Below, one piece after another: positions 1 to 64,000 of a stretch of 64,000 nt of DNA (within the stretch, counting starts at the first letter, position 1; the number at the start of each line of letters is the position of its first letter). The stretch is taken from the IMG/VR virus record IMGVR_UViG_3300023084_000017, positions 1,041 to 65,040 of that record; one strand, given 5' to 3'. The stretch comes from a virus. Its lineage: Duplodnaviria; Caudoviricetes. The notes beneath the pieces are model-generated. The model saw only the letters and a list, made by a program, of their open reading frames with translations. It had not been told where the DNA came from and searched no databases. The position numbers and the translations under genes were made by a program.

Positions 1-151
1 TATTGTCAGTAGAATTATAAATCATATCTCCAGCAACAGAAGTTAAAGCATCTCTTTGAGCAGTTGTATATGACTTTAATCCAAGTGCATTATCTATAGC
101 TACATTGTTTTGGTCATTTGTTGAAATCTTATTTGTTTTTAATTCACTCAT
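1..151 (-). CDS. Partial gene running off the window edge; virion-associated protein with the shared N-terminal 'LKSYTT.ERDALT..GDIIYNST' module
   Basis: ATGA overlap at 148-151; translation MSELKTNKISTNDQNNVAIDNALGLKSYTTAQRDALTSVAGDMIYNSTDN matches the N-termini of neighbouring genes. Confidence 0.8.
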   Translation of the reverse strand, partial: MSELKTNKISTNDQNNVAIDNALGLKSYTTAQRDALTSVAGDMIYNSTDN

Positions 152-1197
152 ATTATTTTCACATTTCCAGTTCCACCTGTTATTGTAACAACTGTATCAG
201 AACCATCTGTAGTAGAAGAAGTTATTAAACCTGCTCCTACAGCTAAACTTCCTGTAGAAGTTGTATATCTTAAAATTATTACACCGCTACCACCATTTCC
301 ACCAGCTTGTATACCACCATTGACAGAACCACCACCGCCTCCAGAACCTGTGTTTACTGTAGCAGCAGCACCTGTATTTCCACCATTTCCACCACCACCA
401 GAACCTCCAGAACCAGCACCAGATTGTAGGTCATATACAGAACCACCACCTCCACCTGCTCTAGTTACACTAGAACCTGTGATAGATGAAGCTACACCTG
501 TACCACCATTACCAGCAGCAGAACCAGAACCATTACCTCCAACAGCACCTGCTCCACCACCGCCACCAGTACCATATCTTGAAGCAGTATAAGTACCATT
601 ACCACCTGCATAACCTTGATTAGCTGTTCCTACACCACCACTTGTAGCACTTGGTTGCCTAGAACCTCCACCACCAGAACCACCATCCAGACCTGTATTT
701 TGTAAACCACTACCAGCAACACCACCTCCACCACCTCCAACTGAAGTAACAGAACTAAATATTGAATTACTACCACTATTTGTGTATGGAGATGAATTTG
801 TACCAGAACCTCCAGCTCCTATTGTTACTGAATAATCAGTATTTTTATTTAAAGTTAAAGATGTTTCTGATGAACCTCCACCACCAGATGTTTCAGAGTT
901 ATATGAATTTCTATAACCACCAGCTCCTCCTCCACCACCATCTGCACCACCAGAACCACCACCAGCAATTACTAAATAGTGCATTGTAAAACTACTTGTA
1001 TCAAGACCTAAACTTTCCCAAGATGAACCATTATATACCTGTGCTCTGTTATCTGTACTATTGTATATAATATCCCCAGCAGCACTCGTAAGTGCATCTC
1101 TTTCTGCTGTAGTGTATGACTTTAAATTTAAAGCATCATCAATAGAAACATTATTACCAGAGTATTTACCTATAGAGTTTGTTTCTAGTGTAGACAT
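148..1197 (-). CDS. Glycine-rich tail fibre/appendage protein
   Basis: Shared N-terminal module followed by a Gly-rich domain (YLVIAGGGSGG...GGSGVIILRY); lies in the tail gene cluster. Confidence 0.75.
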   Translation of the reverse strand: MSTLETNSIGKYSGNNVSIDDALNLKSYTTAERDALTSAAGDIIYNSTDNRAQVYNGSSWESLGLDTSSFTMHYLVIAGGGSGGADGGGGGAGGYRNSYNSETSGGGGSSETSLTLNKNTDYSVTIGAGGSGTNSSPYTNSGSNSIFSSVTSVGGGGGGVAGSGLQNTGLDGGSGGGGSRQPSATSGGVGTANQGYAGGNGTYTASRYGTGGGGGAGAVGGNGSGSAAGNGGTGVASSITGSSVTRAGGGGGSVYDLQSGAGSGGSGGGGNGGNTGAAATVNTGSGGGGGSVNGGIQAGGNGGSGVIILRYTTSTGSLAVGAGLITSSTTDGSDTVVTITGGTGNVKII

Positions 1198-1388
1198 TAT
1201 AAATCATTCCAGCTTGTCCCATTATAAAATTGTACTTTATTAGTTGTACTATTATAGATTACATCTCCAGCAGAAGAAGTTAATAAATCTCTATCTGAAG
1301 TTGTATAGGATTTTACATTTATAGGACATTGCATTGCAATATTATTTCCTGTAGATGTAGCTATAGTATTTACTTTTAATGTCGCCAT
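1197..1388 (-). CDS. 63-aa protein consisting only of the shared fibre N-terminal module
   Basis: VKSYTTSDRDLLTSSAGDVIYNSTTNKVQFYNGTSW; start and stop coupled to both neighbours. Confidence 0.75.
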   Translation of the reverse strand: MATLKVNTIATSTGNNIAMQCPINVKSYTTSDRDLLTSSAGDVIYNSTTNKVQFYNGTSWNDL

Positions 1389-1984
1389 TATATAATCACC
1401 ATTGTCCCGTTATTTGTTACTGTGCCAGTAATAGTTACTGGTCCTGCTAATAATGTTCCTTCGTCAGAAGGTATTGTAAAAGTTGCAGCTTGTGTTTGAT
1501 TATGTCTAAACATACCGCCATTTGTTGTTAAAGCGATACCACCTGCATCTTGCACAGCAACCTCTGTTCCTGCAACATCATATCTAATTTTATCTTCATC
1601 AACGCCACCTTCATCTACTTGTATTTTAGTATCATTATCTGCGTCTAAAATAGCATCTGAAGATACTGATACAGTTGCATCTATTGCACCATCACCTGCG
1701 TCATCGTATGCAAAAGATATACCTGTATGAGTACCGTTAGTAACAAGCATATCACCAACAATATCTTCAATATTTTCTGTTGTATTACCTACTACTTCCC
1801 AAGAAGAACCATTATATATTTTAATTTTATTGTCGGTAGAATTGTATATCATCTCCCCTTCAGTTGTACCTGTAGGGTCAGAACTATGTACTGGAAGCAA
1901 TACTGTATCAGAGTTAGTAAACTCTGCTAAACCATCTGTATCTCCAGCAGTTCTTGTTACATGTAATAATCTATAAGTTGCCAT
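1388..1984 (-). CDS. Tail fibre-associated protein
   Basis: GEMIYNSTDNKIKIYNGSSW motif; C-terminus (DADNDTKIQV...AGP) resembles that of 3155..8698. Confidence 0.7.
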   Translation of the reverse strand: MATYRLLHVTRTAGDTDGLAEFTNSDTVLLPVHSSDPTGTTEGEMIYNSTDNKIKIYNGSSWEVVGNTTENIEDIVGDMLVTNGTHTGISFAYDDAGDGAIDATVSVSSDAILDADNDTKIQVDEGGVDEDKIRYDVAGTEVAVQDAGGIALTTNGGMFRHNQTQAATFTIPSDEGTLLAGPVTITGTVTNNGTMVII

Positions 1985-1985
1985 A

Positions 1986-3047
1986 TTAACTCCAGCTTAC
2001 ATTTCCTGTACCAGCAGTTATTGTTGCTACTGTATCTGAACCATCAGAAGCAGTAGTTAAAGATAAACCTGTTTGTGATATTGTGTAAGTATTTGGATAA
2101 CGAAGTATAACTAATCCAGAGCCACCACTAGCACCAAAATTTGTACTATTAGCAGAAGCTCCACCTCCACCACCTGTATTAGCAGTTCCAGCAGTAGGTG
2201 TTCCTCCATCACTACCAGCTCCACCTCCACCTGTTCCACCAGAGCCACCAGCAGTTGTTCCAGCACCTCCACCACCACCTGCTCTTGTTGCAGAACTACC
2301 AGTTATAGAAGATGCTTTACCTGCACCACCTGCACCACCAGTTCCAGATGAACCATTAGAACCAGCAGCACCAGCTCCACCTCCACCTCCACCTGCATTA
2401 GGTGCTGTAGCAGCAGTACCAGTCCAGTTTCCACCATTACTTCCTTGTGCATATAAACCAGCAGCTCCATCACCACCAGAACCACCATCTGGATTATATC
2501 GTGGTCCTCCTCCACCACCAGAACCACCCCTTCTTGCAGCAGGAAATGATTTTGCACCACCTCCACCACCAAAAGCATATAAAGAACCTACATAACTTGG
2601 GAAACCATCATTTGATGAACTAAAATCGTGATTATTTCCTGTTCCTCCTGCACCTATAGTTACTGGATAATTAGTAGATGGAATAACATAAAAAGAATTT
2701 AAAGTTACAGAGCCACCACCAGAAGTTTCAGAATTAAATTTACATAAGTAACCACCTGCTCCACCACCACCAGATGCTTCTACACCTGAACCAGAAGCAC
2801 CATATCCACCTGCTCCTCCACCAGCAATAATTAAATATTCTAATTCAAAAACATTACCACCAGATTGCCAAGATGTACCATTGTAATGTTCTACTTGTCC
2901 AGTAGTTGAATTATATATAATATCTCCAGTAGTTGAAGTCAAAGCATCTCTTTCTACTGTGGTATAAGATTTTAAATTTAAAGCGTTATCCATAGCAACG
3001 CTATTACCTGTGCTTTTTTCTATGCTGTCTACTTGTAATCTACTCAT
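1986..3047 (-). CDS. Glycine-rich tail fibre/appendage protein, paralog of 148..1197
   Basis: Same N-terminal module and Gly-rich domain ending GGSGLVILRY. Confidence 0.75.
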   Translation of the reverse strand: MSRLQVDSIEKSTGNSVAMDNALNLKSYTTVERDALTSTTGDIIYNSTTGQVEHYNGTSWQSGGNVFELEYLIIAGGGAGGYGASGSGVEASGGGGAGGYLCKFNSETSGGGSVTLNSFYVIPSTNYPVTIGAGGTGNNHDFSSSNDGFPSYVGSLYAFGGGGGAKSFPAARRGGSGGGGGPRYNPDGGSGGDGAAGLYAQGSNGGNWTGTAATAPNAGGGGGGAGAAGSNGSSGTGGAGGAGKASSITGSSATRAGGGGGAGTTAGGSGGTGGGGAGSDGGTPTAGTANTGGGGGASANSTNFGASGGSGLVILRYPNTYTISQTGLSLTTASDGSDTVATITAGTGNVSWS

Positions 3048-3151
3048 TCTGTTCCTTCTGGTTTAAAATAATTTTCTGGGTCATAAGGACTATTAATAAT
3101 ATCCTCCAGACTTTTCTCTATTTCATTATAATCGATATTATTTTCCTCCAT
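3044..3151 (-). CDS. 35-aa acidic hypothetical protein
   Basis: ORF MEENNIDYNEIEKSLEDIINSPYDPENYFKPEGTE fills the gap exactly and overlaps the next gene by ATGA. Confidence 0.5.
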   Translation of the reverse strand: MEENNIDYNEIEKSLEDIINSPYDPENYFKPEGTE

Positions 3152-3154
3152 AGC

Positions 3155-6100
3155 TTATAATACCACCAAACTTCCTTGAACATCTACAGTTCCTTGTATA
3201 TCTAAAGGACCAGCAGCAACAGTTCCTTCTGTTGAAGCGATTGTAAATGTTTCATTTGAATCCATTGTTAATTGATGTGTAAAGAAACCACCTCTAGCTG
3301 ACATAGAAACATTATTATCTATTGTTAATCTTTCTTGCCCATCAGTATCTACTCTAATAATATCTTCATCTGATGATTCTTCTACTTGAATTTTTGTATC
3401 ATTATCAGCGTCAGTTATTGAATTAGAGCTTAAACTTCCTACAGCAGTGTCTACATAAGCAGTAGTAGCTACATTAGTTGAGTTATCGCCTTGTGTTTGA
3501 GTTGCAGCTTTAAGAGATGCTTCAGTAAGAGTTAAGCTAGAAGAAGCTGAACCATCTGTTGCAGTTGTACCAGCTACCCAAGCATCTTCTGATTCATCCC
3601 AAACAAATGCTGCATTATCTCCAGTAGAACCTCTTTCTACTATCATTCCAGCATCTGTGGTCAATTCAGTACCATCAGCATTTAATTCAAATAATGTATC
3701 CGTTACTTTTAATTCATTAGCTTGTACAGAGTTACCAGTAACAGTTAAGTTAGTTATTGTTACACCAGAACTTGTTGCAGTTAATACATCTGTACCACCA
3801 GCTTTAATATAAACTGTATCGTTATCTGTAGTTCTTTCTACTTCTATAGAAGTATCAGCATCATTATCAGCGAAAGCTGTAACTGCTTGTTGTGTTGAAC
3901 CTAGTTGAATATTATCTGTAGTTCCATCGAAAGATGTAAATGGTATTGCACCAGCTACTGTTATATCTGATAATGTTATAGGGTCAGAAGTAGAACCAGC
4001 AAGTATAACTGGAAGACTTCCTCCACCACCACCAGAAGAAGTAAATGTTATTGTATCTGTACTTGCATCTGTGGTAATAGTCATACCTGTTCCAGCTGCA
4101 AGTGTTAAGGTATCTGTTTCAGAATCAGCTACAACATTTGATTGCCCAGAAACTGCTAAGGTTGAGAAAGCATTTGCTGCACCACCAGTTGCGGCTATTG
4201 TAATTGTATCTGTTGAAGCATCAGTAGTAAGAGTAATATTTGCACCAGCAGCAAAGTTAAGTGTATCTGTTGTACTATCTGGAACAACATCTGATTGTCC
4301 AGAAACTGCTATTGTTTGGAAATAATTAGTAGATGAAGCTACAGTACCCGGTTCAAATTCACTATTAGCAGCATTCCATACAAGTGCTTGTCCATCAGTA
4401 GGAGCAGCTGTTGTTATATCTACATCTGATAAATCTCCTATACTTGCAGCAGCAATTCTTGCGTCTGCTCTAGCATCTGTATAATAAAGATTTGTACCTT
4501 CTGTTAAATCTGTTGTAGTTTTTCCACTAAAGTCTGTATCAAATAATGAAGATGAATAATAAAGGTTAGTTGAACCTTCTGTTAAATTATCAGTTGTTTT
4601 TGTAGCTAATTGTGTATCAAATGTTGTATTAAAACTAGCAGTAACAGCTTGATTAGAAGCATTACCTATAAAAATATCTCCATCATCTAAGTTAGGTACT
4701 GCGTTACTTCTACCAGCACCTTGAACAAATATTGCACCATCTGTTGCGTGGCTTCTTGTTACCTTTGCAATCTTTTGTAGTGAAGCTGTTTCGCCAGTTG
4801 GAGCTGTATTTGTTAATATTCCAGTTGTAGATACATACAATTCATCACCCACTGAGAATGAGGAAGTGTCTAAACCTACAAATTTACCAAAAGTTAATAT
4901 TGATACTGCTGAATTATTAGTAGCTGAAGCAGTTGTTATACCAATTGCTGGCATTGTTCCAGAACCATCTGCATCTGCTGGTGCTACTGTAAATTCTGTT
5001 CCAGAACCAGATTGTCCAGATATATACACTGGTACACCTGCACCAATTGTAGAACCTGTTTCATTCTTACCAGATAGTATTATTGCACCATCAATATCTC
5101 CTGTTACATCACCTGTAACATTTCCAGTTAAGTTTCCAATAAATGTTTGAGCAACTAAGTCGTAAGCACCTACTGTCCATCTGTCATTGGCTTCATCCCA
5201 CAAGAAAGATACATTAGTACTTGTACCTCTTTCAATTTCAATACCACCATTCTGTGAAGGTGTTCCTGTTTCGTTTGAATTAAGAAGTATTGTGTTATCA
5301 GCTAAATTAATTGTTTCAGTATTAACAGTAGTTGTTGTTCCAGAAACAGTTAAGTTACCTGTAACAGTCAAATCATTTCCTATTGTTACATCACTTGGTA
5401 ATCCTATGGTTAATGAATCACCGCTAACAAGTACTTCTACTTCATTAGTTGTTCCATTAAATGTTAAAGTATCTGAATCAATAATTGTTGAAGTGTTAGA
5501 ACCATCAGATATTGTAAAGCTGGACATATTACCAACACCAACAGCACTATTTTCCCATTGCCCTGTTGAAGAGTTATAAACTAATGCTTCTCCATTTGAA
5601 GGGCTAGAAATTGTTGTATCTGTTAATGCAGATAATGTACTTGAAATATTACCCGGTTCCCAAACACTGTTTACACTATCCCAAACAAGAGCTTGACCAT
5701 TTGTAGGAGCAACACTTGAAGTATCTACATCGGATAGTTCATCAATACTAAGTGAATTAATGTTTTCTAAATATGTACCTAAATCTGTTATTTGAGATTC
5801 AGTAATACTTAATGCTGCTTCGTGCTGTGTAACAGATGTTTGTGTAATATTTGCGTCTGGTACATTTGCCCAAGTAACTGCGGCAGTTAAATCATTAGTT
5901 TCTGTAAAACTTGTTAAATATCCAGCAGCTGAATGGTCTCCCCATCCATAAGCAGTATCCCAGTTTGTAGAGTTATTAGTTGTTGTGTACCAACTAGAAG
6001 CTGTATATATTGGGTCTGTTTCTGTATAGCTTGTTAAGTAACCAGCTGAAGCATGGTCACCCCAACTATATGCTGTATCCCATTGACCGACTTTTGTATC

Positions 6101-8698
6101 GGTAATAACATTAACACCCATATCAATAGTGTTACCGTTAGCATCAAGAGTTCCACCTAATTGAGGTGTTAAGTCTTCTACTAAGTTTTCTAAGAAATTG
6201 CTTGTAAATGTTATTTGAGATTCGTTTATTGCTAAAGCAGCTTGATGTTGAGTTACAGAACTTTGTGTAATGTTAGCGTCTGGAACATTAGCCCAAGTTA
6301 CAGCAGCTGTTAAATCATTTGTTTCAACAGTTAAGTAAGATTGTAAGTCGGATATCTGACTTTCTGTAATTGTAAGTGCAGCTTCGTGTTGTGTAACAGC
6401 ACTTTCAGTAACAGTTGTAGATAAAGCTACTGCACCTGTACCATCAAAGCTAATTGCTGTTGCGGTTACATCACCAGTTAAAGAAAAGTTTTGTGCAGAA
6501 GCTAAAGAAGTTGCTGTATCTGCATTACCAGTTAACGCACCAGTAATATCACCTTCAATGTTGGCTACTAATGTAGCTTTTGTATAAGAAGCATCAGCTG
6601 TATCTACAGTACCTGTTGGTTCTACAGTTAAGCTATCAAATAATTTAAATTTATTTTGACCTACACCTGGGTCCCAATGTAAACCTACATATTTAGTTGT
6701 TGAAGATTGAACAACTTTACCATATATACCAATGTCAGTTGAATTTCCAGTGTTTCCACTAGCTAACTTAATCATATTTTCTTCAGTAGAAACTGTGTCA
6801 GTATTTAGTGTTGTAGTTGTTCCTTGTACTGTTAAGTCTCCTGTAACTACTAAATCATTAGAAACTGTCATAGTTGTAGCTGTTATGTCATCAGAGTTCA
6901 ATACTCCATCAACAGTTACATTATTAAATGTTACATTGTCAGTTGTTCCTACTGCTTGTCCTATTGATATAACACCAGAGGAGAAACTAACACCTGTTCC
7001 ACCAGATAAATATGCCTCGACATCTGAATCAGCGTACTGTGTAATTGTTGTAGCTATAACACCTGCACCAGAAACTGTAATACCAGTTCCTCCAGATATG
7101 TGTGCTAATACTTCAGCTTGGCTTGGTCCTGTATAAGTAATAACACCTGTTGTGTTGTCGTAACTTAAAGAACCATCACCGCCACTATCTGTTACTGAGA
7201 TATCTGTTAAATCTATATAGTTAGCATTATTAGTAAGCTCTGTAATGTTATCGCCAGATTGTAAAGCACTATCAGCTAATGTTCCTTGTGCTGATGTAGC
7301 AAATCCTGTGCTATCAATACCATCTAAAGTATCTGCATCTACATTAAGTGCATCAATAAATGCTTTATCTACTCTTGTATCTATAGCAGAATTTGCTCTT
7401 GTATCTGTGTAATAAATATTTGTAGAACCTTCAGATAGGTCATCTGTATCAGCAGCTGCTAACTTAGTATCAAAATCTGTATTAGCTCTTGCTGTTGTGT
7501 AATAAAGATTTGTACCTTCTGTTAAATCTGTTGTACTTTTTCCTGCAAAGCTTGTATCAAATCTACCTTCTGTATAAAAAAGATTTGTTGTTCCCTCTAC
7601 TAAGTCATCAGTATCAAACTCAGTAAAGTCAATAGATAATGCTAACGTATTGGCTGCATCATCATAAGTAGCTGTAATTCCTGTACCACCACTAAATAAA
7701 CCTTGTACATTATCTTGTAATGATTCAACTATTTCTGTTAAGTCAACACTTAAGGTAAGTTGATTACCAGCATCATCATAGCTAACATCAATACCTTCAG
7801 TATTAGCATCTACTAATAGTGCAGATATTCTGTCATCTACTCTTTCGTCTGTAAAGAAAAGATTAGAACCTTCTGTAATAGAACCAGTATCAAATTCAGA
7901 AAAGTCTATGGCCAGTTCTAATTGATTACTTGCATCGTTATAAGTTGCAGAAACACCAGTTCCTCCAACAAACAGTCCTTCTACATTGTCTTGTAGTGAT
8001 TCAATTATTTCTGATAAATCAGTTGATATTGTTAAAGAGTTGGATACATCATCATAACTTATATCTATTCCAGAAGTTGTAGAATCAATAAGTAACGCAG
8101 CTACTCTATCGTCTACTCTTTCATTTGTAAAATATAAATTAGTTGCACCTTCAGTTAAATCGTCAGTATCGAAGTTTGAAATGGAAGATATAGTACCAGT
8201 GACGTTACCTTCTAAGTTTGCGACTATTGTTCCTGCTGTACCTGAAAATGTTTCAGCTGCATTTATAGCATCAGGTATAAAAGTAAATTTACCAGTGCTA
8301 TCATCAAAACCAAAGAAACCTAATTTAGAACCTGTCCCATCATGCCACCTAAATTCAATACCTCTATCTTTATTGTCATCAGCAGCTAATTCTGCATCAC
8401 CACCAAGAGTAAATATTGGGTCGTCTATTGTTACAGTTGTAGAGTTTACAGTTGTTGTTGTTCCGTCAACTGTTAAGTTTCCACCAATTGTTACATTACC
8501 ACTAGTAATAAGACCAGTAAACGTTGGAGTATCTCCAGTACCTAATCCTACCCCAGAAAGTAATTCAGCTAAACTTGCATAAGAACCGCCAGTTCCACCA
8601 TCATCTAAGCCGATGAAGTCATCAGCTTGAAACTCAGCAAAACCTATGGGGTTATTGCTACCGTCATAATTAACTCTTACTGGTGTTTTTTCTGCCAT
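3155..8698 (-). CDS. Large repetitive tail fibre-like structural protein (1847 aa)
   Basis: Repeated TDDLTEG.TNLY(F/Y)T, NLTV.GTTTTVN and ETNDLTAAVTWANVPDANITQ units; Thr/Asp/Ser-rich. Confidence 0.7.
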   Translation of the reverse strand: MAEKTPVRVNYDGSNNPIGFAEFQADDFIGLDDGGTGGSYASLAELLSGVGLGTGDTPTFTGLITSGNVTIGGNLTVDGTTTTVNSTTVTIDDPIFTLGGDAELAADDNKDRGIEFRWHDGTGSKLGFFGFDDSTGKFTFIPDAINAAETFSGTAGTIVANLEGNVTGTISSISNFDTDDLTEGATNLYFTNERVDDRVAALLIDSTTSGIDISYDDVSNSLTISTDLSEIIESLQDNVEGLFVGGTGVSATYNDASNQLELAIDFSEFDTGSITEGSNLFFTDERVDDRISALLVDANTEGIDVSYDDAGNQLTLSVDLTEIVESLQDNVQGLFSGGTGITATYDDAANTLALSIDFTEFDTDDLVEGTTNLFYTEGRFDTSFAGKSTTDLTEGTNLYYTTARANTDFDTKLAAADTDDLSEGSTNIYYTDTRANSAIDTRVDKAFIDALNVDADTLDGIDSTGFATSAQGTLADSALQSGDNITELTNNANYIDLTDISVTDSGGDGSLSYDNTTGVITYTGPSQAEVLAHISGGTGITVSGAGVIATTITQYADSDVEAYLSGGTGVSFSSGVISIGQAVGTTDNVTFNNVTVDGVLNSDDITATTMTVSNDLVVTGDLTVQGTTTTLNTDTVSTEENMIKLASGNTGNSTDIGIYGKVVQSSTTKYVGLHWDPGVGQNKFKLFDSLTVEPTGTVDTADASYTKATLVANIEGDITGALTGNADTATSLASAQNFSLTGDVTATAISFDGTGAVALSTTVTESAVTQHEAALTITESQISDLQSYLTVETNDLTAAVTWANVPDANITQSSVTQHQAALAINESQITFTSNFLENLVEDLTPQLGGTLDANGNTIDMGVNVITDTKVGQWDTAYSWGDHASAGYLTSYTETDPIYTASSWYTTTNNSTNWDTAYGWGDHSAAGYLTSFTETNDLTAAVTWANVPDANITQTSVTQHEAALSITESQITDLGTYLENINSLSIDELSDVDTSSVAPTNGQALVWDSVNSVWEPGNISSTLSALTDTTISSPSNGEALVYNSSTGQWENSAVGVGNMSSFTISDGSNTSTIIDSDTLTFNGTTNEVEVLVSGDSLTIGLPSDVTIGNDLTVTGNLTVSGTTTTVNTETINLADNTILLNSNETGTPSQNGGIEIERGTSTNVSFLWDEANDRWTVGAYDLVAQTFIGNLTGNVTGDVTGDIDGAIILSGKNETGSTIGAGVPVYISGQSGSGTEFTVAPADADGSGTMPAIGITTASATNNSAVSILTFGKFVGLDTSSFSVGDELYVSTTGILTNTAPTGETASLQKIAKVTRSHATDGAIFVQGAGRSNAVPNLDDGDIFIGNASNQAVTASFNTTFDTQLATKTTDNLTEGSTNLYYSSSLFDTDFSGKTTTDLTEGTNLYYTDARADARIAAASIGDLSDVDITTAAPTDGQALVWNAANSEFEPGTVASSTNYFQTIAVSGQSDVVPDSTTDTLNFAAGANITLTTDASTDTITIAATGGAANAFSTLAVSGQSNVVADSETDTLTLAAGTGMTITTDASTDTITFTSSGGGGGSLPVILAGSTSDPITLSDITVAGAIPFTSFDGTTDNIQLGSTQQAVTAFADNDADTSIEVERTTDNDTVYIKAGGTDVLTATSSGVTITNLTVTGNSVQANELKVTDTLFELNADGTELTTDAGMIVERGSTGDNAAFVWDESEDAWVAGTTATDGSASSSLTLTEASLKAATQTQGDNSTNVATTAYVDTAVGSLSSNSITDADNDTKIQVEESSDEDIIRVDTDGQERLTIDNNVSMSARGGFFTHQLTMDSNETFTIASTEGTVAAGPLDIQGTVDVQGSLVVL

Positions 8699-9852
8699 TA
8701 TTCAGCTACTTCCATATCTAATATTTGGTCGGTTCCTGAGGAATTTACTAATGTTAATTGTAGCGTACTGTTATCGGATTTCGCTGGCATTAATATATCG
8801 GAAGTTGTACCATCACTTTGCAATAAAGGTAAACTTCTCGTGCTAACACCTACATATCCCCCACTTCCAGAAACTGGGTCTGAAGTAGCTACATTAAAAA
8901 ATTTATTGCGCAAAGGCATTCCTTGTGCAATTCCTGCCTCATTCACAAGAGGAACTTTACTTGCCATAGAAAATGTTTTAGGAGTATTAGTTACAACTTT
9001 TACTTGATTCTGTGTATTGTCTGTTGTAATTGTTACTTTATCTCTATTACTGTCATATCTACTATCTAAAGAAGTATCATCTTCAGATTCAAATGATAAA
9101 GTATCAGAAGCAGAACTTGCCGATAAAGTATTTTGATTAGTACTTGAAACAGCTGTAAACGCATTCTGATTTAATTCACCATCAGTGTTTGCATTGATTG
9201 TTATTGAATCAGCAGCCGTATCTACAGTAAATGACACATTAGTACCAGCATTTAAGGTTAATGTGTCTGTAGAACTGTCAGCAACTATCTCCTGACTATC
9301 AACTAAAAACTTTCTGAATGCCTCTCGGCCTGTATTTGTTGATGTATTTGTAATGGTTATAGTATCTGTACTAGCATCTGTTGTTACAGATATGCCTGTA
9401 CCAGCTGCGATATTTAGTGTATCACCAGCTTGGTCTGCTTCAATATCAGACTGTCCTGATACAGAAAGTGTTTTAAAACCGCTCTCTTGTGTAATAGGGG
9501 AAGACCAAGAGATATTACCAAAACCATCTGTAGTTAATACTTGTCCTGATGCACCTGTATTTCCATTAATTAAAAGCTTTGCAGATAAGATATCAAGAGC
9601 ACCATCTGTTGTTATTTGTAATCTCTCTGTATCATCAACACCAAATATAAGTTTCTTACTTGCACTTGTATTGATTACTAATGTTCCATCAGAAACAATT
9701 GATTGACCATCTAAGGCTAGGGTATGTTCGGAATCTATTAATTGGAGTACAGCATTACTTATTGCGTATCCATAAGAACCATCGAGAATATGTTCGGCGA
9801 GAGCGTCGCCTGACATTTGGCTGCTAGATGTATGCGTTTGTATAACAGCCAA
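8698..9852 (-). CDS. Tail fibre-related structural protein
   Basis: GQVLTTDG.G.ISW and F.T..VSGQSD..AD...DTL...AG repeats shared with 3155..8698. Confidence 0.65.
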   Translation of the reverse strand: MAVIQTHTSSSQMSGDALAEHILDGSYGYAISNAVLQLIDSEHTLALDGQSIVSDGTLVINTSASKKLIFGVDDTERLQITTDGALDILSAKLLINGNTGASGQVLTTDGFGNISWSSPITQESGFKTLSVSGQSDIEADQAGDTLNIAAGTGISVTTDASTDTITITNTSTNTGREAFRKFLVDSQEIVADSSTDTLTLNAGTNVSFTVDTAADSITINANTDGELNQNAFTAVSSTNQNTLSASSASDTLSFESEDDTSLDSRYDSNRDKVTITTDNTQNQVKVVTNTPKTFSMASKVPLVNEAGIAQGMPLRNKFFNVATSDPVSGSGGYVGVSTRSLPLLQSDGTTSDILMPAKSDNSTLQLTLVNSSGTDQILDMEVAE

Positions 9853-9853
9853 T

Positions 9854-10123
9854 TTATCCTACTCCTGGTATCTCACTTCCAAATGTTCCTCCCAATTGTT
9901 TGTATAAAAACTCCATTCTTCCTATTTCTGCTTTCACTTCTTGTACTGCTGACCACCACTCAGTGTACTCAGCATGGTTTTCATCTAGCCTGTCAACCAT
10001 TAATGCAAAATGCTCTCTTTCTAAATCTTCAATTCTTCTTAGAACATAAGCTATTTTGTAATTATGGTCGATAAACTTATAAGATATATTTAGTTCGTCT
10101 TTTTTTTGATTATCTTCAGGCAT
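9854..10123 (-). CDS. Small helical/coiled-coil protein, paralog of 10126..10323 and 51642..51866
   Basis: Operon-tight ORF; Y..I....K...V....LE..HFA pattern. Confidence 0.65.
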   Translation of the reverse strand: MPEDNQKKDELNISYKFIDHNYKIAYVLRRIEDLEREHFALMVDRLDENHAEYTEWWSAVQEVKAEIGRMEFLYKQLGGTFGSEIPGVG

Positions 10124-10125
10124 TA

Positions 10126-10323
10126 CTAACCTTCTAGTTCAACATAAGTTGCTTCAAGTGCATCTATTTCAGCTTGTTTAGCAGCTATGTTTGCTTGCCA
10201 TTCATCATAATTAGAATCAGACTCTGTATAATTTTTTAATTCTAAATCAAATAAATCAAGTCTCAATATTCTTATTTTTTCAGATAAATGATTTAATTTA
10301 TCTTGGTTGCTTAAATTTGGCAT
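10126..10323 (-). CDS. Small coiled-coil protein
   Basis: Operon-tight ORF; similar to 9854..10123 (Y.EW.......AEI..(L/M)E..Y..L.G). Confidence 0.65.
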   Translation of the reverse strand: MPNLSNQDKLNHLSEKIRILRLDLFDLELKNYTESDSNYDEWQANIAAKQAEIDALEATYVELEG

Positions 10324-13300
10324 TATCCCTCCAACGCTTCGATTCTAGCAGTTAAATCTGAAATCTGTGTGCTTAGTTCTTGTACTGCTTTTACTAATGG
10401 ACCTATCAATTGGTCATAATCCATAAAGTATCTATCAATTGTCGAATCGTGATTTACTAATCTATAATCATCTAATGCTATTTGTTCATTAACATCTTGT
10501 GCTACAAATCCAAAATAGTATTCATTACTAGGGTCTAAAGGAACAGTTTGTTCAGTTCTAATACAAGTACCTTCACCTTCTGTTTCACAATAATTACAAA
10601 GAGCATTTGGGTCTGAAGAACTGTCGCCACTTTCTCCACATACATAAACTGTTTCTGTGCCTAATTTATATTTTTTAGGACTTAATGTATTTATAAAATC
10701 TAATCCGTAATCTATATCTGCAATATCTGTTTTGAATCTTTCATCAGAACTTGTTACTTGACCAGATGTTAACCAAAGAGAAGTCCATCTTTGTCCAGCA
10801 GTTCCTAAAGAATATGAATTGTTTGAACGAGGATTTACATTATAAGCATTAAAATTACCTAAGCTAAATGTATTAGTTGAAGAAGTAGTAGCAGACCAAG
10901 TAAAAGTATTTCCACTTCTTGATAGTCCAGAAAATAAACCGAAAAATGTACCAGATGTAGAAAAACTTATCGATGGACCAGTAGCTGTTCCAGCAAATGA
11001 TATATCTGTTAATGCTGAAGTAACGAAACCACTATGACTGTGGTCACTCTCATTTACATACCTTGCGTCACCCTCTGATTCAGTTAAATATTCTGAAGGT
11101 ATAGAAGTCAAAAAACCGCTATGACTATGGTCTGTTTCGTTAACATATCTTGAGTCAGCTGTAGATTGAGTAAGAAAACTTGTATGGTCACTATCTGGAT
11201 GTGTACCACCAGCAGTAACCCACTCAAGACCATTTGCTGTTTTACCTAATACTTCACCATTTGAACCTACACCACCATATACACTTATATTTGAAGCATC
11301 TATGTGTAAGTAGGAATCATTTGACTCTGTATGTAATATATTATTTAAGCCATTTGTTAAATATAAAGAGGATTTACTACCAAGAAAATCATTTTCTACA
11401 TAAAAACCTGCATCAGTACCACCACTTGGATTATATGCTTGTTCTAAATAAAGAGATGGATTAGAAGAACTACCGCTTGCGTTTATTGCTAATTGGTCTT
11501 GAATACTCACATAGTTGGTAGAACTTATAAGATTTAAACCTGTAGTTGTATTATTGTATATAAAAGAATTTCCTAAAGATATAACATCATTACCACCGCC
11601 AGTAGGTGTAGTGCTTCTAGAAGGTAATCTAATAGTTATTGAATTAAATTCTGCATCACCATCTGCATCTATTGCCCATCCAGATGAACCAGCAGTATAG
11701 TTTCCTGATATTGTTCCATTGTCATATAAAGTTATATATTGACCACTACCATTTTCTGCTCTTAAATAATTAGAGCTTATTTCCCAACCACCTATTTCTC
11801 CAGATGTAGCTGTTATTGCTCCTGCATTAGATACTTGAAATGGAGCTGAACCAATGCTTCCTGCACCGAGCCACATATTTCCATCAGTATCTACATGAAA
11901 ACTTGTACTATCACTTCCACCAATATCAATAGTTCCGCCAGAAATATTTGAACCAGATAAATCACCAGTAAATGTACCACTAGCACCAGAAATATCTCCA
12001 CTAAAGTCTCCTCCAGCTGCACTCAAATCTCCAGAGAACGTACCTCCAGCACCACTTAAGTCACCTGAGAATGTTCCTCCTGCTGCACTTAAATCACCTG
12101 AGAATGTTCCACTAGCACCTGTGATATCTCCTCTAAAGTTTCCTGATTCAAATTCAGCTGTACCATCAGCATCTATTTTCCAACCAGCGGAACCAGGGAA
12201 ATAGTTACTAGATTTAATAATTGCACTATCAGAAGTATTGGTTCCAACAATTATTTCTTGACCTGCAATAGTTCCAGCAGTTATTTTTCCAGCAGTAAGT
12301 GTATCTATCTTTGCATCTGTTACTGCAAGGTTTTGTATTTTAGCAGTTGTAATAGCAGCATCAGATATATTTGCAGTAGCTACTAAATTACCATTAGCTG
12401 ATTGTTCATCAGAAGGGTCAGACTCATTACCAGCATTATCTACAGCTGTAAATCTCCAGTAATGTGTATCACCATTCGCAACTTGAACTTCTCCAATTAC
12501 AGGTATTTGATTTCTTATCGAAGAAGCACCAACTAATAATTCTCCTACTAAATATTGTTCTTTATCATTTTGTGTAGACAGTGAAAAGCCAGAAGTTGTA
12601 GAAGCGTAAACATTTAAATGATGTGTATCTCTTTGTAATGTGTAATCAACTATAGAAGCTATAGGGTTTCCATCATCATCTTCAGCTCTACCTAGGTTGT
12701 GAATAATCTGAACTCTTAATGCACCTGCCGCAACGGTATTAGCAGGACCAGGTTTAGAAGGTGCAGCAGTATCAATAGCTGTTGTTATAGTTCCAGTTGC
12801 TGGTGTGTCAGACGTATTAGCGTTAGTCAGTATTGGTGAAACTCTAACTGTGTAGTTAGTTGCTAATTGTAATCCTTCTATTGTAAAGTTGTTATCTGTA
12901 TTCCAGTTAACAAATGAAGACTGGTATTCACCAGAACTATTAGTAGGTTTCCATTGAATTTGATACTGTAAACCATTTTGTATAGGAGTCCCATTATCGT
13001 ACGTTGGTTCTTCCCATTCAACAAATATTATTGCATTGTCTCGACCTTGTGCATCTTGAAGTGTTGCAGATGTAAGTTTTAAATCTCCTTCAACTCCTGT
13101 GTCAGGATGCTTAGGTCTAAGTGGTGCATATTGTCTGTTGCCAGTAGTAATACCTGTAACAGCAGAACTAAATCTTAAATCTTCTCCTAATCGTTTGTCT
13201 AAGTCACCAATGTCTAGCTGTGTGTTTCCTGATTCCCAAGATACATAATCTGTTAAGTCAATATATTCAACTCTATAAGGTGCAGTAGTTCTTACTTTTC

Positions 13301-15716
13301 TTAGATAAACTCCATATCCATCTTTAACAGGCCATGTAATACCAGTTATTCTTATTTTCTCAGGATTGATGATTTGACCACGATATGCAACTTCATGTAA
13401 AGAACTTCTACCATCTTCTATTCTTTTTGCTTCTGTATCTTCAAACTTAATCTCTGGGTCATAGACATATATCATGTCACCAATATTGAAGTCACCTTGA
13501 ATCTCGTATTGTTCAAGTGATAAACTTAAAGTCTTTTTAATTTTCTTTAGTTCATTGAGATAAGCTTGTGCTCTAGATTGTCTTTGCACATTAGGTATGT
13601 CGTTCTCACCTATGAACTGTACCCTCTCTAAAGGAGCACCATATAAATCTCTGTAAGGTGTATTTTCATCAAAAGCTTCTGCGTGGTCTGCTGATTGAGA
13701 AGAACCTTCAGCTTGTGTTAATAACTCTACACCAGAAACATAGTCTTCCGCATCGAATGTAGATGTAATAGATTCAGGTATTAAACCAACTATTGCTGGG
13801 TCTTCACCTGATGTGTCTCTAACTATAATTGCAGGTGGTTCATCTGAACCATGTCCTTGAAATAATACTTCTTTAAGGCCAGCATCTAATGTGGCATCAG
13901 TATTTATTCTATATTCTGTACCTAATTGTTCTGATACTTTATTTATTGCAGAATAAACAGACTCAACATAATGGTCGCCATTATAAAGACCAGTAGTACT
14001 TGTTGTACTTAGTGTTGATGAAGGTGCTGTAAAATCCTCTGTATATAACGCAGAGCCTTTAGTAATTCTAAAATCATCAATATATCCATAAAAGTAATCA
14101 GCTCCCTGTGACCTACCTATTGAAAATTTAAGAGTTCCATCTCTAGTATTTCTTGTTAAAGCTTTGTTAGATGTCCATTGAGAAACCTTAGTTCCATTTT
14201 TAAATGTTCTAAATACATTACCACTTCTAGTAATTGCAAAGTGATTCCATTGACCATAGTCAATCGTTCCTAATGATTTACCATCAGCAATATCCCATAT
14301 ACCAGAATCAACATTGTTTGATATAGAGCTTTGTCCGAGCGTACTACGCATATACACTTTAGAAGTTCCACTTCCATCTTCATTCAGACCTAATATGAAT
14401 GCAGGAGTTTGTCCATCGGGATTAGTTGCAAATACTGCACCATGTTTTGTTGCACTTCTAGGTGATGCTGAAACTTGGTTTCCATGATAAAACTTTTCAT
14501 TCGGTTGCCAAAACTTTGAATAGTATTTTTGATACAGAGGGTCGTTCTGATAGAATGTTGAACTTCCTGGTTCGCTATCGTATATAGACCTATTACCTGT
14601 ATAAATATCTGCAAAGTCAATTCCAGTATCAACTTGCTTTAAAGCAGACAATGGTCCTGTGTGAAAATCAACAGAAGGAGTTATAGCATCTAATGTTTCT
14701 TCACTTACTATAGTTCTCTTACTTGAATTAAATGCACCTAAGGAACCATCTAAACCAAAGTCAGTGTTTTTAATATCAGAAAAGTAGTCAGTAGATATTT
14801 CTACACCTTGATACCAGTCTGGGTCATTTAAAGGATTGAGTCCAGTAGGGAATGTTCTTGAAGCGTCTGTTCCTACTAGTTCATCAATATCATTATTTCT
14901 TCTATCTATTTGAGGTTGAACCCAGTAATACGTTCCATCGTAACCAACAGATGCTAACCACATTATTGCGTATGCTGCGTCATTATAAGCAGTTAAGTCT
15001 GCAATAGCACTTACAGAAGTTCCATCAACATCCTTGTACAAAGAAACAAAGTATGAATATTCAAAACTATCTGTACCTTGATGGAAGCAAAGACTAACCA
15101 TCATATCAAAATGTTGTTGAGCTAAAGTTGTGTCATAAGGAAATGAATCTTCATGTCCACTAAACACCGATTTAACTTTTGCGACAGATGCTGCTAATTT
15201 ATCTTGAAGTAAATCTTCAGCTAAAGATTCAGAGAATACCATATTACTATCAGAGGAATCATCACCTGTATATTTAATCCTTATTGCTTTACCAGTTTGT
15301 TGAGTACCTCCACTGTCTTTAAAGAAACCACCAGTAGAGTTTGTAGCATGTGCTTCTGTAAACTCAGCAGGAAAAGTATATGTAGTTCCACCAATGTCTA
15401 TACCGTCTGTGTAAACTTGATGATATAAATTATCTTTTAATGGTTTACCATCAAAGGTTGTACCGTAACCAATCGTTAATGTTCCTCTTATCTTTGTATG
15501 AAAACCAGGTTCATAAGGAACTCTTCCGTAAAATTCAGATATGTAATTCGTTGAAGCAGAAGGTGGTTTAGAATCATTATCTTCATAGTCAACACCTGTT
15601 ACAGATATTATTGGATAGCCATCGTCATATACGAATGGTATAAACTTTTCAGCATCTTTTATTTTAGTTAAACCTGATGCAGATAAGCTTGCGTTAGTTA
15701 AATCAAATTGTGGCAT
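10323..15716 (-). CDS. Central tail tip/fibre protein: N-terminal GH24 lysozyme-like domain, C-half of a LamG domain, tail hub remainder, FN3-like domains, fibre repeats, C-terminal peptidase S74 chaperone
   Basis: GLTKIKDAE..Y.D..TIGYG..Q.HFDMMVS..RR (GH24); WNHFAITRSG..GYIDDFRITKG (LamG); SDERFKTDI..GFVAQDV..LVKAVQEL (S74). Confidence 0.8.
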   Translation of the reverse strand: MPQFDLTNASLSASGLTKIKDAEKFIPFVYDDGYPIISVTGVDYEDNDSKPPSASTNYISEFYGRVPYEPGFHTKIRGTLTIGYGTTFDGKPLKDNLYHQVYTDGIDIGGTTYTFPAEFTEAHATNSTGGFFKDSGGTQQTGKAIRIKYTGDDSSDSNMVFSESLAEDLLQDKLAASVAKVKSVFSGHEDSFPYDTTLAQQHFDMMVSLCFHQGTDSFEYSYFVSLYKDVDGTSVSAIADLTAYNDAAYAIMWLASVGYDGTYYWVQPQIDRRNNDIDELVGTDASRTFPTGLNPLNDPDWYQGVEISTDYFSDIKNTDFGLDGSLGAFNSSKRTIVSEETLDAITPSVDFHTGPLSALKQVDTGIDFADIYTGNRSIYDSEPGSSTFYQNDPLYQKYYSKFWQPNEKFYHGNQVSASPRSATKHGAVFATNPDGQTPAFILGLNEDGSGTSKVYMRSTLGQSSISNNVDSGIWDIADGKSLGTIDYGQWNHFAITRSGNVFRTFKNGTKVSQWTSNKALTRNTRDGTLKFSIGRSQGADYFYGYIDDFRITKGSALYTEDFTAPSSTLSTTSTTGLYNGDHYVESVYSAINKVSEQLGTEYRINTDATLDAGLKEVLFQGHGSDEPPAIIVRDTSGEDPAIVGLIPESITSTFDAEDYVSGVELLTQAEGSSQSADHAEAFDENTPYRDLYGAPLERVQFIGENDIPNVQRQSRAQAYLNELKKIKKTLSLSLEQYEIQGDFNIGDMIYVYDPEIKFEDTEAKRIEDGRSSLHEVAYRGQIINPEKIRITGITWPVKDGYGVYLRKVRTTAPYRVEYIDLTDYVSWESGNTQLDIGDLDKRLGEDLRFSSAVTGITTGNRQYAPLRPKHPDTGVEGDLKLTSATLQDAQGRDNAIIFVEWEEPTYDNGTPIQNGLQYQIQWKPTNSSGEYQSSFVNWNTDNNFTIEGLQLATNYTVRVSPILTNANTSDTPATGTITTAIDTAAPSKPGPANTVAAGALRVQIIHNLGRAEDDDGNPIASIVDYTLQRDTHHLNVYASTTSGFSLSTQNDKEQYLVGELLVGASSIRNQIPVIGEVQVANGDTHYWRFTAVDNAGNESDPSDEQSANGNLVATANISDAAITTAKIQNLAVTDAKIDTLTAGKITAGTIAGQEIIVGTNTSDSAIIKSSNYFPGSAGWKIDADGTAEFESGNFRGDITGASGTFSGDLSAAGGTFSGDLSGAGGTFSGDLSAAGGDFSGDISGASGTFTGDLSGSNISGGTIDIGGSDSTSFHVDTDGNMWLGAGSIGSAPFQVSNAGAITATSGEIGGWEISSNYLRAENGSGQYITLYDNGTISGNYTAGSSGWAIDADGDAEFNSITIRLPSRSTTPTGGGNDVISLGNSFIYNNTTTGLNLISSTNYVSIQDQLAINASGSSSNPSLYLEQAYNPSGGTDAGFYVENDFLGSKSSLYLTNGLNNILHTESNDSYLHIDASNISVYGGVGSNGEVLGKTANGLEWVTAGGTHPDSDHTSFLTQSTADSRYVNETDHSHSGFLTSIPSEYLTESEGDARYVNESDHSHSGFVTSALTDISFAGTATGPSISFSTSGTFFGLFSGLSRSGNTFTWSATTSSTNTFSLGNFNAYNVNPRSNNSYSLGTAGQRWTSLWLTSGQVTSSDERFKTDIADIDYGLDFINTLSPKKYKLGTETVYVCGESGDSSSDPNALCNYCETEGEGTCIRTEQTVPLDPSNEYYFGFVAQDVNEQIALDDYRLVNHDSTIDRYFMDYDQLIGPLVKAVQELSTQISDLTARIEALEG

Positions 15717-15720
15717 ACTA

Positions 15721-16413
15721 TCACGGAGTTAACCTATACTCCCACCATTCGATTGTAAAATCTCTATCATCTAAATTTAATTCATCTTTGTAATCAATTA
15801 ATACATGGTCTGATTCACCAGATAGATATAGAGAGCTACTTCCATATTTGCTTTCATCTGTAGATATTTCGGCATTATCCAAAAATGTAAATGTATTATC
15901 TGTATCAGAACCATCTGTTGTTGTTGTGGCACCATCTATGCCTTCAAAGTTCATTAAAAGTTTTGTGTTTTCTTTGGTAGGGTTAGTAATTGTTCCCGCT
16001 CTAATAGCTCTTTTCTTTCCTTCTGTTCCTTCTCTAAGTAATCCAAATGGTGAACCAGTATCATTATCTAAAACATAAGATAATGTTTTTTCTTGATAAG
16101 ACCTTTTAGCTGATAACCCACCTTTCTCTGCCACAGGCAATCCTCTAGTATCGTTATCACCTAAGTATGAAACTAAACCAGCACCTTCTATTTCTACTGT
16201 TTCTTCCTCTATAGAAAGCTGATTAATAATACCAACATACTCTGCACTACTAAGCATAGAAGAATCATCTAACTCATCTTCTGAAACTCTCGCTGGCATA
16301 ATGACCACATGTTCCCACGGTTCAATGCTATTTATAATAGAGTTAGGTACAAGGTTTATATCTAAAGATACATTGAAGACTCCAGGAGCCATCAACTTTT
16401 CAGTTACGCTCAT
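15721..16413 (-). CDS. Minor tail (hub) protein N-terminal part, ending in the N-half of a LamG domain
   Basis: Follows the distal tail gene; ends TKLLMNFEG..STDESKYGSSSLYL..DFTIEWW, the typical start of a phage LamG module. Confidence 0.7.
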   Translation of the reverse strand: MSVTEKLMAPGVFNVSLDINLVPNSIINSIEPWEHVVIMPARVSEDELDDSSMLSSAEYVGIINQLSIEEETVEIEGAGLVSYLGDNDTRGLPVAEKGGLSAKRSYQEKTLSYVLDNDTGSPFGLLREGTEGKKRAIRAGTITNPTKENTKLLMNFEGIDGATTTTDGSDTDNTFTFLDNAEISTDESKYGSSSLYLSGESDHVLIDYKDELNLDDRDFTIEWWEYRLTP

Positions 16414-17684
16414 GCTTTCACCACCTTACAGTATTCAGATACATTATCTAAGTATTGGTCTCTTACGCTGTCACCTGTATTTTGTGAGAACACTGATAAG
16501 TCTGATTCATATAATTCATATCCTATAAAAGCTTTTAACTGTGTACCACCAGAAGTAGGATAAATTAAACCTCTGACTAAATCTTCTGTAAATGAAGAAG
16601 GTGAACCAAGTAACCATTTGTTACCATCATCATCAACTGCACCTGCTTTTATATAACCTGTTGCAGTGTCTGCATCAGATGAAGGGTCTTCACTTAAACT
16701 TATATTTAATCTTGAACTTATAGGTGATTGATTTAATATCAATGAAGCATGGTGAGCACCTCTTCTTAAAGAAATGTCTAATGTAAGTCTATCTTGACCA
16801 CTAGCTTGATAGTGAGAAGTTAATCTAATAATTCCAAGCTCTGGAGTATTTCTTAATATTTGTATAGTTTTCCAACCTCTAAATTCAGTAGCTAGCTGAT
16901 TAGAACCAGATGGTGTTCCTCTGTGTATTGCCCACTCTGTTTCACTACCATAGCTAGTTGTATCCCACAAATAAGAAACAATTCTTGATTGTGTAGTATT
17001 TGAGCCAACTCTAATTTTAACAATTCCATTTTCAAGTATTGCACCAGCTGACACATTAGGAGATGCTAAGCCATTTCTTACTTGAGAGTCAGTAGTTATC
17101 CTGACAGAGCCTTTATAAAAGTCTGCTGGGTCAACATGAAACTGTGCATTACTTCCTCTAAGATTATTATCTCTTTTTATTCTCATTGTAACTGTATCGC
17201 TAGCAGTAGTTGTAGTTAAATCTCCAGCAACTCTAGTGCCATCTGTTGGGTTACTTTGGTGAAAGTAGTTGTAATGATTTCCTGGTGGACTATGAAACTG
17301 TTGTGATGTAGATGTAATAGAATGCGCATTATCTAATAGCTTTCCTGTTAACACAGACTCTTTTACAACTTCACCTACCTTTCCTAAGTATTCCATATCT
17401 AATGAGTAATTAAATCCACCCATTGAATACCTTGCAATATCTACTGAGCTATCAGTTAAGTAAACATATCCGTCAAAAGTAGAATCTCCATCGTATCTAA
17501 AAGGAACATATACTCCAGCTTGTGCCATAGAAACTAATTCATCTCTAATATATTTGACTGTGTCTAAATCTGTTTCAGCAATCTTTCCTTGTATTCTTAA
17601 TTGCCTATCTCCACCACCACCAGAAAAATCTAATGATGCAGGAGAAGTGATATCTAATCTACCTATGTGAACTTGATGTGCCAC
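16410..17684 (-). CDS. Distal tail/minor tail protein
   Basis: Immediately downstream of the tape measure gene; beta-rich 424-aa protein. Confidence 0.6.
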   Translation of the reverse strand: MAHQVHIGRLDITSPASLDFSGGGGDRQLRIQGKIAETDLDTVKYIRDELVSMAQAGVYVPFRYDGDSTFDGYVYLTDSSVDIARYSMGGFNYSLDMEYLGKVGEVVKESVLTGKLLDNAHSITSTSQQFHSPPGNHYNYFHQSNPTDGTRVAGDLTTTTASDTVTMRIKRDNNLRGSNAQFHVDPADFYKGSVRITTDSQVRNGLASPNVSAGAILENGIVKIRVGSNTTQSRIVSYLWDTTSYGSETEWAIHRGTPSGSNQLATEFRGWKTIQILRNTPELGIIRLTSHYQASGQDRLTLDISLRRGAHHASLILNQSPISSRLNISLSEDPSSDADTATGYIKAGAVDDDGNKWLLGSPSSFTEDLVRGLIYPTSGGTQLKAFIGYELYESDLSVFSQNTGDSVRDQYLDNVSEYCKVVKA

Positions 17685-20600
17685 TAATTTCTCCTAAGAC
17701 CTGTACCAGATGAACCCTCTTTATCTAACTTCTTTAGTGCTTTACTAATTTGAACCGCCGCCTTTCTTGCAGATATTGGGTCTGAAGGAACTCCAGTAAC
17801 ATTTACATTTAAGTTATTTACTACTGTACCAGATTTTCCAGTACCTAAAGGTTTTACCATAAATCCATTTCCAGGAATAAACTTCACTTCTTCTGGTCCA
17901 TACTCACCAACAAGAGCACGAGTCATTGGGTCTCCACGACCACCATATTTATATTTCTTAACCCTTCCACCCATACCATAATCAGGTAGAACAAATGGTT
18001 CTGTGGGCATAAGTGAATTGAAATAGTCTCTAAAGTTTGTATGAAAATTTTGGAAAGTTCCAGAGTCAAAAGTACCTGCTGTAGTTGATTTACCTGATTG
18101 GTCACTTAAGGCATTCATGAAAGTATTGTATTCTCCTGAACCCATAAAGTTAGTTAAGGTAGCCATGTATATACCCATTTCCATAACACCACCTTTGAGT
18201 TGTCCAAGAGTCTCAGCTAGTGCTTCTTTAATTTGTGGGGTAGTTGAAAGAACGGTTGTTAATAATGTGTTTTGTGCTGCTATAACTTCATTTACAGCAC
18301 CAGATATACCACCATACATAGTTTCAATATTGGATAGATTATTTAAAAACTCTCCGTCGTAAGCTATTTCTTGATTAAGAGTAGCTAGTGCCTCATTGTA
18401 TTTAAGTTGTGCATCTACTGTTCTTTCTTTTGCGGAAGCCATATTATCTTCTGATATTTTCAAGTTGCTATCAAGTAATAGTTTTTCATTTTCTAAGTCT
18501 ATTACTTTCTGTCTTGCGCTAATCAAGGCATCATCTGTTTCTAAAGCTTCTTCTCTTGCTTTAGTTAAATCTCTTTCGGTAGCAGTCAATTCTAAAATTG
18601 CTAATTTTCTTTCATCTTCTGTTATGTCTTCACCTTTCAAAGCTGCTAATCTTTCTTCCGCCGCTTGAAGCTCGAGATTACTGATAACTCCTTTAGCACC
18701 CATAGCACGTAAGTCTTGTATATTTTCTTCGGCTCTCTGTATTTCTAGTAGTTCTTGAGCAGATTTATTACCACCTGCTTTCTTGATTTTATCTTCTAAA
18801 GATATTTTTTTTCTAAGTAAACTAATTTCTTCATCAAGAGTTATAACACCTTTTCTACCTGTTATTTCGAGTTCTGCTACTTCTTTTAGACCTTTAAGAT
18901 ATCTGTCGTTGAAAGAAGCAGCATCTCTACGAGCAGAATTTAAGGCTATTTGTGTTTGTAGCTCCGCTCTTTGCGCTTGTATTACACCTCTTTGTGCATC
19001 TTTGAAATCTGTATAAATTCTTAAGTCATCTCTATATCCACTAAATAATCCCATTAATGCATTAGATGATTCTTTAGCTAGCATTGATTGTCTATCGTGA
19101 ATACCTAGAATTATTCCATCAATTAAAGCATGTCCAATATTTTTTCTTGTCCATTCAGATGGAGATTTGATTCCATATTTATATAGTATCTCCTGTATTG
19201 CATCGTCTATAACGCCTGTAAATGTTTGAGTTAATTCAGGTGCTTTATCCTTAACACCTTTTACTATTCCATCTCCTAAGTCTTCACCAGCTTCTTCAAA
19301 TTCATTTTTATTATCTTTAATCATCTTGGCAGCTTGTTGAGCAAGTTCAGGTCCCACAACTTTAGATAGTTGCTCTTCTAATGAACCTGCCATCATAGGT
19401 GCTGCTAAAAAGTCATTAAGAACATTCATTGCTTCAGGTCCTACTGATGCTAATTGTCTAGCTACTAATGGAGAGACTTCTGATAGTTCTAGTATTCCTT
19501 TTTCAAACTGTTCTTGTATCTTAAGATTTTCTACTAAGTTTTTAGAAAATTCAATAGCAGTAATTCTTGCTGCTTCTGGTAATTGTTGCATTCCGTTTAT
19601 TGCATTTTCTAATGACTGAGATAGAGACTCGTCAATTGCCTCTGAAAGTGATTGAATAGCTATTTCTGAATTCATAAATTCTTCATTCATGTCTCCCATA
19701 ACTTCCTCGACAGTTCCAGTTTCTTCGGCAAGATTTCTCATAACTAAAGCCTGTGCTCTTTCAAAATTTTGTGCATTTGTTGCATCGATTTTTTGTGCTT
19801 CTGTAATAGCACCCCTAGTTATTAATAGTTCTTGAACATCGTTTAAAAATTTAGCTTTGCCTTGAAGTAGTATCGCTGAATCTTTTATGATGTCACTATC
19901 TGCTAAATTCATAATTTTATCGTCTAGGACTATATCAAAAACATCTTTATAAAGTCGGAGAATACTATTTACTTCATCTATTTGACCAGCGTCTATGTCT
20001 ATATCTCCAGTGAGGAATGGTACTGTAGCTCCTGATTGCATTGCTTTAAGTAACCCAAATGATTCCTCAATATTAGTAAGTGCTCTATTGATTTCTTCAT
20101 CTCCAAAGTCTGTGCTCAGTACAGATTCAATTAAATCACCAACAGTGGTTTTTTTACCTGATGCAACATCTGTGACTAATTCACTTAAGCCTCCAAAGAT
20201 TTGCTTTTCTAATTCATCTTTGTCTAAACCAAAATCATCTGCAACATTTTCAAGTCTATTCTCTAAACCTTTACCACCTTTCTGACCAAATACTAAAGTT
20301 TCTAAATTAGCACCAGCAGACAATTTGAAAGCAGCTTGCATACCTCTTACAGATTTACTTAATGATTCTATTTTTTCTTCTACTGCTTCGATAGTCTTTG
20401 CATCTGCTCCATCACCAATCAAATTTTCTCTAAGATTACCCAATGCTTCTAGTTGTGTTCTTGACTTTTCTAACTCTATAAAACTTTCTGTTAATGAATT
20501 CATATTATTTGCAAACTCATCCATGCTTCTTCTTCTAGCACCAATTCTTTCTATAGCACTGAATATTAATTGAAATGCTCCCATAAATACTAAAGCTTTT

Positions 20601-22447
20601 CCTATTGCGAGACCTACACCTTTTATTGCTACACCTACTGCCCTAGCAGCTTGTGCAAGACCCATCATTCCACCTCTAAGCTGATTTGTTAATAGAATTG
20701 TTTGACCAGAAGTTGCATTGTAATTTTTAATAGCGTTAGTAATATTTTCTAAAAATTTTCCAGAATCTCTAAAAGCTAAGTTCTGTCTTAAAAATTGTAT
20801 TCTGTTTGTTCCAGCACTTTTAGCAAGTTTTTTTAAAGCTTCATTAGTTTGTAAAAATGACTGACTTAATCTTGTAGATTGTACAGTAACGGTTTCTTTT
20901 AGTAATCCTTCACCAGCTTGACCTATAGCAAAAGGGCCTCTAGTAATAGGAACTTGTATATCTTGCTGACCAGCAAAACCAGTTTTAATACCACCCATAG
21001 GATTGAACATCAACCCTCCCATTCCTTTACTTTGTGATTGGAAAAGCATTGCATTTTGTGCGTCAGTAAGTCCAGTTACACCAGAACGAGCCATATTTGT
21101 TGCAGCGGCATATTCTAAAGTACCAGCAGTCATAGCTTTGAAAGCAGTAACTACACCATAAACAGTTGCTCCCAACGCAGTAAGTGGTATTCCTATATTA
21201 CGCAAACCTTTAACTCTTTTGTCAAAGTTAGTGACAGATGTTAAAACATTAGCCAAAGCTTGAACAACATTATTTATAGAAGGTAAGAATTTTTCACCAA
21301 AAGTTATACCTGCTTCGTTTACTATGTTTCTTAAAACTTTTACCTGAGAAGCTACAGTTTCATATCTTCTTTCTGCTTCAGTAAGTAAAGCAGTATTTTC
21401 TGCAAACTCTGTATTAGCCATACCTAATGCTTCAGTAAGTAATCCCATACCTCCGTCACCTTCAGCACGACTTAATGCCATGATTGCTCTTCTAGTACGT
21501 ATTTGTCCTAGACCTATTTGTTCTAGTATTGCTATAGCATCTCCGCCTGATTTCTCTATGTCACCCAAACCTTCAATAAATTTAGTTAATCCTAAAGCTG
21601 GGTCTATAGCAGATAATTCTTGAAATGCCTCAGATGTCATTCCAGCTGTAGCTGCTACCGTTTCTAAATCTGCTCCTCCAATACTTACAAGTCTATCCAC
21701 TACTTGAGTAAGTCTAATAATAGCTGTGGCACCAGCTTGTGCTGGCTGACCAACAGCTCTTAATGCAGTAGCAAATGCTAATGCGTCAGTTGCAGCATTG
21801 TTGAATTCTGTAGCAGTACCAGCAGTAGCAGTAGCAATCTGAGTAGCGGCAGTAATAATTTCAGATTCAGTAGTAGCAAAGTTATTACCTAACTTGACAA
21901 TTACAGATGCTAAGTTGTCTATATCTCCAGAAGCTAAACCAGTAATCTTTTGTAATCTTGCTAATGATAAAGCAGCTTGTTCTGCTGATAAGTTTGTAGC
22001 TACTGTGAGCTTTTGTATTGTGTCTGTAAACTTTACTATTTCATCTGCGGATATACCTAACTGTCCACCAACGGCAGCTATCTGAGTTAGTTCAGCTATG
22101 CTCGCAGGTGTAAATTTTGCTAAGTTTCTTAATTGAAGTGCAATATTCTTGAATTGTTTTTCAGCAGCTGCACCTTCTGCTGATACATCTAACGTTTTCT
22201 TTACAGCAGCAAATTGTTCTTCAAACCTTACTGCGGCAGCACCACCAAAAGCAAAGGCTCCAGCTAAAGCAGCACCTAAAGGTAGTATTGCAGTTGCTGT
22301 GGCAAGTTGAACTCCTTTCTGTGCTTCCTTTATTCTGTTGGTCATCATTTGCATGTTTCGACCAACTTCACGTACAGCACCGTTCATAGCTCCTTTGTCG
22401 AAGCCAGCCCTTAGCTTGATGTCTATTATACCTGCTGTATTAGCCAT
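17684..22447 (-). CDS. Tape measure protein (TP901-type core)
   Basis: FEEQFAAVKKT..ELTQIAAVGGQLGI..LGNNFATTESEI core; long helical body; C-terminal GG..LVGEYGPE motif; follows the tail chaperone. Confidence 0.92.
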   Translation of the reverse strand: MANTAGIIDIKLRAGFDKGAMNGAVREVGRNMQMMTNRIKEAQKGVQLATATAILPLGAALAGAFAFGGAAAVRFEEQFAAVKKTLDVSAEGAAAEKQFKNIALQLRNLAKFTPASIAELTQIAAVGGQLGISADEIVKFTDTIQKLTVATNLSAEQAALSLARLQKITGLASGDIDNLASVIVKLGNNFATTESEIITAATQIATATAGTATEFNNAATDALAFATALRAVGQPAQAGATAIIRLTQVVDRLVSIGGADLETVAATAGMTSEAFQELSAIDPALGLTKFIEGLGDIEKSGGDAIAILEQIGLGQIRTRRAIMALSRAEGDGGMGLLTEALGMANTEFAENTALLTEAERRYETVASQVKVLRNIVNEAGITFGEKFLPSINNVVQALANVLTSVTNFDKRVKGLRNIGIPLTALGATVYGVVTAFKAMTAGTLEYAAATNMARSGVTGLTDAQNAMLFQSQSKGMGGLMFNPMGGIKTGFAGQQDIQVPITRGPFAIGQAGEGLLKETVTVQSTRLSQSFLQTNEALKKLAKSAGTNRIQFLRQNLAFRDSGKFLENITNAIKNYNATSGQTILLTNQLRGGMMGLAQAARAVGVAIKGVGLAIGKALVFMGAFQLIFSAIERIGARRRSMDEFANNMNSLTESFIELEKSRTQLEALGNLRENLIGDGADAKTIEAVEEKIESLSKSVRGMQAAFKLSAGANLETLVFGQKGGKGLENRLENVADDFGLDKDELEKQIFGGLSELVTDVASGKKTTVGDLIESVLSTDFGDEEINRALTNIEESFGLLKAMQSGATVPFLTGDIDIDAGQIDEVNSILRLYKDVFDIVLDDKIMNLADSDIIKDSAILLQGKAKFLNDVQELLITRGAITEAQKIDATNAQNFERAQALVMRNLAEETGTVEEVMGDMNEEFMNSEIAIQSLSEAIDESLSQSLENAINGMQQLPEAARITAIEFSKNLVENLKIQEQFEKGILELSEVSPLVARQLASVGPEAMNVLNDFLAAPMMAGSLEEQLSKVVGPELAQQAAKMIKDNKNEFEEAGEDLGDGIVKGVKDKAPELTQTFTGVIDDAIQEILYKYGIKSPSEWTRKNIGHALIDGIILGIHDRQSMLAKESSNALMGLFSGYRDDLRIYTDFKDAQRGVIQAQRAELQTQIALNSARRDAASFNDRYLKGLKEVAELEITGRKGVITLDEEISLLRKKISLEDKIKKAGGNKSAQELLEIQRAEENIQDLRAMGAKGVISNLELQAAEERLAALKGEDITEDERKLAILELTATERDLTKAREEALETDDALISARQKVIDLENEKLLLDSNLKISEDNMASAKERTVDAQLKYNEALATLNQEIAYDGEFLNNLSNIETMYGGISGAVNEVIAAQNTLLTTVLSTTPQIKEALAETLGQLKGGVMEMGIYMATLTNFMGSGEYNTFMNALSDQSGKSTTAGTFDSGTFQNFHTNFRDYFNSLMPTEPFVLPDYGMGGRVKKYKYGGRGDPMTRALVGEYGPEEVKFIPGNGFMVKPLGTGKSGTVVNNLNVNVTGVPSDPISARKAAVQISKALKKLDKEGSSGTGLRRN

Positions 22448-22449
22448 AA

Positions 22450-22779
22450 TTACCTTTGATTCATGTCATTCATAAATTGTTCTAATGACATTGTAGTACG
22501 AGGTCTATTTCTTCCTCGTCTTCTGTCTAGTTCCTTCTTCCACCAACCTTTTTGAGGTTGTGAAGTATCTTCAGGAGTTGTATACTCTTCTCCATTTACA
22601 GCAGCATTATAAATAGGTTGATAAAATTGAGACTTATCTACAGGTAAGTACGAAAGATATACCATAAATATTCTCCAATTTAGAGACGCTGGGTTATCAA
22701 TATTATAGAATCTTTTAAAATCCGCTACTATTGGTGACCATCTATAAAATATGTCTCTAAAGGAGAAACTTATTTTGGG
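22450..22779 (-). CDS. Tail assembly chaperone -1 frameshift extension (gpT-like)
   Basis: The -1 frame is open from the CCCAAAA slippery site: ISFSFRDIFYRWSPIVADFKRFYNIDNPASLNWRIFMVYLSYLP..., which resembles actinophage TAC C-terminal domains. Confidence 0.8.
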   Translation of the reverse strand, partial: PKISFSFRDIFYRWSPIVADFKRFYNIDNPASLNWRIFMVYLSYLPVDKSQFYQPIYNAAVNGEEYTTPEDTSQPQKGWWKKELDRRRGRNRPRTTMSLEQFMNDMNQR

Positions 22780-23126
22780 CTATCATCACCTTCTTCATTT
22801 GCAGATTCTAATTCTTCATCACTACTAATACCATATTTTTCTAGTAGCCATGTAAGAAGTTCTTCTAATTGAGGCCATGTCGCCCCATTCGTAATCAACT
22901 CTTCTAGTACATCTTTTCCTAAAAGAGCATCCAACCATTCAGGAATTACAGATGTTGGCACTACGCCTGTTTCATCCATAAATCTCATTTGAGTTAAAAT
23001 AACTCTAGCTGGTATCTGTGCAGGTAAAGAGTATGCTTTACCCCTCATTGTAAATTCTAATTTCTCATCACTATTTGTTACAAGTGCGTCGAAATCTTTA
23101 TAATTGTCAGCCACGCCGACCTCCAT
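22770..23126 (-). CDS. Tail assembly chaperone (gpG-like)
   Basis: Lies between the major tail and tape measure genes; ends AGC CCA AAA TAA. Confidence 0.8.
   Translation of the reverse strand: MEVGVADNYKDFDALVTNSDEKLEFTMRGKAYSLPAQIPARVILTQMRFMDETGVVPTSVIPEWLDALLGKDVLEELITNGATWPQLEELLTWLLEKYGISSDEELESANEEGDDSPK
22773..22779 (-). other. -1 programmed ribosomal frameshift slippery heptamer C CCA AAA
   Basis: In-frame X XXY YYZ pattern directly before the stop codon. Confidence 0.8.
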
Positions 23127-23147
23127 TCTTATCCATAATTATTATTT

Positions 23148-23795
23148 TTAGTTAATGTCAAATACGTCGCTATCGTTTGTATTATCAACAATTCTGAACA
23201 AGTCTAAGAATTGATTTGTTGATTGTACAGACTTTGGCTTAAGTACTTTAAATTCAGTTGCAACTACAACCTTCTGTGGGGCTTTTTGATGAGCCATAGA
23301 GAAAGCTCCAACGTTAATAGCACGTGGAATTTCTACATGTCTATCAGCACCAGCAGGACCGTCAACAATTAACAATAATGATTTCTCATCAAAGTCATCT
23401 GTTGAAGGTGGTTTTAAGCTGTCATAACCTGATGCATAATCAGCATCATCTTCTGTGAAAGTACCACCACCAAGAGCAATTTGAAGGTTGCTCATAGATG
23501 CTTGTGCTAATTCACCAGTTAATCTAACTTCTTGTGCAGTCTTAAATGTTGCAATTGGGTCAATTTCTTCAGCGACCATAATATCTTCAAATGTTTTATC
23601 CATTTCAAGAGTCCAGCCGTCTTCAGAATATCCAACGTCAACCCAGTCAGAAGCTGGGTCAGCCCATGCTCCTGAGTTATCAGCTGGGAAAGCTATATAG
23701 TCCCCAGATGCGTTACCGTCATTGGATATTGCTGCAACGTAAAGTACACCAGTACCAACAATAACTTCAGATATTGTACCATTTGTGCTTGGCAT
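23148..23795 (-). CDS. Major tail (tube) protein
   Basis: G.G.LYVA..W.DVGYSEDG motif typical of actinophage tail tube proteins; gene position. Confidence 0.85.
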   Translation of the reverse strand: MPSTNGTISEVIVGTGVLYVAAISNDGNASGDYIAFPADNSGAWADPASDWVDVGYSEDGWTLEMDKTFEDIMVAEEIDPIATFKTAQEVRLTGELAQASMSNLQIALGGGTFTEDDADYASGYDSLKPPSTDDFDEKSLLLIVDGPAGADRHVEIPRAINVGAFSMAHQKAPQKVVVATEFKVLKPKSVQSTNQFLDLFRIVDNTNDSDVFDIN

Positions 23796-23808
23796 AATTT
23801 ATCTCCTG

Positions 23809-24117
23809 TTATTCTTCTTCGCTTATACTGTCTTGCAAGACACTCTCGGCTTCGAGAGAATCCTCAACGTCGACTTCCCACTGAGCATCTTCAGGTTCAT
23901 TGTCTTCCACTGAAGACTCTGAATCTACTAAAATGAGTAAGGGATAAGCATCTCCTTTGAGATACCATTGTTTATCCTTTAATCTATTCCAGTCGGATTC
24001 TCCAATCTCCTTCGCATCAATTTGATTAAACATAATACCAGTAACTACATCTCTCGCTTGATTGCGAGAAAATAGTGGATTAAGTTTTACCAAAACTTTC
24101 TTTTCATTCTTTGCCAT
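23809..24117 (-). CDS. Hypothetical protein in the neck/tail cluster
   Basis: ORF with AGGAA RBS between the tail terminator and major tail genes. Confidence 0.6.
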   Translation of the reverse strand: MAKNEKKVLVKLNPLFSRNQARDVVTGIMFNQIDAKEIGESDWNRLKDKQWYLKGDAYPLLILVDSESSVEDNEPEDAQWEVDVEDSLEAESVLQDSISEEE

Positions 24118-24125
24118 ATCTATTC

Positions 24126-24608
24126 CTATACACCTCTATACGTCATAGCTAAAGCAATTGAGTACCTGCCAAGACCAGTTGAAACTTCTTCAATTCTTGT
24201 AGGGAATTGAACTATCTCAAAACTATATATCTTAGCTCTAGTAGTACTATCGCTTGTAGTTATATACCCATTAGCATAGTTGAAAGCAGACTCAATAACG
24301 GCATTTGCTAAAGACATAGCTGTGCTGTAATCTGCAAAAGGTTTGTCATTTCCAGAACCACCCCATCTACCTGCGTAACATTCCATAGGAATCAAAGCAT
24401 TTTGTATATGAACGTCGCTTCTTGGATTTACTAATGCACCGCCTGCCCTGAATAACGTTAGAAAAGGCAAGCTTGACCCTCTAGGTAATCTCGTAGCTAC
24501 ATTAGTACCACATATGTCTGTAATCTTAGTTTGTTCTAAAGCCCATTGCCTTGCGATAATTTCCGCATCAGGTGGTGCTGGTTGGTTTTGGTCTCTTGTA
24601 TTTGGCAT
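24126..24608 (-). CDS. Tail terminator protein
   Basis: PDAE..VATRLP..LPF..L.RAGG pattern and position; appears leaderless. Confidence 0.7.
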   Translation of the reverse strand: MPNTRDQNQPAPPDAEIIARQWALEQTKITDICGTNVATRLPRGSSLPFLTLFRAGGALVNPRSDVHIQNALIPMECYAGRWGGSGNDKPFADYSTAMSLANAVIESAFNYANGYITTSDSTTRAKIYSFEIVQFPTRIEEVSTGLGRYSIALAMTYRGV

Positions 24609-24645
24609 AAGTTTATACTAGTTGAATAAATCTAGAGTTATTGTA

Positions 24646-27600
24646 TTAAGAGTCTCCATCGTCGAATAGGTCTGGGTCATCAAAAGTATCATCCTTGAAT
24701 CGAATGTTTCCTGTAGGGAACTTAACATCTAGGAATTGTCTCAAAACATTCAAGTCTCTACCATTTAGACCTAGTTTTTTAGGAAGTGTATCTCTTTGCA
24801 TATACTGATAAAACGCTTCTTTTATTTCAGGTCTTGAAGAAGCTTTAAGTAATATATCTCTTTTTGAGTTATTGATGTCTCTAGATTGTTCTATTCTCTT
24901 AAGCTCTGATTCAACATATGCTATTTGTTTGCTTAAGCTACCTTTGTTAAGTTGGAATTTATTTACATCAGCTCTTGCTTTAGTTGCTATATCTTTGTCA
25001 CTACCAATTATGTTTACATTGTTAGTTTCAAAGTTATAATTTCCTGCACCAGACTTACCATAAGAAGCCATAGTTGTTCCTCTTGGAATTCTATTTCTCT
25101 TCTTTTCAAAAACCTTTGGTGTAGGAAGTGGATTACCTTCAGTATTAATAATATTATCTCTTACAAAAATACTTGTTTGTGCTTTACCTTTTCTTGCTAG
25201 CTTTGCTGCTGCTTGTGCAGAATCTATTTGTCCTGAGTTTAATTGGGTAATAACATCTTTCATATTAGATGGGACTACAACATCTTCTAAATCACTATCT
25301 AGCAAAAACATACCTATACCTCTTGCAGTTATAGATGCGTCTAGTAAAGCTTTGTCCCTATCAGCTTGCCCTTCAAAATTAACTGTAATTTTATCAACGC
25401 CAGTTCTACCATCTTCTACAATCTTTCTACCTCTTTTACCTTGTGTGTAGTTAAATGGATAAGGACCTGTTTGTTTAATTACAGCTTCAATATTTTTTAA
25501 AGCTTGGTCAGTTGATTCTTTTATTACTTGTACTGCTTGGGGTGTAATTAATATTCCACCTATCTGAGCCTCTCCTTCCAAGTCTTTTATAATTTTATTT
25601 GCCAATCTATCAGTAAAGTCGTTTATCTCTTTATTACTGAAACCCATATTGGAAGATAGAGTTCTTCTTAGTTCATCTTTAATTTCATTTGTAAATTGTT
25701 CTGCTTGCAGCTGTCTATTAGTAATAGACCTAAGATTAACTGTTAAGAATTCAGGGTCACCAGGTTTAATATCTTTACCGAATTTTTGGCGTAACATATC
25801 CATATCTTTTAATATGTCTAAGTCTTCTGCTACACCAGTTTGACTCATATCAAAAGAGTCATAACTAGTAACATTTTTTCTTGTATATCTATTTATACTG
25901 TTACCAACTAAGAATGCTTTACCATCTGCATCTTGTGGAAATTCATCTGTTTCAAATCTATATCTGGTGATTTTTTGACCAACTACTTTTCCACCCTCAT
26001 CTAGTACTTCTTCTACGTCAAATATTCTTGTGTCAAGATTTACATCTGGCTTGAACTCCATTCCAACAAATATTTCATTACCTCTTTGCGTACTAGGAAT
26101 GCCTTGTTTATATATACCTTCCTCTTTCATGAATCTATTTATCTGTCTGTCGTAGTTCATAACGTCATCATCAATAACTCTTTCAAAACCTCTTCTGCCA
26201 CCAAATGATGTTTTATTTATTCTCCTCATTACATCAGCACCACCAAATATTGTGTCGTCTAGAGTTTCAGAAAGTAAATCTAAAGTTGTAGATTCATAAG
26301 CGCTCCTAAGTACTTTATTTTTGTTTAAAAGAACTTGACCATTTCTTACAACAGGATTGTTATTTTGTTTTACAGACTTTTCATATATTTCATCGAGTAT
26401 TTTTTTCTGCTTAGCATTTGGTGCAGACATTCCTCTAGTCTTAATGAATACATCCATATTAGAAGTAGAACCAGGTATTTTTAAATTAGACATACCACCA
26501 ACAACATGTCCAGCTATATTTCTACCAGAGCTAACTCCCAAGCCAAATTTTGTTGCAGCACCCACAGCACTTCTATACATGAATAAAGATGGAGTATAAA
26601 CAAAAGCATCTGTTCTATTTGTTAGTACTTTATTTTTGTCAGTAGCTGGTCCACCATATTCTATTTGATAAGCGTCTCTTATAGCATTTGCTTTTTTATC
26701 TTTTTTTGTTTTACCACCAAATCCGACTGCATAAACAACTGTAGCTTTAGTGTCACTGTAATCAGGGTCCATAGCATGAATAGCTGACTGTATTTGTCTT
26801 CTGTTTGATACATAGTTATGTCTTTGAGGATTGTCTGAAAAATTTTGCTCTAAATAGTTTTCTCTATTAATCAAAGATTCATTTAACATTTGAATTTGTT
26901 GTTTTTGATATTTAAGATTTCCAACTTTACTAGGAATGCTTTTCTGTACAGTTTCTACCCTTGGAACTCTTTTCTTTCTTGTTTCAACTCTTTTTAATGT
27001 TCCTTGCTGAATAGAAGCCAACTCAGGTGGAACATATCCAAGTTTTCTTATTTGATTCCTGATTTCTTTGTCAATAGATGGGTCGGTAGTAATTTCTGTA
27101 ACTGTTTTCGCTTCTACATCATATTGCTGAACTTTATCATAAACAAGTTTGTCTTGAGAAATAGAACGTGGATTATTTTTATCATATATGTTTAAGCTTC
27201 TATTAGAAATTGTTTTATAACTTTTACCTTGATTAGCTATTTCATTATCGTCACCATGAATATATCTAAGAACACCAGTCATCTTACCTATTTCATTTAC
27301 TGCTTGGTCTCCTAGCCTCATTCTTATTTCTTGTATTTTTGTAGCAACAATCATTTTCATATTGTCTGAAGTAGTAGCACCTTCTATATTCTCTCCATAC
27401 CTATCAGCAGTAGCAAGTATGTTTGCTGCAAATTCTGCGATTACCTCAGATTCAGATGTATTAATAGGACTTCCAAATCCATAGACAACTCCTTCTGATA
27501 TGTCTTTTATAAAATCATCATTTCTCAATTCTTGTAAGTAATCTAAGGAATCTCTTTTACCTTCTCTTGAAAAAGCATTGCTCTTTATATCATTACCCAA

Positions 27601-28413
27601 ACCCCTGGAATTGGTAACATATAATGATTCGTTTATTCTTCCATTTCTAAAAGAATTAATAGGAGAATTGATTGTCATTCTATCTAATCCATAACCACCA
27701 CGAACTGCGTTTTGACCCATAATATCTACAATATCTTTTCTAGACATTAAAGACTCTATTGTTTCGTCAGGCATTGTCTGAAGTGAAAATGAAGAGAGCA
27801 CGCCATCTTTTTCGTCTCCCAGTTCCATTTGTCCTCTTTGTCTATTATATTTGTTAACAGCATATGGGTCTGGTGCGTTAGCTATAGCTATTGCTTGCAT
27901 AGCTAATTGTATTTTTCTAAAATCTATTCCAACTTGAGATGTTGGATTTTGTACATATTTGTCTATCTTTTTAGCGTCTAATCTAAAATCTCCATAAAGC
28001 ATTCCTTTTACTTTAGTATCGAAAGCTCTTAAAGCTCTAGCAGATGTTCTACCACCAACTACTCTTAAATATCTTCCTATTAAACCAGTACCAGTTGGGA
28101 GAAATGAATTCATAGCCATACCAGCTCCTCTTGCAGCAACTTTATATAAACCTCTTCTTGCTAGTGACCTTGAAGTTCCTACTTGTTTATTTGTCAAGGA
28201 ACGCATTGTGTTTCTTGCATCTAATGAATCATAGAGCTTACTTCTAACTCCACCAGTCTTAGCACCAGTAAGAGCGGAAAAAGTTCCTAAGTTATAAGCA
28301 AACCTATAGCCTTTTTCTTGAAATGAAGGTGTGTCTCTTAAAGACTTGTACATTGTGCCTCTAGCACGAAAGACACTTGAAGTATCAGATGACTGGCTTT
28401 TGAAAATAGCCAT
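24646..28413 (-). CDS. Giant (1255 aa) protein in the HK97 gp10/Ne1 neck position
   Basis: Long ORF between head closure and tail terminator; internal AYQIEYGG...P..FMYRS resembles the gp10 YA..VEYGT...PFL.PA motif. Confidence 0.6.
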   Translation of the reverse strand: MAIFKSQSSDTSSVFRARGTMYKSLRDTPSFQEKGYRFAYNLGTFSALTGAKTGGVRSKLYDSLDARNTMRSLTNKQVGTSRSLARRGLYKVAARGAGMAMNSFLPTGTGLIGRYLRVVGGRTSARALRAFDTKVKGMLYGDFRLDAKKIDKYVQNPTSQVGIDFRKIQLAMQAIAIANAPDPYAVNKYNRQRGQMELGDEKDGVLSSFSLQTMPDETIESLMSRKDIVDIMGQNAVRGGYGLDRMTINSPINSFRNGRINESLYVTNSRGLGNDIKSNAFSREGKRDSLDYLQELRNDDFIKDISEGVVYGFGSPINTSESEVIAEFAANILATADRYGENIEGATTSDNMKMIVATKIQEIRMRLGDQAVNEIGKMTGVLRYIHGDDNEIANQGKSYKTISNRSLNIYDKNNPRSISQDKLVYDKVQQYDVEAKTVTEITTDPSIDKEIRNQIRKLGYVPPELASIQQGTLKRVETRKKRVPRVETVQKSIPSKVGNLKYQKQQIQMLNESLINRENYLEQNFSDNPQRHNYVSNRRQIQSAIHAMDPDYSDTKATVVYAVGFGGKTKKDKKANAIRDAYQIEYGGPATDKNKVLTNRTDAFVYTPSLFMYRSAVGAATKFGLGVSSGRNIAGHVVGGMSNLKIPGSTSNMDVFIKTRGMSAPNAKQKKILDEIYEKSVKQNNNPVVRNGQVLLNKNKVLRSAYESTTLDLLSETLDDTIFGGADVMRRINKTSFGGRRGFERVIDDDVMNYDRQINRFMKEEGIYKQGIPSTQRGNEIFVGMEFKPDVNLDTRIFDVEEVLDEGGKVVGQKITRYRFETDEFPQDADGKAFLVGNSINRYTRKNVTSYDSFDMSQTGVAEDLDILKDMDMLRQKFGKDIKPGDPEFLTVNLRSITNRQLQAEQFTNEIKDELRRTLSSNMGFSNKEINDFTDRLANKIIKDLEGEAQIGGILITPQAVQVIKESTDQALKNIEAVIKQTGPYPFNYTQGKRGRKIVEDGRTGVDKITVNFEGQADRDKALLDASITARGIGMFLLDSDLEDVVVPSNMKDVITQLNSGQIDSAQAAAKLARKGKAQTSIFVRDNIINTEGNPLPTPKVFEKKRNRIPRGTTMASYGKSGAGNYNFETNNVNIIGSDKDIATKARADVNKFQLNKGSLSKQIAYVESELKRIEQSRDINNSKRDILLKASSRPEIKEAFYQYMQRDTLPKKLGLNGRDLNVLRQFLDVKFPTGNIRFKDDTFDDPDLFDDGDS

Positions 28414-28415
28414 TG

Positions 28416-28760
28416 TTATTCTCTATATAATAAACTCAAACTCTTGTAGTAAATACCACCATCCATTTTCCTACCTTCTGAAATAGAGTTTATTTCAAAG
28501 TATTTACCTGAAGATGGTTCGTAAATTCTATCTGAGGCTTTAACATCCGCATTATCTGGTAAAACAAGATTATAATTTTTTACTACCGTATTTCTTCCAT
28601 CTCTATCTTCTGATTCGCTTATGAGAGTTAATCTAGCTTTTGAAGAAGATTGGTCCGCCCATGTTTCACTTTCTATACCTCTTTCATCTACAGAACTACC
28701 TGAAGTACGTTGTATAGTGACTGTGTCTATTAATAACCTACGAGGAAAGCGAGCTGGCAT
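28416..28760 (-). CDS. Head closure/stopper protein (SPP1 gp16-like)
   Basis: VTIQR....DERG...W...LP..ADVKASDRI.......FEI; position. Confidence 0.8.
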   Translation of the reverse strand: MPARFPRRLLIDTVTIQRTSGSSVDERGIESETWADQSSSKARLTLISESEDRDGRNTVVKNYNLVLPDNADVKASDRIYEPSSGKYFEINSISEGRKMDGGIYYKSLSLLYRE

Positions 28761-29416
28761 TATACAAAGAACTGCCTTCTAAATGGCGCTAACAATGTTA
28801 AGTCACTAGCTGTTAATACTGTTGCAGCATTTAGTGATAAACCACCTGGATAACTTATTGAGTAATCTCCTACTCTCTGGCTATCAGATAGAACAAAGTT
28901 TGAAACATCTGATGAAGTCTGTCCTTTTATTTCAGCAGCTTCTTGCTGTGATGCAATAATTAATGTTGACTCGAGTATTCTTGCTGCTGACCTTTCAGTT
29001 ACTGATTTAAATTGTATTGGTAACTCTGGATTACTACCAGAACCTCTTGCGTAATATCCTGCATTGTAAGTTACAGTTATATTCAAAGGTCTTGCATAAG
29101 ACCATCTTGTTCCAATACGAGTAATTCTTCCATTGGAATATTTAACAAAATCTTTAGAGTTACCTTCTTCTAGTGTTGTGTCGTCTTCTACTATTGAAGT
29201 AATTGAATTAATAGGAAGGTGTGTTAAAAATATATCTTTTGTTTGGTCACCTGTAAAAGTTTCAGTATGTGATGCTTGTTCAACATCATATCCTACATAC
29301 TCTTTTATAGCAGCTTCTACAAGTGGAATAATGTTATCTGTAAGATGTGATTCTAAATCTGAAGATAATGCAAATTGAACATACTGTTCTACATTTGCAG
29401 CTGTACAGAAAGCCAT
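28760..29416 (-). CDS. Head-tail adaptor (gp6/gp15-like)
   Basis: LPINSITSI..ITVTYNAGY..S.RVGDYSISY..L.PFR motifs. Confidence 0.8.
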   Translation of the reverse strand: MAFCTAANVEQYVQFALSSDLESHLTDNIIPLVEAAIKEYVGYDVEQASHTETFTGDQTKDIFLTHLPINSITSIVEDDTTLEEGNSKDFVKYSNGRITRIGTRWSYARPLNITVTYNAGYYARGSGSNPELPIQFKSVTERSAARILESTLIIASQQEAAEIKGQTSSDVSNFVLSDSQRVGDYSISYPGGLSLNAATVLTASDLTLLAPFRRQFFV

Positions 29417-29433
29417 GAGTTAGACCTCCTGTG

Positions 29434-29697
29434 TTACTTGTCTTCTGATTTAGATTCTTCTACTTTGACAGATTTATTTTCTACTGGCTTTTGTGCTTTT
29501 GCTTTTGCTGGAGCAGCTTTCTTAGCAGGAGCTTTCTTTTCTTCTAAAGCACCTTGCTCTTTTAACCACTCAGTTGGGTATTCTTTACCAGCTTTAGCAA
29601 TTAAATCTGCTTGAGCAAATGGTAAATCAGCAGGGGCACCTTTCCAGATTTTTCCGTCAGGTAGTCTATAAACGTTCTCTTCTAATACTGTGTACAT
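29434..29697 (-). CDS. Small Lys/Ala-rich head-associated protein
   Basis: Follows the capsid gene; KKAPAKKAAPAKAK and ENK tail typical of this position. Confidence 0.65.
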   Translation of the reverse strand: MYTVLEENVYRLPDGKIWKGAPADLPFAQADLIAKAGKEYPTEWLKEQGALEEKKAPAKKAAPAKAKAQKPVENKSVKVEESKSEDK

Positions 29698-29713
29698 AAT
29701 AATCTATCCTACC

Positions 29714-29770
29714 TTACTTTCTTGGCTTCTTTGGTTTTTTACTCTTCTTCGGCTTCTTGTGGTAAGGCAT
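29714..29770 (-). CDS. 18-aa Lys-rich peptide MPYHKKPKKSKKPKKPRK
   Basis: AGGAG RBS 5 nt upstream of the ATG. Confidence 0.45.
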   Translation of the reverse strand: MPYHKKPKKSKKPKKPRK

Positions 29771-29900
29771 TTTTCTCCTGTGTTAATTCAGGCTCCACTT
29801 TCCTGAAACTGTCAATAATCTCTTGAGACTTATCAAAGAACTCTTTATCTCTTTGTATCATCCCAAAAGGATTTAATCTTGTTCTTGGGTTTTGTTCCAT
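29739..29900 (-). CDS. 53-aa hypothetical protein
   Basis: AAGGAG RBS; ORF MEQNPRTRLNPFGMIQRD...EAEEE. Confidence 0.55.
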   Translation of the reverse strand: MEQNPRTRLNPFGMIQRDKEFFDKSQEIIDSFRKVEPELTQEKNALPQEAEEE

Positions 29901-29915
29901 CTTTTACTCCTTAAT

Positions 29916-29950
29916 GTTTTTGGGGGCAGTACGAACCACCCCCAAAAAAC
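29916..29950. other. Strong stem-loop just downstream of the capsid gene
   Basis: TTTTTGGGGG...CCCCCAAAAA inverted repeat with no 3' U-tract. Confidence 0.55.
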
Positions 29951-29959
29951 AAATACTAA

Positions 29960-31195
29960 TTACATATTTGTAATTGAGCAGAATGCGGTTGGTCTGTAAA
30001 TTGCAAAACCTAAACGCATTGTCAATCTAATTGCCAATTGATTCTTCGCAAAGAAATCTGAATGGCTATCAGAAACAGCAAGGTCAACGCCTTCTCTCAT
30101 AATTACTTGAGCTGCGTCTCCACCGCCGAATTTACCTACTAATACTGTTCCAGCAGCAATAACTGTTGAAGGAACAACATTAAGTCCCCATAGTTTTGGA
30201 GAAGGTGCATCACCGAATCCACCAGCAACAACAAATAATGGGTTCTTAGAACCGCTTGTTGTTATATCAGTAACTGATGTAACTAGGTCATACCAGTCTG
30301 ATGGGTGCATTACGATTGCATCTGGTTCAACAAATGCATCTTTTCTGATTTCGGTAATAGCTTGGTAAATTTGACCTAACTTTCCAAGTTCCCCACCATA
30401 TGGGTCACCTGTATAGTCAAATGTGTTAATTCCTGATTTTTGTAACACACCTGTCAAGTTAGGAGCTGAACCGCTACCATTGATTAATTGGTTGTCAAGA
30501 TTCAATTTCATCATTGTTGATAATCTTGAATTGACATATCCTTGAATTCCAGCAACATCAGCTAACAATTCGTCAGTTACAGGTAAGAATGTAGCCATCT
30601 TTCTGATGGATTCTGTTCTTTCTGTAAATGCTAAAGCACCTTCATTAGATGTACTAATGTCAGCAGCTTCAGCAACTGCACCAGCATTGTTGGTGAATGT
30701 TGTTTCTTCTAAATACACATATGCATTTTGGTTAGTTTGAATTTGGTCAAACAATCCAATAACGCTATCTGGATTACGAAGAGCTGTCTCCAAGATTCCT
30801 GGAGCTCTAAGGCTCTCAGGAGCATATCCTGTTGTATTCAAAGTTGTTTTGAATTCAACATTGGAATCTACACCTTTTACGCCATTGTCATTGTATGCTT
30901 TATAAGCATCAGTTCCAACAAACAATTCACCGATGGATTTTACTCCAGCTTTTTGAACGTCTGCATTTGGAATAGCGTTAACAGGTGTATCATTGATTTC
31001 CATTGCTTTTTCGTTTTGAGCTTTTGCTTCTTCAATTTTTAAATCATCAACAAGTCCAGCTAGTTCAGTGTTGAGACCTTTGATTTTTTCTTTGGCCTCA
31101 GCAGAGTACTTGCCGTCTTCTTGTGAATCAAAAGCAGCTTTAAGCTCTTCACGAGATTTAGCAATTTGTTCTTTGAGTTCTTTTGGTCTACTCAT
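29960..31195 (-). CDS. Major capsid protein, HK97 fold
   Basis: RKMATFLPVTDELLAD..QLING.G...LTG..VMHPSDW..LWGL.VV..F.KNQLAIR...R....RP.AF. Confidence 0.95.
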   Translation of the reverse strand: MSRPKELKEQIAKSREELKAAFDSQEDGKYSAEAKEKIKGLNTELAGLVDDLKIEEAKAQNEKAMEINDTPVNAIPNADVQKAGVKSIGELFVGTDAYKAYNDNGVKGVDSNVEFKTTLNTTGYAPESLRAPGILETALRNPDSVIGLFDQIQTNQNAYVYLEETTFTNNAGAVAEAADISTSNEGALAFTERTESIRKMATFLPVTDELLADVAGIQGYVNSRLSTMMKLNLDNQLINGSGSAPNLTGVLQKSGINTFDYTGDPYGGELGKLGQIYQAITEIRKDAFVEPDAIVMHPSDWYDLVTSVTDITTSGSKNPLFVVAGGFGDAPSPKLWGLNVVPSTVIAAGTVLVGKFGGGDAAQVIMREGVDLAVSDSHSDFFAKNQLAIRLTMRLGFAIYRPTAFCSITNM

Positions 31196-31227
31196 TTTTT
31201 AACTTAATCTCCTGTTATATATTTTGA

Positions 31228-32781
31228 TTATTCTTCGATTAAGTCGGCTTCCAAAGATTCTGCAATTAATGCTTGACCTTCAGCCCATAGTGCATCTGAT
31301 TCTTCATCAATAATCTCTTCTTCAGTATCAGCAGAGACTTCTTCTTCGGTTTCAGCTGTAGCAGGAGCTAACTCCTCTTCAACCTCTTCCTCAGTTTCTT
31401 CCTCTTCAATTACTTCAGGTTCGATTACTTCGACTTCATCAACAGGTTCTTCTGTCACTTCAGTCTCGACTTCTTCTACATCAGAAGCTTCTTCCTCAGC
31501 AGATTCCTCTACTTCGGTTTCTAGTTCTTCTACAGCAGCAGAATCAGCAGCACCGAATTCAGTTATGAATTCATCGACTTCAGACCAGGCATCTTGTAAA
31601 TCTTCCTGTACCGCTCTAAGAGCGTCAGTAGCTTTCATACCTAGTTTCCTTCCATCCTTAGCACGTAACATCGCAATGGCGGTAGCTCGTGCCATCAAGT
31701 CGTTAAATGCAGCAAGCACATCTTTGACTTGTTGTGAAAAAGAAACATTATCTTGCGTTTCTTCTTCAACACTTTCACTTACTTTGTAATAAGACTTACC
31801 TTCAGATTCAACAATTGTTATTGTCTTTCCTTCAGCTTCTGCTTCAGCTAATGCTTTTGCAGGGTCTTCATACACTTGTTCTAATACTTTTTCTGGCTTA
31901 GGTTCTACAAGATTATCTTTAGCCACTTTCATTTTTTCAGCTATTTCTCTGAGCATATCTACCCACCATTGTGGTAAGTCTGCATCTTCGTCTTTAGGAA
32001 TAGCAGCAAGAATTTCTTTCATTTCTTGTGTGATATTTCCTAATGCTTCCATAGCAGCGTGTTGCTCTGTATGAGTTTTAGCTTCTTTCATGTCGTCAGC
32101 ATCATCATCACCGTTTATAGCATCTTCATATTCTTCATGTGTTTTACATGGCATATAGATAGTTTTTCCATCTTCATCATGAGAATGTATACCATCGCAA
32201 CCCATTTCTTTAGCTCTTTCCATAGCTTCACCTGGATTGTCAAACATATCTTTACCTACAGATGCCTTACCTTCTTTTGCAATTTCTTTTAATAACTCGT
32301 TATTAGATTTAATTGATAATGTATAAGTATCTTGATTAGCACCAACTAGTACTGGAGATACTTCAAATACAGTTAAATCTTTTAAATATCTTGCATCAAC
32401 TTCTTCATTTGATTTCATATCTTTATGCTTACCAAACTCAGAATCATTGACTCTATATCCGAATGACCATTGTTGAAGGTCACCCATGTTCTTTACTAAC
32501 TTGTAGGCTTCTTGTCCTGAATCTGTGTCCATGAAAAACTCACCAACAAATGTAGCTTTGTCACCATCTTCTCTAATGTAACCTTTTCCAATTGGCATAT
32601 CCCATTTATGAGCCCATACCATAGGTACATCACCAGACTTGAAACCTGATTTTATTGAACCTGGGAGAACAATGTCTCCATCGGAATCTAGATTATTGAA
32701 AACAGAAAAGACAGCAGAGACTTTACCTTCGGAGTCTTCATCAAATTTAAAGTCTATATTCTTTACTTCTCTTTCTTGCAT
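31228..32781 (-). CDS. HK97-family prohead protease with a DUF3721-like insert and acidic scaffold-like tail
   Basis: DSDGDIVLPG..MVWAH..PIG..SFGY..FEVSPVLVGAN; then A.ERAKEMGC.G.H.H....YMPC..H. Confidence 0.88.
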   Translation of the reverse strand: MQEREVKNIDFKFDEDSEGKVSAVFSVFNNLDSDGDIVLPGSIKSGFKSGDVPMVWAHKWDMPIGKGYIREDGDKATFVGEFFMDTDSGQEAYKLVKNMGDLQQWSFGYRVNDSEFGKHKDMKSNEEVDARYLKDLTVFEVSPVLVGANQDTYTLSIKSNNELLKEIAKEGKASVGKDMFDNPGEAMERAKEMGCDGIHSHDEDGKTIYMPCKTHEEYEDAINGDDDADDMKEAKTHTEQHAAMEALGNITQEMKEILAAIPKDEDADLPQWWVDMLREIAEKMKVAKDNLVEPKPEKVLEQVYEDPAKALAEAEAEGKTITIVESEGKSYYKVSESVEEETQDNVSFSQQVKDVLAAFNDLMARATAIAMLRAKDGRKLGMKATDALRAVQEDLQDAWSEVDEFITEFGAADSAAVEELETEVEESAEEEASDVEEVETEVTEEPVDEVEVIEPEVIEEEETEEEVEEELAPATAETEEEVSADTEEEIIDEESDALWAEGQALIAESLEADLIEE

Positions 32782-32820
32782 GCAAATGCTCCTCTGTAAT
32801 TACAGTTATATAAGATTATT

Positions 32821-35442
32821 TTAAACAGAGGTGTTTGAATTTAGTGTCTTTTCTTTTGTTATATCTTTAATTACAGTTAGCTTTGATATTGGCATGGTTA
32901 CACTTCTATCTGTTTTTTTGTGTTTACCATTTTCTAATATTGCCCAAACCTGCATTGTAGCTTCTTTACCATCGACTGATATTACTACACCATGTACTGT
33001 TGAAGGTGGGTCGGGGTCCTTATTTATTGACCAACTGACAGATTGACCAACTCTAACGCTTGATGCTTTCTCCCCACTTTTTTTAGATGAGAGAGGGTGT
33101 GAAGAAGGCAGCAAGTCGGTATCGTATGGTTTTCTCTTAAACTTACCAGTTCTCAATGCATGAAGGAACCCGTTTACACGTGCTATTCCCCATTGGTCAG
33201 CAGATGTTACATTACCTCTTACTGAGCCAGGGTTAGTACGATAAGCACCTACACCTCTATTGAACACAGAAACTAAAGTTCTAAGATTTGTTTTATACTT
33301 AGGACTTCCATCGTTATGTTCTTTAACCTTGTTAGTAAGTATCTTTCTGACATTAGCAGAAACCTTTGATGCAAATGCTTCATCAAGTATTTCATTTGCA
33401 ACTTCTAAACTTTTCTTTCTTCTTCTACGAACTAATTCTTTTCTTTCATTAATTATTTTTTTCATAGCAGGAACGCCAATATTAGAAACACCACCCCATT
33501 TAATGTTTGCTATTGTTCCATTAAGTCTTGTATTACCTTGATGTCTTCCCATGTATCGTTCTCTTCTACGAACCCAGCTAAGAACTGCTTCACTTCTATC
33601 GCCAGCTTTATATTTAGCCCAGTTTCTGTAAGCATCATTACCTGTAAAAGATGTTGGAGGATTACCACCGTTACCAGCTAATCTCCAAATCTCAGGCCAG
33701 TTCTCTTTTAAATCTTTTGCATAAGCAAATGGAAACTCTTTGTATTTAGAATTAGATATTCTTACTGCTCTATCATCTCCAGGGCTAGGAAAGTTTGTTC
33801 TATCTTTTTTTGGTTTTTCTTTCTTCTCACTACGCCATGAATCAGAATCAATCTCTTCCAATGCTTCAGCTTCTTCTGTAGAAACTTTTATTTCTTCCAT
33901 TTCTGCTAAAGCTTTTTTCATACTTGCTAAAAACTTTTCAGCTTCAGCTCTTGTTTTAAAACATTTAATTACTTCATTGTCATAATGACTCACTACACAA
34001 AATGCACCGTTAGGCATTTCAGCAATATATTTATCTTCTGATATTCTTTGTGGTGATTCAACAACGTCTTGTCTTGTAGACTCTGGTGGCAATGCAACAG
34101 AACCTAGTAAAGCTTTTCCTTCATCTGGAGAAAATCTATCTCTTTCTAATAATGGTTGTCCATCTTCAGTAATCTGTACTGTATTAAGAGGTCTTAAATA
34201 AATATCATGTCTGTCGTCTGCTTCAAGTCCTACAACTTTTCTAGCTTCACCAATAGTTATCCAGCCACCTTGAACACCAGTGTTTACTCTCTTGTAAAGT
34301 TCATCCATATCTTCTGATAATGCTCTTACTTTTGTGTAATCAAATTCGCAAACACCACCATCAGTTATTCCATAATCTGGTTCTAATAGTTGATGAGTTA
34401 ATTCTGAAGAAACCATTTTCCATAAAGGTATGAGTTTTTGTTCTGTAAAGAACTCTCTTAATTCTCTTGTATTGTTATAAGTTGCTGAATCTAAACCAGC
34501 ACCAAGACCAGCAAGAATTGCAGGAACACCCAACACAGCAGATATTCTTTCTTCTGGTAATCTTCTTAATTCTTGTAGTTTCATTTGGTCAGGTGAGAAA
34601 GAAACAATATCTACATTCATAGAACCAGACAAAACCATTGGAGCACCTCTATTAGCACCACCAAATTTTTGCTTATAAGATTCTGATATAGCTTCGGCTT
34701 CTTCTCTTGTTGGACCTCCAAGAGAATCGTTACGTGGAGAAAGAACAACACCTGGTACAGCCATATTGTGCAATAAGGCAGCTGACCATTGTCCTGCTGA
34801 TTCATCACCTAGTATTTCTCTCAACACACCTTTAAGGGGAGCATGTCCTCTTCGATGGTCGTTAGGGTCTATTCCTTGTCGGATATGTACTATGTCATCT
34901 ACTGGAATCTTTAAATTTTCTCCACCTTTACCATTCTGATAATATTCATAATGTGTAATTAGTTCGTTTTCGTTTCCCCTTACCTCAACTAAGTTAGGCA
35001 TAATAGGAACAAGTTGTACTACTTTACCACTTGAGTTTCTGTTTTTATAAAGAAAAGCATCTCCGATTGTATTTATTGCTAAAACTATATAGTGAGATAA
35101 AAGACCAGCAGACATAAAAGGATTAGGTCTCTTGTATAAATTAGTTATAGGATGATTTGTCTGTACATCTCTATTACCAAAACTATCTGTCTTAACAACT
35201 TGCAATGTTGGTTCTGAAAATGCTGTAGATAAAACATTTAAACAAGCAATAACTGCGGAGTTAGCAGAGCCATCGCCTATTTCTCTTAGCTTATCTGATT
35301 CCCAGAATCCTGCTGTAGTATTGTATCCATATACAGACAAATCAGTACCATAAGTTTGGTTATAATTCGCTGCAGTTTTGCTTCCGATGTCCCTACCTGT
35401 TAAGGCATCGAAGGCTTTTTGAAATCTATTTCTTTCTGCCAT
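32821..35442 (-). CDS. HK97-family portal protein with a long C-terminal extension
   Basis: PNPFMS..G.A.L...R..HIR..G..P..N.A.PG..I...GVP..L.G..ATY.N..W.T.GEAR...GL portal motifs in the N-terminal half. Confidence 0.92.
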   Translation of the reverse strand: MAERNRFQKAFDALTGRDIGSKTAANYNQTYGTDLSVYGYNTTAGFWESDKLREIGDGSANSAVIACLNVLSTAFSEPTLQVVKTDSFGNRDVQTNHPITNLYKRPNPFMSAGLLSHYIVLAINTIGDAFLYKNRNSSGKVVQLVPIMPNLVEVRGNENELITHYEYYQNGKGGENLKIPVDDIVHIRQGIDPNDHRRGHAPLKGVLREILGDESAGQWSAALLHNMAVPGVVLSPRNDSLGGPTREEAEAISESYKQKFGGANRGAPMVLSGSMNVDIVSFSPDQMKLQELRRLPEERISAVLGVPAILAGLGAGLDSATYNNTRELREFFTEQKLIPLWKMVSSELTHQLLEPDYGITDGGVCEFDYTKVRALSEDMDELYKRVNTGVQGGWITIGEARKVVGLEADDRHDIYLRPLNTVQITEDGQPLLERDRFSPDEGKALLGSVALPPESTRQDVVESPQRISEDKYIAEMPNGAFCVVSHYDNEVIKCFKTRAEAEKFLASMKKALAEMEEIKVSTEEAEALEEIDSDSWRSEKKEKPKKDRTNFPSPGDDRAVRISNSKYKEFPFAYAKDLKENWPEIWRLAGNGGNPPTSFTGNDAYRNWAKYKAGDRSEAVLSWVRRRERYMGRHQGNTRLNGTIANIKWGGVSNIGVPAMKKIINERKELVRRRRKKSLEVANEILDEAFASKVSANVRKILTNKVKEHNDGSPKYKTNLRTLVSVFNRGVGAYRTNPGSVRGNVTSADQWGIARVNGFLHALRTGKFKRKPYDTDLLPSSHPLSSKKSGEKASSVRVGQSVSWSINKDPDPPSTVHGVVISVDGKEATMQVWAILENGKHKKTDRSVTMPISKLTVIKDITKEKTLNSNTSV

Positions 35443-35445
35443 TTA

Positions 35446-36663
35446 TTAATACGCTTCCCAGACGCGTTTTTTTTGCATCTCTTGAGCTCCAAGTGCCATA
35501 GCGTCTACCATGTCATCATGCGAACCTAGCGGAAATGCAAGGAGCTCACGCTCTAGGTTCGGTAGCCATGGTGCTTCCGCTTTTAAAAGTACATCTCCAG
35601 ACTCCATCCTAGCCGATAAAGGTAAAGCTTTGGTTATTTTATCCTTATCTGCTTTCATTTCTTGTACCCTATATCCCTCTCTTTGAAGCATTTGAGAAAC
35701 TGTTTTAGATAAGCCGACATTCTCAATACAAACATGTGACCAGTTATATCTATCGTACATATTTCTTATTTCTGGAAATAAATCAGGTCCTTCTACTTTA
35801 ATTTGTTTTACATCATTAACAAACAATGTACCATCGTTATGTTTAGCAAAATCTACTAGTGCTGTATGGTCTGAAGAAGTAGCAGTAGTTACAGCAATAT
35901 CAACTGCACCAAAGTGTTGTAGTTCTAATGGGTCCCATGAACCACCACCACCTACCCATAAACCATCTTCACTTTTTTGAAAATAATTCAACCAATGAGG
36001 TTTAAATAGAGACTGACCATCTTCAACAAACTCTGCTAAATACTCTTGCGTATATATAATAGAACCAACTTCTTTCTTGGCAATTTCTAATTCGTCAGGG
36101 TCAATAGCTGGGTTGTCTAATGTAGAAAATCTAAATGTTTCCCAATTATCATCATCTTGTGCATTTTGCCATAAATCATAAAACCAATTGTTCATACCCA
36201 TTGGAGTACTAATAAATAAACCTTTACCTTTTCTTTCTGTAAGTGTTGGTCTTAGAACTTCTCTCCACACTTCTGGTTTTACAAAAGCTGCTTCATCCAT
36301 AACTAGAAAGTCAAGACCTTCACCTCTTAATCTTTGTGGATTATCAGCAGATTTAGCAGCAATAAAACCACCATTTTCAAAATGAACTTCCATGTTTGCA
36401 ATAGAAACTTTAGGTCTTATCTTTTCGGGGAACGACATAGCTGCTGCTTCAATAGCTCTCCAACCTACACGAGCAATTGCGAATGTTGGTGCAACCCACC
36501 AAGCTCTTTTACCTTCTAAAGCATTTTCCATACACATCTGTACACCAAGACGTGTCTTACCAAATCTTCGACCAGCACAAAGAACTTTCCACCTAGCTTC
36601 AGATTCCGCTACAGTTTTCTGTGCTTCATGAAGTGCAGGGAGAACACCCTTGTATTTAACCAT
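35446..36663 (-). CDS. terL: Terminase large subunit
   Basis: Walker A GRRFGKT, Walker B LVMDEAA, ISTP motif, nuclease HDDMVDA. Confidence 0.95.
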   Translation of the reverse strand: MVKYKGVLPALHEAQKTVAESEARWKVLCAGRRFGKTRLGVQMCMENALEGKRAWWVAPTFAIARVGWRAIEAAAMSFPEKIRPKVSIANMEVHFENGGFIAAKSADNPQRLRGEGLDFLVMDEAAFVKPEVWREVLRPTLTERKGKGLFISTPMGMNNWFYDLWQNAQDDDNWETFRFSTLDNPAIDPDELEIAKKEVGSIIYTQEYLAEFVEDGQSLFKPHWLNYFQKSEDGLWVGGGGSWDPLELQHFGAVDIAVTTATSSDHTALVDFAKHNDGTLFVNDVKQIKVEGPDLFPEIRNMYDRYNWSHVCIENVGLSKTVSQMLQREGYRVQEMKADKDKITKALPLSARMESGDVLLKAEAPWLPNLERELLAFPLGSHDDMVDAMALGAQEMQKKRVWEAY

Positions 36664-37157
36664 TACTCTTCATCGTACTCTTCCCACGTTTCAAGCAACG
36701 CAAATACTGTTTCCTCCAATCTGTCTAACTCCATAACTACTAAACCATCAGAAGTTCCATCAGGCATTGCAACAAATACAAATGGTTTGTTACTACCTAT
36801 TGCTGTATTGTTAGAATCTGATTGTGCTTTAGCATTTTTAAATTTAGTCCATAAGGTCTGAACTTGCTTTCCAGCTTTTACTTCAACTCTTACTTGACCT
36901 AACCAACTTTCTTCATGTCCCATCATCGACCTGAACTTAGTATTTGGTATCTTTAATTTTTTACGAGCAAGGTTTTGTTTTCTTCTACCTTTGTTTCTAT
37001 TACGACGAGCTCTTTGAGCCGCTTCACTTTTAGCTGGGTCATCAGGATTATATCTTTTTTGTCCCATAGCTACATGAAACCCTGGACCTTTCTCTCTAAG
37101 TTTTCTTGATTTGTATTCAGAATATGTTTCATCATCTCTCATGTCAAAGCCTGACAT
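36663..37157 (-). CDS. Putative PD-(D/E)xK nuclease, Holliday junction resolvase-like
   Basis: R.KGRR.Q..VEVK motif; likely start MSGFD behind an AGGTGG RBS. Confidence 0.5.
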   Translation of the reverse strand: MSGFDMRDDETYSEYKSRKLREKGPGFHVAMGQKRYNPDDPAKSEAAQRARRNRNKGRRKQNLARKKLKIPNTKFRSMMGHEESWLGQVRVEVKAGKQVQTLWTKFKNAKAQSDSNNTAIGSNKPFVFVAMPDGTSDGLVVMELDRLEETVFALLETWEEYDEE

Positions 37158-37158
37158 A

Positions 37159-37404
37159 TTACCACCTAAACTTTCTTTTCTTTGCTTCACTATATTTCTT
37201 ATATGAAGTGACTGATAAATCACTTGGGTCTTTTTCCCATTCTACATCAACAGGAGTTTCAAACATAACGTTTCTAGAAATTTGTCTTTGTGTAGGACTA
37301 GAACACTTAGGACAATTTATTTGAGGTTCTTCTTTAATTCCATAAGTAACTTCAAAAAGAAATTCGCAAATATCTTTAATACATTTATGTTCATATCTAG
37401 GCAT
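37159..37404 (-). CDS. FmdB-family zinc-ribbon protein
   Basis: MP.YE.KC....C...FE.........CPKC.S...R.IS. Confidence 0.8.
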   Translation of the reverse strand: MPRYEHKCIKDICEFLFEVTYGIKEEPQINCPKCSSPTQRQISRNVMFETPVDVEWEKDPSDLSVTSYKKYSEAKKRKFRW

Positions 37405-37493
37405 AGAGTAATTATAGTAGTAATTTTGAATACGGCTATCCTATGGACAGCCGATGATGGGAGGAGGTCGGTGTGGATGCCGACATCTTTATA

Positions 37494-37697
37494 TTACTTA
37501 TTCTTAATATACCTTGTGGTATTTGACTGTCTAATAAATTTATTAAGGTAAGCATCGATGTAATCAAAAATATTTATTTCGTTTGGGATTATCATCTGTT
37601 GAACTGCTTCGTTCTTTTCAAACATAATTACAAGAGTTTCATTCTTAAGAGTTTCTTTTTTAAATCTGTAACCTGCGTATATAAAATCTTGAATCAT
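37494..37697 (-). CDS. Hypothetical protein
   Basis: 67-aa ORF co-oriented with the operon. Confidence 0.5.
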   Translation of the reverse strand: MIQDFIYAGYRFKKETLKNETLVIMFEKNEAVQQMIIPNEINIFDYIDAYLNKFIRQSNTTRYIKNK

Positions 37698-37831
37698 GGT
37701 TCTATAAATATACCATAGGGGTTTGGTATTTAAATAAGATGGCCGCCTCGCAGGACGGCCTTAATCTTATGACTGAAAAGTATTCTTCCTATGAACAAGT
37801 CCATAGACGATTACGATTCTAGTATATCAAC

Positions 37832-38995
37832 TTATGCAGATAGTCTACTTTGTTTTAAAGATTGTAATTCTTCTCCTACATCTTCAAACATCTCTGACCA
37901 CATTGGTTGCCAGTAACCTACTGGTCTTAATTGGTCAAACTGTCTAGCTACTCTGACACCTTTTTGCATCAGCTTAACTCCAATATTATCCCAAACAGTT
38001 TTAGCCTTGTGAAAGTCGAACTTCTTTTCCATTGCAATCATTGTTCTGAAAGAAGCAAGAACAGGAACGAGTACTGCTTGTTGTAGTACGTATTCCATTT
38101 CTTTATCATCTTCAATGAATAGTGTTTGGTTTTTATTGTTAGACCATTTGGAAAATATAAATGGAGTATCATCTATAGTTTCGCCTGTAGCCTCACACCA
38201 CATTGGATAAGAAGTTTCTTGTACATAGTCTTTGAATTTATATATAGCTTTTAGACTAGACTCAAACTTCTTGTATTCTGCTTTAGATTCCTCATAACGT
38301 GCAACAATTTTATTTTTGCCACCATAAGCCCATACTTTATTTATAGGTTTAGTTGTTAATTCAGAACCATCTGGGATTAATGAATATACAGTAGAAAGAA
38401 TATCTCTAACTTTTATAGTACCTTCATCTCCTTGGAAATAGACTATTGAATCTTCATAAGGCGTATTCTTGAAACCTTTTTTAATCCATTCAAATTCTCC
38501 CTTATGGTTCAACAATGATTCATCACTGACTTGTAATGAGTTGTTGAGACCAATAGAGATATTTAGTCTTGTGCTTTCATCTGTAACACCAGTCATAATA
38601 AACACTCTAACTAGCCTATCTTCTGGAATAGAATTACTATTCTCTCTAATAGCACCATACAAGTGTCCACCATTAACAACACCATCTTTGTTTGATAGCG
38701 TAAGTGTTATTGAATTATCTTCTACTACTGCATCAGTAGCAAAGATATGTATGCCAAGTGCTGCAAACATAAATAAGTCTGGCGTCTCTTGCTCATCAGT
38801 AAGAGCTGCAACCATTTCTTTATATGATGCTTTGTCAGCTATTGGCTTTCTTGGATTTGGATTATCTGGTAATTCATCAGCTTCAGCTAAATCCTTACAT
38901 TTGATATATCCATAGTATTCTTTAACATTCTTATCAGTTAAAGAAGTTAGTGTACGAATTGCCTGAATAGGCAGTGTGATTTTTGCATTACGCAT
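37832..38995 (-). CDS. AIPR-family (ParB-like superfamily) protein
   Basis: NPNPR..F.....GI....VVNGGH..ISIGLN...V motifs; start MRNAKI behind AAAGAGG. Confidence 0.65.
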   Translation of the reverse strand: MRNAKITLPIQAIRTLTSLTDKNVKEYYGYIKCKDLAEADELPDNPNPRKPIADKASYKEMVAALTDEQETPDLFMFAALGIHIFATDAVVEDNSITLTLSNKDGVVNGGHLYGAIRENSNSIPEDRLVRVFIMTGVTDESTRLNISIGLNNSLQVSDESLLNHKGEFEWIKKGFKNTPYEDSIVYFQGDEGTIKVRDILSTVYSLIPDGSELTTKPINKVWAYGGKNKIVARYEESKAEYKKFESSLKAIYKFKDYVQETSYPMWCEATGETIDDTPFIFSKWSNNKNQTLFIEDDKEMEYVLQQAVLVPVLASFRTMIAMEKKFDFHKAKTVWDNIGVKLMQKGVRVARQFDQLRPVGYWQPMWSEMFEDVGEELQSLKQSRLSA

Positions 38996-39102
38996 TTTAT
39001 CCTCTTTCTTTTTTGAGATATCCTTTTGATAATCTCTCTTACCACGCAACTTTTGTTGGTGTATAAGAAATATTAGACAATATAAAAATTAAGTCAAGAA
39101 CC

Positions 39103-39678
39103 TTATACGAAAATCCAAGCAGGTTTTTCGTTTATGTATTTAAAAATCTTTGCCAACATACGAACATCTTCAATAGCAGAGTGTGCTTTATACTCCTCAT
39201 CTAACATCCACTTTGCTACATCAACTTGACTATGAGCTTTATCTGGATACATTTGCTTAATCTCCGCTTTAGTATCCCTCCATTTACATAATGGAACTAG
39301 AGTTTGATACTTCTCGCAGGTTTGTTCCATAACTTGCTGGTCAAAAACAAAAGCATTATGTGCAACAGCAGTCTTACCTGTAAGAACTTTCTGTATTTCT
39401 GGGTAGATATCTTCCCATTTCTGTAAATCATTACGTTTAACAAAGTCATCTTTCTCAAATCCATGGATATCAGTAGCCCAAGGTATGCCTTCTTTAATAA
39501 AATCTGTGTGTGGTTCTATGAAATAATGGTACTCTTGGTCACTAGATAAATCTATCATGGCAAATTCAATAGGGTCATACCATAGTTTTGACTTAAAATA
39601 TCCATTCATTACAGGGGGTGTGTGTAATATATCTGCACCTGTGGTCTCAAAATCTAGTATTACGAACTTATCTTCCAT
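39103..39678 (-). CDS. DEDDh 3'-5' exonuclease (DnaQ-like)
   Basis: DFETTG..IHG..AHNA.FD..H.A..D. Confidence 0.9.
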   Translation of the reverse strand: MEDKFVILDFETTGADILHTPPVMNGYFKSKLWYDPIEFAMIDLSSDQEYHYFIEPHTDFIKEGIPWATDIHGFEKDDFVKRNDLQKWEDIYPEIQKVLTGKTAVAHNAFVFDQQVMEQTCEKYQTLVPLCKWRDTKAEIKQMYPDKAHSQVDVAKWMLDEEYKAHSAIEDVRMLAKIFKYINEKPAWIFV

Positions 39679-39821
39679 CTGGTCTTAGCCTTTTAATCTT
39701 ATAGGGTATTTCATACCCCTGTGTTTCTAGGTAGTAGAACATTTCATGTCTTGTAAATGGTCCAAATAGCATTGGGTCATCTCCCTTAGTCAATATTATC
39801 TCCCAGTAATAAACAGGAACT

Positions 39822-40130
39822 TTAAAACTTTTCGCCTTTTTTTCTTCGTTCTCGTCTAATGGCTCTGCGTTCTCGTTCAGATTTACCACCCCATATTCCA
39901 AATCGTTCTTTTCTTACTACTGCAAATTCTAGACACTCTTCTCGAACTTTACATTCTTTACAAATTGCCTTTGCAATTACAGTACTACTACCTCTCTCTG
40001 GAAAAAACTCATCTTGGTCTGTACCAACACAGTTAGCATCTTTGTACCAATCTGGAATCTGTAGGATATCAGCAAGCGTCGCTATAAAACTCTCCCTTAT
40101 TGCTGTATATATACTAAAGACATTAACCAT
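39822..40130 (-). CDS. whiB: WhiB-family Fe-S transcription factor
   Basis: W...A.C...D...FFP.RG......K.IC..C.V...CL..A......GIWGG.SERER, with four conserved Cys. Confidence 0.95.
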   Translation of the reverse strand: MVNVFSIYTAIRESFIATLADILQIPDWYKDANCVGTDQDEFFPERGSSTVIAKAICKECKVREECLEFAVVRKERFGIWGGKSERERRAIRRERRKKGEKF

Positions 40131-40236
40131 CCTTTAATACATTTATAAAGATACACACCATAACCATCCCTAAAGGCTTTATTCTTTTGATATATTTCCA
40201 TCTTTAGGATAGTAGGAGGTAAAAAAATTTTTTTTC

Positions 40237-40252
40237 TCGAACATATGTTCTA
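40237..40252. promoter_or_regulatory. LexA (SOS) box upstream of whiB
   Basis: TCGAACATATGTTCTA, one mismatch from the actinobacterial consensus TCGAAC-N4-GTTCGA; intergenic. Confidence 0.65.
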
Positions 40253-40323
40253 TACGGGGTTTTGTATAGGTGAAATGAGGGTCAAAAACCTGATATGTGT
40301 GTGGGCAAGTAAGCTCCTACCCC

Positions 40324-40764
40324 TTATTCCCCATACTCTATCTGGAACTGTATCTCCTCTTCTTCCCCAGCTACGATATCGAGAGCAGAACGTTTACCCC
40401 ATTTTTTAGGCATCGACCTCTCGAGCCACCAGGCACTAGCCTGCCATGACCCATTGTCAGCAGCCTTCCTTATATTCCTTATATGAGCACCCTCTGCTTC
40501 GGCTCTTGCTCTTTTTATAGCGTCCGAAAACTCCGAATACATATTAACAACCTCAACTTCACCATCCTCTTGTATTGCTGGTAAGGAATCAGATTGACCT
40601 GACTCTAGGGCTTTTTGATGCTCTTCACCCTTTTTCATCCAGTCATAGTAGGTAGAAGTAGAGATACCTGCCATAGTGGCAGCGTCTTCTTGGTAGTAGC
40701 CGAGCTTAAGCCAGTTACAGATATCCTCAATCAACTGAGGTGTTAATTTAGTAGGTCTTGCCAT
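40324..40764 (-). CDS. terS: Terminase small subunit (HTH)
   Basis: MARPTKLT..AGIS.STYY.W..AR.EAE..WQA.AW.LER..P..WG. Confidence 0.75.
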   Translation of the reverse strand: MARPTKLTPQLIEDICNWLKLGYYQEDAATMAGISTSTYYDWMKKGEEHQKALESGQSDSLPAIQEDGEVEVVNMYSEFSDAIKRARAEAEGAHIRNIRKAADNGSWQASAWWLERSMPKKWGKRSALDIVAGEEEEIQFQIEYGE

Positions 40765-40779
40765 AAGGGAATTCTACCA
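40765..40779 (-). promoter_or_regulatory. Extended -10 promoter for a leaderless terS transcript
   Basis: TGG-TAGAAT-6 nt-ATG; the same geometry occurs at 37405-37416 and 24609-24620. Confidence 0.55.
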
Positions 40780-40951
40780 TGATATAGGTAGAGAGTAGGG
40801 GATAGGGGAGTGTAGGTATGACCTATACATCAAAAACTAGAAAAAAATTTACGGGGAGCCAAGTGTATAAAAGGATATATTTTTTTTGATTTTAGACCCC
40901 CCTACCCAAGGGTGGCAATGATGATGAAGTATATATATAGAAAGGATACTA

Positions 40952-41533
40952 ATGAGTACAAATGTATTCACTATTGACTTTGAAACAGTAGCTCCAGAGA
41001 ACTACTTTGAAATCAGAGACTTTAGTGACATATGGCAAATTGGTATTACTAGAGTTAGTGATGGTGAGACAAGAGTATGGGATGTCAAACCTCATGAAAA
41101 ACATTATTCATTACCATATACAGAATGGTTTGAATATAGAAAGTACTCTAGAAATACTAAGTCTAAGTTAGCTAATGCTAAATCACTAGTAGATATCTAT
41201 TCTGAAATTATAGAGTTTATTGGTACAGATGGTGTACTAATAGCACATAATGCATTCAGATTTGATAAACCTGCTTGGGAGCAAACTCTCGAATTACATA
41301 ACTTAGAGACAACTAATCATATCTGGTTAGATACAAAGCATGAGTATGCCAAAGTATATCCAGATAAGAAACACAGACTCAAAAATATGGTAGAAGAATA
41401 TACAAATCTAACATATGATGAATCTAAAGAAGGTGATGCACATAATGCAGGATGGGATAGTTATGCTCTATATGAAGTATATAGAACTATATCTGGTCTA
41501 GATGCATTTGATTATCACTGGACACAACAATAG
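40952..41533 (+). CDS. DEDDh 3'-5' exonuclease (second copy)
   Basis: DFET..AHNA.FD..H.A..D; AGAAAGGA RBS. Confidence 0.85.
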   Translation: MSTNVFTIDFETVAPENYFEIRDFSDIWQIGITRVSDGETRVWDVKPHEKHYSLPYTEWFEYRKYSRNTKSKLANAKSLVDIYSEIIEFIGTDGVLIAHNAFRFDKPAWEQTLELHNLETTNHIWLDTKHEYAKVYPDKKHRLKNMVEEYTNLTYDESKEGDAHNAGWDSYALYEVYRTISGLDAFDYHWTQQ

Positions 41534-41547
41534 GGAAAGGAGAGAAT

Positions 41548-41712
41548 ATGACACAGTCAGACCCAATTTATGGGGTAATTGCTATGTCATTTCTGTTTGG
41601 CTTAGGGGTAACACTCTTAGCTGGATGGGTATGGCTATATGCAACTGAGTGGCTAATGGCAAAGTTCAATGTATCTGACCCATTAGACAGACACTACAAG
41701 AACTTGTTCTAG
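41548..41712 (+). CDS. 54-aa membrane peptide
   Basis: GAAAGGAG RBS; hydrophobic VIAMSFLFGLGVTLLAGWVWLY segment. Confidence 0.6.
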   Translation: MTQSDPIYGVIAMSFLFGLGVTLLAGWVWLYATEWLMAKFNVSDPLDRHYKNLF

Positions 41713-41787
41713 TAGATAAATCAAGCTCATCTTAACAGGTGGGCTTGGACTTATCTATAAAGATAAGAGAATAGAAAGGAGAGACCA

Positions 41788-41889
41788 ATGTCTAGTCTTA
41801 ACGTTGGGATTGATTGGCTAAATCCTTGTGAAAAATGTTCAACAGAAAATGAACAAACATTTCACAATGATGGTAATGAGTGTGCATAA
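41788..41889 (+). CDS. 33-aa Cys/His peptide (CEKC...H....EC)
   Basis: TAGAAAGGAGA RBS; TAATG coupling to the next ORF. Confidence 0.55.
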   Translation: MSSLNVGIDWLNPCEKCSTENEQTFHNDGNECA

Positions 41890-41951
41890 TGGCAGACTCT
41901 AAACAATGCACATGTGACCCAGTTCATGTGTGCAAACTACTTAATAAATAG
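41889..41951 (+). CDS. 20-aa peptide MADSKQCTCDPVHVCKLLNK
   Basis: Translationally coupled; motif shared with the C-terminus of 42492..42740. Confidence 0.5.
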   Translation: MADSKQCTCDPVHVCKLLNK

Positions 41952-41963
41952 AAAGGAGACTAC

Positions 41964-42095
41964 ATGATAAGGCGTATATTGTCTTATTGGAGAATACGTA
42001 ATCTCATACTTGCACTTCTATATCAACGCAGAAATAGATTTGTTAGCAGAATTGCTTTCAAGTTATGGCTGTATGTAGATGAAGTAGGCGTGTAG
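41964..42095 (+). CDS. 43-aa cationic amphipathic peptide
   Basis: TAGAAAGGAGAC RBS; MIRRILSYWRIRNLILALLYQRRNRF... Confidence 0.5.
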   Translation: MIRRILSYWRIRNLILALLYQRRNRFVSRIAFKLWLYVDEVGV

Positions 42096-42163
42096 ATAGA
42101 TAATGCCCATGGGAAACTGTGGGCATTGACCTATCTATGTGGATAGGAGAAACGGAGAAGCTA

Positions 42164-42424
42164 ATGGCTAGAAACCATGAGCGTAATAGTTCTGTAGCTG
42201 AGTCTATAGATACTGCTAATGAATCAGGAGACTGGATGAGCAGTTATCTTAGAGGAGATATAGAGCTAGTCGGTGGCAATGGTAAGTTCAGAAGAACTGA
42301 AGATGCTACTACTAAACAAACTAAAGATAAAAACAACATTACTGAGGAAGACTTAGTCAATGAATTAGAGAATGATGGTGATTTCTTTAATGAAATGATG
42401 AACGCTTTTAAGAGTAATGAATAG
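42164..42424 (+). CDS. Hypothetical early protein
   Basis: ORF 42119..42424; likely start MARNHE behind GGAGA. Confidence 0.6.
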   Translation: MARNHERNSSVAESIDTANESGDWMSSYLRGDIELVGGNGKFRRTEDATTKQTKDKNNITEEDLVNELENDGDFFNEMMNAFKSNE

Positions 42425-42491
42425 ACAATACTATGACTGGACGGCTGAGATTGACGAACTCGGCTGTCCTGTTGGATAGAAAGGAGAATAT

Positions 42492-42740
42492 ATGAGCGAG
42501 AGCTTGCTCAATTTAGATGAAGATACCATCTTAAGTATCAGAAATCGATATAGAGGAATAGTTCAAGTATTAGAACGAACTCCTGAACAGCAAGAATTCT
42601 TTGCTGAGAAAAAGAAATACTATGAAGAACAGGAAGCATTGGGTAATGATAACCCATTGCCTTATCTGCACTATCTAAAGAGAAAGAAATACAGAGAAAT
42701 GCTAGGCACATGTTCATGTGACCCAGTACACGTCTGTTAG
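42492..42740 (+). CDS. Hypothetical early protein ending CSCDPVHVC
   Basis: TAGAAAGGAGA RBS. Confidence 0.65.
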   Translation: MSESLLNLDEDTILSIRNRYRGIVQVLERTPEQQEFFAEKKKYYEEQEALGNDNPLPYLHYLKRKKYREMLGTCSCDPVHVC

Positions 42741-42751
42741 AAAGGAGAGAT

Positions 42752-43090
42752 ATGACTGAACTATTTGAAATCAAGTATCACAACTCAATATTTAATGTTG
42801 AGTTATGTGAACACCCAGATAGTTATTCATACCAAACATATGTTACTCACGGAAGTAGTGGTGACTTGTTAATGGGAGGATTTGAAACAATCAATGAGTG
42901 TATTGATTACATTAAATCTGAATGTAAAGCAAGTTCTGAACATTACGTAAGTGAATGGCATTCAATGTTAGAACCATATGGAACAACCTGTTTCTGTTTA
43001 GAAGATAACTGGAAAGATATTCCAGAAGGAACAATGTTAAACAACATTAACAGAGAAAGGTTAGGAAACACTTATACAGTGTTTGAATAG
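42752..43090 (+). CDS. Hypothetical early protein
   Basis: TAGAAAGGAGA RBS. Confidence 0.65.
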   Translation: MTELFEIKYHNSIFNVELCEHPDSYSYQTYVTHGSSGDLLMGGFETINECIDYIKSECKASSEHYVSEWHSMLEPYGTTCFCLEDNWKDIPEGTMLNNINRERLGNTYTVFE

Positions 43091-43100
43091 AAAGGAGAGT

Positions 43101-43244
43101 ATGAAGTACTTACTATATAGGCTATTGCCTTTATTTGTACTAGAACGATTGGCTGAAAGGAAGTATCAAAGGGAAACCTTAATAGATACAACCTATGATT
43201 CAATCATAGATAAGTCCTACTTTACAGTAGGAAGAAAGGGGTAG
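43101..43244 (+). CDS. 47-aa hypothetical protein
   Basis: TAGAAAGGAGA RBS; MKYLLYRLLPLFVLERLAERKY... Confidence 0.45.
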   Translation: MKYLLYRLLPLFVLERLAERKYQRETLIDTTYDSIIDKSYFTVGRKG

Positions 43245-43373
43245 GATGCAAGAACTACTCAAGACCGAAGATACTTTAAGTATTAACGGTTCAATATATA
43301 GGGAGATGGTAGATTCGTTTACCATCCCCTTCTTAGTAACAGAAGACATTGAAATCATAAAGGAGGATAAATA

Positions 43374-43598
43374 ATGTCACAGGTACGTTGGGCAAAAGCC
43401 CTTTCTCAACTCGAGAAGAAAATGGAAGATAACAAAGTAGAATATCAAATCGCTGATGAGGTAAAGCTCAGCATTGAAGCGAACGATGCAAGAGACGATG
43501 ATTCTGTAAAGGCAATCATTGAGGAAGTATGTTTCGCTTTTGGCGGTGGAGATGTTGTTACTATCTTCGACATAGTGAAAGAAGACCAAGAGTCTTAA
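43374..43598 (+). CDS. 74-aa acidic protein flanked by hairpins
   Basis: AAAGGAGG RBS; stem-loops at 43301-43329 and 43598-43634. Confidence 0.7.
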   Translation: MSQVRWAKALSQLEKKMEDNKVEYQIADEVKLSIEANDARDDDSVKAIIEEVCFAFGGGDVVTIFDIVKEDQES

Positions 43599-43795
43599 TA
43601 GCTCGGAGCCCATTACGGTGGGCTCTAGGGTATTGGGATGGTCCTAATATCAGAAAGGTAATCATGGATATTAAAACTGATTATGACTTACTTGTTAAAG
43701 ATGGTGAGTCAGATGATGTTATAAAAGAAATCTTACACTTAATCTGGATTCCAGAGGTAGTGGAGGAGTTCTTTAAAAATAAAAAATAAATACCG

Positions 43796-43825
43796 TGTAA
43801 CCAAATCTCCTATTGGAAGGTCTAA
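43796..43825 (+). promoter_or_regulatory. ECF-sigma-like promoter TGTAACC-N17-GTCTAA
   Basis: One of seven copies with identical 17-nt spacing; upstream of the amidoligase. Confidence 0.7.
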
Positions 43826-43884
43826 TAGGGGAACGGTACAGACATTGCTACATCAGAAATGAGTAGCAGAAGGAGGAAGGATAA

Positions 43885-45795
43885 ATGAAAGTATTGCAAT
43901 TGGCTGAGGCCAACGCAATTGCTGATGCACAACCCGACATCAATCATGCACCTAATTTTAGGTATGGTGATTATGACGGACTTGTGTTCCTATGTGACGT
44001 TAACGAAATCGTCACTCAAACACATATAAGTAACTGTGGTCAAACAGAATACTTGTATTCAATACTGGAACCTTATCTTCAATTATTTGATGATAAAGGT
44101 TATGACATACTTGATTGGATAGAAGAACTAGACAATCAAATGAATCAAGTAGCTAATTCCTTACACCTAAAGGACTGGGTCTTAACAAAAGAAACAGATT
44201 CTATTAACCAAGGTGTGATGATTGGTATTTACCAAATGGATACTACTGTATTCGGTGGTTATGCGAACCATGAGTGGCAAACCTACTTTACCAACAATGA
44301 TGGTAAGGTTACTAACTATGGTCGTCGTATGGCCATGGAGAAAAGTAGCAGTAGGTTCATGCCACTTCGTGACTTAGAACAGAACATTGGTGCTCGATAC
44401 ACTAAGTGTGTCATGTGTCAATGCTTCAACAAAGTCAGAACACACATGGTACCAATACGACATGCTAAGCCTGGTGCAAGGCAAGCTTGGAGCAACAGAA
44501 AGAATGTATGTATATCATGCATCAAGTATGTTGCCAAAGACCAACTTGTATCACAGAACAGACCAAATCTAAGATTGTGGCAAGGTTCAGTAGGATTCGA
44601 TGGCATAGACCAACTATTCTACAACCCTTCACGAGATGATTGGTCATGGAATGATACTTGGGGAACTGATGTATTCGAGAATGCAAATGCTGAATACAAA
44701 AGATTCTTCCGCAAGTTAGATGAAGATACCATCTTCAGAATCAGAATGATTGAACGAATTGATATTCCTAGATGGACATTTAGATTCGATACAACATTCC
44801 ACAATTGGAACTACAGGTTCCCTGTGAGATTAGTAGGAGTTAGAGAAGATGGATTGATAGAATCAGACAGTCCTGGTGGAAATTACCAAGATACTGATTG
44901 GTTCTACAACACAGGTCCTTACTATGGTATGGAGTTTGAATGCTTTGTCAGAAATGACAGAAGTGATTACAGAGATTCCAACATAGTAATGGAAGATACA
45001 ATCCGTATGTTCCACGATACTGATTATCCAAAGGCACATATGGAGTTCTATGATGGTGAGCATCAACTGTTGTACAGAAAACATGATGGTAGCTTAAGAG
45101 ATGGTATAGGAGTTGAGTTTGTATCTCAACCACTTAGCTATGACTACTGGATGAAAGAAATACCACAGAGATTCTGGGATTATTTCCAGAACAATTTCAG
45201 AGCTAGGAACTCTGAGGAATGTGGAATACACATTCATATTGGATGGGATAGTATGCAAGTTGCAGAACGTTATGTATTCCTTAAGATACTAAACGAGCTC
45301 AACAAGAAACGAAGCCCATTACTTGCAGCTATTGCAGGTAGAGATAGTACATACTATGCAACATGGAACACTCTGTTCTATCAAGGTAGTGCAGATACAG
45401 CATTCATGGTTGCAATGGAAAAGAAGCAGACAAGTCAGTCTTCTACTCCTAAGTACAATGCTATCAATACATTGCATGACAGCACTATAGAGTTGAGATA
45501 CTTTCAGGGTAATACAGGTAGAAAATCTATCTTAGGTATTGTCCAGTTTGTTGACTTAATCTACAGACATGCTGTTGATGTAATACATTCTGACACACAT
45601 AGTGAAGGTACTAGATGGGACTACTCGCAAGAAGGTCCACGTACATTCCTACAAAGTCAGTTAGACAAAATAAACAACAATGTGGATGAGTACTTACTAG
45701 ATGTACTCAGTAACTATCCGAACGACAGGATTAATTACTTAGTCCACAGATTAGAAATGGCAGACTACGAGTTGCCAGAAAACATAAACATATAA
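43885..45795 (+). CDS. Putative amidoligase (COOH-NH2 ligase, glutamine synthetase/GCS fold) with a long N-terminal region
   Basis: GMEFE..HDGSL..VEFVSQP..CGIHIH..KY.AIN..TIELRYF. Confidence 0.85.
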   Translation: MKVLQLAEANAIADAQPDINHAPNFRYGDYDGLVFLCDVNEIVTQTHISNCGQTEYLYSILEPYLQLFDDKGYDILDWIEELDNQMNQVANSLHLKDWVLTKETDSINQGVMIGIYQMDTTVFGGYANHEWQTYFTNNDGKVTNYGRRMAMEKSSSRFMPLRDLEQNIGARYTKCVMCQCFNKVRTHMVPIRHAKPGARQAWSNRKNVCISCIKYVAKDQLVSQNRPNLRLWQGSVGFDGIDQLFYNPSRDDWSWNDTWGTDVFENANAEYKRFFRKLDEDTIFRIRMIERIDIPRWTFRFDTTFHNWNYRFPVRLVGVREDGLIESDSPGGNYQDTDWFYNTGPYYGMEFECFVRNDRSDYRDSNIVMEDTIRMFHDTDYPKAHMEFYDGEHQLLYRKHDGSLRDGIGVEFVSQPLSYDYWMKEIPQRFWDYFQNNFRARNSEECGIHIHIGWDSMQVAERYVFLKILNELNKKRSPLLAAIAGRDSTYYATWNTLFYQGSADTAFMVAMEKKQTSQSSTPKYNAINTLHDSTIELRYFQGNTGRKSILGIVQFVDLIYRHAVDVIHSDTHSEGTRWDYSQEGPRTFLQSQLDKINNNVDEYLLDVLSNYPNDRINYLVHRLEMADYELPENINI

Positions 45796-45808
45796 AGAAA
45801 GGAAATAT

Positions 45809-46747
45809 ATGTGCGTAATAGCAAGCGTCCCTGCGACGAAAAACATAGATAACAATACCCTTGACCAAATGTGGAAGAGAAACCCAGATGGTGGAGGTAT
45901 TGCTTGGATAGATGAGAATGGAAAGGTTCAAGTCTACAAGACAATGAAACTCAAGAGCTTCAAGCAGAAGTTCAAAGAGGTGGTAGCTAAGTATGGTAAG
46001 TCAGACATACTTGTACACATGAGAATAGCAACTCATGGTTCTGTATGTATTGATAACAACCATCCATTCCACATCGACCCTAATACGGTCTTTGCACACA
46101 ATGGAATCATGCCTAGTGAGTTCCATCCACCTGCTAAGTCAGATATGTCTGATACAAGATACTTCAATCAAGTATTCTTGCAGAATGTCAAGCCGACTGC
46201 ATTTGATGATGAGCAGTTCAGAACAGCACTTGGAGATATCGTAGGCTTCAACAAGCTAGTGATACTCTCAGCCAACAAGAGACTGAAGAAAGAATCGTAC
46301 ATTATCAATGAGCATATGGGTTCATGGGAGAAAGGTGTTTGGTATTCCAATACACATCACAAACCATACAAGAAACCTACAAGCATAATCGGCAGCACAA
46401 CTATACAGCCAAGGTTGTTAGACACAACTGAGGATGCATGCTTCATCAATGAAGATACTGGTGACATCTGGTATGAAGATGCTCATGACATTATTTACTC
46501 AGAGTTTATACCTGAGGATATGTTAGATGATGTTGAGTTGCAGGACAAGATAACAGTAATGCTAGAAAATTCAGTGATGGATTACTACACAGTAGATGAC
46601 CTAATCATTGACTATGCATTACAGTTTGTTCCTGAGACCAAGTCATTCCAATGTGAAGAATGTGGAGCAGAGGTTGACGACAAGCTTAAGAGAGCATGTA
46701 ACAAAGAATGTGAGTGTCAATACTTACAAGAAATGACAAGGAGGTAA
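45809..46747 (+). CDS. Class II (Ntn) glutamine amidotransferase
   Basis: Cys2 nucleophile (MCVI), NPDG.G, H.RIATHG, N.HPF, HNG, SDT motifs; C-terminal Cys cluster. Confidence 0.9.
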   Translation: MCVIASVPATKNIDNNTLDQMWKRNPDGGGIAWIDENGKVQVYKTMKLKSFKQKFKEVVAKYGKSDILVHMRIATHGSVCIDNNHPFHIDPNTVFAHNGIMPSEFHPPAKSDMSDTRYFNQVFLQNVKPTAFDDEQFRTALGDIVGFNKLVILSANKRLKKESYIINEHMGSWEKGVWYSNTHHKPYKKPTSIIGSTTIQPRLLDTTEDACFINEDTGDIWYEDAHDIIYSEFIPEDMLDDVELQDKITVMLENSVMDYYTVDDLIIDYALQFVPETKSFQCEECGAEVDDKLKRACNKECECQYLQEMTRR

Positions 46748-46748
46748 C

Positions 46749-47138
46749 GTGGTAGTTCCTGACTGGAATAGAGTAGGTTCGCAAGAGCCTACTCAATCTA
46801 TTGGTAACAACGAGTCATATCCTTTATATCAGAGAGAAGAAGATGATATAGAAAATAGACGAGTAAGAATAACAACTGAACATGTAGGTAGAGTAACTTA
46901 CACAGAGAATGGTTATACAACTTATAACATGAGTGAAGTACTTGACTATGCAGTTGAAGTGGGATACTTAGGTTCCACTGACAGACTAGCTGGTAACCTA
47001 CCTTTAGATAACGTATTGAGAGAGTGGGCTCAAGAATTATTTGAAGAGAATTGGGATATTGACGATTATGAAAACTACGAAACTGGTGATGATTATGAAC
47101 AACAAGATTCATACATCGAAGACGTAGAAATTATATAA
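46749..47138 (+). CDS. Acidic PxWN-family protein 1
   Basis: Starts MVVPDWNR; GGAGG RBS; Asp/Glu/Tyr-rich. Confidence 0.7.
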   Translation: MVVPDWNRVGSQEPTQSIGNNESYPLYQREEDDIENRRVRITTEHVGRVTYTENGYTTYNMSEVLDYAVEVGYLGSTDRLAGNLPLDNVLREWAQELFEENWDIDDYENYETGDDYEQQDSYIEDVEII

Positions 47139-47152
47139 GAAAGGAGATTACA

Positions 47153-48223
47153 TTGGACGACCAACGTAAATCAGAAATCAAAAGAAAAATAACATACAAC
47201 ATGGACATGGATGTTCATGGATATGGTTACAAACCAAGCGTCTACTTTATTGGTAGAAACTTAGTGCAGTCTGCACTTGCAAGTAAGGAAGCTCAAGCAG
47301 AGCATGCATTCTTTACACTAGAAGGTCTGCCTATGGGTATGGAGTTGGAAGTTGAATACAGAAGAGATGTCTACTGTGACATTGAAGATGTAATTCATAC
47401 TATCAACAAGGAAGCTATGAGTAGAGCCTATGTAGATAGGTTCAATGAGTACGACAATGATGTTCTTACTCACCATACTGTATCACCAGTACAGTTCTTC
47501 ATAGCTAAGACTGACGGTTCACTAAGTGATGGTATTGAGTTTGTATCTCAACCAATGTCACTTGGTGTATGGAGAGACATACCATTGGTGTTCGAGGACT
47601 ACAATGATGTCTTTGCTGCATTCCACAGACGAACTACTGGATTGCACATTCATGTACCGAAAGCTGCATTTACAGATTCACATCTATTCACATGGATGTT
47701 GTTGATGCAGACACTTGGTAAAACAAGTATCAATCACAATACAACAGGCTCACTATTGTCCCTTATTGGTCAGAGAAGATTCAATAACTGGGCAAGGTTT
47801 GAACAACCAACAGTGAGTGCAGAAGTTAAATCTAAGTTAGCACAAGTTGCAATCGATAGAACGAATACTGATGGACAAAGATATAAGTATCTCAATCTAC
47901 ATCCGCAACACACAATAGAACTTAGGTTCTTCAAAGCTAACCTTAAGACAAATCGACTACTCAAGAACTTAGAGTTTGTCGATTCAACTTATGAATACAC
48001 AAAGATGCTTGACACAACTAAGGATAGTATGACAATACTAGACAGTGTGTTGAGTGCTAGTGATTGGTATGAGTACATTCAACAAGAGAAGTACTCAAAC
48101 TTAACAGAGTATCTAAGACCATACGAACACAGATTCGGTAGTCAATTAGATGCATTAGATACTAGATACGACTTGGACAATGAGTTTGACCAAGAAGTTC
48201 TAGCACATATGAAAGGAGAATAG
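47153..48223 (+). CDS. Second putative amidoligase
   Basis: GMELE..DGSL..IEFVSQP..GLHIH..RY..LN..TIELRFF. Confidence 0.85.
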   Translation: MDDQRKSEIKRKITYNMDMDVHGYGYKPSVYFIGRNLVQSALASKEAQAEHAFFTLEGLPMGMELEVEYRRDVYCDIEDVIHTINKEAMSRAYVDRFNEYDNDVLTHHTVSPVQFFIAKTDGSLSDGIEFVSQPMSLGVWRDIPLVFEDYNDVFAAFHRRTTGLHIHVPKAAFTDSHLFTWMLLMQTLGKTSINHNTTGSLLSLIGQRRFNNWARFEQPTVSAEVKSKLAQVAIDRTNTDGQRYKYLNLHPQHTIELRFFKANLKTNRLLKNLEFVDSTYEYTKMLDTTKDSMTILDSVLSASDWYEYIQQEKYSNLTEYLRPYEHRFGSQLDALDTRYDLDNEFDQEVLAHMKGE

Positions 48224-48402
48224 TGGACAAAAAATATAGAGTCCTGTATTGGGACGTTAGAGAACGTGATAAAGATATTATCACTACAACTATCGACCAT
48301 TACGCAGATGCATACAACTTCGCTTTTAACAGAGGCGGAGTTGTATTAGAGGAAGTAGTAAGCTTCGTTAGTTTATATGACGAAGGATTGGAGGAAGAAT
48401 AA

Positions 48403-48819
48403 ATGGCAACTGTACCAGCTTGGAACAGAATCAAAACAAGACTTGAGGAGTTAGGCTATAGCCTAACCCTCGAGCAGTTTAAAAACCTAGAGATAGATAT
48501 CAGAATCATAGAGACTGGAACATGTGTTTACACACAGGAATCTAGAATCAGAGGTGACTTAGACACCTTAGTAGATATAGATGATGTGTTAGATTACGAC
48601 GCTGATGAATATGCTTTAGGTGACAGAATATCTGATTCACTTAGAGATACAGGTGAAATCTATGAAGGAAGCGTTACCAATGTTGAGTATGAAGACCATG
48701 ATGTAGATGAATGCTACATTGAGAATATCTATTACTCAGTAACCATGGAAGATGGTGAGGTTGTTAACTTAAACAAATCTGACATAACAGAACTATTACA
48801 AACACTAGGGAGGGAATAA
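48403..48819 (+). CDS. Acidic PxWN-family protein 2
   Basis: Starts MATVPAWNR; GGAGG RBS. Confidence 0.7.
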   Translation: MATVPAWNRIKTRLEELGYSLTLEQFKNLEIDIRIIETGTCVYTQESRIRGDLDTLVDIDDVLDYDADEYALGDRISDSLRDTGEIYEGSVTNVEYEDHDVDECYIENIYYSVTMEDGEVVNLNKSDITELLQTLGRE

Positions 48820-48913
48820 TGGATAATTATCAATACAATTATTTACATGAAGAATACGTCAATCCATTTGACGCAGAAAATATGTACGAAGATAGTTTAG
48901 AAGAGGAGTAGTA

Positions 48914-49120
48914 ATGAAAAATTTATGCCCACACAGGTACGAAGTTGCTCTCAGCTTTGCTCTTATCGGTATTGGTAAGAACAAAGAGGAGGCTATAGAA
49001 GAAGCATTGACTTGGGGTTTCCCCGATAGTAGTGCTGATATTAGAGATATGATTACAGTAAACAATGTAGAACAATCATGGGATATGGACACATGTGATA
49101 TATGTGAGGAGGAGGAATAA
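48914..49120 (+). CDS. Hypothetical protein
   Basis: GAGGAG RBS; KEEAIEEA motif common in small phage proteins. Confidence 0.6.
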   Translation: MKNLCPHRYEVALSFALIGIGKNKEEAIEEALTWGFPDSSADIRDMITVNNVEQSWDMDTCDICEEEE

Positions 49121-49516
49121 ATGACGATACCAAAATGGAATCAAACAGAAACAACACTATCTAACGATAGATTAAGTATGAGTAGTGCTGGAGATACAGA
49201 ATACTACATAGATGTACAACGAGATATTGTTAGAAGTGTACGATACCATCAGTCTGCTGCTTTGTATGTCACATTGCAACAACTGATTGAACTAGATTAC
49301 CTACCAAGTTCAGCGTATCATTATGAAGAAGATGGTATGGGTGGATTTGATGTAGAGATTACAGACCAACATGCAATGAATGTTGCATTAGAAGAATATG
49401 CATCAGACCAAGATGCTGATGATACATTCTTTGAAGCATATGAAGAAGAAGCATATGACTCTGGTGATGTTATTAGTACAACTGATACAGAGGTATATGA
49501 GTGGGGTGTTAACTAA
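49121..49516 (+). CDS. Acidic PxWN-family protein 3
   Basis: Starts MTIPKWNQ; GGAGG RBS. Confidence 0.7.
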   Translation: MTIPKWNQTETTLSNDRLSMSSAGDTEYYIDVQRDIVRSVRYHQSAALYVTLQQLIELDYLPSSAYHYEEDGMGGFDVEITDQHAMNVALEEYASDQDADDTFFEAYEEEAYDSGDVISTTDTEVYEWGVN

Positions 49517-49948
49517 AGAAAGGAGATTGTCATACAAATACTTAATCTTGAGTTTGTAAAATGGTTGATTGTAATGCTTATATCAATACCAATTACATTC
49601 TTATTAATAATAGCACTTGTAGTTACTGTAGATAACTACACTCTAGACGACTAGAGGTTATATTGAGAGCATCGTAACTGGTGCTCTCTCTTATGACCTA
49701 AAGTTAACCTAAACTAGCTACAGTCTTTATTGGCCCCATCGGGAGAGGTCTATTCTAAGAATCAAAGAGTAGTCCTTTTTTCTCGCCTTTCTCCCCGCCA
49801 CCCCTAAAGATGTAGAGATATATGGGAACTTTGCCACCGCAGAACTCTAATGTTTTTTGCCATCTGGTTTTGCATCTGAGTCTGGGCTGGGACTTCATTA
49901 CACACACGCCAATGATTTCTTTTTTACGCCAAATAAATTTATTAAGTG

Positions 49949-49978
49949 TGTAACCTTTTCTGGTGTCTGGTTGTCTAA
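49949..49978 (+). promoter_or_regulatory. ECF-sigma-like promoter TGTAACC-N17-GTCTAA
   Basis: Motif copy 27 nt upstream of the ORF at 50006. Confidence 0.7.
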
Positions 49979-50005
49979 GTGTTGTAAGCTATTGAAAGGA
50001 TTACA

Positions 50006-50224
50006 ATGACTATATATAAAGTATCTGGCTATTACTTGGACAATAAGCAAGAGATTACTGATTGTTTGATTACTGATACTGACGATTGTATTAAAGACTT
50101 ATATGGCGAGGAAGTTGATTTGCCTATGGGTTTGACTGATGATGACATCTTTTATTATGGAATGGATGTTCCAGTAGAGATGGGTAATGACGAGTTTAAG
50201 ATTACAAAGTGGGAGGTTGTGTAA
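50006..50224 (+). CDS. Small acidic hypothetical protein
   Basis: GAAAGGA RBS; downstream of the promoter motif. Confidence 0.65.
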   Translation: MTIYKVSGYYLDNKQEITDCLITDTDDCIKDLYGEEVDLPMGLTDDDIFYYGMDVPVEMGNDEFKITKWEVV

Positions 50225-50433
50225 TGGAATTAACATTAAAAGATGTGATGGACTATTTACAAAAAGAGATTGTAGATATTTGTTTGGAAGCACAAGAAGA
50301 AACTGATTTACCAATGCCTAAGATTGGTGAGCAATGGGAAGACAACGTTAGCTTTTATGCGGGGTATTTCAACGCATTAACTAATGTAGTTTCAGATTTA
50401 AGAGACGGTAGTAAATTTATTAAGGGAGAGTAA
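50224..50433 (+). CDS. Hypothetical protein
   Basis: TAATG coupling; likely start MELTLKD. Confidence 0.6.
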   Translation: MELTLKDVMDYLQKEIVDICLEAQEETDLPMPKIGEQWEDNVSFYAGYFNALTNVVSDLRDGSKFIKGE

Positions 50434-50603
50434 TGGAAGTATTCAGTAGTTGGGTATTAGGTTGGTTTGCTACGACTATTCCTTGGGGTCTGGTAAAAGA
50501 AGATGTTGCAGAGATTGTTGAAGAAACGGCAATCTATTACACATCAACCAATGATTTGTCCTTTTGGTATAAGGAGAATGTGTAATGGGTAGAAGGGGAC
50601 TAT

Positions 50604-50942
50604 ATGTTGTATGCTGATAAAAAGATTGTGAAATTATTCACTTATGTCTATTACACACAAGCAAAGTATTGGTACTTTAGATACAGATGTAATAACATTT
50701 ATAATAATTTTCTGGCTGATTACTTTCCAAATTTCTGGAGAGCAGAAAGAAGATATCTTAAAGGCATAGTTTATCGTTACCGATTACACAAAAAACTTGG
50801 TGTATGGTTTAGACCAATCGTAAAAAATAAAAGAAGTGATGTCTTATTTCACAATGTCAATGTGTATCTAAGTATGTGGGAGTATTACTCTGGTAAAAAA
50901 TACTACCTCAGTCGTTATCTTAAGAAAGCTATAACTTCCTAA
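50604..50942 (+). CDS. Basic, Tyr-rich hypothetical protein
   Basis: 112-aa ORF with AAGGGG RBS. Confidence 0.5.
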   Translation: MLYADKKIVKLFTYVYYTQAKYWYFRYRCNNIYNNFLADYFPNFWRAERRYLKGIVYRYRLHKKLGVWFRPIVKNKRSDVLFHNVNVYLSMWEYYSGKKYYLSRYLKKAITS

Positions 50943-51018
50943 CGTTAGTCGCCATAAAAGGTAACAACACCTACCTCAGTTTTTCTATCAATCTATGAGG
51001 ACAACTAACGCTAGGAAC

Positions 51019-51642
51019 TTACAACATCTCTATTTGTAATTGTTGAGCAATCCATAAAGCTATTTCATCTTTTTCTTTTCCTACTTGTGACTGAACCATC
51101 AATGCCCATTGGTCATAAGCATCTTGTGAAACTTTTAACTTATACTTACCTACCTTTATCGTTACATCTTCTTTCTCTTGTGTAATAGGTTCTTCCATCG
51201 TCTTTAAAATATCATCCATATCATCTAAATCCCAACCTGTTCCATCTAAAGAACCTGTTTCTTGCAGTATGTTGTGTAATGATTCCAGAAGAAGGTCATC
51301 ATTCCAACCACCTAGTTCTGTTAATCTATTATCGGCAATGAGATATGCCTCTGCTTCTCCGTCATTTTCCATATCTATTTCATGGCATGGCACTAACCAT
51401 GTTTCATTATCTACAAATATGTTCTTTGGTGCGTCATAGTTACCTTCTTTCAAGGTCTTTAATGCTTTGATTCTTCCATGACCTGCAAGTAATTTATTTG
51501 TTTTTTTATCTATTAATACTGGTTGTGTGTAACCAAATCTAATCATTGACTCTGTTAAAGTTCCAATGTCGTGGTCTTTAGCATTCCTATCTGCCTCTTG
51601 TACTTCGTATATATCTACGTACTTATACCACTTCTTATCCAT
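51019..51642 (-). CDS. ParB/Srx-like N-terminal domain protein
   Basis: NAK.H....L..S..RFG..QP......L.AGHGR..A..A..IADNRL. Confidence 0.85.
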   Translation of the reverse strand: MDKKWYKYVDIYEVQEADRNAKDHDIGTLTESMIRFGYTQPVLIDKKTNKLLAGHGRIKALKTLKEGNYDAPKNIFVDNETWLVPCHEIDMENDGEAEAYLIADNRLTELGGWNDDLLLESLHNILQETGSLDGTGWDLDDMDDILKTMEEPITQEKEDVTIKVGKYKLKVSQDAYDQWALMVQSQVGKEKDEIALWIAQQLQIEML

Positions 51643-51866
51643 TACTCTTCTTCAACTCCTGCACTTAACTCCATTTGTTTTTGGCGTAACTTCTTAATAC
51701 TACTTTCTAAAGACATAAGTTGTTGTTGCCAAACTAAATGTTGGTCTTGTTGTTGAAACTTAGATGGCTCAATCAATGTCATAGCAAAGTGATTACCTTC
51801 TAATTCTTTCAACTGTTTAGAAACAATTGTTGCCTTGTCTCTTTCTGATATATAAATATAATCCAT
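51642..51866 (-). CDS. Small coiled-coil protein, paralog of 9854..10123
   Basis: YI.ISERDK..IV..QL.ELE..HFA. Confidence 0.65.
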   Translation of the reverse strand: MDYIYISERDKATIVSKQLKELEGNHFAMTLIEPSKFQQQDQHLVWQQQLMSLESSIKKLRQKQMELSAGVEEE

Positions 51867-52113
51867 TACTCCTCCTCACATGCGCACTTATAAGTATCAC
51901 ACCAACTACACCATACATTAATTGATGCATAATCAAGTTGATATTTAGCCATCTTCTCTGAATACATTTGGTGCAATCCTCCTAAGTACTTCCATATCTT
52001 TTTTTAATTCTAATTGTTGTTGCATTTTTTCATTAGCTTGTTGTTTAAGTTTTCTGTCATACCAAAACAAAAATATTTTATCGTCTATCTTACTGTAAAG
52101 TTTTATTATGTAA

Positions 52114-52461
52114 TCAAACATCTTTGACTCCCTTAAAAACATATTTGTATTGTGGTGATTGATGGTTGTGTAATGGTTCATCACAACGCTCTTTATCAAT
52201 TACCCAATCATATTCGTGTCTTAAGGTCCATATCAATGCACCAAATCTTGGTATGTAATGTTCCATAAAGTCAGAATGACACACATCTCTTTGTGTATAA
52301 AACAACTTCATTACTTTATCCATTTGTGTAACAGGTTCTATAGGGACGTTAGTTGGCTCACTGAGGAAGAAAGTTTTTTGGGCGTAAGATTCCTCTTCCT
52401 CAGTAATACCATCATCAGCCCACTCTGTTAAAAAGTTACTAACTTCATACTGAGTAGACAT
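52114..52461 (-). CDS. Putative winged-HTH protein
   Basis: YIPRFGALIWTLR...W.I resembles the phage wHTH 'R..ARI..LR' motif; AGGAG RBS. Confidence 0.45.
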   Translation of the reverse strand: MSTQYEVSNFLTEWADDGITEEEESYAQKTFFLSEPTNVPIEPVTQMDKVMKLFYTQRDVCHSDFMEHYIPRFGALIWTLRHEYDWVIDKERCDEPLHNHQSPQYKYVFKGVKDV

Positions 52462-52469
52462 AATTCTCC

Positions 52470-52946
52470 TTAGAACGGTGCTTCGTTCTCTCCGTAGTCA
52501 GTTCTTGCTACGGGTTCTGGTTGTTTCTCCACCGCACCTAAAACTTCTTTAGCGCCATCGATTCCGCTTTTATATGTGTTAGATTCTTGAACAGAGCCAT
52601 CACCTTGATATCTCACGCCACCTACTGTTTGCCAATCCAAAAGAACTGCAACTGTATCAGCAGTGATAACCATTTGAGTTTTCTCGTTACCATCTTGACC
52701 AGTCCATTTTTCTTCTGTTAATCTACCTTTAACATCAACACGCATTGTGTTTTTATCATCGGGCCATGAAGCCATTAAGTTCTCACCTAAAGCACCCCAC
52801 ATCTTTACAGTTACCCACATATCATCTTTATCACCATATGTTTTTATAACCATTCTTGTTGAAGTAATCGACTTGCCTGTGCCTGTCATTCTTACTTCTG
52901 GTTTTGTCATATTGCCTTGCAATAACACTTGATTATTACTTGCCAT
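52470..52946 (-). CDS. ssb: Single-stranded DNA-binding protein
   Basis: N.V.L.GN.T..PE.R.T..G..V..WG..EN..V.GRL...W...DG; acidic EAPF tail. Confidence 0.93.
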   Translation of the reverse strand: MASNNQVLLQGNMTKPEVRMTGTGKSITSTRMVIKTYGDKDDMWVTVKMWGALGENLMASWPDDKNTMRVDVKGRLTEEKWTGQDGNEKTQMVITADTVAVLLDWQTVGGVRYQGDGSVQESNTYKSGIDGAKEVLGAVEKQPEPVARTDYGENEAPF

Positions 52947-53484
52947 TACTACTCTCCCTCGTATTTTTTAATTGTTCCAACGGCTTATGTATTGGAAACC
53001 ACTCTAGAAATTTTGGCTTAGCTGATTCCCATGGTTCATCTAAATCCCATCGACTAGAGTCCTCATGTTTTTCTGCTTTTCCATTTTTAAATCGTGTAAT
53101 CATTTTATCATAAACTGCATGTGCAAAACTATCGTATCCATTTAATTCAAGATACTCTATTAAACCACCTGCATTTTTTTGAAAGTAATCAGTACCACTG
53201 GGTAATTGATTATGTGATTCAGCTTCTTCTTCAAATCTTTTCCATGTCTCGTGACACACTTGAAAGAACTTAGGTAAAGAAAAAAATTCTGAACTACTTT
53301 TATAGTATAAGAATAATGAATCCCAAATAACTTTTTTTGGAATTAGTTTGTAGTCATCAAAGATAGAAACTACTTCGTCATCTGACCAGTTAACAGGCCA
53401 ACGAGTGTTTATCCATTGTACTATTGCAACCCAGTCTTGTTTGGTAATTGTTTCGTTTAACTCATTTGTATTACTATCACTCAC
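52936..53484 (-). CDS. Hypothetical protein, possibly a replication accessory
   Basis: AAAGGAG RBS; adjacent to ssb. Confidence 0.6.
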   Translation of the reverse strand: MSDSNTNELNETITKQDWVAIVQWINTRWPVNWSDDEVVSIFDDYKLIPKKVIWDSLFLYYKSSSEFFSLPKFFQVCHETWKRFEEEAESHNQLPSGTDYFQKNAGGLIEYLELNGYDSFAHAVYDKMITRFKNGKAEKHEDSSRWDLDEPWESAKPKFLEWFPIHKPLEQLKNTRESSNGK

Positions 53485-53570
53485 TGTATTCTCCTTTATA
53501 ATTTATTGTAACTAACAAGCGTGGATATTTCACGTCCACTTTGTAGGAACAGTTCCTTTTAATAGATTTA

Positions 53571-54053
53571 TTAAGCGACATTTGCACCACTCCTTATACA
53601 GTTAGCACATTTTTGTGTTCTTATATTTTTTAAACCACCACAGTCACATTGTTCAAATTTGTTTAGTAAATCATCTGCCCAAAGCTTTGTATCTTCTAAC
53701 CCTAATAGATATGAGTCAACTAAATAGAACTCATCCCAACTAGGTCGATTTACTTCAGAAAAGTCTGTACCTAAATCAATCTGTTTTTGTCTGATATCAG
53801 CTCTTATGTCTTCACTTAAATTATAGTCATCGATATCACGACAATCTCTGTGGTGTTGCTCTAAGCTTTCAGCTGAACAATCTAAAATATACTCAAACCA
53901 CATGTAGTCTTCGTAATCTTCTTGTGGAACTGCCCAATTGCAATTGGTGTGCAGTAGTCTAAGTTGTTTTATATAAAACATTCTGAATACTGTATCAAAT
54001 TTTTCTTTGATTAAAGCAGTAGCATAATGTTCAGTGTTCCAATTAGGTATCAT
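53571..54053 (-). CDS. Hypothetical protein with N-terminal IPNWN and a C-terminal Cys cluster
   Basis: MIPNWN...; CDCGG......CANC. Confidence 0.65.
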   Translation of the reverse strand: MIPNWNTEHYATALIKEKFDTVFRMFYIKQLRLLHTNCNWAVPQEDYEDYMWFEYILDCSAESLEQHHRDCRDIDDYNLSEDIRADIRQKQIDLGTDFSEVNRPSWDEFYLVDSYLLGLEDTKLWADDLLNKFEQCDCGGLKNIRTQKCANCIRSGANVA

Positions 54054-54361
54054 TACTTAATCTCCAGTATCTCTTTCGTATCTAATTCATTAAAGATAGA
54101 CTCAGCAACTATATAGTCATAAAAGCTAAGGCCTGCATCTATAAATCTTTTTCTACTAAATCTTTTAGTATCTTTTTCTGCATATCTTTGAATGTTAAAA
54201 AACAATTCTGCGCTTTTAGTTAATAATTTTTCGATACTATCTCTATCAAGTTCACAAGCAACACCTGTCAACGCCATGTGTAATGACGCTGACCTGGTGC
54301 CACCATTTGAATGCACATTATTGTTATCAATATATTTTTGTAAAAGTTCTATACAGTTCAT
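54053..54361 (-). CDS. Hypothetical protein
   Basis: Coupled ORF; RF.R.RFI.A.G motif. Confidence 0.6.
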   Translation of the reverse strand: MNCIELLQKYIDNNNVHSNGGTRSASLHMALTGVACELDRDSIEKLLTKSAELFFNIQRYAEKDTKRFSRKRFIDAGLSFYDYIVAESIFNELDTKEILEIK

Positions 54362-55332
54362 TGTGTTACCAACCTACTGTAAACTTTATCAGTCAATGGA
54401 CTCTGACTACCCTTGATAGTCCTCATCGCTATGACTTCCTCCCTTTTATATTTTCTAACTGGTGCATACCATTGTTCGTATTCACTATAAGCGTTCAACA
54501 AAGCCCATGCTGATTTATCGTGTTCTGAAAACTCTGGGTTTAAAAACCTTTGTGTAATAGCAAATCTTGCTTGCTCACGATTCTGAACTTGTGAAGCATT
54601 TGTTTTATCTTCATTAAGTTCTACTGTGGGAACCATGCTATCTAAGATTTCATAGAATGAATCTTTAGTTACTTGTTGTTCAATTAGTTTTTCCATTTCT
54701 TCTTGGAATGAATCAACATATTTGTAGTTTATTTCTAATAACTTTCTAGCTTGGTCAATCTTTGAATGCACATTGTTAGTGTGTCTGAAACCAAAGCTTG
54801 TTGCGTTATCTTTTAGAGCTAGTGCTAATGTATTAGAACATACAACTCTAATAGGTGTAGTCATCCCTTTTATAGCAGTACTACCATCATGACTGTTTGT
54901 TAATAGCAAGTAAGGAATTGTTTTGTCTTCACCAACAACAATATCTTTACCTAAATTAATTAACATCCATACAATCTTTCCACCATACAAACTTCCTGCT
55001 GTTTCATACTTAGCCTCACTGTCGTCTAGTACTGTGTCTAAGAAATCAAAACATTCTATATTCTGTATTGGTGTGTAACGATTACCCACAACGCCAAGAA
55101 CTCTATCATCAGAATTTCTAACGGTTGCATAATGGTCTGGAACATCAATAAGACTTGATACATCTGTATTGTTGTCTTCTTGAAATGTTGCTAGTTCTCT
55201 TAGGCTTACTGTCCAATCAAGACCTGCTTTTACTATTGCTTCAGAAGAAGTTAAAGCTCCTTCAGTTACATTACCTATTCTGTGCCATGGAATTTCCCTA
55301 GCACTAAACATTGTTTCTACTTCTGCGGGCAT
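54358..55332 (-). CDS. DUF932 / TIGR03299-family protein
   Basis: ETMFS.RE.PWH..G..AGLDW.V..LG.VG.RY.P.QN..ETAGSL.GG..NSHDGS..TP.RVVC.NTL. Confidence 0.9.
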   Translation of the reverse strand: MPAEVETMFSAREIPWHRIGNVTEGALTSSEAIVKAGLDWTVSLRELATFQEDNNTDVSSLIDVPDHYATVRNSDDRVLGVVGNRYTPIQNIECFDFLDTVLDDSEAKYETAGSLYGGKIVWMLINLGKDIVVGEDKTIPYLLLTNSHDGSTAIKGMTTPIRVVCSNTLALALKDNATSFGFRHTNNVHSKIDQARKLLEINYKYVDSFQEEMEKLIEQQVTKDSFYEILDSMVPTVELNEDKTNASQVQNREQARFAITQRFLNPEFSEHDKSAWALLNAYSEYEQWYAPVRKYKREEVIAMRTIKGSQSPLTDKVYSRLVTQ

Positions 55333-55586
55333 TACTTACCTTCTTTCTCGTGTTCTATTATTTCTTTCATCCAACTAAGTGCTTCTATCCAACCGAAATA
55401 TAATGGCAATACTTTTGTATTGTTATCTAAGTCTCCATAAGATATTTCCTCTGCCATAAGCTTTAGTTTTTTAATAGGCGTTTCTCTACTCACACCTGTG
55501 TTGTGTTCCATCAACTCTCTCACTTCCCAATCTTGTTTCTCTAAATCAACGATGAGATTGTTGAGAGTTTTATTTATTTTTGTCAT
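55332..55586 (-). CDS. Hypothetical protein
   Basis: Coupled ORF; likely start MTKINK. Confidence 0.55.
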   Translation of the reverse strand: MTKINKTLNNLIVDLEKQDWEVRELMEHNTGVSRETPIKKLKLMAEEISYGDLDNNTKVLPLYFGWIEALSWMKEIIEHEKEGK

Positions 55587-56136
55587 ATAAATCTTTCTCC
55601 TCCCCATTTTCCAGTGCTTGCAAATACTTTGGTGCTTTGCTCTCTGGAAGAATAGTTACATTGTTGTTTGTTACTTCTTTATAAAACAAAGACTCGACAA
55701 TTGTGTTTGGGTCTTGGCCTCTTTCAGTAGCTACTGCTTTTATACCAGTCAGTCTGAACTCTGGTCGAACAACTGCTCTCCAGTCTTCTCCCAAATAGTC
55801 AAGAACTTTTTCCTTATCGTAAGGCTTGTAAGTAGTACTAGGCCTGCCGACAATAACTTTTTCATTAATCTTGATAGCTTTTCCTTCATATCTTTCTCCT
55901 AATTCAATTGTCATTCTCTCTTTTATTTTTCTCCCTGCTGTAATAACATCCTCTATTTTCCTCATAAGAGTCATAAATTCTGCTATGTCCTCTGGAAATT
56001 CTATATCCATAACGTCAGATTCTTCTATGTTTGAGTCATCATTGTTATAAGTTAGTTCAAGATTCTTTGCTGTAAACTTTACTCTATTTACAGCATCGTC
56101 TAGAATTTCATTGTAGGACGATTGGTTATTATCCAA
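55570..56136 (-). CDS. Hypothetical protein
   Basis: 188-aa ORF with AAGGAGG RBS. Confidence 0.65.
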   Translation of the reverse strand: MDNNQSSYNEILDDAVNRVKFTAKNLELTYNNDDSNIEESDVMDIEFPEDIAEFMTLMRKIEDVITAGRKIKERMTIELGERYEGKAIKINEKVIVGRPSTTYKPYDKEKVLDYLGEDWRAVVRPEFRLTGIKAVATERGQDPNTIVESLFYKEVTNNNVTILPESKAPKYLQALENGEEKDLYDKNK

Positions 56137-56335
56137 TTGTATCCTCCTTGTTAGTACCCAATGAAGAGAGACTTCGGTCTCTCTTCAACTCAATAGAAAA
56201 AGATTGTAATTTTTTATTGGATACATCTCCAGTCATTACATCTTCATCCATTGTAAAAGTTGTATGATATTTAAGTGTCCAGTCTTTCATACTGAATACA
56301 TCTTTACTTTTCATATCTTTACGCTTTATTGCCAT
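56129..56335 (-). CDS. Hypothetical protein
   Basis: AAGGAG RBS directly after the promoter motif. Confidence 0.6.
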   Translation of the reverse strand: MAIKRKDMKSKDVFSMKDWTLKYHTTFTMDEDVMTGDVSNKKLQSFSIELKRDRSLSSLGTNKEDTIG

Positions 56336-56356
56336 AAATTTTTTCTCCTTCCCCTA

Positions 56357-56386
56357 TTAGACCTAAATAAATCTATAAAGGTTACA
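56357..56386 (-). promoter_or_regulatory. ECF-sigma-like promoter TGTAACC-N17-GTCTAA
   Basis: Reverse-strand copy followed by TAGGGGAA and an RBS. Confidence 0.7.
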
Positions 56387-56491
56387 TAAAATATTATCTT
56401 TTTCCTTTTACGTATTTGTAGAACCATCTAGTCCTCATTTCAATGACGTATGTGTAATCAATAAGCTTCCACAGTAGCCTCCTAATTACTC

Positions 56492-56863
56492 TCATTCTTC
56501 CTGCTCACTACTGAAGGTCCACTCTTCTTTTGCGTTAAACTTAGACCATACATCCCACTGTTTCATTGTTTCATCTCCATATTTAACACTCCATACTTTA
56601 TTCATATTTTTAATCTGCTCTTTAGATTGCTCATAATCTTTTCGACTATTGTTCCTACCAGTTGCATTAGCCCAATCAATTACGGTTTTAGTCTTCCATA
56701 ATTTAGTTCTACCTTTATTGATAGAAGCATCTGGCTTTGGTAACACATACCTTTGTTGCCATTGAGATACAGTAGAAGGTTTAACACCTAATACTTCTGC
56801 TATCTCATTAACTCCCAGTGGGTAATCCTCGAAAGAATATTCCTCTGCGTTTTGATTGCTCAT
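56492..56863 (-). CDS. HTH DNA-binding protein (excisionase/AlpA-like)
   Basis: G..EIAE.LGV...TV..W..R..LP.P......LW...V..W; likely start MSNQNA behind GGAGG. Confidence 0.7.
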   Translation of the reverse strand: MSNQNAEEYSFEDYPLGVNEIAEVLGVKPSTVSQWQQRYVLPKPDASINKGRTKLWKTKTVIDWANATGRNNSRKDYEQSKEQIKNMNKVWSVKYGDETMKQWDVWSKFNAKEEWTFSSEQEE

Positions 56864-57947
56864 TATTTCCTCCAATATATATTTTGTAAAATTCTTCTGG
56901 ACTCTTTTGATTGTATTTATCATACGAACAGTCCCATCTGTATTTATTAATAAATGATTGTGCATTATCAAATCTGCTACCGACTTCTTTAATACAGAAC
57001 CTACAATAATCAGTGACATGTGGTCTGTGTTGTGGATAAGGTCTTACTAAGTAATAATCCCAATAATCAACAGTGGTACAGCCTTCTGTTTTACATTCTT
57101 TGTTTACAGCTAAATCAAAGTCTATAAATTTTTGTTTTCTTTTCTTGTTCGACATTTGAAATCTTTCCATACATTGTCGACAGTTAGACTGAAGACCACC
57201 ACTTTGACGTTTAGATAAATCAAAATATCTCCTATGCTTTACGACTTTACAAGCTGTACATTTTTTTTCACTAGCAATTTTTGTTGGGTCGTATTCTTCT
57301 TTTCTTTTCTCATAGTAAGCACTCACTTGTGCAATACTACATTCTTTACAAGTTCTAGAATATCCATGTCTTGTCTTTTCAGAATTATGAAAATCTGCAA
57401 CTGGCAATGTTAATTTACATCTGTAACATTTTAAAGTTTCTGGATTGTCTAATTTATGTTCTCTTATTCTTATTGCTTCATCAAACATATCAGCAACTTT
57501 TTGATTCCTAATTTTCCAATACTGAACATAGTTCTCATTGACATCAACAAAAGCAAAAATACTCTTCATAGCAACGTAAGGTTTGTTAGCCAATATGTCT
57601 GTATACTCTTTTATCTTTTCAAAGTTTGGTGACTCACCATATGTAGAAATCATTCTATCCCTACCCATGTCTGTACCAAATGTTTTTTTATACAATATTC
57701 TTACGGCCTCTCTCGTTGTTTTGAAAACATCAGCCCAAGCTTGTATTGTATAATCGGGATAGATTTCAATTAAGACTTTAAATGTATCTGCATCGGGTAA
57801 TCTCTCATGTCTCATCTTGTGAATTGGACATATCATCATCTTCTTACTTAAAGATACTGAATCATCGTGTATCATTTCACAATCAATATAAAAATATTTA
57901 TATATTTCTTTTATTTGTTCGTCGTTAAATTGAGCCATTGCGGGCAT
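56808..57947 (-). CDS. HTH plus tandem Cys4 zinc-finger protein
   Basis: TREAVR helix; repeats C..C.......F......G....C..C. Confidence 0.7.
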   Translation of the reverse strand: MPAMAQFNDEQIKEIYKYFYIDCEMIHDDSVSLSKKMMICPIHKMRHERLPDADTFKVLIEIYPDYTIQAWADVFKTTREAVRILYKKTFGTDMGRDRMISTYGESPNFEKIKEYTDILANKPYVAMKSIFAFVDVNENYVQYWKIRNQKVADMFDEAIRIREHKLDNPETLKCYRCKLTLPVADFHNSEKTRHGYSRTCKECSIAQVSAYYEKRKEEYDPTKIASEKKCTACKVVKHRRYFDLSKRQSGGLQSNCRQCMERFQMSNKKRKQKFIDFDLAVNKECKTEGCTTVDYWDYYLVRPYPQHRPHVTDYCRFCIKEVGSRFDNAQSFINKYRWDCSYDKYNQKSPEEFYKIYIGGNNEQSKRRGIFFRGLPTGS

Positions 57948-57968
57948 ATATTCCTCCTTTTTCCCCTA

Positions 57969-57998
57969 TTAGACCTTAATGTTTTCAAAAAGGTTACA
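57969..57998 (-). promoter_or_regulatory. ECF-sigma-like promoter TGTAACC-N17-GTCTAA
   Basis: Reverse-strand copy followed by TAGGGGAA and AAAGGAG. Confidence 0.7.
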
Positions 57999-58104
57999 TA
58001 ATAATTTTATGTACTTGTATAGATTAAACTGTATACCCCACCTTGTCAAGGATTTAAATTAAAAACCTTTCTTTTTTCTGTATGAGTATTAAAATAAGTA
58101 TGAG

Positions 58105-58338
58105 ATGAGAGAACAACTTAATACTCTAAATGAAAGCTTTAGCTTTTACTTTAGTGACCACAGGGTTGATGTAGAACCTAGCGTTGATGGTGTGCTTTAC
58201 AATGCACACATCTACAGAGTTATGGGTGGTAATGATTACCCTCTTGACTTTGCTTACGTTGAGACAATTACATCAATAGCAATTGAGGAAGCTGGAGAAA
58301 AAGCTAGGCAATATATATTAAATAAATTAACTGTGTAA
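58105..58338 (+). CDS. Hypothetical protein
   Basis: First ORF of the rightward block. Confidence 0.55.
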   Translation: MREQLNTLNESFSFYFSDHRVDVEPSVDGVLYNAHIYRVMGGNDYPLDFAYVETITSIAIEEAGEKARQYILNKLTV

Positions 58339-58363
58339 CCTTTTGTTTACTTAGTTGGTCTAA
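58334..58363 (+). promoter_or_regulatory. ECF-sigma-like promoter TGTAACC-N17-GTCTAA
   Basis: Motif copy upstream of the transglycosylase gene. Confidence 0.7.
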
Positions 58364-58391
58364 GTAGCAAAAGAACAGAAGGAGATTTATT

Positions 58392-58937
58392 TTGATTGCA
58401 GAATGTATGCTATTTTTAGCATTGAGTACTGTACCTTCAGTTGGGCAGGAAACACAATTTATAAACACTCACATGGAATGTCGTGATGAAATTCCAAATT
58501 CTATGACACAATATTCCGACTTATACTTAGAACATTTTGACTTTGATAATATAGACACAGCTGTACGTATAGGTTGGTGTGAATCAAGAGGTAAATCAAA
58601 CGCATATAGGACTGACAATAAAGATACTGGTGTTATGCAATTCGTGCCTTGGACATGGAACTGGGTTGCAGAAACCTACGACCTACCAATGTGGGACGAG
58701 TGGATAATACTTCGTTGGGGTAGACCTTATGATTTTAAAGGTAAGACATATCGTACTAATATAGGTTTTGAACAAATAAGAGTTCAGTACTCTCCGTACT
58801 ACAATATATTGTTTGCTTCAATTTTAGCAGAAGATATTTATGGTAGAACACAATGGAAAGATTGGAACTCTAGTAAATGGTGTTGGGAAGATGTAGATAA
58901 GTGGGAAAGAAAATGGAAAGCAGAGATATCACAATAG
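58392..58937 (+). CDS. Lytic transglycosylase (SLT/Rpf-like) with a hydrophobic N-terminus
   Basis: AVRIGWCES.G...A......G.MQF...TW catalytic motif; late W..W. Confidence 0.75.
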   Translation: MIAECMLFLALSTVPSVGQETQFINTHMECRDEIPNSMTQYSDLYLEHFDFDNIDTAVRIGWCESRGKSNAYRTDNKDTGVMQFVPWTWNWVAETYDLPMWDEWIILRWGRPYDFKGKTYRTNIGFEQIRVQYSPYYNILFASILAEDIYGRTQWKDWNSSKWCWEDVDKWERKWKAEISQ

Positions 58938-59082
58938 TATTTTGTCGTGTTTGTAAAAACGAATTAGTACCAAGTGATGTAACAACTATTTGTGATGGCT
59001 GTCTATTTAGTTTAGGTGATAGGGAAAATGGAAGAAGATAAATCTTATTACGATGATGACTATGGGTTTGATGATTTAGACT

Positions 59083-59388
59083 ATGAACTATAGACCATTA
59101 CCAGACGAAGTAAGTATAAAGAAATCTAACATAGAAGGCTTAGGTTTGTTTAGTACTTGCGCAATAAAAGAAGGTAAGAACTTAGGTATGACTCACTATA
59201 AAGCACCAGAACTAGAGAATGGTTTATGTAGAACACCACTAGGTGGTTTTATAAATCACAGTGACACACCTAATTGTGAGTTGATAGGAATAGGAAAAGG
59301 TAAGTATTTAATTACATTAAAAGATATAATGCCAGACGAAGAGATAACTCTTGAATACACAATGTATAAAGTTGATAAGGTATTATAG
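59083..59388 (+). CDS. SET-domain protein (putative lysine methyltransferase)
   Basis: S.I.G.GLF..I..G..FINHS..PNC..DI...EEIT..Y. Confidence 0.9.
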   Translation: MNYRPLPDEVSIKKSNIEGLGLFSTCAIKEGKNLGMTHYKAPELENGLCRTPLGGFINHSDTPNCELIGIGKGKYLITLKDIMPDEEITLEYTMYKVDKVL

Positions 59389-59391
59389 GAT

Positions 59392-59802
59392 ATGGACAAA
59401 AACAATTCATTCGACGGAATATTTTTTGAGATGATGAAAGAAGCAATTAAACAGGCTTCTTTTGAAATGTTTGCTGAATCCCAACAATCATTTGATGTAT
59501 CTCAACAAGAAATGGAGAAACAACTTAACGCAATTATACAAGAAGTTGATGAACCAAAATCATTAACTATAGAAAGAATGCAAGAAATTGTTGAAGACTA
59601 TAGAGAGATGGGTGAGTTCGCAAGTGTAATGGATGGTATTGGTTATTTTAAAAAACCAAAAGATGTCATTGACTTGCTACTAAAACCAGAGATGTACAGA
59701 CAACAATACTTTCTTTGGGTTGAATTAGGTAGACCAAAGAAGAAGGATGAGATGTACGAAAAATTTGGCCAAGCAGTTTGGTCAAGAGAAAGTAAAGAGT
59801 GA
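59392..59802 (+). CDS. Hypothetical protein
   Basis: 136-aa co-oriented ORF. Confidence 0.6.
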   Translation: MDKNNSFDGIFFEMMKEAIKQASFEMFAESQQSFDVSQQEMEKQLNAIIQEVDEPKSLTIERMQEIVEDYREMGEFASVMDGIGYFKKPKDVIDLLLKPEMYRQQYFLWVELGRPKKKDEMYEKFGQAVWSRESKE

Positions 59803-59858
59803 TTTGCAATTTTAAATTCAATTCACTAGGGTAACAATGTTAGACAAGGAGGAATAAA

Positions 59859-60749
59859 ATGGCTTGGATAAAGTCAGAACAAGCATTAGCAACACACCCT
59901 AAGTTGTTACTGCTTTCAAAAGATTTAGGGGTATCAGTACCATCAACAGTAGGACACCTTCATTTATTATGGTGGTGGGCTTTAGATTATTGTCAAGATG
60001 GAGTTCTTACAAAGTATAGAGACTTCATTCCTTTGGCCGCACAATGGGAAGGTGATAAAGAACTTTTCATTGATAGTCTTATAAAGCATGGTTGGTTAGA
60101 CTTAATAAATTTAGCAGAGGGTTCTGATAAAGAAGATTTAGTCATACACGACTGGATGGATTACACAGGCAATTTAATTATTGTAAGAGAAAAAGATAGA
60201 GAGCGTAAGAGAAAAGCTAGAACATCTAAGAACTCTAAGAATTCTAATAACAAAGATGACTGGGAAGTATCTGAATCGCTTAATAAATCTACTAAGCCTG
60301 TCCAGAGGACGTCCGTCGGACATCCAGAGGACGTCCAGACACCGTCCGCCGTGAGAGGAGAAGAGAGGAGAGGAGATGAGAGTAGAGGAGAAGAGATTAT
60401 ATTAGCTTCTAACGAAGCAGAAATAATAGAACCAACTTCAATAAGAACAGTATTTAGTGCATTGTGTAATGCATTTGGGTATAACTCATCAGATTTAACT
60501 CAATCTTCTAGGGGTATGTTGAATAAAGTAGCTAAAGAATTATCAGAAGTAGGTGCAACTGCGTGGGATATAGAGCAAAGAATGAAGAATTATGCTTTGA
60601 CTTACGGTAAGAAACCTACACCAACTGCTTTAGCTAAGCATTGGACTGATATGATTCAAGCAAATCCACAGATAGATAGTAGAACTCTTAGCAAGTTGCA
60701 ATCAAGTGCTATAAGTAAAAGCAATCTACAAAAGTGGGCAGAAAATTAA
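59859..60749 (+). CDS. Replication initiator / replisome organizer
   Basis: MAWIK.......HPK...L......VG.L..LW.W..L...GWL..IHDW..Y; internal iterons. Confidence 0.75.
   Translation: MAWIKSEQALATHPKLLLLSKDLGVSVPSTVGHLHLLWWWALDYCQDGVLTKYRDFIPLAAQWEGDKELFIDSLIKHGWLDLINLAEGSDKEDLVIHDWMDYTGNLIIVREKDRERKRKARTSKNSKNSNNKDDWEVSESLNKSTKPVQRTSVGHPEDVQTPSAVRGEERRGDESRGEEIILASNEAEIIEPTSIRTVFSALCNAFGYNSSDLTQSSRGMLNKVAKELSEVGATAWDIEQRMKNYALTYGKKPTPTALAKHWTDMIQANPQIDSRTLSKLQSSAISKSNLQKWAEN
60299..60396. repeat. Five 11-bp GC-rich iterons plus a purine tract (putative origin)
   Basis: TGTCCAGAGGA/CGTCCGTCGGA/CATCCAGAGGA/CGTCCAGACAC/CGTCCGCCGTG, then GAGAGGAGAAGAGAGG... Confidence 0.7.
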
Positions 60750-60756
60750 AATAACC

Positions 60757-60786
60757 TGTAACTAATTGTAAACACAGGTTGTCTAA
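60757..60786 (+). promoter_or_regulatory. ECF-sigma-like promoter TGTAACT-N17-GTCTAA
   Basis: Motif copy upstream of the Sak-like gene. Confidence 0.65.
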
Positions 60787-60805
60787 GTAACTATAGGAGG
60801 AAATT

Positions 60806-61258
60806 ATGGAACAATTATTTGAACTCTCGAGAACATTTCCCGAGAAGTTTATTCACAAAAACCCTACAGGGTTTGGAGATTACATACAGCATTCAGTAAT
60901 TAGACAAAGATTATTAAGTGTTGTAGGGCCTTATTCGCAGGAAGTAAAACACATCATTCGTGAGACACTTACTGATAAGCAAGGTAAAGATAAAGAAGTT
61001 ATTACAGGCGTAGTGCTTGCATTAACTGTAGAAATTGATGGAGAGGTTGTAACTGTTGAGGAAGCAGGAGATGTAGAACAACCATTTAACTGGAAGACTG
61101 ATGGTGCTCGTATGAAAGATGCAATATCAGATGCAGTTAAAAGATGTGCAATGGCTATGGGTGTAGGTCTACATTTATGGGCTCAGTTTGATGGGCAATC
61201 AGAATACTTTCTTGATAAACAATTAGAGAAAGGTATCGAAGATGGAAAATCAAATTGA
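60806..61258 (+). CDS. Rad52/Sak-like single-strand annealing protein
   Basis: YI....I..RL..V.G..K.A.SDA.KRCA...GVG..L. Confidence 0.8.
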   Translation: MEQLFELSRTFPEKFIHKNPTGFGDYIQHSVIRQRLLSVVGPYSQEVKHIIRETLTDKQGKDKEVITGVVLALTVEIDGEVVTVEEAGDVEQPFNWKTDGARMKDAISDAVKRCAMAMGVGLHLWAQFDGQSEYFLDKQLEKGIEDGKSN

Positions 61259-61472
61259 GGAAGTTGAACAAATATTAATTGATACTTTAGATACATTAGT
61301 CACGACTTATAAAGGTACAGGACTTTACGCAGATGACGATGTAAGAATTGACATTGCCATGAAAGTTGTAAAGATACTTGAAGGCCTTAATAATTTAGAG
61401 ATGATGTATGGAATGAAGTTCGAGTTTGACATGGATATGTTAGATGAGGAAGGGGAAAGCGAAGATGAGTAA
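61242..61472 (+). CDS. Hypothetical protein
   Basis: Overlapping co-oriented ORF. Confidence 0.55.
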   Translation: MENQIEEVEQILIDTLDTLVTTYKGTGLYADDDVRIDIAMKVVKILEGLNNLEMMYGMKFEFDMDMLDEEGESEDE

Positions 61473-61648
61473 TACAAATTTGTATCCAACCAATGGGTTC
61501 GTGATACAAGACAGAGAAGGGTTTAGAACTTTTCAATATGAAGAGACTGTAAAGATTCTTAAAAAGAAAAACAGTCCTAAGTTAAAAGACCAAGAGTATA
61601 TGAAAAGACTGAAGTTAAATATTTACGGTCAGAATTGGAAAGGTTAAT

Positions 61649-61849
61649 ATGCCTACTCAATATTTAAGTGGTAGTAAAACTAAATATGCTACTCGTAAAA
61701 GTAAGCAATATGAAAAAGGTAGGGTATGTAGCAATGTTAATTGTGATGTGACATTGTCTTTGTACAACCACAGAACAGAATGTTTTAATCACTACGGGTT
61801 TAAGCAACCAAGAGTTCGTGGTAGACAACACCCAAGTCAAAAGAAATAA
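61649..61849 (+). CDS. Small Cys/His zinc-binding protein
   Basis: R.C....C...LS.YN....C..H. Confidence 0.6.
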   Translation: MPTQYLSGSKTKYATRKSKQYEKGRVCSNVNCDVTLSLYNHRTECFNHYGFKQPRVRGRQHPSQKK

Positions 61850-61940
61850 GGAGAGTTATGGACGACAAAAAAATTGCGGAAGAAGAAGGTGTTTACATCT
61901 ATGAAACAGAAGACCCAAAGCAGAAATTTAATGAATTGTC

Positions 61941-61970
61941 TGTAACCTTTTACTTCCCAATAGGGTCTAA
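61941..61970 (+). promoter_or_regulatory. ECF-sigma-like promoter TGTAACC-N17-GTCTAA, inside ORF 61858..62070
   Basis: Exact motif and spacing. Confidence 0.6.
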
Positions 61971-62177
61971 GTTACAAGGAGCTATAGGAAAAGTATTGGG
62001 AGAGTTAGTTAACTGTACTGATATCGAATATTCTATAGACATGTGGACGAAAGTTGAGGAAAATGAATAGAGCTGAAAGAAGAGCTAACAAGTCTAAAAA
62101 AGGCGGGAAATATATAGGCCTTAATAAAAATAGACAGACACAAGTTGGAAGACTAAAAAAATATTAGAGGAGGAATA

Positions 62178-62795
62178 ATGCCTAACTGGGTAGATAATAA
62201 GTTAACAATTGAAGCAGATAAACAAACAATAGATAATATTTTCAATAAGATTAAATCACAACAGTTAAATGATTCTAAAGTTTATCAAATAGCTTTGGGT
62301 TTATATCCAATGCCTAATGATATTACTTATGTCATGGGTACTGGTGGCAGTGAACAATATGCAGTATTGCAAGATAAAATTGTAAGGCCACCATCAGTTA
62401 CTAACCTTGTTGATAAAAATTATGATGAAAGATTAGAATTTGTAGACCTTACAGAAGTTCAGAAAAGAGATTTGAATGAAAAACATGGTGCTACTAATTG
62501 GTATGACTGGAATGTAAAAAACTATGGAACTAAGTGGGGTGACTGTAGAACAGAGTTGATTAATCACGAAGAGTCTAAATTGGAATTTGTGTTTGAATCC
62601 CCATGGAGTCATAGTGCGGTGTTAGCACAAAGAATATCAGAAGATTATAAAGCATCAGTGGAACTTAAGCATTACTCAATAGAGAATTGGGAGAAGGGTA
62701 TGTTCTTATTTGAAGAAGGTACTTTACATAAGTCTGAGTATGAATTACTTGGAGACCCCGATGAAGTATTAGTACCAGTGAGTGAAGAAGAGTAA
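62178..62795 (+). CDS. YubB/Api92-like ferredoxin-fold protein (DUF1281-like)
   Basis: MPNW..N.L...WYDW....YGTKW...F...WS. Confidence 0.75.
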   Translation: MPNWVDNKLTIEADKQTIDNIFNKIKSQQLNDSKVYQIALGLYPMPNDITYVMGTGGSEQYAVLQDKIVRPPSVTNLVDKNYDERLEFVDLTEVQKRDLNEKHGATNWYDWNVKNYGTKWGDCRTELINHEESKLEFVFESPWSHSAVLAQRISEDYKASVELKHYSIENWEKGMFLFEEGTLHKSEYELLGDPDEVLVPVSEEE

Positions 62796-62840
62796 TACAG
62801 ATGATGGGTAAAGTTTCTAGTAGAATAGTAGGTAGCTTTA

Positions 62841-62898
62841 GGGCGGTATGTTTCGCCACGGGGTTCGCCTCCTTTCCTCGGGGAATTTTATACCGCCC
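62841..62898 (+). ncRNA. Hairpin RNA displaying anti-SD CCUCCUUU in its apical loop
   Basis: GGGCGGTAT/ATACCGCCC stem, inner CGGGG/CCTCG, loop TTCGCCTCCTTT. Confidence 0.5.
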
Positions 62899-62911
62899 AT
62901 CTTTATTTTTA

Positions 62912-62990
62912 GGGGGTGACAGGGATAGACTTATTGTTTTGCGGGACAGCGTTACAAGAAGTAACTGGGGTTCAATTCCCCACACCTCCA
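62912..62990 (+). ncRNA. tmRNA-like tRNA(Ala)-mimic domain lacking the mRNA-like domain
   Basis: Acceptor stem GGGGGTG/CACCTCC-A with G3.U70; stemless D-loop ending GAC; T-arm TGGGG-TTCAATT-CCCCA. Confidence 0.65.
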
Positions 62991-63030
62991 CTAATATCAC
63001 GCGAGTGATATAATGTTTCATAAAGAAAAT

Positions 63031-63089
63031 GGGGAGGTTGAAGTTCATACAGAAGTTGTCCTCTGTGTGGTCTCCTTTCTAACCTCTCT
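63031..63089 (+). ncRNA. Hairpin RNA containing GUCUCCUUUCUA (anti-SD)
   Basis: GGGGAGGTTG/TAACCTCTCT and CATACAGA/TCTGTGTG stems; TGnTATAAT at 63006-63014. Confidence 0.45.
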
Positions 63090-63123
63090 ATCTTCCTTTG
63101 TGTAACATACAGCTATCTGTAAT

Positions 63124-63561
63124 GCAGGTAGCTTGAACTGAAAGGTGCACTCCGTTAAAAGCGGACTCTTGCGAATGCATCGTTCGGTTCAAGGTACTTG
63201 CTTATAAGAATTTGTAAGTACTTGGCTACTGAAGAATAGGGTAATACCCAACAAGTAGGTAGCTTGTAGCACATAGCAGAGTTAAAGGTCTGCAGACACT
63301 TTAAACGATTGCTAAAAACTGTTGTGTGTTACAAGCTATCTATTAGTTCAGAACCATATTGGGATTGAAGTTGTAATGACTGAAAGTTTCAAGTCAGTAT
63401 GGATTAGTAGGTAGCTTGTAGCACATAGGACAATGGGTGTTATTACACGACTTAAATGCGTGGCATTGAAATAATATGCGACCCTCTCTGATAACATCAA
63501 TGAGTGGTTATCGCTTCACTGATAACATCATTAGATGTCTTGTGTGTTACAAGCTATCTAT
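63124..63561 (+). repeat. Array of long hairpins with conserved arms and variable interiors
   Basis: Units at 63124-63201, 63255-63343 and 63407-63561; the last two share an identical 23-nt 5' arm and 22-nt 3' arm. Confidence 0.75.
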
Positions 63562-63572
63562 AAGGAGAAATA

Positions 63573-63947
63573 GTGGAAGAATTAAAACACAATTTATTTG
63601 TGTATGGAACATTAAGAGAAGGTCAATCGCGTAACAATGTGTTTCGTGATGCAGAATATATAGGTGTCAGGAAGACCAAACCTCATTACACAATGTATAG
63701 TCTTGGTGCGTTCCCTGCGTTATCAACTCTTGGTAATACAGAAATAGTTGGAGATGTATATAAAGTATCTGATTACACATTAGAATTGTGCGATATGATT
63801 GAGGGACACCCTAGTTTTTACCAGAGATTACCTATTGAATTGCAAGATGAGTCTATAGAAGAACCATTTGCATACTTTATTGTAAATAGAAATTGGTCTG
63901 GACACGCAAAGATTGATAGTGGTAATTGGGTAAAGGAACTCATATAG
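63573..63947 (+). CDS. Gamma-glutamylcyclotransferase (AIG2-like)
   Basis: LFVYGTLR.G..FPAL..I.G.VY.V....L...D..EG.P..Y.R. Confidence 0.9.
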   Translation: MEELKHNLFVYGTLREGQSRNNVFRDAEYIGVRKTKPHYTMYSLGAFPALSTLGNTEIVGDVYKVSDYTLELCDMIEGHPSFYQRLPIELQDESIEEPFAYFIVNRNWSGHAKIDSGNWVKELI

Positions 63948-64000
63948 TCCCCTTCTACCCATTACACATTCTCCTTATACCAAAAGGACAAATCATTGGT

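What the first reader, a model, noticed from the sequence alone, without database searches (positions are those of the whole stretch)
62841..63089. Two anti-Shine-Dalgarno hairpin RNAs flanking the mini-tmRNA, complementary to the phage's own early RBSs
Hairpin 62841-62898 exposes CCTCCTTT(C) at 62868-62876, which resembles the 16S rRNA 3' end. Hairpin 63031-63089 contains GTCTCCTTTCTAAC (63070-63083). That sequence is the reverse complement of TAGAAAGGAGA at 41772, 42477 and 43088, with a 12-nt match at 41949 and a 13-nt match at 42736. Inference: trans-acting RNAs that shut off early-gene and strong-SD host translation while sparing leaderless late genes.
Basis: partly seen in the sequence, partly recalled or inferred. 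Interest (0 to 1): 0.7.

Follow-up and report, generated by a model that had tools for sequence, protein, structure and literature searches.

The report
Phage hairpin RNAs displaying anti-Shine-Dalgarno loops
Two conserved RNA hairpins beside a tag-less tmRNA in an uncultured marine phage each display the sequence ribosomes use to recognise gene starts, so they probably interfere with translation initiation, though this is untested.

Summary
H1 (62841-62898) and H2 (about 63029-63091) are real plus-strand RNA structures in a 777-nt non-coding gap, flanking a TLD-only tmRNA (62912-62990).

- **H1 family:** a covariance model finds H1 in 42 of 100 sources (28 distinct sequences). 12 of 20 pairs show compensatory change. 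The apical loop always carries CUCCUUUC.
- **H2:** 14 distinct sequences keep the same octamer in a 3' internal loop, a fixed distance from a covarying outer stem.
- **16S likeness:** the octamer lies in the published 16S rRNA 3' tail. Its complement GAAAGGAG occurs 9 times on the plus strand, all at 41.5-49.5 kb; those checked precede early-gene starts.
- **Minus-strand peptide reading rejected:** the start codon is missing in 11 of 18 loci.
- **Not known:** no Rfam family matches, and no bacterial genome carries H1.

Function is inferred only. Most likely (0.4) these are trans-acting RNAs that pair with strong Shine-Dalgarno sites. Rivals are a protein or ribosome-factor decoy, or a cis or structural role. 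"Leaderless late genes" is not supported; late genes are SD-poor internal cistrons.

Separately, the cluster is framed by a hairpin scaffold found in at least 120 viral contigs.

The parts
62795..62826 (+). Promoter-like bipartite motif, ATACA, 21 nt, TAGAAT. It overlaps the stop codon of the upstream 205-aa gene and ends 15 nt before the H1 stem.
   Evidence: The upstream regions of 35 distinct H1 loci share this arrangement. The pattern has 4 matches in the window against 1.36 expected, and 2 of 100 shuffles reach 4. One match (58004, minus strand) lies in a divergent intergenic region. The generic sigma-70 scan did not call it. Promoter function is inferred.
62829..62838 (+). 5' arm (TAGGTAGCTT) of a degenerate framing stem that encloses H1, the TLD and H2.
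   Evidence: It pairs with 63111-63120 in the minimum-energy folds of 62819-63125 and of the whole gap. Repeat families D1, D2 and D5 are listed. It is shared by the closest relatives L003, L005 and L006.
62841..62898 (+). H1, a 58-nt hairpin. It has a 10-bp GC-rich outer stem, a conserved internal loop (GUUUCG opposite AAUUUU), an 8-bp inner stem and an invariant 12-nt loop UUCGCCUCCUUU (62864-62875). The octamer CUCCUUUC lies at 62869-62876.
   Evidence: Fold and z-score are. Covariation on 16 sequences gives 9 of 20 pairs compensatory, 98.4% of cells paired and 0 of 500 shuffles as high. Model R1 finds 42 instances in 100 sources. On those, 12 of 20 pairs are compensatory.
62899..62911 (+). 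U-rich spacer AUCUUUAUUUUUA between H1 and the TLD. It could be a terminator-like tail of H1, the 5' leader that RNase P removes from the TLD, or both.
   Evidence: The tail is conserved as (A/G)UCUUU across the family. Two RNA-library contigs from two studies begin at 62911, which is only a weak hint. The terminator scan did not call H1.
62912..62990 (+). TLD-only 'mini-tmRNA'. It has an acceptor stem with G3.U70, a T-arm, and a P2 stem closed by a loop. It has no tag reading frame and no pseudoknots. CCA is not encoded; CUA follows.
   Evidence: Rfam RF00023 scores 43.1 bits against a gathering score of 47, E 2.4e-15. ARAGORN finds nothing. All 19 of 19 loci examined keep G3.U70 through four acceptor variants.
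62994..63011 (+). Small hairpin ATATCACGCGAGTGATAT directly after the TLD. The TATAAT it contains is part of its 3' arm.
   Evidence: Folds are. The arms covary in relatives (CATTAT/ATAATG, CATTACAT/ATGTAATG), and the hairpin is absent in the L036 and L041 groups.
63029..63091 (+). H2. It has an outer stem (about 63029-63039 with 63081-63091) and a variable inner hairpin (63045-63070). A 3' internal loop carries GGUCUCCUUUCUA, with the octamer CUCCUUUC at 63072-63079.
   Evidence: Fold and z-score are. In 14 distinct homologues the octamer is invariant. 12 of 16 outer-stem positions, counted from the motif, show pair types that differ on both sides. H2 is present in all 18 of 18 TLD-group loci that reach that far.
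63111..63120 (+). 3' arm (AGCTATCTGT) of the framing stem around H1, the TLD and H2.
63124..63201 (+). Unit B, a conserved long hairpin with an inner stem-loop and a conserved 3' bulge containing UCUUGCG. Function unknown. It belongs to the same conserved module.
   Evidence: Inverted repeat I2 is and the fold (-39.3 kcal/mol). It is present with UCUUGCG in 16 of 16 loci examined.
63250..63348 (+). Unit C, a framed hairpin with the conserved scaffold arms AGTAGGTAGCTTGTAGCACATAG and TGTGTGTTACAAGCTATCTAT.
   Evidence: The scaffold is widespread in viral contigs.
63402..63564 (+). Unit D, a framed structured RNA with the same scaffold arms. Its inner part (63434-63487) is about 87-91% identical in five distant relatives.
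41535..49525 (+). Candidate targets: nine GAAAGGAG sites on the plus strand, lying in the early plus-strand module. They include the five TAGAAAGGAGA sites.
   Evidence: Sites are listed. H2 pairs at -16.4 to -17.1 kcal/mol with four of them.

Best explanation
H1 and H2 are two structured small RNAs of a phage-specific RNA module. In the window's lineage the order is H1, a TLD-only tmRNA, a small hairpin, H2 and unit B. They are encoded on the plus strand and made from a polycistronic or sRNA-type transcript.

Each displays the invariant octamer CUCCUUUC in an unpaired loop. That octamer lies within the conserved 3' tail of 16S rRNA, the anti-Shine-Dalgarno region.

The most likely mechanism is trans base-pairing of the octamer with GAAAGGAG-type Shine-Dalgarno regions. 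The phage's own early small genes are the best matches, and strong-SD host messages would also pair. The RNAs would compete with 30S subunits, and the resulting duplex could also become an RNase substrate. Once the RNAs accumulate, this would lower translation of strong-SD messages relative to the SD-poor structural genes.

**Shown:** the structures, the strand, the conservation of the octamer, its exposure in H1, the complementarity, and the autonomy of H1 from its neighbours.

**Inferred:** transcription and processing, trans action, the targets and the direction of the effect.
For: 1. **Selection on the octamer.** It is invariant in 28 distinct H1 sequences (42 instances) while 12 of 20 stem pairs change on both sides. 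It is also invariant in 14 distinct H2 sequences, 1-3 nt (2-3 in most rows) from a covarying stem. The one H1 variant (L045, GACUCCUUUC) breaks CCUCC but keeps CUCCUUUC, the same core as H2.
2. **Two contexts, one octamer.** It sits in an apical loop in H1 and a 3' internal loop in H2. A shared complementary target explains that most simply.
3. **Exposure.** In H1, bases 1-7 are unpaired with probability 0.63-1.0 in all 28 sequences.
4. **Complementarity.** CTCCTTTC has 12 matches in the window against 2.15 expected, 0 of 100 shuffles as high. Nine are the antisense of plus-strand sites at 41535-49525. Median duplex energy with H1 and H2 is -12.3 and -11.0 kcal/mol for 19 early genes, against -7.5 and -7.2 for 32 structural genes (Mann-Whitney p 1.6e-4 and 3.1e-5). 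0 of 200 shuffled H2 probes do as well.
5. **H1 is autonomous.** In 22 distant loci it occurs without a TLD or H2, between different genes. It keeps its upstream ATACA-N21-TA[GA]AAT motif and its GC-rich stem base followed by (A/G)UCUUU.
6. **Co-occurrence.** The three H1-bearing viral records hold 18 other GAAAGGAG sites in about 110 kb. These are the window with 10, and G001 and G002 with 4 each, each 5-7 nt before a start codon. Eight H1-less records hold 5 in about 241 kb.
7. **Plus-strand RNA.** G.U pairs make the plus strand fold better. RNA-library contigs cover 62748-62898 and 62911-63253, but DNA carry-over cannot be excluded.
Against: - No strand-resolved or end-resolved RNA data and no experiment exist. 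The host is unknown.
- The complementarity cannot be separated from SD strength. A generic 16S tail scores the same, so 'targets' are defined circularly.
- The phage would repress its own early genes only if the RNAs reach molar excess over mRNA and 30S. Nothing here speaks to abundance.
- H1 also has a sequence-conserved internal loop and tail. A pure antisense RNA does not need these, which points to a protein partner or tertiary structure.
- The H2 octamer is only moderately accessible in silico.
- The H2 variant (UCUCC or CCUCC) does not track the local RBS type in relatives.
- The co-occurrence count is confounded by relatedness and probably by host.
- In the distant group H1 lies 10-25 nt upstream of an RBS, which also fits a cis role.
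Confidence: 0.4

Rival explanations
1. Decoy or mimic of the 16S rRNA 3' tail. The loops bind a protein or factor that normally contacts the pyrimidine-rich tail. Candidates are ribosomal protein S1 or bS21, an initiation or hibernation factor, a maturation RNase, or a host toxin or defence nuclease that cuts the anti-SD region. The RNAs would titrate it, acting alongside the TLD, which is thought to titrate SmpB.
For: - H1 plus its closing base reads GUUCGCCUCCUUUC. By my comparison this matches 12 of 14 positions of the tail GAUCACCUCCUUUC tabulated in PMC6288834.
- H2 in the window, UCUCCUUUCUA, matches 10 of 11 positions of CCUCCUUUCUA.
- H1 has extra sequence-conserved unpaired parts, the internal loop and the tail, as expected for a protein-bound RNA.
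- In the window's lineage the RNAs sit next to another translation-factor mimic, the TLD. Passages in PMC4131195 say a TLD-only molecule inhibits tmRNA, perhaps by titrating SmpB.
Against: No candidate partner is identified. The residues just 5' of the octamer differ between H1 subfamilies and H2 (UUCGC, UUUUUUGC, GGU, GUGC, CUGCC), so only the SD-complementary core is shared. H1 occurs in 22 loci without a TLD.
Confidence: 0.2
2. Cis-acting or structural element. H1 could be a terminator, a stabiliser, an antitermination signal or a processing signal for the RNA cluster. In the distant group its loop could fold back on the SD of the next gene as a pseudoknot and control that gene. H2 would be a processing or stability module for the TLD precursor.
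For: - H1 has a GC-rich stem base followed by a U-rich tail.
- In 22 loci H1 lies 10-25 nt upstream of the RBS of a roughly 150-190 aa gene.
- The scan calls the H2 inner hairpin plus UCUCCUUUCU terminator-like.
- The cluster is built of processing-type stems.
Against: - A terminator or stabiliser does not need an invariant 8-nt loop word. The same word recurs in the unrelated H2 structure.
- In the window's lineage no RBS follows H1; the TLD follows it in 19 of 19 loci that reach far enough, and L013 is cut inside it.
- The neighbouring genes differ between the two groups, and the distant-group downstream gene has no homologue in this genome.
- The H2 'terminator' is enclosed by a covarying outer stem.
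- The scan does not call H1 a terminator.
Confidence: 0.2
3. The motifs are minus-strand ribosome-binding sites for small peptides. This is the refuter the first reader proposed.
For: On the minus strand the H1 motif reads GAAAGGAGG, with GTG 8 nt downstream in the window. A start codon lies 7-11 nt downstream in 7 of 18 loci.
Against: No start codon lies 3-13 nt downstream in 11 of 18 loci. Where one exists, the peptides are 15-104 aa, are not conserved, and run antisense into the upstream gene. Substitutions preserve RNA pairing, including G.U pairs that work only on the plus strand.
Confidence: 0.02
4. Chance resemblance in AT-rich intergenic DNA.
For: CCUCC-like words are short.
Against: The octamer is invariant in 42 H1 instances and 14 distinct H2 sequences while the stems covary. 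The fold z-scores are -3.7 and -4.3.
Confidence: 0.01

Closest known systems
C-rich-loop regulatory RNAs of Staphylococcus aureus (RNAIII hairpins, RsaA and other Rsa RNAs with the UCCC motif). Sources: PMC2790875, PMC2837412 and PMC3961350, seen only as search listing and start of abstract.
   Same: Stable structured RNAs present a short pyrimidine-rich word in unpaired loops, and that word pairs with Shine-Dalgarno regions to arrest translation. One RNA may carry several such loops.
   Different: - Those are host chromosomal regulators with specific target sets and shorter, looser motifs.
- Here the word is an exact 8-9 nt copy of the 16S tail, so any strong SD could be a target.
- The RNAs here are phage-encoded, sit in a processed cluster with a tmRNA mimic, and share no sequence homology with the staphylococcal RNAs. 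No Rfam hit was found.
C4 antisense RNA of phages P1 and P7. PMC4919922 lists it, citing Hartmann et al. 1995, as a phage regulatory RNA whose precursor is an RNase P substrate (passages). Its action on an RBS is recalled, not checked here.
   Same: A phage-encoded structured antisense RNA matured by tRNA-processing machinery. Here RNase P cutting at the TLD 5' end would create the H1 3' end. It acts through exposed loops on a phage ribosome-binding region.
   Different: C4 targets one specific operon through gene-specific complementarity. H1 and H2 carry the generic anti-SD word. There is no homology; Rfam holds curated phage RNA families and none matched.
The 3' tail of 16S rRNA (anti-Shine-Dalgarno), tabulated as GAUCACCUCCUUUCU(A) for many bacteria in PMC6288834 Table 1 (passages).
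   Same: CCUCCUUUC is reproduced exactly in H1. UCUCCUUUCUA in H2 matches 10 of 11 positions. The partners would be the same, namely SD sequences.
   Different: The word is presented in hairpin loops of small RNAs, not at the free 3' end of rRNA within a 30S subunit. The sequences flanking the word are unrelated to helix 45.
TLD-only tmRNA of mycobacteriophage DS6A (PMC4131195 and PMC11915505, passages).
   Same: The element between H1 and H2 is likewise little more than the tRNA-like domain of tmRNA. An unrelated high-GC viral contig (L002) carries another such element.
   Different: This entry concerns the neighbour, not H1 or H2. The passages read on DS6A mention no flanking anti-SD hairpins, and L002 has none.

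Membership tests
tmRNA (Rfam RF00023), for the element between the hairpins | tRNA-like domain: 7-bp acceptor stem with G3.U70 and a T-arm | tested here: met
   Alignment to RF00023 and fold. All 19 of 19 loci keep G3.U70 through acceptor variants GGGGGUG, GGGGACG, GGGAGUG and GGGGGCG.
tmRNA (Rfam RF00023), for the element between the hairpins | mRNA-like domain with a tag reading frame and pseudoknots, and a score at or above the curated gathering score | tested here: not met
   About 310 model positions are replaced by 26 nt. The score is 43.1 bits against a gathering score of 47. ARAGORN finds no tmRNA. It is therefore a TLD-only form, not a full tmRNA.
Trans-acting antisense sRNA that blocks ribosome-binding sites | Conserved, exposed single-stranded seed | tested here: met
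   The octamer is invariant. In H1, bases 1-7 are unpaired with probability 0.63-1.0. H2 is only moderately exposed.
Trans-acting antisense sRNA that blocks ribosome-binding sites | Complementary target sites at RBSs | tested here: met
   Nine GAAAGGAG sites lie on the window's plus strand in the early module, with duplexes down to -17.1 kcal/mol for called genes. In G001 and G002, 4 and 4 sites lie 5-7 nt before start codons. The match cannot be distinguished from ordinary SD strength.
Trans-acting antisense sRNA that blocks ribosome-binding sites | Own transcription unit, or defined processing, giving a discrete stable RNA | tested here: inconclusive
   A conserved promoter-like motif and a U-rich tail are present. 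RNA-library contigs end at 62898 and begin at 62911, but contigs show neither ends nor strand.
Trans-acting antisense sRNA that blocks ribosome-binding sites | Seed-dependent repression of targets | not testable with these tools
   This needs toeprinting or reporters with compensatory mutations.
Intrinsic (Rho-independent) terminator | Short GC-rich hairpin followed directly by a U run | tested here: inconclusive
   The scan does not call H1. It calls the H2 inner hairpin plus UCUCCUUUCU, with only 3 GC pairs. H1 has a GC-rich base and an interrupted U tract, but it is 58 nt long with an invariant loop.
Any curated RNA family (Rfam 15, 4227 models) | Covariance-model match over H1 or H2 | tested here: not met
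   No match at gathering score in the 64 kb. At E up to 10 in 62000-64000, no hit covers H1. The only hit that reaches H2 is a sub-threshold partial match to tmRNA_permuted (62966-63042, 24.3 bits against a gathering score of 47, E 0.019); it overlaps the H2 5' arm and was judged a chance match.

The most novel reading that the evidence does not exclude
A phage 'translation-takeover' RNA cassette in which several small RNAs each imitate a different piece of the host translation apparatus. Two imitate the 16S anti-Shine-Dalgarno tail (H1, H2). One is a tag-less tmRNA tRNA-like domain. One more is a conserved RNA of unknown mimicry (unit B). All would be cut from one precursor by conserved framing stems. 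Together they would re-programme which messages ribosomes start on, soaking up or masking strong-SD leaders or a tail-binding factor, while blocking ribosome rescue. That would give an RNA-only early-to-late translational switch.
Probability: 0.25. Interest if true: 0.85.

Novelty: new variant of a known kind. Interest (0 to 1): 0.7.

Why it matters
Phage control of host and phage translation is known mostly from proteins. RNA regulators that mask individual ribosome-binding sites are known, but a virus-encoded RNA carrying the generic ribosomal anti-SD word has not turned up. It did not appear in Rfam or in my four literature searches.

If the loops do pair with SD sites, or decoy a tail-binding factor, this is a simple, portable way to shift translation away from strong-SD messages. 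It is testable in vitro without the uncultured host. It could also serve as a synthetic-biology part that lowers SD-dependent initiation globally.

The family is well defined: 42 instances with strong covariation. It travels with a TLD-only tmRNA in one lineage, which links two forms of interference with the ribosome.

The framing-stem scaffold seen in passing occurs in at least 120 viral contigs with about 136 different inserts. It may be a general phage small-RNA expression or processing system.

Tried and rejected
- **Minus-strand peptide reading of H1.** Rejected.
- **TATAAT at 63010 as a promoter for H2.** It is the 3' arm of a covarying small hairpin, and is absent or replaced in relatives. 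The sigma-70 scan found 9 sites against 9.3 expected, none there.
- **H2 5' arm as an alternative acceptor strand.** The Rfam tmRNA_permuted partial hit scores 24.3 bits, E 0.019. The arm sequence is not conserved in relatives, so this looks like a chance match.
- **Pairing of the octamer with the TLD 5' strand, the H2 5' arm or unit B.** The partners vary while the octamer does not.
- **Covariation between the H2 variant and RBS type.** Counts are too few and not in the expected direction for L007, L008 and L011.
- **Close relatives among isolated phages.** No DNA match. Protein hits were only distant, to actinophage, Thermus and haloarchaeal virus genes. The host remains unknown.
- **H1 in bacteria or in IMG/VR by pattern.** 0 hits in genome contigs and 0 in viral contigs. 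The pattern was built for the TLD-group loop. The distant form is present in two IMG/VR records.
- **RNA-library coverage.** The gap 62899-62910 has no cover in the four runs laid, and depths are per contig, so nothing can be concluded about abundance, ends or strand.
- **MAFFT alignment of H2 (A3).** It put the motif out of register in some rows, so it was not used for counting. An anchored count was done. Its pairs come from each sequence's own fold and so lean towards pairing.
- **Supplementary tables of PMC10690425.** This is a catalogue of 10,006 candidate viral structured RNAs and may list H1 or the scaffold. The tables could not be seen.
Full report
**Setting.** The window is bases 1041-65040 of a 65,040-bp IMG/VR virus record that CheckV rates complete. 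Structural genes (portal, terminase, major head protein) lie on the minus strand at 0.1-40.5 kb. A module of small plus-strand genes follows at 40.9-50.9 kb. The finding lies in a 777-nt gap without credible ORFs (62796-63572). The gap sits between two plus-strand genes: a 205-aa protein with a weak DUF1281_C match, and a GGACT-family protein. No isolated phage is close. Relatives come from marine, estuarine and salt-marsh metagenomes. The host is unknown.

**Anatomy of the gap.** The elements, in order, are:
- a promoter-like motif (62795-62826);
- H1 (62841-62898);
- a U-rich spacer;
- a TLD-only tmRNA (62912-62990);
- a small hairpin (62994-63011);
- H2 (about 63029-63091);
- unit B (63124-63201);
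- two further framed RNAs, C (63250-63348) and D (63402-63564).

H1, the TLD and H2 are together enclosed by a 10-bp stem (62829-62838 with 63111-63120). That stem is a degenerate copy of the arms that frame units C and D. The plus strand of the gap folds to -289.5 kcal/mol and the minus strand to -210.9, because many pairs are G.U.

**Observation check.** H1 and H2 fold better than all 200 shuffles, with z -3.72 and -4.26. The one correction is that the H2 motif sits in a 3' internal loop, not an apical loop.

**H1 is a conserved RNA family.**
- I anchored on the upstream 205-aa protein and fetched 80 metagenome and 18 viral loci.
- Nineteen of these carry the exact 12-nt loop UUCGCCUCCUUU.
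- On 16 distinct sequences the proposed structure is 98.4% paired, with 9 of 20 pairs changed on both sides. 0 of 500 shuffles reach this, and slid controls pair at 42-62%.
- A covariance model built from these finds 42 instances in 100 sources. Twenty score 79-100 bits; this is the TLD group, including the window. Twenty-two score 46-54 bits and form a distant group.
- On all 42 (28 distinct), 12 of 20 pairs are compensatory and 94.8% of cells pair. That alignment is fitted to the model, which favours pairing.
- The distant group has a longer loop, UUUUUUGCCUCCUUUCUU, and no TLD, H2 or unit B. It lies in a spacer of about 100 nt between other genes.
- One variant reads GACUCCUUUC (L045). The invariant core is therefore CUCCUUUC.
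- Three further features are conserved: an internal loop (GUUUCG opposite AAUUUU), a GC-rich stem base followed by (A/G)UCUUU, and an upstream ATACA-N21-TA[GA]AAT motif.
- H1 thus behaves as an autonomous unit that keeps its own flanking signals in different gene contexts.
- It is absent from one genome each of 185,579 bacterial and archaeal species by pattern search.

**H2.** It is present in all 18 TLD-group loci that extend far enough. In 14 distinct sequences CUCCUUUC is invariant. It is preceded by U or C, followed by U in 13 of 14, and lies 1-3 nt (2-3 in most rows) before the 3' arm of the outer stem. Counted from the motif, 12 of 16 outer-stem positions show pair types that differ on both sides, and 2 are invariant. 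Those pairs are taken from each sequence's own fold, which biases towards pairing. The inner hairpin is variable. Predicted exposure of the octamer is moderate and uneven.

**Strand and coding.** The minus-strand reading, SD plus GTG, fails. Eleven of 18 loci have no start codon 3-13 nt downstream, and the peptides elsewhere are unrelated.

**Neighbours and expression.**
- The TLD matches Rfam tmRNA at 43.1 bits, below the gathering score of 47 because the whole mRNA-like part is missing.
- G3.U70 is kept in 19 of 19 loci through compensatory acceptor variants.
- TLD-only tmRNA is known from mycobacteriophage DS6A. A similar molecule inhibits tmRNA, perhaps by titrating SmpB (passages of PMC4131195 and PMC11915505).
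- RNase P processes pre-tmRNA and the P1/P7 C4 RNA precursor (passage of PMC4919922). Cutting at 62911/62912 would therefore leave H1 with a U-rich 3' tail. This is inference.
- In four metatranscriptome runs, contigs cover 62748-62898 and 62911-63253, and an 81-nt contig equals 62911-62991. Two contigs from two studies start at 62911.
- These are contigs from RNA libraries. They show presence only, not strand, ends or level.

**Complementarity.**
- CUCCUUUC lies within the 16S 3' tail GAUCACCUCCUUUCU(A) tabulated for many bacteria (PMC6288834 Table 1).
- Its complement GAAAGGAG occurs 9 times on the plus strand, all at 41535-49525. Those that precede called genes are listed as RBSs.
- Duplexes of H1 and H2 with the 22 nt upstream of start codons have medians of -12.3 and -11.0 kcal/mol for 19 early genes. 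For 32 structural genes they are -7.5 and -7.2 (p 1.6e-4 and 3.1e-5).
- A generic 16S tail gives -12.5 against -7.4. The preference for early genes is therefore simply SD strength.
- H2 in this lineage (UCUCC) pairs better than the 16S tail with four GGAGA-type sites: -16.4 to -17.1 against -14.1 to -14.7 kcal/mol.
- The two distant H1-bearing viral records each have 4 further GAAAGGAG sites, each 5-7 nt before a start codon of a small gene.
- Eight H1-less records, about 241 kb in total, have 5 sites. The three H1-bearing records have 18 in about 110 kb. This is suggestive, but confounded by relatedness and host.

**Mechanism.** The simplest account of one invariant octamer in two unrelated structural contexts is a shared base-pairing partner. 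The only abundant partner class is SD regions. I therefore favour trans-acting SD masking, at 0.4.

A tail-mimic decoy for a protein or factor (0.2) is favoured by the additional conserved unpaired parts of H1 and by the company of the TLD.

A cis or structural role (0.2) is favoured by the terminator-like tail and by the distant-group position just upstream of an RBS. It does not explain the window's lineage or the shared octamer.

**Novelty.** Rfam 15 has no model that covers H1. The only hit that touches H2 is the sub-threshold tmRNA_permuted match judged a chance match. Four literature searches found no phage RNA carrying the anti-SD word. The closest mechanistic relatives are the C-rich-loop RNAs of S. 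aureus (listings and abstracts only) and the P1/P7 C4 RNA (its mode of action is recalled).

**Limits.** There is no host, no strand-specific RNA data and no experiment. Relatives were found through one anchor gene, so linkage to that gene is by ascertainment. Most relatives are short contigs.

Noticed in passing
window 63250-63348 and 63402-63564 (also 62829-62838/63111-63120 and 63124-63201); loci L102-L221: A phage-wide 'framed hairpin' scaffold. The arms (A)GTAGGTAGCTTGTAGCACAT(AG) and TGTGTGTTACAAGCTATCTAT form a helix of about 23-26 bp with two conserved G.U pairs, on the plus strand only, around hypervariable inserts.

- It is in only 1 contig of the bacterial and archaeal genome collection, a MAG.
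- Across fetched loci there are 174 units in 127 loci, with 136 distinct inserts of about 20-110 nt.
- RNA-library contigs carry the same arms around other inserts at depth 70-123.
- It is not in Rfam.

It may be a processing or expression scaffold for phage small RNAs.
   Followed up: partly
window 63124-63201 (unit B): A conserved structured RNA with an inner hairpin and a conserved bulge containing UCUUGCG. It is present in 16 of 16 TLD-group loci examined. The P2 loop of the TLD in many relatives carries a similar UUGCGGGAC word. Function unknown.
   Followed up: partly
window 63434-63487 (inside unit D): A 54-nt core of unit D is 87-91% identical in five distant relatives (L043, L047, L049, L050, L051). 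There it lies about 2 kb upstream of the anchor gene and in the opposite orientation. It is another conserved phage RNA of unknown function.
   Followed up: no
window 62795-62826, 58004-58034 (minus strand), 49532-49562, 1818-1847 (minus strand): The bipartite motif ATACA-N19-22-TA[GA]AAT has 4 matches in the window against 1.36 expected, and 2 of 100 shuffles reach 4. It precedes H1 in both subfamilies and also follows the anchor gene in several distant loci. It may be a phage promoter with unusual spacing.
   Followed up: partly
L002 3119-3200 (minus strand of the locus): An unrelated high-GC viral contig carries another TLD-only tmRNA next to a cluster that, by eye, looks like tRNA genes (not scanned). 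Its T-arm and 3' acceptor strand (25 nt) are identical to the window's. It has no anti-SD hairpins.
   Followed up: no
window 41535-49525: The early small genes use unusually long SDs, (U)AGAAAGGAG(A/G), up to 11 nt. The same holds for the first small genes of the early module in two distant relatives.
   Followed up: partly

What the first reader, a model, noticed from the sequence alone, without database searches (positions are those of the whole stretch)
62912..62990. 79-nt mini-tmRNA: alanine-acceptor tRNA-like domain with no tag reading frame
The 5' end GGGGGTG-ACAGGGATAGAC and the 3' end TGGGG-TTCAATT-CCCCA-CACCTCC-A match tmRNA termini. There is a 7-bp acceptor stem with the G3.U70 AlaRS determinant and A73, a stemless D-loop ending GAC, a P2-like helix (CTTATTGT/ACAAGAAG) and a canonical T-arm. 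The roughly 270-nt pseudoknot/mRNA domain is replaced by about 16 nt, and CCA is not encoded. Both ends are present, so this is not an attP fragment. MLD-less tmRNAs are known from some protist mitochondria; I do not know of a characterised phage example. It could sequester SmpB, rescue ribosomes without degradation tagging, or decoy tRNA-targeting defence nucleases.
Basis: partly seen in the sequence, partly recalled or inferred. Interest (0 to 1): 0.85.

Follow-up and report, generated by a model that had tools for sequence, protein, structure and literature searches.

The report
Tag-less mini-tmRNA gene in a phage
An uncultured 65-kb phage carries a conserved 79-base RNA gene that is only the tRNA-like end of the bacterial ribosome-rescue RNA (tmRNA), a rare form seen before in mycobacteriophage DS6A, where a similar molecule blocks the host's rescue system.

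Summary
Window 62912-62990 (+) matches the Rfam tmRNA model end to end (43.1 bits, cut-off 47, E 7e-16), with 310 interior model positions replaced by 26 nt. It does not match the tRNA model or ARAGORN.

It folds as a 7-bp acceptor stem with G3.U70 and A73, an unpaired D-loop, one central hairpin and a T-arm.

It is a conserved gene. Sixteen loci (10 distinct sequences) carry it, some in phages whose neighbouring proteins are only 39-55% identical. Four pairs show compensatory changes and G3.U70 is kept in 10 of 10. No relative has a full-length tmRNA at that place.

The kind is already known. Mycobacteriophage DS6A has a "TLD only" tmRNA (PMC4131195, PMC11915505), which scores 43.2 bits over 83 nt here.

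The best reading is an alanine-identity, SmpB-binding mimic that competes with host tmRNA. This function is inferred and was not tested.

A capped pattern scan of IMG/VR found many similar mini-tmRNAs. Of 50 records searched, 49 matched RF00023, and 28 of those scored above the cut-off. I found no paper describing that breadth.

Verdict: a new member of a known kind, of moderate interest.

The parts
62912..62990 (+). Mini-tmRNA (TLD-only), predicted mature RNA from G1 to discriminator A73
   Evidence: RF00023 end-to-end match over 62912-62993, 43.1 bits. Y-shaped MFE fold. Homology with relatives starts at G1 and ends about 3 nt after A73.
62912..62918 (+). Acceptor stem, 5' strand; G62914 is G3 of the G3.U70 pair
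   Evidence: 7 of 7 pairs with 62983-62989. Positions 4 and 5 covary with their partners, and G.U is kept in 10 of 10 distinct relatives.
62919..62928 (+). A8 plus a stemless D-loop containing GG and ending in GAC
   Evidence: Aligned to the tmRNA D-loop consensus by cmscan. Unpaired in the MFE fold.
62929..62962 (+). Central P2-like hairpin closed by loop GGGACA (62943-62948); it replaces the pseudoknot/mRNA domain
   Evidence: Fold. 91.9% of cells are paired across 10 relatives, with one-sided changes only. Variant 62951 G>A in RNA-library contigs turns a U.G pair into U-A.
62966..62982 (+). T-arm: 5-bp stem and 7-nt T-loop
   Evidence: Two of the five pairs show changes on both sides in relatives, and 100% of cells are paired.
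62983..62990 (+). Acceptor stem 3' strand (T62987 = U70) and discriminator A62990
62991..62993 (+). CTA tail in place of CCA; it reads C-N-A in 16 of 16 family loci
   Evidence: DS6A also reads CTA. Its meaning is unexplained.
62841..62911 (+). Upstream hairpin (62841-62898) followed by a T-rich run up to G1; terminator-like, probably ending the transcript of the 205-aa gene at 62178-62795
   Evidence: Read. Compensatory changes in L212. The consensus terminator scan did not list it, because its loop is too long for that scan's rule. The same arrangement occurs in L002, L003 and L199 but not in all family members.
62994..63011 (+). Small hairpin directly after the RNA (7-bp stem, GCGA loop); possible terminator or 3' processing block
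   Evidence: Fold. A C-G to U-A compensatory change in L212, L213, L216 and L218. Other family members have a different hairpin at the same place.
62829..63122 (+). Predicted long-range helix (62829-62837 with 63111-63119) that encloses the upstream hairpin, the mini-tmRNA and two downstream hairpins
   Evidence: Fold of 62815-63130: -111.1 kcal/mol, z -5.6, 0 of 100 shuffles fold as well. It is a prediction only, and is absent from the relative G015.

Best explanation
Window 62912-62990 is a gene for a tag-less mini-tmRNA. It is the tRNA-like domain (TLD) of tmRNA, with helix P2 closed by a short loop where the pseudoknots and tag reading frame would be.

Shown here:
- It matches tmRNA and not tRNA.
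- It has the alanine identity elements.
- It is conserved, with compensatory changes, across diverged phages.
- It has the same architecture as the DS6A TLD-only tmRNA.

Inferred:
- The precursor is cut at G1 by host RNase P.
- The 3' end is trimmed and completed to CCA by the host.
- Host AlaRS can charge it through G3.U70 and A73.
- Host SmpB binds it; the phage encodes no SmpB of its own.
- It then competes with the host's full-length tmRNA for SmpB, and for EF-Tu and stalled ribosomes if it is charged. During infection, SsrA tagging and tag-directed proteolysis would be blocked or bypassed.

I put the identity as a TLD-only tmRNA at about 0.9, and the competitor mechanism at about 0.5-0.6.
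For: - The RF00023 match runs end to end: 43.1 bits, E 7e-16.
- DS6A's published TLD-only tmRNA gives almost the same result here: 83 nt and 43.2 bits, also with a CTA tail.
- The relative G015 scores 49.2 bits, above the cut-off.
- On 10 distinct family sequences, the acceptor stem and T-arm are 100% paired. Four pairs change on both sides (11 cells). None of 500 shuffles reaches the observed covariation score. Only 46-59% of cells pair when partners are slid by 1-3 columns, against 95.9% as drawn. G3.U70 is kept in 10 of 10, although positions 4 and 5 beside it flip.
- A73 is present in all 16 loci.
- The RNA is retained where neighbouring proteins are only 39-55% identical.
- Homology begins exactly at G1 in three unrelated flank contexts.
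- The phage encodes no SmpB, and neither do 50 other mini-tmRNA-bearing virus records (0 of 50). Any SmpB partner must therefore be the host's.
- Literature, passages read. [quoted passage not shown] PMC3985003, figure legend: an engineered TLD of 25 + 34 residues joined by a tetraloop was crystallised with SmpB.
- Contigs from four metatranscriptomic libraries hold the element. One is an 81-nt contig spanning 62911-91 at depth 17.7, against 3.7 and 2.9 for its neighbours. This is a weak hint only.
Against: - Nothing was tested directly: not expression ends, CCA addition, alanylation, SmpB binding or any effect on tagging.
- The score is under Rfam's cut-off (43.1 against 47).
- The 3' tail reads C-N-A in 16 of 16 family loci and is never CCA. 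The mature RNA might therefore be uncharged, or might need repair.
- The RNA-library contigs cannot prove transcription or RNA ends. The element lies in several genomic contexts, so an assembly graph would break at its borders anyway.
- The 3' strand of the central hairpin was fixed by my search pattern, so its sequence conservation is partly built in.
- The host is unknown.
- Why a lytic phage would gain from blocking trans-translation is not established.
Confidence: 0.55

Rival explanations
1. It is a tag-less rescue RNA rather than an inhibitor. Ala-TLD with host SmpB enters stalled ribosomes and accepts the nascent chain. The ribosome is then freed without tag translation, by drop-off or host hydrolases. 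Ribosomes stranded on mRNAs cleaved during infection would be recycled quickly, and products would not be marked for proteolysis.
For: It rests on the same structural evidence as the best explanation. PMC11915505 (passage read) argues that CDS-less organellar tmRNAs that co-occur with SmpB still help with incomplete mRNAs. Strict retention of G3.U70 and A73 fits a need for charging, which a pure SmpB sponge would not have.
Against: The phage encodes no release-factor-like ArfB domain and no peptidyl-tRNA hydrolase to resolve a peptidyl-TLD. The only experimental analogue cited (PMC4131195, PMC11915505) was inhibitory. The non-CCA tail is conserved.
Confidence: 0.2
2. It is a decoy or ligand for another factor that recognises tRNA or tmRNA acceptor and elbow shapes. 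Candidates are RNase R (whose stability and localisation depend on tmRNA-SmpB), acceptor-end-modifying toxins, or defence nucleases.
For: PMC11662646 (passages read) shows a staphylococcal phage anti-CRISPR protein that carries tRNA and ~90-nt tmRNA fragments, and these bind RNase R. The near-invariant central hairpin and its GGGACA/GGGACG loop hint at a sequence-specific partner.
Against: There is no anticodon loop, so it cannot be a decoy for anticodon nucleases. No conserved partner gene was seen beside it, and the flanking genes differ between G015 and the window. The hairpin's conservation is partly imposed by my search pattern.
Confidence: 0.12
3. It is a tRNA-like punctuation mark. RNase P and RNase Z cut at the structure to mature a long structured non-coding transcript, as with mascRNA at the 3' end of MALAT1. 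The small RNA itself would be a by-product.
For: In this phage it lies inside a ~780-nt ORF-poor, highly structured region and is enclosed by a predicted long-range helix. There is a weak match to the mascRNA model: 21.3 bits, E 0.09.
Against: In relatives it lies between ordinary protein genes, without that structured region. Keeping G3.U70 while neighbouring pairs flip, and tmRNA-type D-loop features, go beyond what RNase P recognition needs.
Confidence: 0.08
4. It is a decaying remnant: a tmRNA pseudogene after an internal deletion, a degenerate tRNA-Ala, or an attP core.
For: The score is below the Rfam cut-off and CCA is not encoded.
Against: It is kept, with compensatory changes, in 16 loci from diverged phages. 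Among 30 related records, none has a full-length tmRNA. The tRNA model finds nothing. Both ends are present and there is no integrase.
Confidence: 0.03

Closest known systems
TLD-only tmRNA of Mycobacterium phage DS6A (Hudson, Lau and Williams 2014, PMC4131195; 2025 database paper, PMC11915505)
   Same: Both are phage-borne. Both match RF00023 end to end with the interior missing (83 nt at 43.2 bits, against 82 nt at 43.1 bits). Both have a 7-bp acceptor stem with G3.U70, a stemless D-loop, one central hairpin, a T-arm and a CTA tail. Neither is annotated or found by default tools.
   Different: The phage lineage and host are unrelated: an actinobacteriophage of high G+C against an uncultured salt-marsh/marine phage of 36% G+C. 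The central hairpin sequences differ, so the two may have arisen independently. I did not test common descent.
CDS-less tmRNAs of jakobid mitochondria and Mallomonadaceae plastids (described in PMC11915505; passage read)
   Same: A tRNA-like domain without a tag reading frame, of similar size (~65 bp for the plastid forms).
   Different: Those are organellar genes that replace the only tmRNA of the compartment and work with an imported SmpB. Here the RNA is an extra copy brought by a virus into a cell that presumably has its own full tmRNA.
Engineered TLD fragments (a crystallised TLD-SmpB complex mentioned in PMC3985003; the inhibitory TLD-like molecule of Mao et al. 2009 as cited in PMC4131195; Mao 2009 itself is not held)
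   Same: The same design: the 5' ~25 and 3' ~34 residues of tmRNA joined by a short loop. Such fragments bind SmpB and inhibit tmRNA.
   Different: Those are laboratory constructs cut from bacterial tmRNA. This one is a natural, evolving gene with a longer central hairpin (34 nt).
Full-length phage tmRNAs (Bxz1-type mycobacteriophages and Bacillus phage G in PMC4131195; Cellulophaga phage Calle_1, annotated at 360 nt; Gordonia phage Sixama, 422 nt at 88.1 bits)
   Same: Phage-encoded members of the tmRNA family with the same termini.
   Different: They keep the pseudoknots and the tag frame; this one has neither.

Membership tests
tmRNA (SsrA, Rfam RF00023) | tRNA-like domain: 7-bp acceptor stem with G3.U70, discriminator A73, T-arm, and a stemless D-loop with GG...GAC | tested here: met
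   G.U is kept in 10 of 10 relatives and the stems covary.
tmRNA (SsrA, Rfam RF00023) | Score at or above the curated gathering cut-off (47 bits) | tested here: not met
   43.1 bits for the window. The homologue in G015 reaches 49.2 bits.
tmRNA (SsrA, Rfam RF00023) | mRNA-like domain with a resume codon and a tag reading frame | tested here: not met
   310 model positions are replaced by 26 nt. ARAGORN reports no tmRNA or tag peptide, even at lowered thresholds.
tmRNA (SsrA, Rfam RF00023) | Pseudoknots PK1-PK4 | tested here: not met
   Only one hairpin lies between the D-loop and the T-arm.
tmRNA (SsrA, Rfam RF00023) | Alanylation by AlaRS and binding by SmpB and EF-Tu | not testable with these tools
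TLD-only (CDS-less) tmRNA, DS6A type | End-to-end tmRNA termini with the interior reduced to one hairpin, total about 60-85 nt | tested here: met
   82 nt at 43.1 bits, against 83 nt at 43.2 bits for DS6A with the same model.
TLD-only (CDS-less) tmRNA, DS6A type | A retained gene, not a fresh deletion: conserved in relatives with the mini form only | tested here: met
   All 16 loci carry the 78-80 nt form. 0 of 30 related records have a full-length tmRNA.
TLD-only (CDS-less) tmRNA, DS6A type | Inhibits host trans-translation | not testable with these tools
   Known only from the cited experiment with a similar molecule (PMC4131195, PMC11915505).
Canonical tRNA (tRNA-Ala) | Cloverleaf with a D-arm and a 7-nt anticodon loop; scores with tRNA models | tested here: not met
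   RF00005 gives no match at E <= 10 in the whole record. ARAGORN finds none. At an 80% threshold it reports only a 'tRNA-???' with a 2-nt anticodon.
attP core of a phage that integrates into ssrA | Only the 3' part of tmRNA, next to an integrase | tested here: not met
   Both termini are present. There is no tyrosine or serine recombinase. By contrast, the Arthrobacter phage BLAST hits beside integrases gave no RF00023 match.

The most novel reading that the evidence does not exclude
Mini-tmRNAs are a widespread class of phage-encoded small RNA that standard annotation misses, not a DS6A oddity. Acquired or evolved many times, they would take over or shut down the host's SmpB-dependent ribosome rescue during infection.

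In this family the conserved C-N-A 3' tail, which is never CCA, may mark a deliberately crippled acceptor end. Such an RNA would bind SmpB and perhaps the ribosome but could not complete peptidyl transfer. That would make it an RNA inhibitor of trans-translation.

Support: a row-capped IMG/VR scan gave 59 distinct non-tRNA candidates. 49 of the 50 records searched match RF00023 over 57-85 nt, 28 of them above the cut-off. These records range from 4 to 231 kb and none encodes SmpB.
Probability: 0.35. Interest if true: 0.75.

Novelty: new member of a known kind. Interest (0 to 1): 0.5.

Why it matters
Trans-translation is the main ribosome-rescue and protein-tagging pathway of bacteria. How phages deal with it is poorly known.

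A natural RNA that contains only the SmpB- and AlaRS-recognition module of tmRNA offers a simple test of whether phages switch off or bypass tagging. It is conserved under selection in an uncultured phage lineage, and similar RNAs occur in many other viral contigs.

There is also a practical point. ARAGORN and Rfam at default thresholds miss this gene, and GenBank leaves the DS6A copy unannotated. The class is therefore likely under-counted.

For this single locus the finding is incremental, because the kind was described in 2009-2014.

Tried and rejected
**Host identification failed.**
- The 3' 24-mer plus CCA occurs in only 3 bacterial MAGs, of unrelated phyla.
- A 5' D-loop pattern gave 26 scattered hits, and none was a mini-tmRNA by my acceptor/T-loop check.
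- The major capsid protein is at most 35% identical to any cultured phage.
- The Rad52-like protein has no match in the phage collection, and neither does 1.2 kb of DNA around the element.

**Relatives.** A search with the upstream 205-aa protein found none. The same-length ORF upstream in G015 is unrelated.

**BLAST of the element against cultured phages** gave only 3'-half hits.
- Those in Arthrobacter phages lie beside integrases and do not match RF00023, so they are likely attP cores.
- The Gordonia Sixama hit is a full-length tmRNA.
- So no cultured phage other than DS6A was found to carry a mini form.

**Weak permuted-tmRNA match.** The match at 62966-63042 (24.3 bits, E 0.0056) depends on a downstream GGAGG-rich stretch. 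That stretch is not conserved in L212, so I rejected it.

**Terminator scan.** The consensus scan listed neither the upstream hairpin nor the small hairpin at 62994-63011.

**RNA-library contigs.**
- Contigs of two studies start at 62911, and upstream contigs stop at 62832-62857.
- I treat this only as a weak hint of separate transcripts. No DNA run was laid, and strain mixtures break assemblies at the same place.
- The uncovered stretch of about 62858-62910 proves nothing.

**Unavailable sources.**
- Mao et al. 2009 is not held, so its experiment is cited second-hand.
- Supplementary files were not consulted. The tmRNA database tables of PMC11915505 may list further phage TLD-only entries that I could not see.

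**Literature searches.** Searches for a description of widespread phage mini-tmRNAs found only the DS6A statements. The huge-phage paper PMC7162821 mentions phage tmRNAs and SmpB found with ARAGORN, but no tag-less forms (passages read).

Full report
**Setting.** The window is bases 1041-65040 of a 65,040-bp IMG/VR virus record that CheckV rates 100% complete. It is a tailed phage of about 36% G+C.
- HK97-type capsid, protease, portal and large-terminase genes lie on the minus strand.
- An early/replication module lies on the plus strand at 58-64 kb. It holds a replication initiator, a Rad52-like annealing protein and a SET-domain protein.
- ARAGORN finds no tRNA or tmRNA in the window.
- The record has no integrase, SmpB, RF-1/ArfB domain, peptidyl-tRNA hydrolase or CCA-adding enzyme.
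- DNA-holding public runs are mostly salt-marsh metagenomes. No cultured phage is close; the capsid protein is at most 35% identical.

**The observation.**
- Rfam's default scan is silent.
- With E-value reporting, the tmRNA model RF00023 aligns from its first to its last position (1-374). It scores 43.1 bits against a cut-off of 47, with E 7.2e-16. Twenty-six nucleotides stand in for 310 interior model positions.
- The tRNA model RF00005 finds nothing in the whole record at E <= 10.
- ARAGORN stays silent until its threshold is lowered to 80%. It then reports only a 'tRNA-???' with a two-base anticodon.
- The MFE fold is a Y: a 7-bp acceptor stem, an unpaired D-loop, one central hairpin with a 6-nt loop, and a T-arm. 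Energy is -27.1 kcal/mol and z is -2.3.
- The same fold forms inside a 316-nt context.
- G3.U70 (G62914.T62987) and A73 (A62990) are present, and CTA follows instead of CCA.

**Is it a real, selected gene?**

*Relatives by capsid protein.* A capsid-protein search found 187 related viral contigs, of which 80 were kept. I searched the 30 longest with RF00023. One of them (G015) has an 83-nt match at 49.2 bits, and none has a full-length tmRNA.

*Relatives by pattern.* A pattern taken from the 3' half of the element found 14 metagenome contigs.

*The family.* Together with G015 and the window, all 16 loci carry a complete 78-80 nt element, giving 10 distinct sequences.

*Covariation.* I counted pairs on their alignment with the structure I specified.
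- The acceptor stem and T-arm are 100% paired.
- Four pairs change on both sides (11 cells): acceptor positions 4 and 5, and the two outer T-stem pairs.
- G3.U70 is G.U in 10 of 10.
- None of 500 shuffles reaches the covariation score.
- Sliding the partners by 1-3 columns drops pairing from 95.9% to 46-59%.
- The central helix is 91.9% paired and shows one-sided changes only. Its 3' strand was fixed by my search pattern, so its sequence conservation is partly built in.

*Conservation relative to neighbours.* The element persists where flanking proteins have diverged strongly: replication initiator 52-55%, GGACT protein 39-41%, Rad52-like 76-86% identity.
- In most of these phages it lies between the Rad52-like gene, or small genes after it, and the GGACT gene.
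- In G015 it lies elsewhere, between unrelated genes.
- Sequence similarity between subfamilies begins at G1 and ends three bases after A73.
- A metatranscriptome contig with a different upstream flank matches only 62911-62994.
- So the conserved unit is the RNA, not either of the two ORFs that overlap it (62801-63013 on the plus strand, 62665-63048 on the minus strand).

**What is known.**
- Hudson, Lau and Williams list 'Mycobacterium phage DS6A (TLD only)'. They state that the sequence is little more than the TLD, and that a similar molecule, chargeable or not, strongly inhibits tmRNA, perhaps by titrating SmpB (PMC4131195, passages read).
- The 2025 database paper repeats that the DS6A form was shown to inhibit endogenous tmRNA in E. 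coli. It also reports CDS-less tmRNAs in some plastids, besides the mitochondrial ones (PMC11915505, passages read).
- I located the DS6A element with the same model. It is 83 nt, scores 43.2 bits and has a CTA tail. GenBank does not annotate it. This is practically the same result as for the window.
- A figure legend in PMC3985003 notes that an engineered TLD (25 + 34 residues joined by a tetraloop) was crystallised with SmpB. The phage RNA has that design.
- The original experiment (Mao et al. 2009) is not held.

**Mechanism.**

*Shown:* tmRNA-type termini, alanine identity elements kept under selection, and no phage SmpB.

*Inferred from established tmRNA biology:* 5' processing by RNase P, 3' trimming and CCA addition by host enzymes, charging by AlaRS, and binding by host SmpB.

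The experimentally grounded outcome is competition with host tmRNA. I take that as the best explanation, at about 0.55. The rivals:
- Tag-less rescue, at about 0.2. The strict retention of charging determinants fits it. The lack of any release function in the phage counts against it.
- A decoy or ligand for another tRNA/tmRNA-binding factor such as RNase R. A staphylococcal phage anti-CRISPR uses tRNA and tmRNA fragments that bind RNase R (PMC11662646, passages read).
- A tRNA-like processing signal.
- A decaying remnant. This is nearly excluded.

**An unexplained detail.** In all 16 family loci the three bases after A73 read C-N-A (CTA 10 times, CAA 6 times) and never CCA, although sequence beyond them is unrelated between subfamilies. 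DS6A also reads CTA. This may only reflect the route of 3' maturation, or the acceptor end may be deliberately imperfect.

**Expression.** Six metatranscriptomic runs hold part of the region, and I laid four.
- All four have contigs over the element.
- One run has an 81-nt contig covering exactly 62911-62991 at depth 17.7, with neighbouring contigs at 3.7 and 2.9.
- A second run, from another study, has a contig that starts at 62911.
- These are assembled contigs from mixed strains. They may include DNA carry-over, and they cannot show RNA ends. I count this as a weak hint only.
- The variant 62951 G>A, seen in two runs, converts a U.G pair of the central stem to U-A.

**Breadth of the class.**
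- In those loci, plus L003, L199 and the window, with the spacer widened to 15-60 nt, 78 matches have 7 of 7 acceptor pairs.
- ARAGORN of the 78 tRNAs. The remaining 69 reduce to 59 distinct sequences.
- The pattern fixes four acceptor pairs. By my calculation, about 7% of chance matches would complete the other three.
- The two T-stem pairs left free by the pattern are standard in 59 of 59. Forty-two of 59 fold as the Y shape, and 22 of 59 encode CCA.
Forty-nine match at E <= 0.01. The best match in 28 of them is above the cut-off, at up to 78 bits. The stronger hits, including all those above the cut-off, are 57-85 nt long and span the whole model.
- The records range from 4 to 231 kb. Eight are at least 90% complete. 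None encodes SmpB (0 of 50).
- My literature searches found no paper describing this breadth. The supplementary tables of the tmRNA database paper, which I could not open, may list more phage entries.

**Verdict.** It is a new member of a known but little-studied kind, the DS6A-type TLD-only tmRNA. It is under clear purifying selection in an uncultured phage lineage. Its function is inferred by analogy and remains untested. The single locus is of moderate interest. The apparent abundance of such genes in viral metagenomes is the more novel lead.

Noticed in passing
window 62796-63572 (+): A ~780-nt ORF-poor region. It has four copies of (G)TAGGTAGCTT(G): 5 matches in the window against 0.71 expected. 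Each is paired with a downstream CAAGCTATCT-type arm, forming long hairpins. By my reading, five of the six mismatches in the one stem I compared by hand (I1) are G.T on the plus strand, which suggests RNA-level structure. There are no Rfam matches. Strains differ in copy number, with joints that skip 152, 265 and 339 nt. RNA-library contigs at depth 70-94 share the motif and 63341-63427. This may be a family of abundant structured phage sRNAs or processing stems.
   Followed up: partly
window 43885-48223 and 63573-63947 (+): Two amidoligase-like proteins, a class-II glutamine amidotransferase-like protein and a GGACT (gamma-glutamyl cyclotransferase-like) protein. The set recalls phage peptide- or base-modification modules. 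The GGACT gene is the usual downstream neighbour of the mini-tmRNA in relatives.
   Followed up: no
window 59083-59388 (+) and 56808-57947 (-): A small SET-domain protein (E 1.4e-9) and a protein with an Stc1 domain (E 1.5e-7) in the early region.
   Followed up: no
L223 209-630 (Gordonia phage Sixama, MN484601): A full-length tmRNA (422 nt, 88.1 bits) lies unannotated inside the phage's tRNA cluster. A sub-threshold YrlA (Y RNA-like) match lies at 1115-1213, scoring 46.8 bits against a cut-off of 69.
   Followed up: no
L206 1501-1583 (Mycobacterium phage DS6A, JN698994 28478-28560): The published TLD-only tmRNA of DS6A has no feature in the GenBank record. It lies between gp33 and gp34.
   Followed up: yes
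L082 about 5055-5303 (-), IMG/VR record G069: Three adjacent ~78-nt RF00023-like matches (34.3, 25.3 and 32.2 bits) lie in tandem. Two of them have 7 of 7 acceptor pairs. This may be an array of mini-tmRNA-like genes.
   Followed up: no
window 62991-62993 and the same place in L199, L208-L221: The tail after the discriminator reads C-N-A in 16 of 16 loci and is never CCA, although the sequence beyond it is unrelated.
   Followed up: partly

Follow-up and report, generated by a model that had tools for sequence, protein, structure and literature searches.

Hairpin units in which one constant stem encloses unrelated interiors form a non-coding array in the genome of an uncultured phage, and the same stem recurs around other interiors in many viral sequences of IMG/VR. 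These units (here called cassettes, with their interiors called cargos) are structured and conserved, covary in the stem, are biased towards one strand, are modular with replacement of the cargo, and lie co-oriented with genes and in many cases before start codons. The best explanation, which we hold with moderate confidence, is that the stem is a co-transcribed processing site at which small RNAs are released, probably through cleavage by host RNase III, and that it doubles as a homology handle for the exchange of cargo.

The array and its shared stem

The window, by which is meant the whole stretch of 64,000 nucleotides that was analysed, covers bases 1041-65040 of an IMG/VR virus record that is 65,040 bp long, is rated complete and has 36% G+C. 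The array is a 777-nt non-coding region of the + strand (62796-63572), flanked by an ORF at 62178-62795 and another at 63573-63947 and holding no credible ORF of its own (Table 1). Its predicted fold has an MFE of -289.5 kcal/mol and a z-score of -11.1 relative to 20 shuffles.

Table 1. Features of the array and of its downstream border, with positions in the window
Feature	Position	Strand	Details
Possible large outer cassette	62828..63120	+	basal helix of 9-10 bp, 62828-62837 with 63111-63120
Cassette unit 1, diverged	63124..63201	+	basal GCAGGUAGC / GGUACUUGC
Linker, units 1-2	63202..63254	+	contains ACUGAAG
Cassette unit 2	63255..63343	+	left arm 63255-63274, interior of 49 nt, right arm 63324-63343
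Linker, units 2-3	63344..63406	+	small hairpin, with GACUGAAAG at end; resembles the 3' part of the linker motif of relatives
Cassette unit 3	63407..63561	+	left arm 63407-63426, structured interior of 115 nt, right arm 63542-63561
Shine-Dalgarno sequence and start codon	63562..63575	+	AAGGAG 63562-63567 and GTG start 63573 of gamma-glutamyl cyclotransferase-like gene 63573-63947

The original prediction had described units 2 and 3 as sharing identical arms that depart from perfect pairing only by G.U, and this is what is found: their common 20-bp stem, GUAGGUAGCUUGUAGCACAU / GUGUGUUACAAGCUAUCUAU, contains four G.U pairs on the + strand and zero other mismatches. Variable pairs lengthen the helices of both units to 26 bp each, those of unit 2 being formed by the outermost 6 nt on each side of its interior. 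The left arm AGTAGGTAGCTTGTAGCACATAG is present exactly at 63254-63276 and 63406-63428; these are its only two matches in the window at up to three mismatches, where 100 shuffles give an expectation of 0.00, and the right arm TTGTGTGTTACAAGCTATCTAT is present at 63322 and 63540. Unit 1, proposed as a diverged version of the others, is indeed paired at 18 of 20 positions while its left arm differs from the consensus at 7. The basal cores are confined to the array and are found neither elsewhere in the window nor in the remaining 1,040 bases of the contig. A structure of the + strand had been expected, and the predicted RNA folds agree, with energies of -44.0 kcal/mol for unit 2 (63250-63348, z -6.8), -65.2 kcal/mol for unit 3 (63402-63566, z -8.3) and -40.5 kcal/mol for unit 1 (63118-63206, z -7.0) compared with -27.0, -45.5 and -28.6 kcal/mol respectively for the - strand. 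Within unit 3 there are two copies of UGAUAACAUCA, and the repeat that had been reported from this interior, CTGATAACATCA, is confirmed at 63488-63499 and 63519-63530.

For a wider view of the stem, at least 203 distinct units with 94 arm pairs were collected by script from IMG/VR stretches and the window, and 118 of them, of 60-112 nt and with one unit per cargo prefix, were aligned. In the alignment 96.3% of cells are paired, and G.U outnumbers A.C in the stems by 423 to 6, the percentage paired and the excess of G.U being partly built in because variant units had entered the set only if at least 18 of 20 positions paired, G.U included. Covariation bears out the proposed pairing: changes on both sides occur in 20 of 23 pairs (255 cells), a combination of pairing and double changes that was reached by 0 of 500 shuffles, and partners slid by 1-3 columns pair at 20-47%. 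The set collected by left arm only is free of the pre-selection bias for pairing, and the right-arm variants listed in it are mostly C or T opposite G, or A or G opposite U. The two ends of the stem behave differently in the alignment. The basal 9 bp, GUAGGUAGC / GCUAUCUAU, are near-invariant, pairs 1-9 having double changes in 0-3 cells each with the exception of pair 4 (12 cells) and pairs 6-9 being practically invariant, and G.U is found at pair 1 in 95 of 118 units and at pair 5 in 88 of 118. Pairs 10-20 covary, other helices being substituted, with 4-25 double changes each. The stem is an RNA helix with a sequence-constrained base.

Upstream of unit 1 a further pair of arms had been suggested to enclose hairpins together with a small tmRNA, and on the predicted folds such an outer cassette is plausible. 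It would enclose a hairpin at 62841-62898 (+), the tRNA-like domain of a tmRNA-like element at 62912-62993 (+) and a second hairpin at 63013-63108 (+). The outer pair itself, GTAGGTAGC (62828) and GCTATCTGT (63112), exists, and with 62820-63125 folded in isolation it forms a helix of 9 bp that encloses 273 nt, but folding all 777 nt together pairs 63111-63120 with the left arm of the next unit. By itself GTAGGTAGCT, at up to one mismatch, is not enriched, with 5 occurrences in the window against 3.53 expected, four of the five being within 62828-63416. The tmRNA-like element consists of a tRNA-like domain only, with an acceptor stem, a G3.U70 pair (recognised by eye) and a T-arm and with no tag-coding part, and it scores 43.1 bits with the Rfam tmRNA model, for which the cut-off is 47. 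A relative in locus L049 (5415-5494, - strand) scores 52.4 bits and a similar element is present in L030. Enclosure of the tmRNA-like element is possible by the 9-bp helix, but in L049 the element comes after a cassette and outside it, just 5' of a Shine-Dalgarno sequence and ATG. The two hairpins of the window have C-rich loops or strands (CCUCC, CCUUUCC), and CCCCUU is seen in the linker hairpins of relatives. As these sequences complement the purine-rich Shine-Dalgarno sequences of these phages, the C-rich hairpins may be anti-Shine-Dalgarno regulators.

A second motif, RNA-like and conserved, was observed directly 5' of the cassette arm in relatives, for example in L132, L133 and L143. Its parts are, in order, AGUAAGAG, a covarying stem of 4-6 bp, a CCCUGU(U) loop, the return stem and ACUGAA(A/C). 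This pattern has 73 matches in 73 of 196 sources, one in each, with 0 on reversed sequence, and 61 of the matches run straight into the arm core; it has no Rfam gathering-score match in the 12 loci scanned. The pattern is absent from the window, though the linker between units 2 and 3 has the ending given in Table 1. Another linker pattern (TAGACCAAAAT-like) was dropped, having 35 matches against 45 on reversed sequence.

Distribution of the stem and exchange of its cargo

IMG/VR was scanned in two ways, both of which give lower bounds from an arbitrary sample with about 10 kb per related contig looked at. The first scan used the 18-mer GTAGGTAGCTTGTAGCAC as the query and found it in at least 120 stretches, in at least 148 copies. 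Among the matches listed, the right arm (at up to three substitutions) follows 48-200 nt downstream in 144 of the 148 copies, and two of the four misses end at the edge of the locus. The second scan fixed only the two 9-nt basal halves, 42-72 nt apart, and found at least 118 stretches; the next 11 positions are paired at 10 or more in 93 of the 101 distinct matches listed. Also among these matches are 58 hairpins in 52 loci that were new with respect to the first scan, and since 30 of the 58 carry the distal half of the stem in the window, the full 20-bp form appears to be dominant in nature, beyond the set selected by the 18-mer. The arms are accordingly not unique to this genome, being present in the stretches of the first scan and in at least 52 further loci, and the cargo varies between relatives, as the cassette idea had anticipated.

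Outside IMG/VR the stem has no match in 50,697 GenBank phage records, a set that may lack this genome and its close relatives, whether the blastn query was a 1001-nt piece (E 1e-5) or unit 2 by itself (E up to 10). In 185,579 prokaryotic genomes, one per species, there are four matches to the 18-mer, of which a single one, on a MAG contig of 3 kb that may be a mis-binned phage fragment, is a true cassette; the other three were taken as chance, being without the right arm. No known RNA family is assigned to the units: Rfam 15 in gathering mode matches nothing in the whole window, two miRNA models (E 2.5 and 6.1) are all that units 1-3 and the linkers match within 62700-63700 at E up to 10, and in 12 related loci (142,901 bases) the sole match in gathering mode is a tmRNA-like element outside the cassettes. 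A literature search of a limited set of papers found related concepts only and no prior description of the element. An arm of 18-23 nt is identical in loci whose neighbouring proteins share only 28-60% identity with those of the window, and therefore the stem is far better conserved than the surrounding genes.

The cargo shows a very different pattern. The interiors of the collected units fall into at least 123 unrelated clusters, 83 of them singletons; they range from 24 to 180 nt, giving unit lengths of 64-216 nt, and the spacing from one unit start to the next is irregular. Nucleotide similarity between the window and other loci is bounded exactly by the cassette borders. Locus L025 is 100% identical to 63253-63343 over 91 nt, and L042, L043 and L118 are 92-95% identical to 63406/7-63561/2, in each case with flanks that lack similarity by BLAST. 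Conversely, five loci with one gene in common have five different cargo clusters upstream of that gene, and in further groups of shared context the cargo clusters are distinct in 5 of 5, 4 of 4 and 4 of 4. Different cargos at the same site in related phages are the pattern expected under diversifying selection. Loss of a unit can also be seen, as contigs from three RNA-library runs (X15-X17) join 63253 to 63406 and so lack unit 2, the deletion spanning from one left-arm copy of the 23-nt direct repeat to the next, and other RNA-library contigs have the arms of the window around 74 other letters. Taken together, the many cargo clusters on one stem, the exact boundaries at stem ends, the swaps at orthologous sites and the deletion from arm to arm give comparative support both to the cassette idea and to the use of the arms as a recombination handle, as had been put forward originally.

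The interiors are constrained rather than junk: a nine-member cargo family retains its inner hairpin through compensatory changes and has in addition a long, almost invariant unpaired stretch, of which the ACGAAACAACUAA..GCAGACC loop is an example. In the four-member family of unit 3, variation is found in unpaired linkers only and both copies of its repeated element are kept; pairs with compensatory change number 0 among these only four sequences. Several cargos (L005, L033, L024, L064, L046 and L114) were seen to end in a tRNA T-arm-like GTAGGTTGAAYTCCTAC followed by CA and abutting the 3' strand of the stem. ARAGORN reports 0 tRNA or tmRNA genes in the window and 0 in all 120 of 120 related loci.

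Gene context and the reading of the stem

Among the proteins of the phage are an HK97-type capsid, a portal, a large terminase and a prohead protease whose closest relatives in cultured viruses belong to actinophages. A WhiB-family regulator (39822-40127, - strand; PF02467, 78 bits), of a family that among 14 control genomes matched only Corynebacterium, makes an actinobacterial host likely. WhiB was found in 0 of 195 related loci, which, at only about 10 kb each, are uninformative on hosts. The array ends a + strand block that comprises a replication initiator, a Rad52-like annealing protein and small unknown proteins; the ORF directly upstream has only a weak, sub-cut-off match to DUF1281_C (Api92-like). 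Elsewhere on the + strand, genes at 43885-48223, together with the gene that follows the array, make up a cluster of amidoligase-like, class-II glutamine amidotransferase-like and gamma-glutamyl cyclotransferase-like genes. A SET-domain protein is encoded at 59083-59385.

Units are co-oriented with their neighbours, ORFs of at least 80 aa within 1.5 kb being on the same strand in 762 cases and on the opposite strand in 283. Among 181 distinct downstream contexts, a Shine-Dalgarno sequence and ORF start follow within 60 nt (mostly at 11-29 nt) in 72 (about 40%), another arm follows within 120 nt in 73 (about 40%) and neither is found in 36. The arrays occupy non-coding gaps of about 1 kb. In the window the arms are followed by UAAGGAG or UUAGUU, and the end of the unit 3 stem (63561) is 12 nt from the GTG start codon. 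Intrinsic terminators predicted in 57900-64000 number 3 against 2.5 expected, with none at units 1-3 or at arms, where a short GC-rich hairpin with a run of U is lacking. Promoters of the sigma-70 type, the class that the scan covered, number 20 against 20.8 expected, with none at arms; those of the host may differ. Between 28 and 45% of the sampled words of the stretch are present in six metatranscriptome runs, with DNA carry-over possible. The RNA evidence consists of assembled contigs and is silent on starts, ends and strand. Contigs with the cassettes of relatives have depths of 70-485 in RNA libraries compared with 2-8 for coding parts of the window, values that come from different genomes and so do not rank abundance; stretches left uncovered in these runs carry no weight either.

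From this context we infer cleavage of the stem, the enzyme responsible, release of the cargo and action of the cargos in trans. The 777-nt stretch would be transcribed together with the early and recombination genes of the + strand as one transcript, in which each unit would fold as a perfect helix of 20-26 bp topped by an unrelated small structured RNA. This helix would most likely be a double-strand processing site. The enzyme is probably host RNase III, proposed because the phage encodes none: Pfam RNase III families have 0 matches in the complete 65-kb genome, and 8 of 14 control genomes match. The standard substrate of bacterial RNase III is perfect dsRNA of about two helical turns, and the cassettes have the features of an RNase III-type substrate in the length of their helices, in deviations that are G.U only and in their co-orientation with ORFs. 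Once cut, the polycistronic transcript would yield the cargo hairpins as separate small RNAs, for which antitoxin mimics and protein sponges had been suggested originally as candidate roles, and would be trimmed just 5' of the ribosome-binding site that comes next. As DNA, the identical arms would provide about 20-25 nt of portable homology, through which cargos could be exchanged, gained or lost by homologous recombination between co-infecting relatives; the putative annealing protein is encoded beside the array.

Bacterial RNase III reads sequence only weakly. For this reason the enzyme alone cannot account for a near-invariant base of 9 bp with two G.U pairs, and since that invariance is left unexplained, the chief rival is a dedicated reader of the base. 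The handle formed by the basal helix would then be recognised for its sequence by a dedicated RNA-binding protein or endonuclease, of the phage or the host, and not by RNase III, which we judge rather unlikely. That such a factor would bind, cut, load or protect any cargo, with the stem as the common scaffold of a library of effector RNAs, is likewise improbable, if well short of negligible. The combination of invariance at pairs 6-9, frequent G.U at pairs 1 and 5 and freedom to covary at pairs 10-20 is easier to reconcile with recognition of sequence and wobble geometry than with a general dsRNA nuclease, and the identity of the stem across phages with diverged proteins is also in its favour. 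No candidate for such a protein was found, however, among the commonest neighbour families in about 10 kb per related contig. These are metallophosphoesterase, Rad52-like and AAA_5 ATPase families and unknowns, most of them absent from the window, and clustering over at least 120 loci and part of the window, with Pfam applied to the 10 most widespread families, gave no co-occurring RNA-binding protein. The window offers little more, the best 25 of 31 Pfam families matched by its 80 ORFs including no known RNA-binding or RNA-cutting domain save two RNase_T-type exonucleases.

A more far-reaching version can be offered tentatively, namely that this is a possible unrecognised RNA cassette system of uncultured phages in which an invariant G.U-bearing base, read by a dedicated factor, acts as a universal plug for effector RNAs. 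It is conceivable, though doubtful, that the repertoire of such a system would be large and quickly exchanged, serving host takeover or counter-defence as an RNA-level analogue of the integron with arms-race diversity. The repertoire might also, and this is put forward with similar reserve, include the tRNA T-arm-like modules, the anti-Shine-Dalgarno hairpins and many unknowns.

Two other readings fit the data less well. The hairpins may be purely cis-acting 5'-UTR or intercistronic elements, stabilising mRNA or insulating or enhancing translation, with an interior that is merely tolerated. The position of the stem end, at 11-60 nt before a start led by a Shine-Dalgarno sequence in those 72 contexts and close to such a start at unit 3, is what would be expected of such elements, and the ESAS inverted repeats of Cluster K mycobacteriophages are also placed just upstream of gene starts (PMC3203893). 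We nevertheless consider this reading quite improbable, given that the 73 units followed by another arm precede a unit and not a gene, that arrays fill gaps of the size noted above, that the same gene is found with five unrelated cargos, that cargos are 92-100% conserved between genomes without flanking similarity and that they hold invariant unpaired stretches and covarying inner helices. Integron attC sites have a conserved base and a variable top. That architecture, the sharing of exact boundaries across unrelated contexts and the arm-to-arm deletion recall a DNA-level element, whether a MITE-like or attC-like mobile inverted repeat or a single-stranded DNA hairpin of replication or recombination with incidental RNA folding, but this is very unlikely, as not one direct repeat of 5 or 6 nt is present at the 203 borders, where shuffled sequence gives means of 2.9 and 0.6, the complete genome is without tyrosine integrase or reverse transcriptase, the arms differ systematically so that on the transcribed strand each mismatch becomes G.U, units share the orientation of neighbouring genes and the element is absent from prokaryotic genomes with the exception of the one MAG contig.

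Relation to known elements and significance

The closest counterpart to the mechanism proposed here is found in the Correia elements (CREE or nemis) of Neisseria, which are short intergenic inverted repeats co-transcribed with neighbouring genes. CREE are chromosomal MITE-like repeats with a TA duplication. Their terminal repeats pair as an RNA hairpin that binds RNase III and is either cleaved or protected by it; their core is conserved, and they bind IHF and are able to create promoters (PMC2649163). The cassettes differ from CREE in having at least 123 unrelated interiors, no target duplication and a strand asymmetry due to G.U, and in being found in phages only. A MITE-like or Correia-like transposable element was rejected on the grounds that there is no target-site duplication and that border repeats of 3 or 4 nt are at chance level. 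The RNase III hairpins of the T7 early genes are of about 50-60 nt with an internal loop and are usually cut once, by the host enzyme. Like the cassettes they are part of a polycistronic phage transcript, are co-oriented with genes and are often just 5' of a ribosome-binding site; unlike the cassettes they are not known to carry variable cargo or to be conserved in sequence across distant phages.

With respect to evolutionary role the closest elements are the PeSLs of T4-like phages, which are small conserved intergenic motifs among early genes and points of homologous exchange (PMC4122927; PMC2839356). In both systems a repeated motif acts as the exchange point between otherwise unrelated sequences. 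PeSLs are composites of terminator and promoter flanking shuffled genes, whereas in the cassettes it is the interior of the hairpin itself that is exchanged. In position and host group the closest elements are the ESAS of Cluster K mycobacteriophages, imperfect inverted repeats of about 17-20 bp, in one orientation and immediately 5' of translation starts, with spacers of mostly 4-13 bp and tied to the 13-bp SAS GGGATAGGAGCCC at the start codon (PMC3203893). ESAS differ from the cassettes in forming no arrays, having no cargo and being unrelated in sequence. A SAS-like 13-mer is absent downstream of the arms, where varied Shine-Dalgarno sequences are found instead.

The processing stalks of rRNA operons and the clusters of pri-miRNAs are cases in which a long helix closes a functional RNA and an enzyme of the RNase III class releases it. 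Tandem units are possible in these as in the cassettes, the likeness being an analogy of mechanism with no homology, and for the cassettes release would be by inference. TIGR arrays are likewise phage-borne tandem RNA units, some of them stem-loop, and their units are of about 36 nt with repeats or palindromes of 8-12 nt, two spacers of about 9 nt, box C/D-like motifs and an adjoining Nop-domain protein (PMC12045711). TIGR-Tas was rejected here, as PF01798 has 0 matches in the genome and the cassettes have a constant 20-bp stem with interiors of 24-180 nt. Integron attC sites were set aside since PF00589 has 0 matches in the complete genome, where 14 of 14 controls match, and since the variable part is inside the hairpin and not between hairpins. 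A retron msr-msd is excluded by 0 matches to PF00078 in the genome. The original prediction had held that the array is neither CRISPR nor a set of terminators, and so it proves: the repeats are inverted pairs with irregular spacing and variable unit length, no Cas protein is among the best 25 of 31 Pfam families, and no terminator-like site was found at the units.

The element belongs neither to the Correia elements nor to ESAS, and probably not to the PeSLs, given that terminators and sigma-70-type promoters are lacking at its units. Co-transcribed inverted-repeat hairpins that are processed and that promote shuffling are known already. What is new is the invariant, wobble-bearing base, the more than 120 unrelated cargos and the replacement of cargo at fixed sites. 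If the stem is a processing site that also serves for cargo exchange, widespread environmental phages would package many small RNAs on one exchangeable stem, and the units would already list more than 120 candidate small RNAs of phages, with boundaries set by that stem. They would be a natural case of modular RNA shuffling between genomes, and the stem would be a compact processing scaffold reusable for the expression of arbitrary small RNAs. The roles of phage non-coding RNAs, and the speed of their turnover, thereby become testable.
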